This document shows, in pieces, positions 1 to 43,938 of a stretch of 43,938 nt of DNA. Position 1 is the stretch's first letter, and the number at the start of each line of letters is the position of its first letter. The notes under the pieces are model-generated. The model made no database searches, was not told where the DNA came from, and saw nothing but the letters and a program-made list of their open reading frames with translations. The translations under genes were made by a program, and so were the position numbers. The DNA is from Craspedostauros australis (lineage: Eukaryota), in assembly GCA_030167865.1 (NCBI GenBank), contig JALAGF010004238.1, forward strand, positions 1-43,938, in the 5' to 3' direction.

Positions 1-1086
1 ACACCCGCTGCTGTGATCAACCAACCAAAGCAGCCAACGGTGGCCAAAACACCCTGCGACCGACAATTTGCAGTTTCCGCGACAGAATTTGACGTGGATC
101 CCACCAAGAAACCGCTCTGCATCTGGGACTTCTACGGAAACAACTGCAATCGAATGATCACGTTGGCCAAGGCTCTGTACCTGGCCAGCGAGATGTCCAC
201 TATGGTGCAGCTGGATGATGCGTGGTCGAAATGGTTCGTGCAATTCTTCGATCCACATCCCCGTATCTCGCTGAGCCACATGTTTGTCGTTTCGAACGGA
301 ACCGCAACCTTGAATCCTGAACATCGCCCAAATGCGCTTCAAACAACCCAATGCATCACGAGAGCGCTGGCTGAAACGGTCTACACAATCGTGCAACCGG
401 TGTCTGTGGCGGTCCATCGAGGCGTCCGCGTTCCCATGTTGGACCAGCTGGTTCCCAAACGATCTATTCGGGAAGAAGCAGAGCGACAAGTTCAGAAGCG
501 ATACGCCAATGGGAAGCAAGCAGTATCCGTGTCAGACGAGGGCAACGCCATGGAGACGCAACCTGCAATGACGAGTACAGATGCGCACAGTTCAATGGAA
601 TTGTCGCAAAGCCCCTTGCAGTATCCGTTCGTTTCTGTTCATCGCAGATGGTTGGACGGGGAATGCATCAAATCAGCAAACAAACCTGAACGTCATTTTG
701 ACAATTGCACCGCATCTACACTGGTGGCAACATGCGAGTACACGTACAACGCTGTACTTCAAACGCTCAATCGACAATCCTCGTCGTTGTCAAGCAAAGG
801 CCCCACTGTGGATGAGTCTTCTCCACTTATAGTCCTGTTCACGGACGGCCAGAAAGCAGTCTACGACAGCACCTTCCCCATCCGAGATCCCAACGAATTC
901 GCCTTGCAATTGTGGATGATGACGCTATCGCAGCAGCACTTCGGCAGTCCACAAAGTACGGTTGACGTTGTTGTGCGACACTGGCGGCACCATCGCATCC
1001 AACAGCATGAGAATGCCAAGCCTGGATCGAATCCACCAAGAAATGATATCGTGCATCCCATTGAGTGCAACCCATCTTGGGTATGA
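1..1086 (+). CDS. Putative glycosyltransferase (O-fucosyltransferase/GT-B-like), 5'-truncated by window edge
   Basis: The frame is open from position 1 and the listed start is a GTG. Motifs FVSVHRRWLDGEC, IVLFTDGQ and LWMMTLSQQHFGSPQSTVDVVVRHWR resemble the 'vHxR...TD...d.w....a..f.G...ST' pattern of fucosyltransferase-like folds. Confidence 0.5.
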   Translation, partial: TPAAVINQPKQPTVAKTPCDRQFAVSATEFDVDPTKKPLCIWDFYGNNCNRMITLAKALYLASEMSTMVQLDDAWSKWFVQFFDPHPRISLSHMFVVSNGTATLNPEHRPNALQTTQCITRALAETVYTIVQPVSVAVHRGVRVPMLDQLVPKRSIREEAERQVQKRYANGKQAVSVSDEGNAMETQPAMTSTDAHSSMELSQSPLQYPFVSVHRRWLDGECIKSANKPERHFDNCTASTLVATCEYTYNAVLQTLNRQSSSLSSKGPTVDESSPLIVLFTDGQKAVYDSTFPIRDPNEFALQLWMMTLSQQHFGSPQSTVDVVVRHWRHHRIQQHENAKPGSNPPRNDIVHPIECNPSWV

Positions 1087-1488
1087 CCGCTTGCTCTGCC
1101 TCTCGGTATATGTGTATGCGCGTTTATGTGCGTGAAACTGCATAGAGCAGAGCAGTTGGATGCACATTCTCCTGCCGAAGATGTACGGTCGAGACTGGTT
1201 CATTCAGAACTTGGAGCAGCATCCGGAGGATCAGCATTCCATCCCCTGCCACGATGTGGTTGCTGGACTGCGCAAACATGAACCAGAAGCACAGCATCGC
1301 TGGTTGGTCTCTCCACAGCGTACAACTCATTCGAAGCATGACTCTGCTACACCTCAACATTCGTGGTGATTTCAGAGATGAGGTCCCATACCACGCCCTA
1401 CAGAGTCCTCTACTCTACTACTAATTCATTCGTTCATTCATCTATGTGCTATTGCTGCCCATAGTCTCTGCCTTCACTTGTTTGATCA

Positions 1489-4400
1489 TTAACCCACGTC
1501 CATGCGAGCAGCATCATCATCACCTTTGCCATTGCCTGCCGCTGCATCATTAGCTGCATTGTCAGCTTCCTCTTCCTGCGGACTGGCTGCGATACCCACC
1601 TCGCTTTTCCATTGCTCGGCAATTTCAGATGGTAGGATCGACAGCATTCGTTGGTACTCCTTCTTGATCACAACGAATGGCCGCACCTTTTCGCTGCCGC
1701 CAGTGTCATCTTCAACCTCCGTTTGCGACCACATCGCACTGAACTTCCGGTTCGCGTTCTGTTCCGTGGCATCCACAGTCTCCACCAGAGTCTTGGTGGT
1801 CTGCATCAGCAGATCACGGGACATGATGAGATTCCCCATGGTGGCCCATTCCGTGATAAGGTGGATGACAAACTCATGTGCCGCGCAAGTCATGCTGCCC
1901 GTCTTGCGTTTCTTCTTCAACGGTGGTTGCAGCCAGGTCATCCAGGTTTCGACGATGGCATCTCTCGTCTGGCGGTGCAGGCGTGTCTTGTGTCGCAAGA
2001 TGGCTTTCACCAAGCACAGAAAGAATGCCCGTTCATCGCGGATGTCTCTCGCAAGACCTTGCAAGACATTGGCGAACTTGACGAAAGATACGGCGAGGGA
2101 TGGACCCTGAGAGTTCCCTGGAAAACAGGCGAAGCAGAATGCGCCCTGCAAGATGGACACCGGAACTTGCAGCAGCTGAGACGGCGTTTGGGCGGCCGCT
2201 GCGTCGTCATCGGACGCAATGTCGGGTGGGAGCGGCCGCGAATCCTCCAGCACCGCGGCTACATCGTGCAAGGCGCCACCGGCCACAAGGCGTCTGTCCA
2301 GCTCGACTTCGAGCAGCAGATGGATCACCACCGGCAAGTACTTTCGAACGGAGCTGAAAGGTACCATGGCTTCCACGGTTTCCTTCGACGGAGGCATCAA
2401 ACCAGAGTCTGGGACCAGATATTTCCTGCCGCGTGCTGCGCAAATGTGAGTTGAAAAGAGCGCCAGATGCAGCAGCTGGATGAGAGATGGGATCACGGCA
2501 TGCGCCGCTGGCACGCTGGTTGCCTTGAGGACGTCGACGCGCAGCGATCGCAGCACGCGATCCAGCATCAATCGAACCACGAATGGGTCCGCCAGAAGCA
2601 TGGAGGCCAGCGCAGGCATGCTCGGTGTGTAATCGTGGATGTCCTTCTTTTGCTTCTTGTGCGCAGATGGCAGAGGCGCGATGGTCGGCTTGGTGTCCGC
2701 CTTTGCTGCCTCCTCGCGTTTGCGCTTCAACAGCAGTTCTTCTTCCGGATTGCGCTTGGCTAGCTCCACCTTGTACAGTTTTCGGGCTTGCGGCAGGATC
2801 TCGTCCTTGAACACCTTCTGCTGGCGGTTGGCCTCACCTCGGAACCACTGTCCCGCTTTGCCGCGGTTGTAGCTGATGCAGTTCTTGAACATGAGCTTGA
2901 CATCCACCTCCCATTGCGCGATTTCGTCATATTCGCTGCGATCCACCTTGTCCTCCATCGTCATGACGCACATCGGCTTCTTGATGATGTCCGAGTAGCC
3001 AGGGGCGATGGCGTCGGTGACAGGATTCAAGAACAGATTCTGAGGATCGGCATCCTTCATGGCAGTCAACGCTGCCGTGATGATCATGTTCAGCTGCCTT
3101 TTGAGGAAAGTCGTTGGCTTCGATGTCTTGGCCTTCTTCTTTTTGTTGCCGTCATCCAGCTCAAACTCATCATCATCCTGATCAGATGCGTCGCCTTTCT
3201 TGCGTTTGCCTCCCTTGCCTGCGCCGTTGTTGTTGTCGTCGCCGTCATCATCGTCGTTACCATCATCGATTTGATCCGGCTGGAAGATCTTCCTCAAAAT
3301 CTCCTGAATGCGAAGGAGAGCCTTGTCGGTGATGACGCCGTCCTTCACGGCATCGTCCAGAACGCGCGACAAGCTGTGGATGTCGGTGTACGCCTTGGGC
3401 AACGGACCGCCGGATGACAGCAAGATGTCGGCGACGAGCGTGCAGTGCAAGTGCGATCCCGTCAACTTGGAATCGGCCGAACCGTGCTTGGCCATGAGCA
3501 TCGAGAGCACGGCGTAGAGCAGTTTGGGTCGGTACGACGCGGATCCGCCGATTGTGGCATTGAGGAAATGTCGCAGCTTCGCGACGGATCGCCCGGTGGT
3601 CAGCTGCGAAGAGGCTTCGTTGTTGTTCTTGTCACCCTTGTTGGCGACAGCTGATCGATTCGCCTTGTTGGCCAGAGCGGAAACCGACGATTTGGCGGAG
3701 CTCGATGCGAGGGATGTCAACGCACGCCTTTGGGTTGTCAGCACACGCCTCTCTCGCGCGCTGGCCACGAAGGTTTGTGCGACGGCTTCGACGAGCGCTG
3801 TATTGGTGCAGTACTGTTGGATCAACGGCAGGAAGGTCTCCCCCAGCAGAGTCGTCCGTATGACTTCCAGATACTGCTTCGGATTCGTCTCGGCAGGATT
3901 GGCGTCACCGCCCTGCGGCAGCCGCTGATCCCAATCCGCCTCCCACACCAGCTTCTTGAGCAGCCCCGGAAGCGGCTTGAAGATCTCCGCATGCTTCAAC
4001 TTGCCGCTCTCGTTGGCGTCGCGTTCTGCGAGCTTGAGCAAGATCTCGTGCGGCGTCTGGTCGCCCAGATGCTTGAGCACGGCCCAAAGGACGGGTCGCA
4101 ACTCCGGCAGGATCGTCGTGTAGTCCCAGCAGTTGGCCAGCAGGTTGAGCAGCGCCTTCTTGGATTGCGAGTTGCGGATCTCCTCCTCGAGATCCTTCTG
4201 CAGCGCATCCGAAATGCGCTTGTGCACTTCACGCTGCGACACGCCCAGGTGTGATAGGAAGGTGAAGACCGAATCCGTGTCGAGCGATTCCACCTTCGTA
4301 TTGGACGCGTCGTCGCTGCGCTTCGCCATGCCAGCATCGTAATGAGGCTTCGTGCCGAGCGCCTTTGCGAACATGGTGTGCAGCGAGTTGGTTTGCTGGA

Positions 4401-4632
4401 AGTTCTCGATCGTTTTTGCCTGTCATTTGTTTGCGTGTGATGGGTGTGATGGGTGTGACCGTGGATGGGTGTGAGTGTGAGCGTCGGTACAACGGGGATC
4501 AAGGTAATGGTGACGATGATTGCTTCATGGTCGACGTACCGGATTCTTCGTTCGCTTGAGCTCGCGCCTGAGCTCTCGCTTGGCCATCGGCCCGACGACG
4601 AACATCGGGACGCTCGGTTGCTTTTGAGACAT
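1489..4632 (-). CDS. NELF-B/COBRA1-like N-terminal domain plus bromodomain protein; exons 4632-4540 and 4419-1489
   Basis: A 120-nt intron at 4539-4420 (GTACGT...GACAG) joins MSQKQPSVPMFVVGPMAKRELRRELKRTKNP to AKTIENFQQTNSL in frame. The segment FLSHLGVSQREVHKRI...LRPVLWAVLKHL...LLKKLVWE...FLPLIQQY is NELF-B-like. The bromodomain reads DPQNLFLNPVTDAIAPGYSDIIKKPM...LMFKNCISYN. Confidence 0.85.
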
Positions 4633-5178
4633 CCTTGGCTTTCAATCTTCCGCTTGCTGCTGTAATCGCGTGTTTCCCTTCGCCTCTCTCGCATCCACCT
4701 TCCGTCCTATTGTCCCAATGCACACTTGCTTCGATCTTCTGTGGCCGTCAAGGTGGTGGAGTAGCTATCTTACGATTGCGATGCTCGAACATCAGCGCTC
4801 TCTGGATTGGCAGCCTCATCAAACCACCAACACAACAGCCTCAGCCATCGTTGCTCTTGTTTGATGCCGTTTGGAACACGATTGAGAAACGATCAATCGT
4901 GCACATATGACCCACTGGACTAAAATGATTCATGTGATCAAAGAAGATACGAATTCTGCCTTCTCCCACAAACGTCAACAACGCAACCTGCAAAACACGG
5001 AGAAGATCCAAACAAGCGAAGACCATGGCGTCATCGGCATTCTTTCTCCATCTCTCTTCGTGTGTCTCTTCTTGTTGCGTTCTTCATTTCATGCCACAAC
5101 CTCCACCAGCGGCTCCTGATTGTGCAACACAGGCTTCCCTCAACACCTCAACACGTTACGACGCAAGCAAAAGCCGAC

Positions 5179-5814
5179 ATGAAGACGCTCCTGATCGCGC
5201 TGGTCCTTTCAGCTTGCGCCCGCGTATCACACGGCCTCAACATCGTCGTTGCGGGCGGCACCGGGGAGATGGCGCGAGCCTTGCTGCCCAAGCTGTCTCC
5301 AACACAATCCAGCCAGAATGACAAGGTCACGGTCCTGTGCCGCAACGCCTTCCTTGCTGCCGCGCCCAACCGCGTGACGGGCGAGTTTGGTTACCTCGGT
5401 CAATCCTTCCTGACGAAGCACAAACACGTGCAACTGCGCGACTGGGATGGAGGCGATCTGACGGACATCGTGGGTCAGGATTGGATGGGCTGGCAGGACG
5501 ACACCTTGGCCAAGGCTGACGTCGTCATCAACCTCGTCGGCGGGTACACGCACCAACGCAACATGGCCGCCGAACGTATCGTGCGTGAATCGTTTCGCGT
5601 CAATCCGGACGCGTTGCAAATTACCGTGTCGCCGACGGAAGAAGACATCGGCGCCGTGTCGCCCGGTCTGGTCGGCGTCAAGAGCAAGCGGATTCAGGAA
5701 TGCGAGGATATGGTGCGCAACAACTTGCTCAACTTTGCTTGTTTGCGCGTGGAGGCCTACCGGTTGGACGCGGCGTGCGATGCGATTATCAGCGAGATTG
5801 GCAGGGCGAGATGA
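5179..5814 (+). CDS. NAD(P)-binding Rossmann-fold protein (atypical SDR-like) with signal peptide
   Basis: The signal peptide MKTLLIALVLSACARVSHG is followed by the dinucleotide-binding motif NIVVAGGTG and later ADVVINLVGG. ATG 5179 is preferred over the GTG start at 5062. Confidence 0.7.
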   Translation: MKTLLIALVLSACARVSHGLNIVVAGGTGEMARALLPKLSPTQSSQNDKVTVLCRNAFLAAAPNRVTGEFGYLGQSFLTKHKHVQLRDWDGGDLTDIVGQDWMGWQDDTLAKADVVINLVGGYTHQRNMAAERIVRESFRVNPDALQITVSPTEEDIGAVSPGLVGVKSKRIQECEDMVRNNLLNFACLRVEAYRLDAACDAIISEIGRAR

Positions 5815-6073
5815 TGCTTCTCTTGAGGGCGAATCGAGTTGCAATGAATAGAGATCACGACCAACAACAGCATGGAAGGCACGTATGAGTACGTGCAAAT
5901 TCAGAATCAACACAAGTCTGGATTAATGTCGTTTTGAGAGCTCCATTTGATGCACTTTTGAATGGAGTAGAGTTCAATGCATTCTCTCCATTTGTTTTCT
6001 TCTGTCTCTTCTCTACTCTCTGGACACGTTAGAAGGTGTTTGCTATTAGCCGGAGCTATGTGCATCGTTACTG

Positions 6074-7114
6074 TTATAGATGCTTCTTGAAGAATTTGAT
6101 GGTGGAACTGATGGTCCTGTCAAATTCCTTCCCGAAACACATATCAAAATGACCTGCACCCTTTGCCTCGATGAACGTCGATCCCTCGATCGCATCCGCA
6201 GCATCTCGCACGTACTTGGCTGGACACGGCGCATCGTTCTCTGCAGCGATTAGTAGTGCCGGGCACTTGACGTCGCCCGCAACATCCAAGGGACGGTAGC
6301 TCAGCGCCTCAATCGCAGAACCAACTGACGCAGCATTCTGCCACTTGGGATTGTCTGTGTTGGCGTACACCACGGCCATGTATCCCTCCTCGTCACCAGG
6401 ATTCTGAAGCACTGCGTTGGATCCGGGTGGGCCAATCAACGGGATGTAGTACGTCCGTCTGCGAAAGATGCCGTTGAGTATCCATCGCAAGATAGCGTTG
6501 AGCATTTTGAGAGCCGCTTGCTTGGCCAGTTTCGGATGTTTTTGGATGGCTCCTTTGGACACCTGCGCCCCGGATTCCACAGATGGAACTAGCGACACGA
6601 TAGCCTTGATGGACGGATCGTTCGCTGCCGCCACGATCACGTGCCCGCCCCCAAACGACATGCCCCACAGCCCCACGCGTTCGCGATCAACCTGCAACGT
6701 ATCGCATTCCTGCTTCACAAAGGCAACCGCCGCCTCCAAATCTGCGACGTGCCGCGACGCGCTGGCCCTGTTGCGTGGCATGCCCTCGCTATGTCCAAAG
6801 GAAGCGTAGTCGAACGTGAATGCCGCGAATCCAGCGGATGTGAATGCGTCGACGTACTTGTCGAGACAGCAGTCCTGCGTCAAACCGATGCCGTGTGCGA
6901 GGATGATCGTGGCAGGCGCAGCACGACGGTTGGATCGTTTCGGATAATACATGCGGCCAGCCAGCTTACTCTTGCCGTCGCCTCCGATGAAACGCACAAA
7001 GTCTTGGGTGTTGGAGGTATCCAATAGATCCTGTGTCCATGTCGGCTGTCCGCTCTCGTTGGCACGCCATATGGCTGCCATGGCCACCATCAGTGCTCCA
7101 AGAACGTGCACCAT
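6074..7114 (-). CDS. Alpha/beta hydrolase (serine hydrolase) with N-terminal hydrophobic segment
   Basis: Oxyanion motif IILAHG, FDYASFGHSEG, nucleophile elbow GLWGMSFGGG, acid AAENDAPC and His in GAGHFD. The gene is intronless. Confidence 0.85.
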   Translation of the reverse strand: MVHVLGALMVAMAAIWRANESGQPTWTQDLLDTSNTQDFVRFIGGDGKSKLAGRMYYPKRSNRRAAPATIILAHGIGLTQDCCLDKYVDAFTSAGFAAFTFDYASFGHSEGMPRNRASASRHVADLEAAVAFVKQECDTLQVDRERVGLWGMSFGGGHVIVAAANDPSIKAIVSLVPSVESGAQVSKGAIQKHPKLAKQAALKMLNAILRWILNGIFRRRTYYIPLIGPPGSNAVLQNPGDEEGYMAVVYANTDNPKWQNAASVGSAIEALSYRPLDVAGDVKCPALLIAAENDAPCPAKYVRDAADAIEGSTFIEAKGAGHFDMCFGKEFDRTISSTIKFFKKHL

Positions 7115-7469
7115 TTTTTGCCTATTTCTATCTCTCTATCTCTCTATCTATGTGTGGGATGCGTCTTGATGATGATTCCTCTCTGTCACGAACTGAGAAG
7201 TTATGCGACGCTCGTGTGGTGACAGCCCTGCCGATGAATCGTCGCCCTCCTTTCGCTTTCTCTCTTTCCTTGTTGTGTTCCTTCTCGGATGCCTCGAACA
7301 AACCGGCAAAGGCGAAGAATCGTGATCTTCCGCTTCTCATCCGAATTGTTCGAATCGTGGATGATTTAACTGAAATTGAAGGAGCTATCGAACCCAGGTG
7401 TCAAAGTCGGTGGATACTTGAGAACAATACGCCCTTGATTCAAGGGTTGAAATGGAAATCTGGAATTGA

Positions 7470-9953
7470 TTGGAGCGCTCGAACCATCACGAACGTCTTT
7501 GTCTTCGCGATCCGCACACACAGATCACCCTCTGGTACAATCTCTTGCAACGCATTCAACACTACTACTCTCTGGAGAGTACATGCAACACTCCCACGAG
7601 AACGAAACACATGCTGGCGAACACGGAATGGTTGGGAACTGTTGAATGTTCCGCAAAGAGCTTGGAGCGTCTCGGTGTGACCGCTGACGATGCGCTCGTT
7701 GTGAGATTGCGATGCGCAGCCAGTGACGATGCGGACGAGACGAAGCAGCATAAGTACGCTTCCTCGATCGTGCGGCCCATTCCCGTATCGTCTCCACAGC
7801 ACATGATATCGGTTCACCCCATCTTGTACGATTTCATGGCCATCGCTGCTTCGGAAGGTGCAAGCAACGATGGTGATGCGATCGACGGCGTCAAATGCTG
7901 CGTGCAGGCATTGCCCTTGTGCCCGCCTCCACTGGAATGTATGGATGCTGCCATGAGCAACCGCTGGAGCATTTCCAAAACAACTTGCCAACGCATGTCA
8001 TCGCAATACGCATATCGTATTCATGCGTCGTGCATTCACATGGACGATTGCTTTACGTCGCAAGGGCTGCCTCAAAACGTCCTCGAAGATCTCATTCTCA
8101 GCATGCTGGATGGAAGGATCATCCATTCTCAAACGACGGTGGCAGTTGCCAATGGACGCGGTTGCATCTTTCTTTTCGTCGATAAAGTCCACATTGGAAA
8201 GAGCGGGAACATGGAGCAAACGATGGATGTGGAAGATTGGTTGTCCGCCATCCGAGTATCAACGCACTCATCCGATTGCAAACTGCACCTCAATGCTCGT
8301 ATGCCCGACGATTGGAACGCTGACGCCGAGGCAGTTTCCAACGTTCCAGATACCAGCCCGCCAGCCACATCTCCTGGTTACGAAGACCAGCTGGAAGCCA
8401 TCCTGCAACTCTTGAATCTGACCAGCGATCAGGCGGCTCCATCTGGGATTCTGCTGACCGGATTTGCAGGTGTTGGAAAGACGAGGTTCATTTCTTGCAT
8501 TGCGCAACGCTATCACAAGGCCAAGCAGAAGGTCCACCGGAAATCCGCGCATGATTTGTTCGTCGCAGCAACCTCGACGGATGATTTACTGGACTCTGCT
8601 CTGCCTCAAAATGGCAAGTGCGATTTGTTCATCATCGATGATCTTCATCTTCTTGCGCAGGATGCAGGGCACGAAGACGTCACGCCTGCAGATCATGAGT
8701 TCATCCTCGTACACAATACCATCCTCGAGGCGATTGATATTCTGCAACAGCGAGGATCGGCAGTGGTTGGTGTTGCACAGACCCGCAATGCATTGCCGCA
8801 CACTCTCACGAAGGCCGGTCGCTTGGAAAAAGAAATCGAACTGCTGCCACCTTCACAGGCTCAGCGTGTTGCGATCTGGCAGCACTTGTTGGATGACATC
8901 GATCATGTGAAACCACAAGTTCGCACTAACTGGGCTGTGGCTCTGAGTCGTGCATCTGCTGGCTGCGTGGCCAAAGATATCTGTGCCATCTTCCAAGATG
9001 CGATGACGCGTGGTGCAAGCCGCAAGCATGGTGGTGGTACGGCGAATGGGGATGAGACGCAGTTGCAATGGAACGACTTGCAAGAAGCGGCGATGGGCAG
9101 CGTGCCTTCGCAACTAATGGAGCTGGACGTACGGAAGCCCATGGTATGGAGCACGGACATATCCTGGAGTGAAATGCACCATCAAAGCTGGAAGAAATTC
9201 GCTGGTTATTCCGAAGTGAAACAGCGGACATACCGCAACGTCGTGCTGCCATGGAAGGGTTTCCTGCAGAATTTGGAAACAGAGATGCAGCAACCCATCA
9301 TTATCGCCCCACCAACCGGAGTCCTATTCCATGGGCCATCCGGTTGCGGAAAGTCCTTGGCGGCACGGTGTCTCGCCAATTCGTTGGGATTGCCGATGAT
9401 CCAAGTGCGTGCCACGGATGTCCTGGACAAGTGGCTGGGCGGTTCGGAGGCGTTGCTGCGATCGTTGTTTGCGCGCGCTCGGTCCGTGTCACCGTGCATC
9501 CTGTTCATCGATGAGATCGACGCCATCGCCAGCAACCGATCGGAGGATGATGGCAACGACTTCACATCCCGAGTGCTGTCGACCTTCCTCAATGAGATGG
9601 ACGGCGTCTCGAGCGGTCTGTCGAAGAATCAGATCCTGGTCATCGCTTGCACGAATCGTCTGGAAGCGCTGGATTCGGCGTTGCTGCGTCCTGGTAGGCT
9701 TGGCGATCACTTCTTGTTGCAACACCCGAATGCAGATGAGCTGATGCAGATCATGCGACACTATCTTTCCGAGGTACCGTTGCACGATGACGTCCAATTG
9801 GATGAATTGTCCGCCATGCTGCATCAGCGGCAGTTCAGCGGTGCTAACGTCGAAGGTCTTTGCCGCGATGTGTGCCTGTCATCGTTTTCGTTGAGGGATA
9901 CTGATGACAACTTCATGCTGCAGCGGCGCGACTTCCTTCGGCATTTGCAATGA
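7470..9953 (+). CDS. Type II AAA+ ATPase (CDC48/AFG2-SPATA5/PEX1 superfamily) with a divergent first domain
   Basis: D1 has Walker A GFAGVGKT, Walker B LFIIDD and AGRLEKEI. D2 has GVLFHGPSGCGKS, pore loop KWLGGSE, Walker B ILFIDEID and SRH CTNRLEALDSALLRPGRL. Confidence 0.85.
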   Translation: MERSNHHERLCLRDPHTQITLWYNLLQRIQHYYSLESTCNTPTRTKHMLANTEWLGTVECSAKSLERLGVTADDALVVRLRCAASDDADETKQHKYASSIVRPIPVSSPQHMISVHPILYDFMAIAASEGASNDGDAIDGVKCCVQALPLCPPPLECMDAAMSNRWSISKTTCQRMSSQYAYRIHASCIHMDDCFTSQGLPQNVLEDLILSMLDGRIIHSQTTVAVANGRGCIFLFVDKVHIGKSGNMEQTMDVEDWLSAIRVSTHSSDCKLHLNARMPDDWNADAEAVSNVPDTSPPATSPGYEDQLEAILQLLNLTSDQAAPSGILLTGFAGVGKTRFISCIAQRYHKAKQKVHRKSAHDLFVAATSTDDLLDSALPQNGKCDLFIIDDLHLLAQDAGHEDVTPADHEFILVHNTILEAIDILQQRGSAVVGVAQTRNALPHTLTKAGRLEKEIELLPPSQAQRVAIWQHLLDDIDHVKPQVRTNWAVALSRASAGCVAKDICAIFQDAMTRGASRKHGGGTANGDETQLQWNDLQEAAMGSVPSQLMELDVRKPMVWSTDISWSEMHHQSWKKFAGYSEVKQRTYRNVVLPWKGFLQNLETEMQQPIIIAPPTGVLFHGPSGCGKSLAARCLANSLGLPMIQVRATDVLDKWLGGSEALLRSLFARARSVSPCILFIDEIDAIASNRSEDDGNDFTSRVLSTFLNEMDGVSSGLSKNQILVIACTNRLEALDSALLRPGRLGDHFLLQHPNADELMQIMRHYLSEVPLHDDVQLDELSAMLHQRQFSGANVEGLCRDVCLSSFSLRDTDDNFMLQRRDFLRHLQ

Positions 9954-10335
9954 AGCGCAATGGTAGAGTATTGAAATGAGATTCTATTATTGCGCAGTGG
10001 AATGCAACACTACACTCCGCGATAGAATGTGAGTGCAATCGAGCATGTGTTAGGCACGAAGAACTCTGGGGACAGCAGTAATAACCGTAGCTCGTACTTT
10101 GTGAGATTTTGGTATGGGACGATCGTGGAGAATATCATAGTTTTGATGGAACGTGTTTATTTGTTTTGTGGCGGATGATGATTGAGAAGGGTGTCCGCAG
10201 AATCTTCTTCATGCGGACCATAGCACCGCCGCTGCGTCTTCATGGATTGCACATACATCATGGTTGATCTGCGCTGTTCATCTCGAACAGCACATACCAC
10301 ATCTTAAGACGCACACACGCTCGAGGCAATTCCAT

Positions 10336-13205
10336 TTACAGGTCATCATCCAAGTGCTTGCTGGGTGTCGGATCGCCCAGCACGGTCAGCTCGTCCTCCG
10401 TAAATATCTTTGGCAAGATCTTCGACCGTATTATCATGAGCAGCCCGATCATGCTGGGGAAGAAGATGGACGTCGCCGGATTCTGCTTGAAGCACCACAG
10501 ACCGATGAGACACATAATTTGGATTGTCGTGAACAGCACCATGCGCTTGCGGCCCATCATCTTCAGGGGATGATCATCCGCCAATCGTTCCGATTCCACA
10601 AGGGCGTCGCGCATGCGTTGCAGGAAGGAGTTGCCGCTCATCAATTTACGTCCCAGGAACAGGAAGACGCCCGACACGACAGGGATTGGCACGATCCGCA
10701 GCAGCGGTAGCAATCCGAGCGTTCCGAAGATGAACGCGTGCACGAGGAAACCCGTTAGTCTCGTTTCCGTCACTTTCACAATTTCGATCTCTTCCGTTTT
10801 TGGATTGAATTTGGTTTCTGTCATCGCCCGCACATGATTCATGGATTGCACCGTCGCCCCGCACATCCATGGCAACCCCAACAAGGAAACAGCTGAATAC
10901 ATTCATTGGTCGGGTGATGGGTTGTTGTTGCCGTTCAACATGATGGAACGGAATAGGATGAGTATTGAGCACGAACTGAACTGAAATCGAAGTGCGGCAT
11001 AACAGAGCACAGCACAATACATCATCATGCAATGACACAACGCGACATAACACGACACAATACATGACAATATTCGTTCTCACAAACTTACCGCCCGTGA
11101 TGAGACCCAGCGCCACCATGTCCAGATTGTACGCTGCTCCCTTCTTGAGCTTGTTGTCTGGATTGTTGACCACCCGCACGCTGATGTTCTGATCCATGAA
11201 GAAGAGAGATGTGAGCAGGATGGCCGGCAGGCTGCACAGCATGCGCACCTGCAGCGGGATGGAATTGATGGGAATCAAGAAATTACGCCCAGCAGCCAGC
11301 TGGAATGTGTCGGGGACGGTCAAGGTTTGGATGGCATACTTTTTGAGAGACGGCAGCGTATTGACGAAGGACATGAAGACAAAGATGGTGACGGGTCCGA
11401 AATCTTTGACGGTCGTGCGAACTTGTTGAGAGAGATATTTGCTGCTTTCGAAAGCCGTCGCCTTCATGGTGGTCCAGAAGGTAATCAACGCCATGGCCAA
11501 CGATATGAAGGGACTCGTGAGGTTCATTGGGTCGGCATGTTCGAAGTTCCTTTTGAGAGACGCGACGGCCTCGTAGATGAAGTTGAGGCTGAGAAGTCCG
11601 TTGAAGATCTCGTCAGTAAATCGTGTGCAAAAGCGAATGAATTGGCTTGATCCGCCCAGTCCCAGCAAGCAGAGGAAGAGACTCGTCCAGATGCCGACCC
11701 AGGAGTAGACCGGGAAGAATGGCAGTCCCCTGAGAGTGCAGAACCGGAACAATCCCGAAATGAAGGCCAGCGTGAGCCCTGTGGGAGCGATGAAGGCCAT
11801 CGGTTGTCCGCATATGATGGAATATGCCTGTTGGGTGGTTGCATGGTTGCATGGTCGTTGTTGTTGGAAGTCGTGGAGAATTGCAGTGCAAAGACGAATT
11901 GTGTGAGACGGATTTGACGCGATACACATACCACTTTCTGCTTCGCTGCTGCTGCTGCCGTCATTTGTTGTGAATAGAGTACTCTGGAAATACAAGAGCA
12001 ACAACAACACCATCATGGACTCACCATGCCACTCGCTCCGGCGCTCATGACGAATTCAACGACGCCGAGTGAATTGTTGGTGATTTGCGATGCTATTGTT
12101 CCGAAGCTGACCGCTGGCGCAAGGCAGGCGAAGTAGAGAAAGAGGATGGCAGGAATTGCTTTCTTCTTGTTGCGAAGTCCATCCACCCAATCAGAGACGT
12201 AGTGCGGTTTTCGTCGACGAATGTCGTTGCTGTGGCGAGATTGAGAATCAAGGGAAGAAATGCGGAACACATGAGGAGAATAAAATGTGAGGACAATTGG
12301 ACTTGGGTGTGATGATGATGATGCGTGTGCAGAATGGATTGCATTCACATGGCATCCTCCAAAAATTCGTTGCCCGTCGCCGATAAAAATTGCAATCCAT
12401 CGTCTTGAGATTGTTCGTCGTTTGTCGTTGCGCCAAAACGATGCTTGCTTGATGCAATCCTGATTGACTCCTCCGTCATGCGGGCATGACGACTGCACAA
12501 AAAGTCAAAGCTGAGCGAACGAACGAACGAACGAACAACGCGGATCGCAGAAAATGCTTGAGGAACGTACATCATGCGTTTTGACAATGGCTTCGCCTGC
12601 GTGATCCAGCTGTAATCCTTCCCGCTGAGCTTCTCCTGCTCATCGAAGAATCGTTTGGTGATGTAGAGTGAATTGTTGAAATTGCTGTGGATGCCATCGG
12701 CACCAATTGAGCCGTTGACGCCATTGCCGGATCTTCGGAATTTGGCCTTGAGACGGCCCAAAACTGACGAGAAGGGAAAGGACATGGCCATGGTGGCGGC
12801 AGCATTCAAGGATGTTGTTGTTGATGATGATGGTCTGATGTTGCTCAATGGATCGATTCGCTGCTTCCGTTGTTGCTGTTGTTGTGATGGTTGATGAGAT
12901 CGATTGGTGGCCGTTCTGACCATGCCTGTTGGTGTTCTGATGGATGATGATGAGAATGAGAATGCGAAAGAAGCTGGAGAGAATGCATCACAGCAGGATC
13001 TTCGGCTGGCCAAGGTCAGCACCAGAAGGTAAGCCACCGAGGACATGAGGAGGCGTCCATTGTGTCTGCATCTATGCCGCTGCGCTGGTCTCCGTCGGAT
13101 CTGCTGCTGCTGTTCTTTTGTGTTGATGTTGTGAAGGTGTTCATCATCATGGCAATCGCTGCTGTACTGTTGTCTGTGTGCATCCGCCGATGGTATGGCC
13201 CGCAT
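10336..13205 (-). CDS. SLC4: SLC4-family bicarbonate/anion (BOR1-like) transporter, probably plastid-targeted; exons 13205 (or 13046)-12571, 12492-12349, 12229-12025, 11827-11092, 10892-10336
   Basis: Four GT-AG introns restore one frame: NDIRRRKPHYVSDWVDG, FLYFACLAPAVSFG, YSIICGQPMAFIAPTG, FCTRFTDEIF, FMDQNIS..NKLKKGAAYNLD, GLPWMCGATVQSMNH, VTETRLTG. The presequence MSSVAYLLVLTLASRRSCCDAFSP starts at ATG 13046. Confidence 0.92.
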
Positions 13206-14068
13206 GGTTCGTTTTACAATTGTGAGTTGGCGTCTATGTTTGGTAGTTCGTATGCGATCCTGTATCGGTGCGTCCCCTTTTTTGTGGCAACAACACCGTA
13301 TTAGTATTGGTATTGGTACTGTGCTCCGTGGTATGTTGTCTTCGGTTGTGCAGCTGTTGATGCGATGCTGATGCGAATCTTTGGAGCTAACCGAAGGTCG
13401 GAAGGAAAGTACGCTGCGTGTTCTTCCGTTCTTCGTTTCAGTTTCGCAATCTGCTGCGTTTCAGTATCGAGCCCTGTTCCTCCACTTCGCAAGGAGTCCA
13501 ATTCGACTTGATGTGCACCAAGAGAGGTCAAGGGAGGAGCTCTATCGTCTTCCAATTCCTCTTGGCGAAGATCTTGAGAAACCTTGGAGCGAAAGACTTT
13601 TCGCGCTTTGATGTGTGATGCGTTTCTGTGATGCACACGATGACCGCAACAAGCGACGAATTCGTTCAACGTGGATTGGTTGGAGACTCTCAGTCCAGGC
13701 GCAGTTGGTGTTGTATCGATCGCTGAGTTCCTCTCTGCCTCTGCCTCTGTCTATGTTTCTATCTATCGATTAGGATGGCCTTTCTTGATCGGTGATGCCA
13801 TTTCCAATGTGATGGAAGTCCTCCGATGTGCTCTCTTGTTGATGGCTGCGATCGTGATGATGGGTCCCTGCCCCTTCTTTGATTTTCCCTCTTGGCTCGA
13901 ATTCGATTTGGCGCACACGATTTTGATGGCTGCCGATCCTGGTGCGTGTGGCCACCACGGTGAGCGTTATGCCGTGTGGTTTCAGAAAGCCAAGGAACGC
14001 GGTCATTTCATTGGCTGTTCTCCAAGTTCTGCGGTTGTGTCCATCACCAACCACACCCAACCGCTGAT

Positions 14069-14202
14069 TGACGCACACACATGTCATCCCCACCACCACC
14101 TGTTTCATGACGTCACTGCCAAACGCAACGAACAACACTGTCTAATCCGGTCACGAATCCTGAATCTTCTTTCATTTCTTTTGTTCGTGACTGACAACGT
14201 CA
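14069..14202. promoter_or_regulatory. Cluster of CCRE/CRE-like bZIP sites upstream of SLC4
   Basis: TGACGC at 14069-14074, palindromic TGACGTCA at 14108-14115 and ACGTCA at 14197-14202. A G-box CACGTG lies nearby at 14253-14258. Confidence 0.45.
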
Positions 14203-14486
14203 TGGGATCCGCAATTGCGATCTGACATCATGTTTTCTGTGTCCGTTTTTATCACGTGCGCGATATTCGGACAAGTTGATAAAACATTGGAAGCTAAGTG
14301 GAAATAATTAATACTATGTAGTATGTTTATTGTCTTTGATCATCCGTAGATACATCTAGAAGTCTAGAGACAATTGCTTGCTCGTTCTTCGACCGCAGTT
14401 TTGCCAAAGTACTATTCTCCAGACGCCGCAAACGCAGTGCGTCGCTTCTCAGCACTCTATTTCAACTAAACATCATAATTATGTAC

Positions 14487-16514
14487 TCATGCGTACATCC
14501 CGCCATCCACCAGTCGTTTGTAGGCCCGACGCCTGGAGCATGTTTCCCACTCCTGCCGACTCACGCTCCATTCTGTGTGTGCAGTCGCGTTGCGCACCAT
14601 CCAACGCGCTCCATCCCACGCGGCACGCAACGGATCTTCCGTGACGCCGACAACCAAGTCCAATTCGTTCGGCACGAGCTGTCGCAGCTCCTTTTGCAAT
14701 CGTTCCTTCAGGTTGGGCAATTGGCAGATGCCGCCCGTCAGCAGGATGCTCTTGTACAGCGCGGGACGGTACGGTTTGGGACAGCTTTGCACAGCTTGGT
14801 GAACGGCGACGGCCAATCCGACCAGGTCCGTCGTCAGACCGGCATCCAAGGGACGGAAGAGAACTTCGGGAACGGTGAATCGCTCCACAGAGATGCGCAG
14901 CAGCTGCTGTTCCATCTCCATCTCACGTTTGCGGCGTTCTTCTTCGGCGCGCTGTTGCATGATTCGCTGTCGTTTCTGTGCTGGCGTTTCTTCGTCCTCG
15001 TCCTCGTCCTCGTCGTCGGAGTGGATCATATCCGTGGCGTTGTGACTGTCCGTAGCGTCGATATCATTGTCGTCACCACCATCTCCATCTCCATCATCGT
15101 CGTCGTCGTCGTCGTTATCCCCGTCGTTCTCGTTGTAATCGTCATCCTCTTCTTCCTCATCGTCGTCCTCGTTACCCATCGTTGCCGCAGTCACTTCACC
15201 CTGCTTCTGCTCCGCTTCCATCTGCCGTTGCAACTGCGGTGGCAGCTGGATCTGTCCTTCATGCGTCGTCTGATAATCCGGCAGCACGTAATCGCGATCA
15301 TACCTGCGTATCTTGGATTGCCGCGCCAACTGCAGCTCCGCATCATAATCCAACGACACGTACATGAGCCGTTGAAAGACGTCCGTCAAGATGAATTCTT
15401 GATCCATCAAGTTGTACTGTCGGTACGTCATGTAGTACTTCATCATGTTGATCATGTGCCTGCCGCCGATGGGGATGCGGCGGTATGCTGGCTTGTTGCT
15501 TTTGGCATGCGATATGAGCTTGGATTGGAAGGTCGGCACGATCTGTGTGGCGCTCCAACCCAGATCGACGCAGACGCAGGTTTTGTAATCGTCATGACGA
15601 TTTCGCACGGAGGCGCAGGCTTGGGAGACGGCGAATCCGACATGCGAAACGCCGAAATCTTCCATCCAAACATACATGATCTGATCCAGGAGGATCCTTG
15701 GATAGTTGGGTGGCAAAAGGAGCAGGACCGCCAATGCATGTGATGGTACCAGGCTTGCGTTGCCGTTCTGTTCGGCATCCATCGTATTCTCGGTTGCATT
15801 GTCGTCGTCCGTCGTTGCCGCAGCTTGCTGCTTCCGCTTCCTCTTGTTGGCGGCCGCCTTGCCTTTCTTGCCGCCCCCGACCATCCAACCAAGCGCCTTG
15901 GCAGCTTCGGAGTTGGTGGGATACGAGACATTGAGCTTGTTCAGTACCCGCTTCCATACCTGCGCTTGATTTCCCATGTTACAAATGATGCCGCGTTCCG
16001 TGGATCGGGTGTGCGAATGCAGGGACGTGGGGTTGTTGACCTGGGACAGTTCATCGCCCACTAGCACCGTAAGCTGATGTGGCAGCCGGGCCGTGACGTT
16101 CGGCAACATTTGCGCCTGCTCATCAGAGTGCGCCCAACCGTACTTGAGAGTGCTGCCACCGTTGTCGATGATGATGGTCGCTGTTGGTGGTGGCGTGGAT
16201 GCTGGCGGCGTTGCTTCTTCTTTTGCCTTTGTTTTTGCTTTTGCCTTCGTCCTCGAGCGAGATCTGGCGCCGGTTGCTCTCGCCTTGGTGGCTGATGGTG
16301 GCGGTGATGCCACTGATGCTGATGCTGCTGCATCTTCCTCTGTTGCTACTGCTGCTGCTGCCGCTGCTACTGCTTGCCTAGTTGTCTTCGGCGATCTCGT
16401 TGCTCGAGATGTCCTCGTTGTCCTGGTGGAGGGAGGCTTCGCGGGTGTGCGTCTCCGTTTGGGGGCAGCCGCCGCCTTTTCCGTCGTGTCTTTCACGCTC
16501 GCTGCTTTTGCCAT
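14487..16514 (-). CDS. ARP6: Actin-related protein 6 (SWR1 complex subunit)
   Basis: IIIDNGGSTLKYGW, VCVDLGWSATQIVP, RRIPIGGRHMINMMK, YRQYNLMDQ, DYVLPDY, ERFTVPEVLFRP and SILLTGG..LPNLKERLQKELRQLVP all follow the Arp6 pattern. Confidence 0.88.
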   Translation of the reverse strand: MAKAASVKDTTEKAAAAPKRRRTPAKPPSTRTTRTSRATRSPKTTRQAVAAAAAAVATEEDAAASASVASPPPSATKARATGARSRSRTKAKAKTKAKEEATPPASTPPPTATIIIDNGGSTLKYGWAHSDEQAQMLPNVTARLPHQLTVLVGDELSQVNNPTSLHSHTRSTERGIICNMGNQAQVWKRVLNKLNVSYPTNSEAAKALGWMVGGGKKGKAAANKRKRKQQAAATTDDDNATENTMDAEQNGNASLVPSHALAVLLLLPPNYPRILLDQIMYVWMEDFGVSHVGFAVSQACASVRNRHDDYKTCVCVDLGWSATQIVPTFQSKLISHAKSNKPAYRRIPIGGRHMINMMKYYMTYRQYNLMDQEFILTDVFQRLMYVSLDYDAELQLARQSKIRRYDRDYVLPDYQTTHEGQIQLPPQLQRQMEAEQKQGEVTAATMGNEDDDEEEEDDDYNENDGDNDDDDDDDGDGDGGDDNDIDATDSHNATDMIHSDDEDEDEDEETPAQKRQRIMQQRAEEERRKREMEMEQQLLRISVERFTVPEVLFRPLDAGLTTDLVGLAVAVHQAVQSCPKPYRPALYKSILLTGGICQLPNLKERLQKELRQLVPNELDLVVGVTEDPLRAAWDGARWMVRNATAHTEWSVSRQEWETCSRRRAYKRLVDGGMYA

Positions 16515-16974
16515 GGTTCACAATCTCACGCGTACTCTAGAGTAGAGGAGGGTGTGACTCTATGCTGCTACGAGTACTGATACGATAGAGTTATCGTCAA
16601 CGTAGCTAAGCCCCTCACCGTATCGGTGCATGCCAGAAAGTGAGGCTGCCAACAACGAAGATCAGCGCGGAGTTTGTTTGGTGTGTGTTGTGCAAAAGTC
16701 ACTCTTGTTTCGCTCGGAGAGTTGAGCAAGATCTAATCGAACGAATCGGAGATGGCCATTTTGGCGCCAGAATCCAGCAAAATCGATCATCGAGATCCTC
16801 GTGTTCTGTTTCTCGTGATGACTGCGGTCTTTCCGTGGGAGCATCATCGCTTGTGATCGACTATTGATGCCACAAGCAAATCACCACATGCCTCTTCCTA
16901 TTCATCTCATAGAGAAAGTTGATCATTTCCCACAAGCCAAGTATCAAAAGAGACATCCAAAAGAAACGTCCAAC

Positions 16975-18138
16975 ATGATCTCTTCCTTCACACAACGCAT
17001 CCCATCCAACTGCAGAATCTGGACACGAACTCGCTGGCTTCGACCATCGTCATTGACCTCATTATCATCACCATTGTCGTCGTCGTCTTCGTCATCGTCA
17101 TCGTCGTCATCGTCATCGTCGTCATCTGTGAGCGAAGCCACATCCACATTCCGATCCTTCACAACATCAAGAACAGCACAGAAAGCAGCAGCAGCATCGC
17201 CGGCATCATCGTACCTCCGTATCGACCCAGCTGTACAAGAGGCATTGGACAACCACAAACCCGTCGTCGCTCTCGAATCCACGATCGTCGCGCACGGCTT
17301 CCCTTACCCGGACAACTTCGAATTGGCCTGCACCATAGAAACCATCTTGCGCGACGAGCATGACGTGACACCCGCCACGATTGCCATGCATGACGGCCAA
17401 TGCCGCGTGGGATTATCCGTCGATGAACTGCGGGAACTGGCAACGGCAGGACGCGCCGTCCCCAAATGCTCAACGCGCGACATCCCGTTAATACGCAAAG
17501 GTTGGGCCGCCACGACCGTGGCATCGACCATGCGCATCGCGCACATGGCCGGCATCGCGACCTTCGTGACGGGCGGCACGGGTGGCGTGCATCGCGATGG
17601 GCACAATTCGATGGACATCTCGGCCGATCTCTTGGAATTGTCGCAAACGCCCGTCGTCGTGGTCTCGGCCGGCATTAAGTCCATCTTGGACATCCCGCGC
17701 ACGTTGGAAGTGCTGGAGACGAACGCGGTGCCCACCGTGAGCTGGCAGAGCGACGAATTCCCGGCCTTCTTCTCGCCGCATTCGGGTTGCGCGTCGCCAA
17801 TGCGGATGGATACGGCGAGCGACGTGGCGCGGTCGTACTGTATGGCGCGTGCGTTGGGCATGCGGCAAGGTATGCTTGTCGCCGTACCGAATCAGGATCC
17901 TGCGGGCGAGGCCGTGGAGGATGCCATTCAAGGGGCCTTGCGGGAGGCGGCGCAGCAGAATATCGTTGGTCAAGATGTGACGCCCTTCATCCTGCAGCGT
18001 GTGGCGGAGTTGACGGATGGTGACAGTTTGCGCAGTAACAAGGCGTTGGTACAAGCGAATGCCAAGGTGGGAGCAGCGATCGCCAAGGAGATTGCAATTG
18101 CAGCAGAAGTAGCAGCAGCGGCAGCGTCAGGGCAATGA
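16975..18138 (+). CDS. psuG: Pseudouridine-5'-phosphate glycosidase (PsuG/IndA family), stand-alone, with transit-peptide-like leader
   Basis: Motifs PVVALESTIVAHG, AATTVASTM, FVTGGTGGVHR, DISADLLEL, KSILDIPRTLEVLET, VTPFILQRV and SLRSNKALV. The R/S/T-rich leader starts at ATG 16975. Confidence 0.93.
   Translation: MISSFTQRIPSNCRIWTRTRWLRPSSLTSLSSPLSSSSSSSSSSSSSSSSSVSEATSTFRSFTTSRTAQKAAAASPASSYLRIDPAVQEALDNHKPVVALESTIVAHGFPYPDNFELACTIETILRDEHDVTPATIAMHDGQCRVGLSVDELRELATAGRAVPKCSTRDIPLIRKGWAATTVASTMRIAHMAGIATFVTGGTGGVHRDGHNSMDISADLLELSQTPVVVVSAGIKSILDIPRTLEVLETNAVPTVSWQSDEFPAFFSPHSGCASPMRMDTASDVARSYCMARALGMRQGMLVAVPNQDPAGEAVEDAIQGALREAAQQNIVGQDVTPFILQRVAELTDGDSLRSNKALVQANAKVGAAIAKEIAIAAEVAAAAASGQ
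17075..17127 (+). repeat. (TCN)n trinucleotide run encoding poly-Ser in the PsuG leader
   Basis: The run tcgtcgtcgtcttcgtcatcgtcatcgtcgtcatcgtcatcgtcgtcatct is directly visible. Confidence 0.8.
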
Positions 18139-18412
18139 TAGGGTAGTTGCAATAGAACAGATGCAGAAGGATTCAGGAATAAACTGAGGAGCATTCATTA
18201 TCCGGCCTTGTGCACACACACAATTCAGAAACTTCCGCAACAAGAATAGCAACAACATGGAGAGTGCTGTGTTTGGTTTCGATTTATATTGCTTCGCATA
18301 ACTGCGTAACTGGCGCTGCTACGATACTGATAACGAACAAGAGTGGTTTCATTTCATGCCAAGTTCATTGCATGTTCACCTGATTTCTTCTCCTCATCTC
18401 ACTCCACACATT

Positions 18413-19687
18413 TTAAAGTTCTCCGCCCAGCCGCATCATCTTTTCATCCTCTTCGTCCATAATTTCCATGAGGATTTCCTGTTCAATTTCTTCCGCCGTT
18501 TTTGCTGGCTTGGTTTCCTCCTTGGTTGGTTCATCATCTGGAGTTGTTGATGTTGCCGCCTCCTCATCAGCTTCTTCTTCCTTTGCGTCTTCTGCAAGCT
18601 CAGCTGCTTTTTCATCTTCTTGTTGCTCTGCCGCTATTGGTTCCTCTTCGGCCTTGTCATCTGTCTTGTCATCTGCCTTGTCATCGGCAGCAACAGATTC
18701 ATCTGCAGCCTCGTTGTCGACAACCGGTTCACGAGCAACCGGATCTTCGGCGGATTCAGGGGTAGTTTCTGGAACTGTCTCCTCTTCCAGTTCCTCCTTC
18801 GTTGATTCCGCTGTGTCCGCTGGAATTTCTTCTTCTGCTGCTGGAGCATCGTCTTCGGCTGGCTTTGACTCTGTATCCACATCTGCGGACTCGGCAGATT
18901 CTTGCGTGAGCTGCTCTTCGGTTGGTTCTTCAGCGCTGTCGGCGTCTTTTGGAGTTGCGCCATCGGCCACAGCCTCTGATCCAGAATCTGCTTCGTCTTC
19001 ATCGTCTGCGGCAGGTGTCTCTTCCTCTTCTTCTGTCGTAGCTGCAGATTCTGCTGCCTCATCTTTATTTTCGGTCACCTCAGTCTCCTCCGCAACTTCC
19101 TCTTCTTCGACTGCTGGCGTGTCTTCCTCTGAAAGATCTTCGACAATTTTTTCGGCAGCCTCTTCGTCCTTGACTTCATCCTCTGCTTCTTCTTGTTCTG
19201 CTTCAGCCTCAACTTGATCAACTTGCGCCGCCGCGGCAACGACTTCTTCTCCTTCTGTCTCCACAACAACCGCCTTGGGTTGAATGTGAAAGGTCACCCC
19301 GGCCGTCGCATTCTGAAGAACGGCCGTGGGCGGCGCGTGACTCCGAACGGCAAATCCGCGCAATGCCAACAACGTGCCGCCGACCGTCAGAAAGGCAATG
19401 AAGAAGACATCGTGCGTCCACTTGCGACGGCGTGTGCGATCGATGACGTTGCTGGCATCGTAAAAATTGTCGTCTTCTTCGGGTTTGGTCGTCTGGAAGA
19501 TCTCCGACGGAATGTCGTCGTCGTCGTCTGGCACCGGCGGCTGGTAGAAACTGCCGCGCGTTCGCACAGAGGCAACGGTCTCGTTGTCATTGACCTTGTG
19601 CGGATCGCAGAATCCGCCGAACAGTTTCATCAGAGGAGAAGTTGCTTTGCGGCTCTTGCGGCCTTTGCTATTCTTGACGCTTCCCAT
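18413..19687 (-). CDS. Single-pass membrane protein with long Glu/Ala/Asp-rich low-complexity domain, unknown function
   Basis: A 424-aa ORF. Basic RTRRRK precedes the hydrophobic segment VFFIAFLTVGGTLLAL, followed by about 280 acidic residues and the C-terminus MMRLGGEL. Confidence 0.7.
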   Translation of the reverse strand: MGSVKNSKGRKSRKATSPLMKLFGGFCDPHKVNDNETVASVRTRGSFYQPPVPDDDDDIPSEIFQTTKPEEDDNFYDASNVIDRTRRRKWTHDVFFIAFLTVGGTLLALRGFAVRSHAPPTAVLQNATAGVTFHIQPKAVVVETEGEEVVAAAAQVDQVEAEAEQEEAEDEVKDEEAAEKIVEDLSEEDTPAVEEEEVAEETEVTENKDEAAESAATTEEEEETPAADDEDEADSGSEAVADGATPKDADSAEEPTEEQLTQESAESADVDTESKPAEDDAPAAEEEIPADTAESTKEELEEETVPETTPESAEDPVAREPVVDNEAADESVAADDKADDKTDDKAEEEPIAAEQQEDEKAAELAEDAKEEEADEEAATSTTPDDEPTKEETKPAKTAEEIEQEILMEIMDEEDEKMMRLGGEL

Positions 19688-20601
19688 GGTTGGCGTATTT
19701 GTTTGTGTTTGTTGTTGTTGTTGTTGTTGTTAGAGAGTGATACGAGTACTGTTCTGGCAGAATTGGAGACAGCAAAGAGAGTGGAGGCGTCACCTTGGGA
19801 ACACAAATGAGGCCAACTTTGCTTGAGAACACGAGTGTGGTGGAGCCGACTGATGTGCAGACGAATTGAGCAGCGGGAAGAGGTGGCTGAACGTTGGAGT
19901 GAGTGCTTCAGCTGTTGCGTCGGCTGTTTGTGATGATGATGATGATGATGCTGTTGGTTGGTGTCAGAGTGAGAACCTGTGGCAAAGCAGGTCAGGGGAT
20001 GCGAAAGTCAAGGAACAAGGATAGTGGGTGGGCGTCCCAACAACGTGCACCAAGAAACAAGAAGCAACGAATGAACCGCGTGGAACGAAGAATCTTCGTG
20101 TTCCCAAACAACCAGCGTGCTCAGAGTCAACAGAGAACCAGCCGTGAACAAACAAGAAGCGTTTCCATTCGCTTGCGTCTTCCTCCTGTCTTCTCTCTAC
20201 TGACTGGATGGAAGATGCGTTATCAATAACCTCTTCTTAACGTCAATTCTTGCCACCAACAATTTCGGCCATCGTGGTTGGTGTTCGTGGATTCCGTTCA
20301 GGAACACGCCGGATTGAACAATGCTATCAGCGATGGTGATAGAGAAATCTAATGCAATCGAAACTAGACCGTAGTCAAGATTGCCCCACGCCATTCTATT
20401 TGTTGTGTTGACGAGTTCTATGACATCGGTGTTACAGCAGCAGCACTATAATCGCCATCACTTCGGTAAAGACGACGCAACACTGCACTATGACGCAATG
20501 TGCTTTGCAGCGGTGTCGATCACTCTACTCGCATTGTAAATCTCCTTTTTGTGAGCAAGTTGAGCTCCTTCAGTCAGTCAGTCAGGTCGCAATGCAGATA
20601 T

Positions 20602-22384
20602 TTAAAGGGAGCTTGGCTTCAATGACATCACACCCTCCCACGAAGCTCCTCCGTCCAAGGTCACTGGGTCGAACTGTAGGCACGGATGCATTGTGATGAA
20701 TAAAGAGATCAAGGCATGTGAGATGAGGGGATGAGCACAAGTCAACGCAAAGTTCTGCCAACAATGTTGATGAACTTCCACGACGCCCATCGCAACAAAC
20801 CAAATCAACATGGCTCAATTCCACCCGAAGCGCATCAATCTCAACTTACCTTCACACTCTCGACGCAGACGAAGTTGTTGTATCCCATGCCCTCGTCGCC
20901 GTATGGGTTCCAGATCACGGTGTCCTCCCATCCGGCGCTGTTCACGACGGCGAGCTGCGCAAGTCGTTGCGAAGGTTGTTACGAAGGTCATTGCGATGGA
21001 TCGTGTGGTGTTGGAAGTTCAGTTGAGTGGATCAGGTCGTGTGGAGTAGAGTATTCCATTTGGAAACACCAGTTTGCATTATTCCCAGCAAATAGAAAAC
21101 AACAAAACGATTGAAGGTGAGAGACGGTAGGTACAAAGTCATTCAGTCATTCATCCTTTCCAGTCACAACTTGCAAACACTCCACTTACTGCCTTGCCGG
21201 TGCCGGCATCATTGAGCACAGGATCGTTGACGCCCATGTACACGCGGTCGTATTCTTCCGAGATGGTGATGGCGCTGCGATCCTCCGTCTGCGTCTCATC
21301 GGCGACCTTGTTCAAGAACTCCTTGCCCTCAAAGCTGCCCGTGATCTCGAGCTTGTCCAATGCCGACACGGTGAAGTAGGAATGCAAAGCGGCCTGGAAA
21401 TCGAAGGACTCCTCGGCCTGCTTGTTTTCGACCAGCATCTGGGTCTTCAATTCGTCGGATTCCAAAGTCACGGTGAAGGTGCAGACGAAGTCCTTGTCCC
21501 ACATCTCCTTGGTGTAGTCGTTGGGGACCAATTCCAAGGCGACCGAAGTCTCGGACATGGACTTGACGGTCCACTCCACGTTGCGGGCGAAGCCGTGCTG
21601 TTGGATCTCGCCAGGTCCGAACTGGATTTATCACATGCGAGTTGAATTGTATTGGGTGGGCATCATCGTCATTTTGCATGTTGCGAGACGTGCAGAAAGT
21701 GGATGGCATGAGCATGAGTGAGAGGCATGTTCTCCAATTGCGAGAGGACAGAGGCAGATTGAAGCACTGCACTAATACTCACATGGCAAACAGCAGAGGG
21801 AGTAACCGGGCATCGGGCTTTGTCACCATTCCATCCAATGGTGCGAAAACGAGTCATCCATTTTCCACAACACCATGCACCGCTCTGTTCCATTTCACCC
21901 CACTCAATGCTACAAGCAGCAAAAAAAGTTGCTCGCAATTCATAGATTAACACAGAACCCCAGAGCATCATCAGCGCCGACTCACTTGCGGCCAACAGTG
22001 GGAAAGTCCACCCGAAATTGGCTTTGATCCGTCGGTCTTGGCATCGGGACGCACGGCGATGTATTCGACACCGTCAGCGACGTAGGATGTGACGACGCCA
22101 CCGAACAGGAAGATATCGGAGGTGGCATCACCGTTGACGAGCTTGACATATTCCAATCCATGCTCGTTGGTCATGAGGCCGGAGGCAGCGTCGGCGGCTG
22201 GGGCATCGGAATCACCGAATCCGCGCTTCGCGTTCCACTTGGTGCGCGAGGAGACCTTGTCGCGTGCGCGGCTGGCATCGAGGGCCGTGGTGGAGCGGGC
22301 GACGCCGGATGGGGTCTGAACGGTGAAGGCCGAGGTGGAGGCCACCATGGAGGTGGCGAGGAAGGAGATCAGGGAGAGCTTCAT
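20602..22384 (-). CDS. Plastid-targeted aldose-1-epimerase / glucose-6-phosphate 1-epimerase family protein; exons 22384-21986, 21621-21190, 20954-20850, 20673-20602
   Basis: Three phase-0 GT-AG introns give KPISGGLSHCWPQ|FGPGEIQQHGFARN, FQAALHSYF, EEYDRVY and DTVIWNPY...NNFVCVESVK|FDPVTL. The bipartite presequence is MKLSLISFLATSMVASTSA-FTVQ. Confidence 0.9.
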
Positions 22385-22983
22385 GATGGATTGGTCTGGT
22401 GTTGTTTTGGATCCGAGTGTTGGAGTGACTTTTTGTGAATCGTTGCTGGTTGTTGGATTGTTGGGTGATGTCGATGGCTACGGACACCATGCGCTCTTGC
22501 TCATGTGGCTCTTTCCATCTTCGTTCGCTTCGTCTCTGGATGCGTTGATTTCCACATGTGTTCGTGTGTGATGTGTTGGTGTGGCGAAGAGGTGTCACAA
22601 AGCAACACACGATGCCATTTTGATTGGTGCGTACGCACGACAATTTGTGAGGATCTGAGAATCTTCGGAATCTTTTGTTCGTGATTTGTTTCGTGTTCGT
22701 GAATGCACGAGAGAATTGGGTCGATGGAATCGAATAGATCAAACCAAGTCCCACAACCACTTTCGCACCACGACACAACAGAACACGACCAAAAACCACA
22801 CAAGAAGACAAGAGAAACAACGCGCCGTTTGCGAAACGCTTCAGCGATCTCACGAACCCAACCTGCATCTCTCTTGTTTCATCACTTCGTCATCGTTGCT
22901 TCACATTGAACAGTATCCTCAAACCATACGCCATACATCCAGCAACAAGAGCATTATCAAGAGCAGCAGTATTCATTTCGCAC

Positions 22984-23010
22984 CGTATCGTATCGTATCG
23001 TATCGTATCG
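22984..23010 (+). repeat. (CGTAT)5 microsatellite in the 5' region of the TMEM128-like gene
   Basis: The sequence cgtatcgtatcgtatcgtatcgtatcg is directly visible. Confidence 0.85.
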
Positions 23011-23047
23011 CGCTAGCACAATCCACAGCAGCACAGCGATAAGCAAG

Positions 23048-23940
23048 ATGACAGACGTCGAATCCACACAAGAAACAGCAACGACGAGACCGAACCAGGT
23101 CAACAATCCATACGCGTCCGGCATTCGAGTCAATTCCACCTACAGCCCGGTCAATGTCTTCAAACGATTCGCATACATGGGGATCTGCGCGTACGGGCTG
23201 CATCATTTCCGAGTCTATGACGCCGTCATGAAATCCGTCGACGTACACCATGGGTGGTTCAAGTTTGGTCTCGCAGTGACATCGGGTACGTGGTTGCGAG
23301 GGAAAGTGAGAGCAAGTACTATGCTCTGTTCTATTATACTATACTCTATTCTGCGATGGAAGATACATCTTTGCGATGGATACATCGTTATCGCAACATC
23401 ACAATAGAGGTGAAGTGTTGGAACACTTTCAGTTCGCCGAGACATGAGAATCTTAGTGGACATTGAAACAGAGTCAACAAGCCAACCCTCACGATAACAT
23501 TGCCTTTGCGCTTGACCTTGCTCTTGGGATGCCTCGCAATATCTGCACCTTTCGCACTTTTTCTATTCTCTGCTTTGCTATCTTAATTCCCTTGGACTTT
23601 GCTCTATTGCATCCATACTCGACGATGACACACATACTTGTACGCACACGCAGTGCTACTCCTCGTGAAAGCCTACGTCGAGCTGTACGCCGGCAAGATG
23701 AAGAAGCAAACGGTGGAATACAAGAACTTCAGAAACAGCACCCACGCAGTGATGATATTGATACTGATATCGTCCATTGCCTTCAATGTCGCGCTGTGGC
23801 CGAAGTATGGATCCACATCCCTGCTGATCATGACGTTGGTGGGAGTTGGTCTAGTCAATTTCTGCATGCTCATGCCGACGGAGGTTCAAAACTTGGCGGC
23901 CTTCGTTTTGTTCACCTTCTTTCTTCAAGAATACCAATAA
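23048..23940 (+). CDS. TMEM128-like small polytopic membrane protein; exons 23048-23285 and 23654-23940
   Basis: A phase-1 intron (GTACGT...CGCAG) joins LAVTS to VLLLVKAYVELY, giving 174 aa. SSIAFNVALWPKYG resembles the TMEM128 motif 'FNIALW'. Confidence 0.75.
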
Positions 23941-24272
23941 AAGCGGAACAGGTATGATGCTACGGAGACGATGCAGTGGTGGCAAAGTCGGCTTGCCAAG
24001 CAGCACCACAATGCACATGATGAACGCGGAACAGCAACGTCCAGTTGAAAGGTGTGATTTGTGATGATAGAAAATGAACTACCCTATTCAATTTACATCA
24101 GGATTTTAGATCTATTCATTTATTCGTTCGTCTGCTGATTCGTTTGTTGATCCGCTTCTTGAAAGGTTCGTCAATGATCCTTGTCATTGGCATCGTGAGA
24201 CGGTACGGATACCTTCGGTGAAGTCGTCTCTCGCTTTCGCCGTTTGCTTGTTCTGGTCGTGAGGATCTCTGT

Positions 24273-24569
24273 TTACTCGGTCTTCTCCTCTTCCTTGGCT
24301 GGCTCCTCGGTTTCTTCCTCCGCAGCAGCATCCTCAGTCTCTTCGTCCTCCTCGGTGGCCTCAGCTTCTTCCTCGTCAGCGGCATCGGAAGACTTCTCAT
24401 CGCCGAATCCACGCTTTTCGTTCCACTTTGTTCTGGAGGCGACCTTGTCACGCGCTCGGCTGGCATCCAGAGAGGTCGTCATGCGGGATGGCTGACCGAC
24501 AATGGAGAATGCCGATGCCATGGCGACGATGGTGGCGAGGACGGCAAGGATGGTGATAGACTTCATCAT
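24273..24569 (-). CDS. Small plastid-targeted protein (98 aa): conserved basic motif plus acidic tail
   Basis: The signal peptide ends in the canonical ASA-F site. The motif TTSLDASRARDKVASRTKWNEKRGFGD is shared with the epimerase, and the tail is Glu-rich. Confidence 0.8.
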   Translation of the reverse strand: MMKSITILAVLATIVAMASAFSIVGQPSRMTTSLDASRARDKVASRTKWNEKRGFGDEKSSDAADEEEAEATEEDEETEDAAAEEETEEPAKEEEKTE

Positions 24570-25103
24570 GGTGGTTGTATTTGTAATGTTCTGTGGACCT
24601 GTGAGCAGAGCTGAGTTTGTGTGGTAGGAGTTGTGTGTTGTACGACTATTGAATGCTTGTTGGCGTGTGTGCGTGATGGGTTAATGTTGATGTTGGTGAA
24701 GATGAATGCGTTTTGATGGCTGACGACGAAGAGAGGAGAGGTGAGTGAAAGAAGTGTGTGGTTTTTGAATGGTTGGGTGATGGCCTTCTTTTTGGGGGTG
24801 TTCTTGCTGGACACGTTGTCGCAGCCAAAGAGGGGCAGGAATGCAGGAGTTGGGGGAAAAGATGATCACCCCTAAATATTGTAAAGTTGGTGGACTTGTC
24901 TACTCGTACCTACGCAGAGAGGCAGAGAGAAAAGGAGCGAGGTGGAGGACGCTGCTGATACGACCTACTCCATCATTCTTTACTCTCTGGGAGGAAGGAA
25001 GATCACAGCATTATAAAGCCCAATGATACAGTATGTTGTGTGATACTCTCCTGTGTAAGTATTCCCTGCAATGCACCAGCAATACCCTGCGCCGCTGAAA
25101 GTC

Positions 25104-26285
25104 TCATGACAGGTACATGTTGATCGAAGGCTTATCCCGCCACAGACCCATCTTTTTGGCACGTTCCGGTTTGGAACAGTTGAGATGCTCGCAGTGATTG
25201 TTGTGCAGCACGACGACGTCCTTGCTCAGAGTGTGTTCATTTATATTCTCTTCCCCAATCCCTTTGAACATTGTGCCCACGGGGAACAGGGAATCGTCGA
25301 GGAGTTTGTGCCTGATGGCGTCGCCCATCTTGCGCACGACGTGATTGAATGCAAGCTGGTTGTAATTGGCGTGTGGTCGTCCCTCGATGTAGGATCGCCA
25401 CCGTCGGATGCAGCTGATGGAAGCAGGAGTCGGTCGCATGACGATGAGACCGGAATTGTACGGCCCCGTTGTTTCCGTCTTAGCATCGGCGGCCCAGAAA
25501 TCGTAGTCGCCGCGCATGTACGGGCGCGGGTCCTTTAAAATGATAGTGTCCAAATCGATGAACACGAGCCGAAAGGAATTCACATCGAACGATCCGATCT
25601 CGTTGGCGATGACGTCTGGATCCAGCGCTCCCGTCATGGCCGCGCCCGTGACGCTCTCGAGCTCGTTGATCAGGATGGAAGGGCGGCGGCTCACCATGTG
25701 CTGGAAGCGTTTCCGGTCAGAGTAATCGAATCGTCCAAAGCCCGTGACCCCAGTGTTGTTGTATTTGGAGCCAACGTCCCAGGCCTTCTTGACGTCGATC
25801 AATTTGGAAGGCACGAACTTTTCGTACATGACTTCATCTTCTGCATAGAGGACGACGTTGGCGTACCGCATCGGCGGACACCCGTCGTTGCTATTTGCGC
25901 TGCGTGGTGCGTGCTGTTCTCGCTGCTCGGGCGTCGCAGGGCACATACCCACCTCCACGCAGTGGATGTACCAATTCAGAAAATCCTCTTCGTAGCCATT
26001 GTTCCCGGACACCACAATCCGCCACTGGACGTCGGGGTCGATGCATGGGCCATCCAACGGATAACGTTGTCGGTGTTGCTGCTGCTGTTGTTGTTGATGA
26101 GGAGTCGTCTCTTCAGGAGCATGACCCGCGATCGCGATCGCATCCGTAGGTGGTAGCACCAGGGTGCTCGAAATGTACATTGTGAACAACGCGCAGCATT
26201 GTAAGACGCCGATGATCACCAGCAGCTGTCGTCTGCATGTGCATACAACTCGGCTTGGTGCTTTCTTGCCAAGTTGTCTTCTCAT
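25104..26285 (-). CDS. Nucleotide-diphospho-sugar transferase (GT77-like, GT-A fold), type II membrane protein
   Basis: An N-terminal TM is followed by the DxD motif VFIDLDTIILKDP, YNSGLIVMR, NQLAFN, LFPVG and VVLHNN. Confidence 0.82.
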   Translation of the reverse strand: MRRQLGKKAPSRVVCTCRRQLLVIIGVLQCCALFTMYISSTLVLPPTDAIAIAGHAPEETTPHQQQQQQQHRQRYPLDGPCIDPDVQWRIVVSGNNGYEEDFLNWYIHCVEVGMCPATPEQREQHAPRSANSNDGCPPMRYANVVLYAEDEVMYEKFVPSKLIDVKKAWDVGSKYNNTGVTGFGRFDYSDRKRFQHMVSRRPSILINELESVTGAAMTGALDPDVIANEIGSFDVNSFRLVFIDLDTIILKDPRPYMRGDYDFWAADAKTETTGPYNSGLIVMRPTPASISCIRRWRSYIEGRPHANYNQLAFNHVVRKMGDAIRHKLLDDSLFPVGTMFKGIGEENINEHTLSKDVVVLHNNHCEHLNCSKPERAKKMGLWRDKPSINMYLS

Positions 26286-26995
26286 GGTGCCTCCGATCTG
26301 ATACTTGTGCTACTGAGCATTCAGTTCGCTGCCCGATACGGGGTTCCTCTTCAGGTGCGAGAGAATGCGTGCGGTATCCGGTGCGGTATCCTCCTCTCTT
26401 GGTCTCATTTGTGCGCGGCATGGCACATGCACGTGTTGTTGCGGCCGCTGCCAACCCTTGCCGAAAATGGTTGTGTCATTGTTGCGGTCACCCCCACAAA
26501 CGAGCGACTCCCATTGGCCAAAATGACAATAGTTTTCAATCGTGTATAATGGCCGCGCCAGTTTTCTCAACGGTCGTTTTGGGCTGAGTGAACCTCATGT
26601 GACACGTTTCGGTTGACATTGAAATATTCCACGTGTCAGTATATAATTGGTAGATCAGCCTTGATAAATCGTGCACGACTGATCCATGCTTCTCGATTTG
26701 TTCGCCGCAACCACCAACACAAAATCTCCCAAACTCACCAGAAACAGAACCAAAACAGGGCATCACACAGCAAACCACGATGCGGAAGGAAGAGGAGGAT
26801 CTTTGCGCGTGTGCGCAACAACCCACACGAGGCAATGCGCTTCGATCGCCACGGCTACGACTACAGACACAGTTGCGACAAGAGGAGCCTTTCTGATCTA
26901 TCATCCGTACCCCGCAAGCATTCGTACTCGTCGCTCGTTGTTATCCTTCGGGTGCTCTGTGGCCATTCACCAGCACAATCCATGTCATACCGATC

Positions 26996-28741
26996 ATGTC
27001 AGGCTGCAGAAGTTCATTGGAGACAGAAGGGCGCACACCAACCAGCAACAACAACAACAACAACAACATCATCATCCCATTTGTGAAGAAAGCGACGGTC
27101 ACCATCACTACCATCGTCTGCATGATTCTCAGGCCATCTGCTTCGTTCGCAGTAATCCGGCGATCCGCCTTGCATCCGTGCCATTCCTGCTCGTATCACG
27201 CTGCAGCTACCACAGCAACCAGATACCCCGCCATCCTTCCAGCACAGCCATATCCTCCACATCTGTGGCATTCGACCACAGCTAGATCCATGACAATCTC
27301 ACCTGAAACCATCACCAACGACAACACCATCAGCACGACCAGCATGTCCACATCAACAAACGCCACAACCGCAAGCGACAGCCAACCTTCGCTACCACAA
27401 AACCTCGTCGTCGTCATCGCCGGTTGCACTGGTGTTGGCAAATCCGACGTGGCCGCCACGCTGTGTCGAGACCACAACGGTATGATCGTTTCTGCCGACT
27501 CCGTCCAAGCCTACAAGGGTGTTGAGATTGGTGCCAACAAACCGACGCCCGAAGAACGCAAGATCACGCCGCACATCCTCATCGATGTTGCCGACCACAC
27601 TGAGAATTACAACGCCGCCGAGTGGCGACAAGATTCCATCATGGCAATCGAAGCATTGTCCGGGATTGCAGCAGCGCAAGAAAATGATGACGACAATCCA
27701 CGGCGATCTCAACTTTCCGAAACCATCCAGCAGTTCCGGCAACAGCAGAATTGGACGACGCAAGAACCGTTGTTGCCTGTCGTATGCGGTGGCACCATGA
27801 TGTATTTGCAGTGGTTGGTGCATGGACGACCGGATGCCATGAAACCAACCGATTCGGCGGTTGCCAAAGCGACGTCATTCATCGAACAGTGTCAGCAGGA
27901 AAAGGACTACGCCAAGGCGACGGCGCATGTATCGAGTCTGGGAGATGTCTTTGCCGAACGTGTCAGCATTCTGTGCGGAGAAGATTGGTATCGATTACGT
28001 CGTATCTTGGAAGTTGCGTACACGGCCATGGAAGGTGATACAAACGACAAGGAGAAGCAAGAAGAGATGTTCCGCAAACTTTACACCGGGATCCGTCAAG
28101 GCGGATTGGATACGCTGGGCTACGACGTGCGCTGCTTCTTCTTGTGCCCAGACGATCGCATGAACCACACTCGTGTCGTCGATCAACGATGCGAGCAAAT
28201 GCTGATGCGCGGATTGGTCAAAGAGACTGCCGATCTGCAACTGAATGGCATCTTCCCCGAAATGGCCACGAAGGCCATTGGATATCGACAAACATTGGAT
28301 TACTTGAATCGCGACGACACGAGCAACGACGAGGCCGCGGCCTTCGATGCCTACATCGACGATTTCACGACGGCGACGCGACGGTATGCCAAGAAACAGA
28401 TGGCGTGGTTTCGCAAGGACAAGGATTTCTGCTTCGTCCCCGTGCCGTTGTTGCAGTCCAAGACCGATCGCGTCGCGGTGACGGCGCAAGAAGTCATGCG
28501 GTTGATTGCGATGTCAAGGGACGACTACGAGGCAGAGCTGTCATCACCAAAATCTCAATCGGCGCAAACCAAAAAACGAAATGAAGCGCAAGGCAAGACA
28601 ATGAAGTTTTACAAATTTCAACGGCATCTTTTGACAAAGGGTAGTGCTGAATTGGAACGCGCGCTTCAGGAGGCCATCGAATGCTCGAATCGGATGAGAT
28701 CGAAGCGGAAGAAGTTGGATGGCGTGGCCGAAAGTAACTGA
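26996..28741 (+). CDS. miaA: tRNA dimethylallyltransferase (IPP transferase), probably organelle-targeted
   Basis: P-loop VIAGCTGVGKS, IVSADSVQAYKG..IGANKP, VVCGGTMMYL, YRLRRILEV, KAIGYRQ and TRRYAKKQMAWFR. The N-terminal extension has a hydrophobic stretch followed by SASF. The exact start is uncertain. Confidence 0.93.
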   Translation: MSGCRSSLETEGRTPTSNNNNNNNIIIPFVKKATVTITTIVCMILRPSASFAVIRRSALHPCHSCSYHAAATTATRYPAILPAQPYPPHLWHSTTARSMTISPETITNDNTISTTSMSTSTNATTASDSQPSLPQNLVVVIAGCTGVGKSDVAATLCRDHNGMIVSADSVQAYKGVEIGANKPTPEERKITPHILIDVADHTENYNAAEWRQDSIMAIEALSGIAAAQENDDDNPRRSQLSETIQQFRQQQNWTTQEPLLPVVCGGTMMYLQWLVHGRPDAMKPTDSAVAKATSFIEQCQQEKDYAKATAHVSSLGDVFAERVSILCGEDWYRLRRILEVAYTAMEGDTNDKEKQEEMFRKLYTGIRQGGLDTLGYDVRCFFLCPDDRMNHTRVVDQRCEQMLMRGLVKETADLQLNGIFPEMATKAIGYRQTLDYLNRDDTSNDEAAAFDAYIDDFTTATRRYAKKQMAWFRKDKDFCFVPVPLLQSKTDRVAVTAQEVMRLIAMSRDDYEAELSSPKSQSAQTKKRNEAQGKTMKFYKFQRHLLTKGSAELERALQEAIECSNRMRSKRKKLDGVAESN

Positions 28742-29182
28742 TTGCACCGATATTGAATCGATTGTGGGTGCAGGCCCTGGAATGCAATGTCGCATGCTGC
28801 AATGCTTTCACTACGGTAAGCGGTGTGCTTTCAACACATAGTGCCGGAGTAGATACTCTGGAGAGTTCGTGATCGTGATGAGACCCTTGATGCGATGGTG
28901 CAGCATGATGTTGCGTTGGATGGGAGCCGCGAGTAGAGGCAGGTAGCGTGCGTACCATCCACGACTGAAACATGACTGGAAGAATGCACACGTCACAACG
29001 CGCCAAACCGAGACGATCCTCTCCGTCCACAGCGTTTTCGCTCTCGTCTCTTTCCGTGCCAAATGCAATACAGATGTGCACAAGTACGGAGACCCACAGA
29101 TTGTGACCTTACGTACACCAACAAACGACGGAGACTGTGATAGCAAGATAGATTGATGACAGAAGTATCCAGATCTGCCAAC

Positions 29183-30415
29183 ATGGTCCTCTTCTCGATG
29201 TTCACAACGATGTGGATGCTTCTATTGTTGTCGTTGGATGCCGTCACATCCTTCACACTCGGCCCATTCACCCCATCAATGCTATCCACGCCAACCATCA
29301 CGCGCACCGCACTGCATTCATCGTCAATACCAAACAGTGACAATGACAACAGCGATGATAATGATGACACGCCACCATCGAACCTGGACTCCATGCGTTC
29401 CATGTTGGAATCATCCTGGACCGCCAAATCGATGGGCCAAGTTGCCTCCGACCCACAGGCGGCCGCCGAAGAAGCTGCCATGGCCATTCAGAATGCTTCG
29501 AATGACGGCAAGAACTTGTCGCTGGTGCATCTGGCCTTGCCTGCTTACGATATCACACAAGGCGAGAACTTGTACGATGCCGTTGTGGCGGTGGAATTCT
29601 GCGCAGCCGTCGCGGAAGAATTGGAGTCGCAATCGTTAATTTTGGTGCGCGATGCGGAGACTGTCAAGTTGGTGTCAAGCGTGTTTGCACGGAAAGCAGG
29701 GGAGAGTGGTGTTGGTGTTGGAGATAAAGTACAAGCACAAGCACAATCACAATCACAAGACAAAGAAGATGACAAGCCAGAGAGCAATGAAGACGTCGTC
29801 TCGGATGCATCTGAAACGGATGCATTCCGAAAGCAGCTGATGGCAGGATGGAACACAGATGGCGGTGACGCCAGTGACGGCAACAAAGCTGTACCTGCAC
29901 CTACTCCGACCGATTCCGGCTACCGTCTCGCCAGTCTCTTCGGAAAAAAGTCCATCACCCAGGGCCCCAACATGATCCAAGACATCCTGCAGGCCGTCCA
30001 ATCCAACGCCTTGCCCCAATCGGACGAAGAGACCATCATCGTGCTGTGTGCTGTCACGCGGGAAGAGATGGTCGCCATCCGCAGCCTTGTTGGCAAGTAC
30101 GCCAACGCCCGTAGATTCGTGCTCGTCAATTGCTTCTTGGATCCATTGCCCAAGGAACTGCTGAAGGCCGAAACGGTGTACTCCATAATGCCATTGATGG
30201 CGCAGGCGACGGATCGCAACGTCTTCAAGAACTCCGAAGAGACGCCGCCCAAGATCGTGGTGCTGCGAAGGTATCCACGCGATTGGGAGGTGCATGTGGA
30301 CATTGGGAATGGATTTGAATTGGCCGATCAGCGCGTGGCGGGTGGTGCGGCGATGGGGCCACCGATGGAATGGGTCGTAGGTGTCGTCAAACGACATTTG
30401 CAGTTGAATGCTTGA
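29183..30415 (+). CDS. Plastid-targeted DUF1995-like protein
   Basis: Signal peptide ending VTS-F, then an S/T-rich transit region. RFVLVNC, ETVYSIMPL and VVLRRYPRDWEVHVD resemble the DUF1995 C-terminus. Confidence 0.7.
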   Translation: MVLFSMFTTMWMLLLLSLDAVTSFTLGPFTPSMLSTPTITRTALHSSSIPNSDNDNSDDNDDTPPSNLDSMRSMLESSWTAKSMGQVASDPQAAAEEAAMAIQNASNDGKNLSLVHLALPAYDITQGENLYDAVVAVEFCAAVAEELESQSLILVRDAETVKLVSSVFARKAGESGVGVGDKVQAQAQSQSQDKEDDKPESNEDVVSDASETDAFRKQLMAGWNTDGGDASDGNKAVPAPTPTDSGYRLASLFGKKSITQGPNMIQDILQAVQSNALPQSDEETIIVLCAVTREEMVAIRSLVGKYANARRFVLVNCFLDPLPKELLKAETVYSIMPLMAQATDRNVFKNSEETPPKIVVLRRYPRDWEVHVDIGNGFELADQRVAGGAAMGPPMEWVVGVVKRHLQLNA

Positions 30416-30803
30416 TACAAACATGTTTGTGTCGGCACCATTCTTGCACTTGTGTGTTTGACAAGTATGATAGTTGTTGCATGTGACAGTGCTCGTACAT
30501 TCCACAAAACCATCAAGTCAGACATGCAACATTCGACTCAAAGCTTCTAACAAACACAGATACCATCCAAGCTGACCAAAGAAGTCGCACCAAACCAAAC
30601 CTGCAACTTCCATGAACAATGCTCTGGCATGGTTGCGTCCTCATTGATTCTTGCATTGAGGCTGTTACTTATATTCATTGTATGACTTAGAGTAGATATC
30701 ATTACTCCGAGTAGTCCGAGTACCATGTAGTCCGTCGAGTACGTTTGTCCATTGTCTGCTGGAGCATGCGCCATGACGACGACAGCGACGACGGTGCCAT
30801 CCC

Positions 30804-32426
30804 TCACTGCGTACCATCTGCCGCCGCCGCCTGGATCATGTCATCCAACGTCTCGAGCTTGTCCAACGGCACATCGACCTGCACGGCATCACCCGCCGCA
30901 TTCTTGAGCCGCAGATCCTTGACTCGCACGACGCCCTTGGCAATCTCATCGGGTGCCACGAAGACCATGCGCCGCGCGCCGGTCTGATCGGCATGCTTGA
31001 AGCTGTTGGCGACCTTCTTCTTGGGCGTGGGCATGAGATCGACGGAGCAACCGCAGGCGCGCAGACCCGCAGCGATCTTGGCGGCGCTGCCGAAGAGATC
31101 GGCGCTGAAGGCGCAGACGACATAATCGACGCCGCTCGCGGAGAAGTCGGGGACCTTGTTGAGATCCATGAGGAGCTCCATGATGACGCAGTCTCCGAAG
31201 CCGAAACCGACGCAGGGGATCTGGCAGGTCTCTCCGCCGTAGAGCTCGAGGAGTCTGTCGTAACGCCCGCCTCCCATGATGGCGCGCAGCTCGCCGCGGC
31301 GGTCAAAGGCCTCCCACACGATGCCGGTGTAGTAGGCGAGGCCGCGCACGACGCTGGCGTCGAAGATGAGGTAGTCCGAGAAGCCGTAGTCGACGGAGAG
31401 CTCGAAGAGCCTCTTGAGCTGCTGGATGGATGCCGATTCGGCGCCGATGAGATCGGCCAGGGCATCGATGGTCGGTGCCTCCAGGGCCTTGAGGATGGCC
31501 CGGGCGGACTCCTCGGGTACCTTGATCTCCCCCAGAAGCTCCACCACGGCATCCCCGCCGATCTTATCCAGCTTGTCGATGATGACGCAGGCCTTGGCGA
31601 AGACGTCGCCGCCGTCCTTGTCAGCCGTGGCCTTGCTGATGCCGTACTTGGCCAGCAGGGTCTCCAGGACGGCGCGCGAGTTGACCTTGATGCCCACGAT
31701 GTCGGAACCGATGCCGATGCGGCGGAAGAAGTCGCAGGCCGCCGACAGGAGCTCGAGCTCGGCATTGACGTGATCCACGCCCACGATGTCCATGTTCCAC
31801 TGGTAGTGCTCGCGCTTGCGACCGCGCTGCGTCGTCTCGAAGCGCCAGCACTGCGGGATGGAGAACCATTTGAGGGGCAGCGGCAGCCGCACGTCGCCCG
31901 TCTGCAGGTTCGTCTTGTTGAGCACCATGCGCGCCAGGGTGGGCGTCATCTCTGGACGCAGCGTGACGTGGTCGCCCTCCTTGTCGTGGAAGGCGTACAT
32001 CTGGCCGACGATCTCCTCGCCGGCCTTGCGCTCGTAGAGCTGCACGTGCTCCAGCACGGGCGCATCGTACTCCGAGAAGCCGAAGGCCTTGGCGGAGTCC
32101 CTCATGTTGCCGAACAGCCAGTTGCGCACCTGCATCTCCTGCGGGTAGAAGTCTCTGGTGCCCGAGGGCGCGTCGAGGTAGGCCGGCCTCGGGGCCTGCT
32201 TCGCGGCGTTCTCCGCTTCCTCCACGAGGCGGTCCAGCTCCTTCTCGATCTTCTTCTCCGTCCATGCCGGGTCGCTGAGCTCGGCCGCGAGCCGCTTCTT
32301 CATGGCCAAGCACTTGGCCTTGCGTTCCTGCGCGGCGATCTGCTGCTCAGGCGTGGGCTTGCCCTTCAGCTTCGGTCCGAACGACTTCCATTCCTCCACG
32401 TGCTCTGTTGTGAACGGCGACGACAT
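30804..32426 (-). CDS. hisS: Histidyl-tRNA synthetase
   Basis: Motifs PSGTRDFYP, TLRPEMTPTLAR, KWFSIPQCWRFETTQRGRKREHYQWNMDI, VVRGLAYYTG, GGGRYDRL and CVGFGFGD, followed by a C-terminal anticodon-binding domain. Confidence 0.96.
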   Translation of the reverse strand: MSSPFTTEHVEEWKSFGPKLKGKPTPEQQIAAQERKAKCLAMKKRLAAELSDPAWTEKKIEKELDRLVEEAENAAKQAPRPAYLDAPSGTRDFYPQEMQVRNWLFGNMRDSAKAFGFSEYDAPVLEHVQLYERKAGEEIVGQMYAFHDKEGDHVTLRPEMTPTLARMVLNKTNLQTGDVRLPLPLKWFSIPQCWRFETTQRGRKREHYQWNMDIVGVDHVNAELELLSAACDFFRRIGIGSDIVGIKVNSRAVLETLLAKYGISKATADKDGGDVFAKACVIIDKLDKIGGDAVVELLGEIKVPEESARAILKALEAPTIDALADLIGAESASIQQLKRLFELSVDYGFSDYLIFDASVVRGLAYYTGIVWEAFDRRGELRAIMGGGRYDRLLELYGGETCQIPCVGFGFGDCVIMELLMDLNKVPDFSASGVDYVVCAFSADLFGSAAKIAAGLRACGCSVDLMPTPKKKVANSFKHADQTGARRMVFVAPDEIAKGVVRVKDLRLKNAAGDAVQVDVPLDKLETLDDMIQAAAADGTQ

Positions 32427-32855
32427 CTTCCTTTCTTATTGATACCAGTGTGATTATGAATGTAAGTGCGATTGCAAGTCTGGCGAGGGTATGGTTTGGA
32501 TGGAAGAGTTCGATGATGCCCCTGTCTGCACAACACGATGCGATGGAGTACTACTACAATGCGACACAACGCAATCAAGAATGCACGTCAAGGCCAAACA
32601 CAAACACACGAACTCCCACCACATCCAAGAATCTTGTGTGTGGACAATACCGACACAGGACAGACGTCGAACTTGATGTTGGACAACCAACACACGAATC
32701 GTTTTGGCGCCAAAAATGCTCCAGAGATCTTGTGCCCGCCACACAGGATGTTCCATGTTCCACATAACATTACTCTGCTCTGCTCTACTCAACGCGTCCA
32801 TGGAGAGCCAGTGCATTGAAACACTCTATTCTAGCTGCACTCTAGCTGCTCTACT

Positions 32856-33692
32856 TTAACCAATGCCGTATCCACCATGTCGTCGATTCTTTCCCGGTTT
32901 GACTCCGACAGGTTTTTTGGAAGCCGATTTCTTGTTCTCAACAGTGTTGAACTCGTTGGCCATGCGCTTGCCGAGCTTCTTGGCCTGACCACGCTGCATC
33001 TTCCAAACGACGCAGTATAGTGGAAGCTGGTAGATGGGACGTGTGCTCCATGCATCATCGTCGCCATCGCTGCTGTTGCTCTCATCTCCTTCGTCGCCAT
33101 CCTCCATGACGCCGCCCTCAAACAGAACCTGCCCACCTTCCTGCAACTCCAAGCACCGCGCCGCCACCACATCGAACGTTTCGGGCATGCGCAACGTCGA
33201 CAGATCGATCACCAACGCATCGTCGTCACCCGTCGAACTCTTGTGCAGCACGATCGACGCCTGCGCGCGCGCATCGCACAGCGATCGGTACGAGTTGACG
33301 AGCGGCGCATCGCGTCGTTGCGATCGCCAACCCGATCCGGCGATTTCCAAGTATCCCTTCGTGTTGCGGGCCTGGTCGAACAGCAGGCGCTCGTCCTGAT
33401 TGAGGCGATGCGGCACGCCGCGCGAACCCGTGCCTTTCTGTTTGGCGGGTTTGCCCCAGCTGATGCGTTCGACGTCTTCGACGGTGGGTCGCCATGTGTC
33501 GTGGCGGGCCTGCCAGAATGTGCCCGGCTTGGCGAATGCCGTCGATTTGGGTTTGGCCATGTGCAATTGTGCGCCGGTGCGTCGCAGCGTCGTTGCCGAC
33601 TGGTGCTGGAATGCGTGCGATACGGAACCACCGATGATGGTATCGGTCGCCAGCATCATCAGCGCTGCTGATCGGACGAGTATTCTCATCAC
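32856..33692 (-). CDS. Plastid-targeted protein of unknown function
   Basis: Signal-like N-terminus with an SHA-F site. The basic core VERISWGKPAKQKGTGSRGVPHRLNQDER...PLVNSYRSLCDAR looks like a folded, conserved domain, and codon usage is coding-like. Confidence 0.7.
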   Translation of the reverse strand: MMRILVRSAALMMLATDTIIGGSVSHAFQHQSATTLRRTGAQLHMAKPKSTAFAKPGTFWQARHDTWRPTVEDVERISWGKPAKQKGTGSRGVPHRLNQDERLLFDQARNTKGYLEIAGSGWRSQRRDAPLVNSYRSLCDARAQASIVLHKSSTGDDDALVIDLSTLRMPETFDVVAARCLELQEGGQVLFEGGVMEDGDEGDESNSSDGDDDAWSTRPIYQLPLYCVVWKMQRGQAKKLGKRMANEFNTVENKKSASKKPVGVKPGKNRRHGGYGIG

Positions 33693-34170
33693 AGCGATTC
33701 ACGTGCGCTCGAATGCAGGAGAAAATGGAGTGGAGGAGAGGAGAGGAGTGGTGCTTCTACTTGTACTATTCGTGTCAGTACACATCTATCCATCGTTTCC
33801 CCCGGGTGCCCTGTTTCTTAAGCGACGGCCGTTCCATTGTGTGAGACCGTCATCATCGTCATCATCGTTGTCGCCGTTACTGTTGTTGATGTGTGCGTTG
33901 TTGTGCTCTTGCAAGGCGACGAAACACCCACATTTTCTGTTCTGACTCATTCATTTGATTCATTCGACTGCACCAATCACCGAACCCAAACGAAATCCGC
34001 CAACATGCGAAACCGAACGATGGCCGCCGCCAACAAGAATCCGCACAAACCCATCCTCGTGTGGAGTGCCCACAACACTCATAGTCACATGCAACGACCA
34101 TTGATTGGCAGAGCTGAAACCAGGCAACGCGCAGCTTCGATCCAACACCAGCAACAAGAACAGCAGCAAC

Positions 34171-34623
34171 ATGGTCTGGTCAACGATCAAGAGCGCCTTG
34201 GGCATGGCGGAACCCACGCTGCCCGACGGCCCCACGCGACTGCCACCCTACTTCCCCGTGCAACCACCGGCCTGCGCCAAGCATTCCGAAAAGCTATTTG
34301 CCTGCCTGGCGAACGAGGCCACGCAGAAGGCGCGCGACATGGAACGGGCCGGATTGCACACATCGTACTTTGAGGATGTCACTGTGCAGCCCGTCGATGC
34401 GGTCGCTGCCGAGACGGTGGCGCGCGAAGGCGAGGATCGCGCCGATCTGCCCAAGGCCACGGACAACCCGCTGGATGAATGCCGTACCTTCGTGGCGTAT
34501 TACCAGCGCTGCTGCGATCGGGAGTTGAAGAAGAAGAAGAATTGGATCCTCAATGAGCATGTGCGAGTGCAGGAAGAATACCGGTACAAGGGTCCCGTGA
34601 AAGAGGAGGCGGGTGCCAAGTGA
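34171..34623 (+). CDS. Small twin CX9C-type protein (candidate mitochondrial intermembrane-space protein)
   Basis: Two CX9C motifs, C-AKHSEKLFA-C and C-RTFVAYYQR-C. The ATG at 34171 follows a CAA-rich leader. Confidence 0.65.
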   Translation: MVWSTIKSALGMAEPTLPDGPTRLPPYFPVQPPACAKHSEKLFACLANEATQKARDMERAGLHTSYFEDVTVQPVDAVAAETVAREGEDRADLPKATDNPLDECRTFVAYYQRCCDRELKKKKNWILNEHVRVQEEYRYKGPVKEEAGAK

Positions 34624-34937
34624 GCAACTGACAGCAATGTGATGTCGAGTACTCTGCTCTAATTTACGAGTATGGCGACGAAAGGAAGTTGGGGTTGGAA
34701 GTCAATAAATTCGATATGTCGTTGCAATGGACAAAAACCGAGCATAGCAAGATCATTCTGGAAGATATATATTCTACTCGAGCATTGGTGGAGTGGGCGT
34801 TCCTTCAATATCTTTAGAAGGTCTATCCTCCAATTTACTCTCTCTCTCTCTAGCGGACGGCTACAATTCTTCAAAGAGTCTATCCATCTTCTAAAATGCG
34901 TTCATCCATTCGTTGATTCGTTCGTTGGCTCCATCAT

Positions 34938-36113
34938 TCATCCATGATGAAATGCCTGATGTACAAGAACGGCAATGATCACGGGCAGGATCAGCATCAA
35001 CCACGATGTCGAAGCCATGAAATAACGTGACAGCGCATCGTGAGAATCATTATCGTCATCGTCGTCGTCGTCTTCGATGGTGGGCACGTCTTCCTCGCAC
35101 TGCGATGGCTCTGTTAGAAGCGGTTCGGTGTCACTTACCGAATCCGATGCCGTGGCCTTGTCCACCCACCGCGCCACATCCTTGGCAAGCCGCTTGTTCG
35201 TCTTGGCATGTTTCTGCTGCTGCCGTTGCAAATCCACCAGCAGACGTTTGCCTTGCGGGTGGTTGTGCTGGATCAGCTTCTTAGCATCCTGCATGGCATG
35301 ATGAAATTTGGACAATCCAGCCTGTGCTTTTGCGCGCAGTTGCAGTGCCGTCAACGCGTTCGGCGACAGTTGCTCTGCTTGCCAACTGGCGATTGTCATG
35401 GCCAACGTAGAACTCAACACCGCCGACTGCAAGTACTTGGGGCGCAGATTGCTGGACAGTTCTGACAATCGCAGCAAACACCGCGTCAAATTGATCAGGA
35501 TCCGCGTCTGCAGCTGTTCGGCGTCATGCTCCACGATGGAAAGCAGGATGGCGGATCGTTGCAGCACCATCTCCTTGTTGGTGGCGGGAATCATGACATC
35601 GACTTCGTCGCCATCGACGCAATCGACTTCAGCGACATGGATGTGGCCACCTTGTTTGATCAGCACCGACGATCCAACATCAATCTCTTTGGATATCCGC
35701 AGGGCTTCTTCATAGTACGGAATTGCGCTCGAAGGATCGTGTAATCGCAGCAGCTGATCGCCGCGATCTTTCCATAGTTGGATGAGTTGCAATTTGGACA
35801 ACGTCGATGAATGCTGCGGATTGCTCTCGAATTCCAGCAGCTGTTCGATCTGTGAAAGCGTCGTGATGCGCTCGTGATCAACTTCGTGAGACACCGCATT
35901 CGGTGTCACGAGGAACCGAGCATCCGAGGAAGCTGGTGTCGGATGCATCGGTTCGAACAGCAACGAGACAGATCCATCTTCCTCGATTGTCTCCACGATT
36001 GCTCTTCCCTTGATTGCATTCGTCTTCGCTGACGATGACGCATCGTCAAATCGAATGGCTCGCACCGTCGATCCGACCTGCACATCAGCAGGTGCTTCGG
36101 GCGTGTCGCTCAT
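34938..36113 (-). CDS. TPR-domain protein with C-terminal transmembrane tail anchor
   Basis: TPR helices WKDRGDQLLRLHDPSSAIPYYEEAL, ILINLTRCLLRL and ALQLRAKAQAGLSKFHHAMQDAKK, with C-terminal TM WLMLILPVIIAVLV. The start is either 36113 or the ORF-track start at 36212. Confidence 0.75.
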   Translation of the reverse strand: MSDTPEAPADVQVGSTVRAIRFDDASSSAKTNAIKGRAIVETIEEDGSVSLLFEPMHPTPASSDARFLVTPNAVSHEVDHERITTLSQIEQLLEFESNPQHSSTLSKLQLIQLWKDRGDQLLRLHDPSSAIPYYEEALRISKEIDVGSSVLIKQGGHIHVAEVDCVDGDEVDVMIPATNKEMVLQRSAILLSIVEHDAEQLQTRILINLTRCLLRLSELSSNLRPKYLQSAVLSSTLAMTIASWQAEQLSPNALTALQLRAKAQAGLSKFHHAMQDAKKLIQHNHPQGKRLLVDLQRQQQKHAKTNKRLAKDVARWVDKATASDSVSDTEPLLTEPSQCEEDVPTIEDDDDDDDNDSHDALSRYFMASTSWLMLILPVIIAVLVHQAFHHG

Positions 36114-36483
36114 CTTCGAGCTGCGATGGTCCTTCTTGTTTGTGTCACCTCCGTGTGTTGCGCTTGTGGCGGGGTTGCGGTTTGCGAGAAGAATCGAGTT
36201 ATGTCGAGACAAGATACCTCAGCGCAAAAACGTGTTGTCATACTGTATGAAGCACGAATTAACACAATATTCATGAGGATTATCACCTAATTATCACGCA
36301 TATTCGATTTCCTTATTTACAAAAGCTTGAATTGCATCAACAAATCTCTTCACTTGAACGAGCAATGCACAAGAAACGCACAGAACGAGGAAAGTGAACA
36401 GACAATCACTCAACACACTCAACAGCACAAGTGGAGAACAAGGATCAGCGGCTCGCAAGACGAGATCAGTAGCATGTAGCACG

Positions 36484-39400
36484 ATGAGTCATAGCAGATG
36501 GGATGCGCTGAGTCCTTCCAACGAAGATCGGTCGAACGATAGAAATAAGAAGCTGCCTCAAGAATCCGCATGGAGGCAATCGACGAACAATGCTCGTCAA
36601 ACCACCACTTCGTTTCGAAAGAATGAAAGTGCTCGAGGCCAAGCGACGTCCAAGTACACTCCTCCCTCCCACCGCAATAATCATCACAAGAGAAGCGCTA
36701 AGAGCGGCAACACGAAGTATCCCCAGGGAAAGCTCCGACAGAGCCATTCACAACAGCAAACGAAACAGCAACCATGGAGACGAAAAGGCCAAACAGGCCG
36801 GCAAAAACGCGAGATCGAGGAACAATGGGATCGCCTCCTCGAGGCCCTGGGACAAGCACCATCTCCGAACGATGAGACATCCGGGACGCAACCAGATATC
36901 GCTTTGGAAGGTGCCATTCGCGACACAGTGAAGGTCTTGACATCCAGTGCGCCTTCGAATAAGGCCGATGGCATGCTTCCGAAAGCTCCATCAACGATCG
37001 ATCAACTCATCGACATCCTCGTCTCGGCGCAACAGGCGTCCAGGCAATTGCATCAGCCAATCGTCATGTTGATACGATGCATCATCGTACACCAGCATTT
37101 CCACCTTCTCAGTCTCAATTCCAACCGCATCACGAGACGGCTGTTCCTCCATTGCGTCCAACATCCCGGCGACACCGCAACCATGCAGGTGCTCTGCCTC
37201 ATGACCATGCACTTCGTCGCACGATTGGCACCTGAACAAACCGCCATCCAAAGTGTGGCGCAAGTCTTCCTCCCAGTTCTCGAAGGCGCGGTCGTCGCTA
37301 AATCCACGTCGTGCACTGTTGATGTTCTGCAAACAATGCACACCATGTTCTTGCATCCGCAGCACGTTTCATCCATGATGGGGTCCTTGATCAAGGATGT
37401 CAACGATGAAGGTTTGGAAGACTACATCGTCAATCCATTGCGATATCGTATCCTGGACGTGCTTCAGAAATTGCTCTGCAAATACGATGACAAGAATGAT
37501 GCCACCGCCAAAGTCTCTGTCGTGACATGGTCCTGCAAGGCTCTCACAGCGTGCTTCACAGCATTGCACAAATTGGATGCGAAGACGCAGAGCAAGCACG
37601 ACCTCAATCCAACGGTCTCATCTTCCGTTCAGCTGCTTGCGACGCGCATCATCGTGGCAGGAGATTGTCAGGAGAATACGGACTCCGATCTTCGACTCGC
37701 AACTTTGCACCTGCTCCTATCGCTGTTGCAGTACGCGCCAACGAAGGGCGTTGAAGTTGGAATCCGGTTGCTGTTGGATTCCACATCACCCCGGAGCACT
37801 ACGTCCGCAGCCAGCAGCAAAGAACAGGCTCAACAGCCGATAAGTCCATTGTTCAGGATGATGCGAGCAATCGAAACAAGTTCACACAGTCAACGCCAAC
37901 AGGTTGTTGCCTGCCAGCTCATTGCATCCATTCTGGACCATGCGTCATCCAAACAGCTTTTCGGCCCCACCCTGCGTGGTAGCCTCTCCACGTCAAGGTC
38001 GTACCATGCGGCATCGACGTCCCATGGATACGTCGGCAGGGTCGTCGCGATGTTGGAAAGCACCATCTCCTGCATTCGGGTCATGTTCCGCCTGGATTAC
38101 GAGCAGCAGCCACAGCACGCCTCTGACATGATGCAATCCATTTGCAAGCTTCTCCTGGCCTTCTTCAAAAAGGAGACCAGCACGGATGCAGGTCTGTTGC
38201 GACAATCTGCGAAACTGTGGGGCGACATTGCCGTGGCAATTGTGGATACCACGAGATGGACACCAACCATCCGAAAGGAACTTGCAACATCGCTCGTTGC
38301 CACCTTGGGTGGTCAAATCACACCCGACGGAAAAGTGGTGTCGATCTGCGCAGCTGCGAAGCGATGGTTGCAGGACGCATCATCGTCATCGTCGTCGTCA
38401 TCGTTTATATCGAATCTGTTCGACGATCTTCACAAAACAGCGTCTGCTCAGAGGGTCAAAAAGGAGGACCGTGACATTGCATTGCTACTGCTGACCGAAA
38501 TCATAAAGTCAGGCGAGTCCGCGCCCGCACTGGATGTGAATCGATGTCAAGAGCTGGCGACCGCGTTTTGGGAGGCAACAAACAAAGAAATCTCCTTCAA
38601 GGTCCTATCCTCCGTGCTCGCCGGAAGACGCAAGCTTCTCGACAGATGTGTAGAATGGCCAGCACATCTGCAACCTATCACGATGCTGCCAATGATTGTG
38701 CCCTTCCTATCACAAGGCATCGGCGATCCATCACCAGCGGTGACTTGCCTGGCAGCATCATGCTACAGTCTGCTTACATCGAGTGATTGGATCTATCTCG
38801 ACAATCCATCATCAGCCCAACCAAGCTCACCACAGAAGGATGCTCATGACAGCAGCAGCCACAGTCACCTGCGCATGATCCTGCAGCGATGTTCGCCCAA
38901 CCCTCAGAACAGCGGCAAAGTCCGCATTGCCGCATGCAAAGCAGTGGCGGAGTTTGGCAATGAATACTTCGCATTCGCTCCATCTATCGACACGGCACAC
39001 AATCATTTGAGTGAAATCCAAGTCGCGATGCTCATCACGATGAACGATTCCAATCCGCAAGTGCGCAGCATCTCCCTATTGGCCATTGGGAATGCGGCAC
39101 ACTCGTGGCATCGCAATTGGGGTGTGGATGTTGCATGGATGATGGACACAGTCCTTCAGGTGCAAACCAACTTGACGCATACGAATGACAAGGTGGTCGG
39201 GAATGCCATCCGCGCGCTGGGGCACGTTTCCAGGGTGTACGCCCACGAGGACGTGGCGCTGTACACGACCACATTGGAACAGCTCACCATCAAGGTCTCC
39301 AACGCCTTGCACGCCGCGTTGCATCGTGACACAGCCACCACGATGAGCTGGAAACAGAGATCGAGCGCCAAGAAACATGGCTGGGGAGCCTGCAATGCAA

Positions 39401-39930
39401 TGGCACATGTACTGTCCTCGCCGCTCTGCAAAGACATTGCGACGCTGCCCACCACCATCAGCACGTTATTCGAATGCATCTTGCACTGCGACGCTTTGAA
39501 TGACAAGATCGTGATGGCCGCGATGCGTGCCATCCTGTCCATACCCTGCAACGTATTTGTGGACAGCAACGCTACTGTCGGCGCGGTCTTGGGCCATGTC
39601 ATACCTCGCAAGTCGCTGCGACCTTTGCTCAAGTACCTCTTGGCATGCGCTTCCATTAGCGACGCCTGCACGGTGCTGAAGTCGATCGGCATGGACGATT
39701 TGCAGGCGTTGTACGTGTGGATGGTGGAGGAAGATGGCATCCCATCGCACGCGTTCGAGATCTTCGCATTGGCCATGCAGCGACCTGGTTTGCGAGTCGA
39801 GGCCAGCATCGAGCAGAGCTTCAAATCTCGTGCGTTGCATGAATACAAAAAGGAAATGACAGATGGTGCCGATACAGACGCAAACGATGGTGCGGAGAAT
39901 GGGGATGACGACTTGGGCGACGAATTGTGA
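36484..39930 (+). CDS. Large HEAT/ARM-repeat protein, HEATR6-like
   Basis: C-terminal HEAT repeats KVRIAACKAVAEF, DSNPQVRSISLLAIGN, NDKVVGNAIRALG and KHGWGACNAMAHVL resemble HEATR6. The N-terminus is basic and looks disordered. Confidence 0.7.
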   Translation: MSHSRWDALSPSNEDRSNDRNKKLPQESAWRQSTNNARQTTTSFRKNESARGQATSKYTPPSHRNNHHKRSAKSGNTKYPQGKLRQSHSQQQTKQQPWRRKGQTGRQKREIEEQWDRLLEALGQAPSPNDETSGTQPDIALEGAIRDTVKVLTSSAPSNKADGMLPKAPSTIDQLIDILVSAQQASRQLHQPIVMLIRCIIVHQHFHLLSLNSNRITRRLFLHCVQHPGDTATMQVLCLMTMHFVARLAPEQTAIQSVAQVFLPVLEGAVVAKSTSCTVDVLQTMHTMFLHPQHVSSMMGSLIKDVNDEGLEDYIVNPLRYRILDVLQKLLCKYDDKNDATAKVSVVTWSCKALTACFTALHKLDAKTQSKHDLNPTVSSSVQLLATRIIVAGDCQENTDSDLRLATLHLLLSLLQYAPTKGVEVGIRLLLDSTSPRSTTSAASSKEQAQQPISPLFRMMRAIETSSHSQRQQVVACQLIASILDHASSKQLFGPTLRGSLSTSRSYHAASTSHGYVGRVVAMLESTISCIRVMFRLDYEQQPQHASDMMQSICKLLLAFFKKETSTDAGLLRQSAKLWGDIAVAIVDTTRWTPTIRKELATSLVATLGGQITPDGKVVSICAAAKRWLQDASSSSSSSSFISNLFDDLHKTASAQRVKKEDRDIALLLLTEIIKSGESAPALDVNRCQELATAFWEATNKEISFKVLSSVLAGRRKLLDRCVEWPAHLQPITMLPMIVPFLSQGIGDPSPAVTCLAASCYSLLTSSDWIYLDNPSSAQPSSPQKDAHDSSSHSHLRMILQRCSPNPQNSGKVRIAACKAVAEFGNEYFAFAPSIDTAHNHLSEIQVAMLITMNDSNPQVRSISLLAIGNAAHSWHRNWGVDVAWMMDTVLQVQTNLTHTNDKVVGNAIRALGHVSRVYAHEDVALYTTTLEQLTIKVSNALHAALHRDTATTMSWKQRSSAKKHGWGACNAMAHVLSSPLCKDIATLPTTISTLFECILHCDALNDKIVMAAMRAILSIPCNVFVDSNATVGAVLGHVIPRKSLRPLLKYLLACASISDACTVLKSIGMDDLQALYVWMVEEDGIPSHAFEIFALAMQRPGLRVEASIEQSFKSRALHEYKKEMTDGADTDANDGAENGDDDLGDEL

Positions 39931-40026
39931 CGTGGGTGGAGAAGCACTGCGAAGAAAATTACGACTGACTATTGCTTCCCATTAATCCAACTACGGCATA
40001 TTCCATCTCTTTGCATTTGCGTTCGC

Positions 40027-41711
40027 TCAATGATCATCCTGCATGACCCACGGAGGACACCCGATGGCCGGCAGATTCTCCTGCGGCGCGGCGCAGCTCG
40101 CAATCTTCTCATCCCACGTGTTCATGACGCAGTACCATTCCCCATCGTTGGTCCGATCCATGACGTTGGACTTGGCGTCCATGGTGCGCAGGATGGTGCG
40201 CCACTTTCCGCAGGATGGGTTGCAGCAGCGGATCCATTCGTAGGGCTCCTTGGCGTTGGTGGTGACCTGCCGCTTCTTTCCCCGCGTGAGCGTTGGCTGG
40301 CGTGCCTCGTAGGCCTCGTTGCTTTGGAGGCGGCGCACCCAGACGCGCAGGTGCTTTCGCGTGCGCGCATCTGCGGCGCTTTCGGGGGTGTGGGAGGTAT
40401 CGTACTCTTCCTCCGGTGCGGAGCATCTGGCACGTTCCGGGTCGTTCTTGTTCATGGAGCAGTACCACTTGGATGGCAGCTTCTTTTCGTCGACGACGCC
40501 GCGGAGACGACGCCACTTCTTGCATTTATCGCACTCCACCCAGGTCGCGTTGCTCTGACCGGCAGTCTGGCCGAAGATGGATCCCTCGTCCTTGTCGAGA
40601 TCGTTGCCGCTGCCCGAATCGCTCTTGTCCGTCATGCGATCGCTGTCGTTGTGGCCCGATCCGCTGGACGTGCGATCATCCTCCTTGACGCGCTTGCCCT
40701 TTTTCTTCTTCTTGCGAGCATGGCGGCGGGACTCGGTGTCGTCGTGCAGAGAAGGTGCTCCCATGGCGCCGAATGCAGCAGCTCCCTTGGAGGCGGTGCC
40801 TGATGCTGCACGCTCCAACCACAGATGCTTGCGCGCCGCCTGCATGAGATGGTTGCGATCGAAGCGGATGCTCTGCCCCCTGTAGATGCAATGGGTGTCC
40901 TCGCCTTCCGAATCCGTCTCGACGATGGATCCATTCGCCGAGTACTGATCTTCCTCAAGCGCTTTCCGCATCTGTTCGTTGGAAGCAATCTGCGCAGAAG
41001 TCAGGCCATTCTCACGATCCGCCGCCGCTTTGCGCTGCTGCTTCCGGTTCTTCTTTGCCTTGTTGTTGGCGTCATCCTTCTCTTTTTCCTTCTCCTTCTC
41101 CTTTTCTTTCTCCGGGTGGTGCTGTTGCTGCTGCATCGCGTGCATATTGGAGGAGAGTGTTGTTGGCGGAGCAGTATGTGCGTGCGTCCGTAAGTTGGGA
41201 AGAAATGAGTATTCAGTGCCAGTCGTGCCGTTCGTGTTGATGTAGCCGTTGGTGATGTTGCGATCGCCGTGATAAGCATGGATCGGTGCGCCATGGCGTG
41301 CGGAATTCAATAGAATGCAATGGGGTGTGGGAAGGGCAAAGAGACGTGAGTGAAGTGTGCATGGCTGCGCATGCCTGCGCATTGCGGTGATGCAGCGTTC
41401 CATTTGACGATACCGCGACCAGTCAACCCCAACAATGTTGTCAAAACCTTCGCATCTGAATCATGGATGACATCCGTGACTGGGATGCCCAACAGACACA
41501 AGAGACGCACCTTCTGACGGCGCTGCTTGATCTTCTTGTGCTTCTTGGGTGGTTCATGGGCACCACCGGCGCCATCCCCCGTGGGCGGAGGCGTGGCGGT
41601 CTTGCGCTTCTTGCGGATGACCTTCTTCTTGCGCACTTCCGAGCCAGACGCAGCGGGACGATCTGCGCCGGAAGAGACGTGCATGGATTGCGACGCGGCC
41701 GACGACGACAT
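40027..41711 (-). CDS. Nuclear protein with two CW-type zinc fingers; exons approx. 41711-41511 and 41130-40027
   Basis: Two zf-CW motifs, WVECDKCKKWRRL...KWYCSMN...CSAPEE and WIRCCNPSCGKWR...WYCVMNTWDEKIASCAAPQE, plus Lys-rich NLS-like tracts. The donor GTGCGT is at 41510. The acceptor position within a CAG run is uncertain. Confidence 0.85.
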
Positions 41712-42646
41712 GATCGCTTCGCTGTTGCGGTGCTTCATGTGATGTTTGTCGTGTTGTTGCTTGGGTGATGGGCGCGGTGGTGGATGCGTAGGTGTGTGGA
41801 TGCTTGGGTCTCTGGTTGAATGAGGGGACCGCACTGCTGCCAACGGAGGATGGGTGCGAATCCAACCGTCGCTTGTGACTCTGTCCAACCAAGAGCGAGT
41901 GTCGGCGCTTGCAATGCCGAACTTGTCCTCTGCTTCCTCAATGCCTGTCCCAACAAAAGTATAATAACTTGGGATGGAGTATGTGACGATGCTTCAATGC
42001 TGCCTCGCTATCACCCTTCCTCAGATTGCAATGCTGCACCTCCCTTCTCTGCTCAGTGCTCTTCTCTGTCGTTCGCAATCTCCTGACTGCTGCCTCTTGT
42101 GTTTGGTGTGAAGTGTTCTCGATTGTTTTTGTGTCTGTGTTGTCGGTCTTGTCGGAGCCGTTGTTGAGGTTGTCGCGTTGTGTCAGAAGCTCTCCGCCTC
42201 GTTTTTCGGCGTTTTTGTGTATCAATCTGACTTTTGTCACGTCGATTCTTGTTGGCGTTCATTTGCGTTGCGCGCGGTTCGCGCACTTTTCGGAACTGTC
42301 AGATTCAACTATCGACCCATTCGACCATCCGAATCTGGATATTGCCGCAACTTCCAATAGTTCAGAACAAACCCCGCGAAATCGGAGCGACGATAAATCC
42401 GCCAACTCCGACCGATGGATACCCGCGCAGATGTGCACAACACCACCCACAACCAACAGATCGAAAGATCGACAAATCCGAGAGCATCAAGTCCACAAAC
42501 CGGCCAGGCCGCGCGTGCTTCCTGGGCGTCTCCGCAGGCCCATCAACCTCCGAACAGGACGTCAGCCGGCAAGGCACACCCGAGGTCATTCGTTCATTCA
42601 TCCGTCCATTCACTCGGCAAGCACACAGACAAGCACGAAACCAACG

Positions 42647-43938
42647 ATGAGAAAATACAGCAAATTGCACACCATGGATACGGAGACAGCGACGGATGTA
42701 GCCACAGTTACAGAAACAGAAACAGAGATAGGCGCAGACAGAGACGCAGGTCGAGACAGACATCACACCATGGTCGCAACGAATGACTCCATCACTCAGA
42801 CGGAAGGATCCGAAGTCGGCGATGACCTCCTCAAGCCGTTCGATCTTCTTCTGGATCCCAAGACGGAATCGGCACAAAGATCGGCGAAACGTCGCAGATC
42901 GGATTGGAGGCACCAGGTGATTGTGGCGTTGCAGTGCGTCCTGGGAGTCAGCTCCCACCATAATCACCATCATCATCATCATCATCATAACCATAACGAC
43001 CATCACAGGGGCGTGGCTTCCGTCAATCGATCCGATCAAGACAGCAGCAGCTTCGATCATCTCACTCGCGCCGAGGATTACGAGCATGATGACAGCCAGC
43101 GACCATCGCGGCGCAGACGGTCTTTCCTCTATGCTGGATTGCTGGCCATCGGCGTGGGCTCCATCTACAGCTTGAGACGACCGTTGCGACAGCGCATGCG
43201 GCTCCTCATTCCCGTCATTCTGGCGGCGCTGCGGCGACCCGACTACGCTGGTGCCAAGGAGGTGCCCATCTCGTGGCTGCGCGATGCGGCGCTGGTCGGG
43301 GTCGTCAAGCGGGCCCTCGTGGATTCCACGACGATCATCTTTCAGGTGCACGGCAAGTGGAAGCGATCCGCCCTGCCGCCCAACAGCCCGTCCATCCAGG
43401 CGGATCTCATGGATGCCTTGTCGCGTGGCGGATGTCCCGACATCGCTGCCCTGCCGCAGTCGCTGTCGTCCAAAGCATCCGCCGCTCTGCTCGTCGCGCT
43501 GCCCTTCGTGTACCTCGCCTTCGCCTACCGCATGCTCAAGAACATGCATGGCGGAGAAGACATACTGTCCAACGTCACGCCGCATCGCCGTCAGCAGACC
43601 ACCTTCCGCGATGTTGCGGGCTTGCCCAACGTCATCCCGGAGCTGTACGAGATCGTGTCCTACCTCGAGAATCCGCGGCACTACCAGCAGCTCGGCGCCA
43701 CACCACCGCGTGGTGTGCTGTTGCACGGACCGCCCGGCACGGGCAAGACCCTGCTCGCCAAGGCGGTGGCCGGGGAGGCCAACTGCGATGCCTTCCTCGT
43801 CTGCAGCGGCAGCGATTTTTGTGAAATGTACGTGGGTCGCGGCAGCGCGCGTGTGCGTGCCGTCTTCCGCAAGGCCCGCAACGACGCGTACCGCAACCGT
43901 TTCGGGGTGTGGCATTCCCTCTTGTCGTGGATGGCACC
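42647..43938 (+). CDS. ftsH: FtsH-family membrane AAA ATPase/protease, 3'-truncated by window edge (absent from the ORF track)
   Basis: Manual translation from ATG 42647 or 42674 is open to the window end. Two hydrophobic segments precede TTFRDVAG...ELYEIVSYLENP...LGATPPRGVLLHGPPGTGKTLLAKAVAGEA...SGSDFCEMYVGRGSARVRAVF. The protease domain lies outside the window. Confidence 0.85.
   Translation, partial: MRKYSKLHTMDTETATDVATVTETETEIGADRDAGRDRHHTMVATNDSITQTEGSEVGDDLLKPFDLLLDPKTESAQRSAKRRRSDWRHQVIVALQCVLGVSSHHNHHHHHHHHNHNDHHRGVASVNRSDQDSSSFDHLTRAEDYEHDDSQRPSRRRRSFLYAGLLAIGVGSIYSLRRPLRQRMRLLIPVILAALRRPDYAGAKEVPISWLRDAALVGVVKRALVDSTTIIFQVHGKWKRSALPPNSPSIQADLMDALSRGGCPDIAALPQSLSSKASAALLVALPFVYLAFAYRMLKNMHGGEDILSNVTPHRRQQTTFRDVAGLPNVIPELYEIVSYLENPRHYQQLGATPPRGVLLHGPPGTGKTLLAKAVAGEANCDAFLVCSGSDFCEMYVGRGSARVRAVFRKARNDAYRNRFGVWHSLLSWMA

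What the first reader, a model, noticed from the sequence alone, without database searches (positions are those of the whole stretch)
22211..24569. Plastid microprotein sharing a selected 27-aa motif with the neighbouring aldose epimerase
Seen: the epimerase (22291-22211) encodes TTALDASRARDKVSSRTKWNAKRGFGD and the 98-aa gene (24479-24399) encodes TTSLDASRARDKVASRTKWNEKRGFGD. They are 24/27 identical, yet 11 of the identical residues use different codons, and only 3 residues change. The signal peptides and downstream sequences have diverged. The motif follows the likely transit-peptide end and lies outside the catalytic fold, so the small gene's mature product is just motif plus acidic tail. 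Inference: an old partial duplication kept by purifying selection. The motif may be a docking or sub-plastid localisation module, with the microprotein acting as decoy, regulator or adaptor. The basic KW core loosely recalls short Trp/basic Rubisco-binding motifs such as KWSP in diatom PYCO1, which is speculative.
Basis: partly seen in the sequence, partly recalled or inferred. Interest (0 to 1): 0.85.

Follow-up and report, generated by a model that had tools for sequence, protein, structure and literature searches.

The report
Diatom plastid proteins share helix tag
A 98-residue gene and a nearby sugar-phosphate epimerase carry the same conserved basic helix just after their plastid-import signals, and this helix turns out to be an undescribed tag shared by several unrelated plastid enzymes across diatoms, with its binding partner still unknown.

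Summary
The two minus-strand genes share 24 of 27 residues. Eleven identical residues use different codons, and dN/dS is about 0.04 with synonymous sites saturated.

The block is not private to this pair. Its first 5 residues match the published diatom transit-peptide cleavage consensus. The remaining 22 residues form a basic, Trp-centred helix, roughly AS[RK]-x3-K-[IV]AS-R-[ST]K-W-[AL]E-x-RG-[YF]G. This helix sits at the same place in:
- 117 of 120 diatom glucose-6-phosphate 1-epimerases
- plastid-type adenylate kinases, EPSP synthases and a phosphoglycerate kinase
- an unassigned Rossmann-like protein
- a family of small "module plus acidic tail" proteins that includes the window's 98-aa gene.

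The exact 98-aa protein is in MMETSP-derived sets. A spliced contig set covers the ORF colinearly.

My best reading is a docking helix that stays on the mature proteins and binds a common, still unknown plastid partner. The microprotein would be a cargo-less carrier acting as competitor, regulator or scaffold. The main rival is an import-promoting extension of the presequence.

Homology to the PYCO1 KWSP sticker is not supported. I found no description of this module in print.

The parts
20602..22384 (-). Glucose-6-phosphate 1-epimerase-like gene, 335 codons in 4 exons: 22384-21986, 21621-21190, 20954-20850 and 20673-20602 (including the stop).
   Evidence: Pfam Aldose_epim, E 6e-20, on exon 2. 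Introns 20955-21189 and 20674-20849 are skipped in a contig of run X1. The exon 1/2 junction is inferred from the GT..AG sites in the sequence and from the orthologs' continuous HCWPQ|FGPGE.
22328..22384 (-). Epimerase signal peptide, residues 1-19, ending TSA before F20.
   Evidence: Read. The ASA-FAP rule is quoted in PMC3774753.
22277..22327 (-). Epimerase transit-peptide-like part, residues 20-36 (F...TTALD).
   Evidence: Fits the cleavage consensus A/S(-3) L(-2) small or charged(-1) | A/S(+1). Composition is given.
22211..22276 (-). Epimerase copy of the module, residues 37-58 (ASRARDKVSSRTKWNAKRGFGD).
   Evidence: The orthologous position is a helix at residues 37-54 in the AF2 model of P0010. 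It is conserved in 117 of 120 orthologs.
23048..23943 (+). Intervening TMEM128-like membrane-protein gene with 2 exons (23048-23284, 23653-23943). It is not part of the module system. It is convergent with the small gene.
   Evidence: A contig joins 23284 to 23653 across a GT..AG interval. Pfam TMEM128, E 4e-10.
24273..24569 (-). 98-codon single-exon gene including the stop. Layout: signal peptide (1-20), transit part (21-35), module (36-57), acidic tail (58-98).
   Evidence: ORF. The exact protein is in JGI, MMETSP and EukProt sets. Contig record 4 of X1 is colinear over 23653-24693. Relatives are shown.
24399..24464 (-). Small-gene copy of the module, residues 36-57 (ASRARDKVASRTKWNEKRGFGD).
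   Evidence: The AF2 helix spans residues 33-52 with pLDDT about 70.
24276..24398 (-). Acidic, low-complexity tail of the small protein, residues 58-98.
   Evidence: pLDDT is below 50 over residues 61-98. The mean charge of the 20 residues after the module is -6.8 in 12 small proteins.

Best explanation
**What the block is.** The 27-aa block is two things joined. Its first five residues (TT[AS]LD) are the end of a normal diatom transit peptide, including the stromal-peptidase site (L at -2, cut before A-S). The following 22 residues are a conserved basic helix with one invariant Trp. The most conserved residues (L, R, K, S, R, W, R) line up on one face.

**Where it occurs.** The helix is a transferable N-terminal module. 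In diatoms it sits between the transit peptide and a variable acidic or Ala-rich linker. It is found on glucose-6-phosphate 1-epimerase, adenylate kinase, EPSP synthase, phosphoglycerate kinase and a Rossmann-like protein. It also occurs on small proteins that consist only of the module and a polyacidic tail. The window's 98-aa gene is one of these cargo-less carriers.

**Origin of the small genes.** They arose by partial duplication of a module-bearing 5' exon. This is shown for one relative that still keeps an epimerase strand. It is inferred for the window.

**Proposed mechanism (inferred, not shown).** After import the module stays on the mature protein and docks all carriers to one common plastid partner or structure through its basic/Trp face. 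The microprotein occupies the same site without cargo, so it acts as a competitor, regulator or scaffold.
For: - **Selection in the window.** dN/dS is 0.04 with saturated dS, whereas the signal peptides look neutral.
- **Epimerases.** The module core is present in 117 of 120 listed diatom epimerases. The 3 misses are an N-truncated model, a mis-started model and a 979-aa merged model.
- **Island of conservation.** Mean share of the commonest residue in 76 epimerases: signal peptide 0.57, transit part 0.43, module 0.73, linker 0.32, catalytic domain 0.84.
- **Profile search of 1.84 billion representatives.** It gave 16 hits at E <= 1e-3: self, 8 small acidic proteins, 3 epimerase fragments, 2 EPSP synthases, 1 ADK-like first exon and 1 unassigned.
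- **Metagenome scan.** It gave 38 loci: 29 epimerase, 5 adenylate kinase, 2 EPSP synthase, 1 PGK and 1 unassigned. Pfam confirmed the cargo domains downstream of the module.
- **Cleavage site.** The published consensus is A/S(-3), L(-2), small or charged(-1), then A/S/M. Published transit peptides average 20 residues and hold 0.3% Asp and 0.6% Glu (PMC3774753, passages).
- **Fit to that consensus.** The part upstream of the module has a median length of 22, 31% S+T and 2.7% D+E. The module has 6.8% D+E and a Glu in 77% of distinct copies.
- **Structure.** AF2 shows a lone helix, then a disordered linker or tail. L5, S16, R9, W20, K13, R24 and R17 fall within a 120-degree arc of the helical wheel.
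- **Modules track lineage more than cargo.**
  - The window's two copies are each other's nearest among 176 instances (24/28; the next best are 21 and 19).
  - An EPSP-synthase copy is 27/28 identical to the Detonula epimerase copy.
  - Cargo labels change 18 times among 23 non-epimerase tips on a motif tree.
- **Repeated origin.** Small protein P0124 keeps LMTNDE, which is a strand of the epimerase fold, and has a pennate-epimerase-like signal peptide. This shows a separate birth of a 'module plus acidic tail' gene.
- **Expression.** The exact 98-aa protein is in MMETSP/EukProt sets, and a Licmophora MMETSP relative exists. A contig of a set that contains spliced forms covers the ORF.
Against: - No tool result shows that the module survives import.
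- The published mature N-termini are net negative over their first 5-6 residues. Here they would be strongly basic.
- The upstream transit part is poor in K+R (5.6%, about +1 per 22 residues). The published mean net charge is +2.6. The module could therefore be supplying the transit peptide's charge.
- Felsner et al. report that the mature domain can provide transit-peptide function and that positive charge is needed at the envelope (PMC3017844, abstract only).
- The AF2 helix begins before the proposed cut site and has only moderate confidence, pLDDT 62-73.
- No partner is known, and the cargo set shares no obvious pathway.
- The 28-residue tree has little resolution. Cargo labels are still somewhat clustered: 0 of 500 shuffles reach 18 changes.
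- The covering contig also carries the convergent TMEM128-like gene, so the transcribed strand of the small ORF is not shown.
- Gene adjacency is not conserved. No second module was found on either strand in the 12 other loci longer than 4.5 kb (8 with the epimerase, 2 with EPSP synthase, 1 with the Rossmann-like gene).
Confidence: 0.5

Rival explanations
1. The module is a functional part of the presequence. It would be a basic extension that supplies the positive charge, or a specific recognition site, needed to cross the inner plastid membranes. It could be removed later or left on as a by-product. The microprotein would then mature to little more than an acidic peptide.
For: - The upstream transit part has few basic residues (K+R 5.6%), whereas the module carries about +5.
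- Published transit peptides reach up to 42 residues and carry +2.6 on average. The residues after the module are net negative, as published for mature N-termini.
- Positive charge is required for envelope passage, and mature parts can act as a transit peptide (PMC3017844, abstract).
Against: - A charge role does not explain the conservation. Ser8 is invariant. Trp20 and Gly25 cannot be judged, because the selection regex required them. Ser16 is in 94% and Leu5 in 92% of 149 distinct copies.
- Saturated synonymous change alongside near-identical protein also argues for a sequence-specific role.
- The module contains conserved acidic residues that diatom transit peptides almost lack.
- RG[YF]G followed by a variable residue does not fit the L(-2) cleavage consensus. 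The site before the module does fit.
- Only a subset of plastid proteins carries the module.
- Cargo-less copies arose at least twice and kept the module.
Confidence: 0.25
2. The module is a Rubisco or pyrenoid sticker related in action to the PYCO1 KWSPRGGS motif. It would bring PGK, ADK and other enzymes to the pyrenoid matrix or shell. This is a special case of the docking reading.
For: - Both motifs are short helical K-W...R-G-x-G elements.
- The PYCO1 sticker binds the Rubisco small subunit as a helix with a critical Trp (PMC10288592, passages).
- PGK consumes the Rubisco product (established biochemistry).
- As of the 2026 review, no diatom-wide pyrenoid-targeting motif is described (PMC13655443, passages).
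Against: - The spacing from W to RG differs by one residue, and there is no Pro.
- The profile search of all PDB chain sequences gave 0 matches at E <= 10.
- The PYCO1 authors found KWSPR/Q in no other Phaeodactylum protein except a short PYCO1 isoform.
- Epimerase, adenylate kinase, PGK and shikimate enzymes are not mentioned in the main text of the two diatom pyrenoid proteome preprints. Their supplementary tables could not be read.
- EPSP synthase and a hexose-phosphate epimerase have no known pyrenoid role.
Confidence: 0.1
3. The module is a self-associating or charge-driven sticker. The basic helices would bind the polyacidic tails of the microprotein, or pack with each other through their Ala/Ser face. 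The microprotein would then scaffold a stromal assembly, and the enzymes would join it as clients.
For: - Charge is strongly segregated in the small proteins: module about +5, next 20 residues -6.8 on average.
- A second helix face is made of small residues: A7, S8, I14, A15, A21.
- The linkers of client enzymes are also mildly acidic.
Against: No test was possible, because the complex predictor was unavailable. Nothing in the data requires self-association.
Confidence: 0.1
4. The similarity is a neutral remnant of a recent duplication or gene conversion between two nearby genes, with no function of its own.
For: The two copies lie 2.1 kb apart on the same strand and are each other's nearest relatives among 176 instances.
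Against: - dS is 1.1-2.1, which is saturated. dN/dS is 0.03-0.04.
- DNA similarity is confined to 72 nt.
- The same module is conserved on other proteins across centric and pennate diatoms.
Confidence: 0.03

Closest known systems
PYCO1 'KWSPRGGS' Rubisco-small-subunit sticker of Phaeodactylum (PMC10288592, passages read)
   Same: Both are short helical peptides with Lys-Trp followed by Arg-Gly and another Gly. Both are plastid stroma proteins of a diatom. In PYCO1 the Trp is essential.
   Different: - PYCO1 carries 6 internal tandem stickers in a repeat protein. Here there is one copy, at the mature N-terminus of enzymes.
- The W-to-RG spacing is one residue longer here, and there is no Pro.
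- No profile match to any PDB chain was found.
- This module spans centric and pennate diatoms.
- PYCO1's sticker was not found in other Phaeodactylum proteins.
Chlamydomonas Rubisco-binding motif shared by EPYC1 and other pyrenoid proteins (mentioned; the motif formula [D/N]W[R/K]xx[L/I/V/A] is recalled, not taken from a call)
   Same: The logic is the same: one short Trp-containing helical motif, placed at protein ends next to disordered linkers, is shared by unrelated proteins and directs them to one structure.
   Different: The sequence differs, since W here is followed by A/L/N-E and not by R/K. The lineage and the Rubisco type differ. The partner here is unknown.
Encapsulation peptides of bacterial microcompartments (recalled knowledge, no call)
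   Same: Both have an N-terminal helix of about 18 residues, then a poorly conserved linker, then an enzyme. The same peptide is shared by several different cargo enzymes.
   Different: Encapsulation peptides are amphipathic with a hydrophobic face. This helix has a basic/Trp face and a small-residue face. It is eukaryotic and plastid-located, and no shell interaction is shown.
Diatom bipartite plastid presequence and its transit-peptide cleavage site (PMC3774753, passages; PMC3017844, abstract)
   Same: Both window genes have a signal peptide, an aromatic +1 residue, an S/T-rich transit part and an L(-2) cleavage-type site.
   Different: The 22 residues after the site are conserved in sequence, contain acidic residues and form a helix. 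Transit peptides are variable and almost free of Asp and Glu.
CP12-like regulatory extension on Chlamydomonas adenylate kinase 3 (recalled knowledge, no call)
   Same: Both are short disordered or helical add-ons that let a plastid adenylate kinase share a partner with other proteins.
   Different: The CP12-like extension is C-terminal and Cys-containing. Here there are no Cys residues and no CP12 Pfam match.

Membership tests
Aldose 1-epimerase / glucose-6-phosphate 1-epimerase (neighbouring gene) | Pfam PF01263 domain above the gathering score | tested here: met
   Exon 2 scores 72.2 bits against a cut-off of 27. There are 434 relatives, and the best 120 are nearly all annotated PF01263.
Diatom bipartite plastid presequence | Signal peptide whose cleavage site is followed by Phe/Tyr/Trp/Leu (the ASA-FAP rule) | tested here: met
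   TSA|F in the epimerase and ASA|F in the small protein. The rule is as quoted in PMC3774753. No signal-peptide predictor was run.
Diatom transit-peptide cleavage site | A/S at -3, L at -2, small or charged residue at -1, A/S/M at +1 | tested here: met
   A-L-D|A-S in the epimerase and S-L-D|A-S in the small protein. Across 149 distinct copies L is 92%, A(+1) is 82% and S(+2) is 100%.
Diatom transit-peptide cleavage site | First 5-6 mature residues carry a net negative charge | tested here: not met
   The residues after the site are ASRARD or ASRNKQ, which are net positive.
PYCO1-type KWSPRGGS sticker | K-W-S-P-R/Q core, tandem repeats, sequence similarity | tested here: not met
   The window has KWNAKRG and KWNEKRG, each as a single copy. 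The motif profile gave 0 PDB chain matches at E <= 10.
PYCO1-type KWSPRGGS sticker | Binds the diatom Rubisco small subunit | not testable with these tools
Chlamydomonas Rubisco-binding motif | W followed by R/K, then x-x-[LIVA] (formula recalled) | tested here: not met
   After W, position +1 is A 74%, L 12%, V 5%, and N in the window.
CP12 domain | Pfam CP12 match and Cys pairs | tested here: not met
   No CP12 hit at E <= 1 in any of the 12 small proteins. There is no Cys in the module.
New 'module plus acidic tail' small-protein family (proposed here) | Signal peptide, short transit part, module and polyacidic tail in a protein of about 85-115 residues | tested here: met
   P0001 aligns at 42-47% identity with 11 such proteins, with 13 invariant columns, 10 of them in the module or the residues just before it (F21, L34, A36, S37, K42, A44, R46, K48, W49, E51, R53, G54, E89). 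The profile search found 8 representatives besides itself.

The most novel reading that the evidence does not exclude
Diatoms may use a lineage-wide 'client code'. A single 22-residue basic Trp helix, left on the mature N-terminus, would recruit enzymes of central carbon, energy and aromatic metabolism to one stromal structure. The known carriers are PGK, adenylate kinase, a hexose-phosphate epimerase and EPSP synthase. The structure could be the pyrenoid matrix or shell, or an undescribed condensate. The polyacidic microproteins, born repeatedly from 5' exons of clients, would be its scaffold or a tunable competitor. The within-genome similarity of modules on different cargos would then reflect co-evolution with that one partner. 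The PYCO1 sticker could be a later derivative.
Probability: 0.15. Interest if true: 0.95.

Novelty: new variant of a known kind. Interest (0 to 1): 0.8.

Why it matters
Diatoms carry out a large share of ocean carbon fixation, yet little is known about how their plastid stroma is organised. No general sorting or docking motif is described beyond the import presequence.

A sequence-conserved helix shared by unrelated enzymes, plus stand-alone acidic carriers, gives a concrete handle. It can be fused to a reporter, mutated at its Trp and basic face, and used as bait in model diatoms.

If it is a docking tag, it would reveal a new layer of plastid organisation and a portable targeting peptide for engineering. 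If it is an import element, it would be the first sequence-specific transit-peptide subclass in complex plastids.

Either way it also affects annotation. [quoted passage not shown]

Tried and rejected
Table S7 of PMC3774753 lists 63 mature N-termini of T. pseudonana and may include orthologs of the carriers. It could not be read, and neither could the interactor tables of the two pyrenoid preprints.
- The genome search by locus handles: the records are not held. I could not look for further carriers on the long contigs.

**Searches that found nothing useful**
- The word-indexed protein search for the small protein found only itself at near lengths (1 of 3 candidates). It found nothing among longer proteins (2 candidates). 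That tool missed relatives that the full HMMER scan then found.
- The look-up of sequencing runs: no RNA holder listed. The one run, X1, is only guessed to be RNA.
- Epimerase exon 1 and the 22127-22754 region have no cover in X1. I do not count this as evidence.
- ESM Atlas: the best score was 0.81, below the level of a lead.
- Pfam on the small proteins gave only sub-threshold low-complexity hits, and no family recurred in more than 2 of 12.
- The PDB sequence search with the module profile gave 0 hits.
- The PDB search with the Rossmann-like cargo P0157 gave a best hit to 2-dehydropantoate 2-reductase at E 0.11, which is not significant.

**Analyses I do not rely on**
- Pairwise dN/dS of the module among 22 metagenomic epimerase loci: 138 of 230 pairs were saturated or not computable. 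The comparison stretch had indels, so its numbers are not usable (median dN 0.35 and dS 1.43 for the module).
- A second module near the carrier gene in the longer loci: none on either strand. The window's gene adjacency is therefore not shown to be conserved.

**Literature searches**
- Six motif strings returned 0 papers.
- I also searched: epimerase plus pyrenoid plus diatom; PYCO1/KWSP; N-terminal extension plus ADK plus PGK plus diatoms; Rubisco-binding motif plus diatom; stromal peptidase and conserved motif; acidic tail, presequence and exon shuffling.
- None of these described the module.
- The one paper that mentions the Phaeodactylum epimerase reports only its abundance under different CO2 levels.

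Full report
**1.

Both genes lie on the minus strand.
- The epimerase ORF starts at 22384. Its residues 32-58 occupy 22291-22211.
- The 98-codon ORF runs 24569-24273. Its residues 31-57 occupy 24479-24399.

The two 27-residue stretches share 24 residues and 64 of 81 bases. Eleven of the 24 identical residues use different codons. BLASTP of the two N-terminal ORFs gives 36/57 identities, E 8e-19, and the alignment stops exactly at the end of the block.

For the 27 codons, dN is 0.068 and dS is 1.55 (NG86), a ratio of 0.04. For the 20 signal-peptide codons, dN is 0.68 and dS is 0.57. None of 20,000 random placements of the 17 base differences left 3 or fewer residue changes.

At DNA level only 72 nt are recognisably alike. 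The similarity is therefore old and is held by selection on the protein. It is not a recent copy or a recent conversion.

**2. Gene models and expression**

The epimerase has four exons: 22384-21986, 21621-21190, 20954-20850 and 20673-20602.
- Two of its introns are skipped in a contig of the one public run that holds this DNA, coded X1.
- The first junction follows from the sequence and from the orthologs.
- Exon 2 matches Pfam Aldose_epim.

X1 is not on record as RNA. However, three of its contig pieces join across GT..AG intervals.

One contig is colinear from 23653 to 24693. It covers the whole small ORF plus about 124 nt upstream of its ATG. The same contig also joins 23284 to 23653 on the plus strand.
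- This second joint defines a two-exon TMEM128-like gene between the two genes of interest.
- Because the contig mixes two convergent genes, it shows that the region is in spliced-form contigs. It does not show which strand is transcribed.

Independently, the exact 98-residue protein is present in MMETSP- and EukProt-derived protein sets.

**3. The motif is a diatom-wide module**

- **Epimerase orthologs.** Searching with epimerase exon 1 returned 434 relatives. The 120 listed are glucose-6-phosphate 1-epimerases. The 14 with organism names are all diatoms, both centric and pennate. Of the 120, 117 carry the core K-x2-[STARV]-R-x2-W-x3-[RK]-[GS] at the same place. The three misses are model artefacts.
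- **Profile search.** A two-sequence profile of the block, run by HMMER over 1.84 billion representatives, gave 16 hits at E <= 1e-3. These were the window's protein, eight other small proteins (85-115 residues, with the same layout and a polyacidic tail), three epimerase fragments, two EPSP synthase N-termini, one first exon ending in an adenylate-kinase-like KLIIAG, and one unassigned.
- **Metagenome scan.** A scan with the small-protein alignment gave 38 loci: 29 epimerases, 5 adenylate kinases, 2 EPSP synthases, 1 phosphoglycerate kinase and 1 Rossmann-like protein without a family. Pfam placed the catalytic domains 20-40 residues downstream of the module.
- **Taxonomic spread.** One small protein comes from a Licmophora paradoxa transcriptome, an araphid pennate. 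The Detonula epimerase comes from Thalassiosirales.

In 76 aligned epimerases the module is an island of conservation. The mean share of the commonest residue is 0.73 in the module, 0.43 in the transit part, 0.32 in the linker and 0.84 in the enzyme domain.

**4. Anatomy of the module**

Across 149 distinct copies the consensus is S-S-[VT]-[VAS]-L-[END]-A-S-[RK]-N-[KRA]-[QD]-K-[IV]-A-S-R-[TS]-K-W-[AL]-E-[SAK]-R-G-[YF]-G. Five of these positions (K13, R17, W20, R/K24, G/S25) were required by my selection regex, so their 100% values are partly by construction. S8 (100%), L5 (92%), S16 (94%), A7 and A15 (82%) and E22 (77%) were not required.

The published consensus for diatom transit-peptide cleavage is Ala/Ser at -3, Leu at -2, a small or charged residue at -1, then Ala/Ser/Met. 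Published transit peptides are 12-42 residues long (mean 20). They are rich in Ser and Thr and almost free of Asp and Glu (PMC3774753, passages). This places the cut between positions 6 and 7 of the consensus.

The part upstream of that point behaves like a complete transit peptide. Its median length is 22, with S+T 31% and D+E 2.7%. The module does not behave like one: K+R is 34% and D+E is 6.8%.

AlphaFold2 gives these pictures:
- For the small protein: a signal-peptide helix, then a helix over residues 33-52 (pLDDT about 70), then a tail below 50.
- For an epimerase with 76 aligned sequences: a lone helix at 37-54 (pLDDT 62-65), a linker below 50, and a confident beta-sandwich.

On a helical wheel, L5, S16, R9, W20, K13, R24 and R17 fall within 120 degrees. 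The opposite side is made of Ala, Ser and Ile. The 20 residues after the module are net acidic. The mean charge is -2.9 in epimerases and -6.8 in the small proteins.

**5. Evolution**

The small proteins form a recognisable family. They are 42-47% identical to the window's protein, and most start MKS.

One of them, P0124, still contains LMTNDE. In the epimerase model this is the first strand of the fold. P0124 also has a signal peptide like those of pennate epimerases. So 'module plus acidic tail' genes have been made from an epimerase 5' part more than once.

The window's two modules are each other's nearest neighbours among 176 instances (24/28; the next best are 21 and 19). They share RARDKV, KWN and RGFGD against both family consensuses. 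Similar cases occur elsewhere:
- An EPSP synthase module is 27/28 identical to the Detonula epimerase module.
- ADK and EPSP synthase modules have epimerase modules among their nearest relatives.

On a tree of the 28-residue stretch, the cargo label changes 18 times among 23 non-epimerase tips. Shuffled labels give 20-23 changes, and 0 of 500 shuffles reach 18. Modules therefore follow lineage at least as much as cargo.

Synonymous sites are saturated in the window pair. Recent gene conversion cannot explain this pattern there. Old lineage-specific duplication under strong constraint, or co-evolution with one partner, can. The short alignment makes this suggestive only.

Gene adjacency is not conserved in the available data. 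No second module lies near the carrier gene in any of the 12 other loci longer than 4.5 kb, on either strand.

**6. Mechanism**

*Shown:*
- A conserved helical peptide lies outside the catalytic folds.
- It is shared by unrelated plastid-targeted enzymes and by cargo-less acidic proteins.
- It starts at a site that fits the cleavage consensus.

*Inferred:*
- The module remains on the mature proteins.
- It docks them through its basic/Trp face to a common partner.
- The microprotein occupies the same site without cargo.

I put about 0.9 on the descriptive part and about 0.4-0.5 on the docking mechanism.

The main rival (0.25) is that the module belongs functionally to the presequence.
- For it: the upstream part is poor in positive charge, and the sequence after the module is net negative, like published mature N-termini. 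Positive charge and even mature parts are known to contribute to import.
- Against it: a charge role does not explain the conserved Ser (positions 8 and 16) and Leu, the conserved Glu, or the repeated birth and retention of cargo-less copies.

**7. Comparison with known systems**

The PYCO1 sticker KWSPRGGS is helical and depends on its Trp. The resemblance stops at K-W...R-G.
- The spacing differs.
- There is a single copy rather than repeats.
- The motif profile matched no PDB chain sequence at E <= 10.
- The PYCO1 authors found their sticker in no other Phaeodactylum protein except a short PYCO1 isoform.

No Pfam family covers the module.

In logic, the closest systems are the Chlamydomonas Rubisco-binding motif and bacterial encapsulation peptides. 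In both, one short terminal helix plus a linker is shared by many cargos. The partner here is unknown and the sequences are unrelated.

A 2026 review of pyrenoid systems (passages read) lists no diatom-wide targeting motif. The main texts of the two diatom pyrenoid proteome preprints do not mention the carriers. Seven literature searches, including six motif strings, found no description of the module (and also 18, 19).

**8. Verdict**

What lies behind it is larger than a two-gene curiosity. It is an apparently undescribed N-terminal module of diatom plastid proteins, together with a family of stand-alone acidic carriers. It is directly testable in model diatoms.

Limits of this work:
- No partner was tested.
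- No N-terminal proteomics could be read.
- Distribution outside diatoms was not examined.
- The list of cargos comes from pattern-limited searches and is surely incomplete.

Noticed in passing
window 23048-23284 and 23653-23943 (+): A two-exon TMEM128-like membrane-protein gene lies between the epimerase and the small gene. It is convergent with the small gene. One contig of run X1 runs through both, so their 3' ends probably overlap.
   Followed up: partly
window 22447-22470 and 24759-24782 (-): A 24-nt A/C-rich stretch upstream of both start codons matches at 21/24 (E 0.001 in the pairwise comparison). It could be a shared 5' element or just A/C-rich leader composition.
   Followed up: no
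window about 22972-23016: A short pentanucleotide (CGATA-type) tandem repeat lies just upstream of the TMEM128-like gene's start. Read laying skipped it as a repeat.
   Followed up: no
window 18413-19687 (-): A 424-codon ORF has a very long Glu/Asp/Ala-rich region and no Pfam match. It is another strongly acidic low-complexity protein close to the locus.
   Followed up: no
P0124 (metagenomic small protein): This 'module plus acidic tail' protein retains LMTNDE, the first strand of the epimerase fold. Its signal peptide resembles those of pennate epimerases. It is evidence for an independent origin of a cargo-less carrier.
   Followed up: partly
L038:3329-4315 (+) = P0157: A 329-residue Rossmann-like protein (GGGRIG) carries the module but matches no Pfam family. 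Its only weak likeness is to 2-dehydropantoate 2-reductase (E 0.11). Its 90% cluster has 10 members.
   Followed up: partly
P0031 (Skeletonema marinoi, 979 aa): This epimerase model is fused to a long N-terminal coiled-coil-like part (PF05557). It is probably a merged gene model rather than a true fusion.
   Followed up: no
window 25104-26285 (-), 16867-18138 (+), 26996-28741 (+), 14487-16514 (-): The neighbouring ORFs match a nucleotide-diphospho-sugar transferase, an indigoidine synthase A-like protein, an IPP transferase and an actin-related protein. None carries the module.
   Followed up: no
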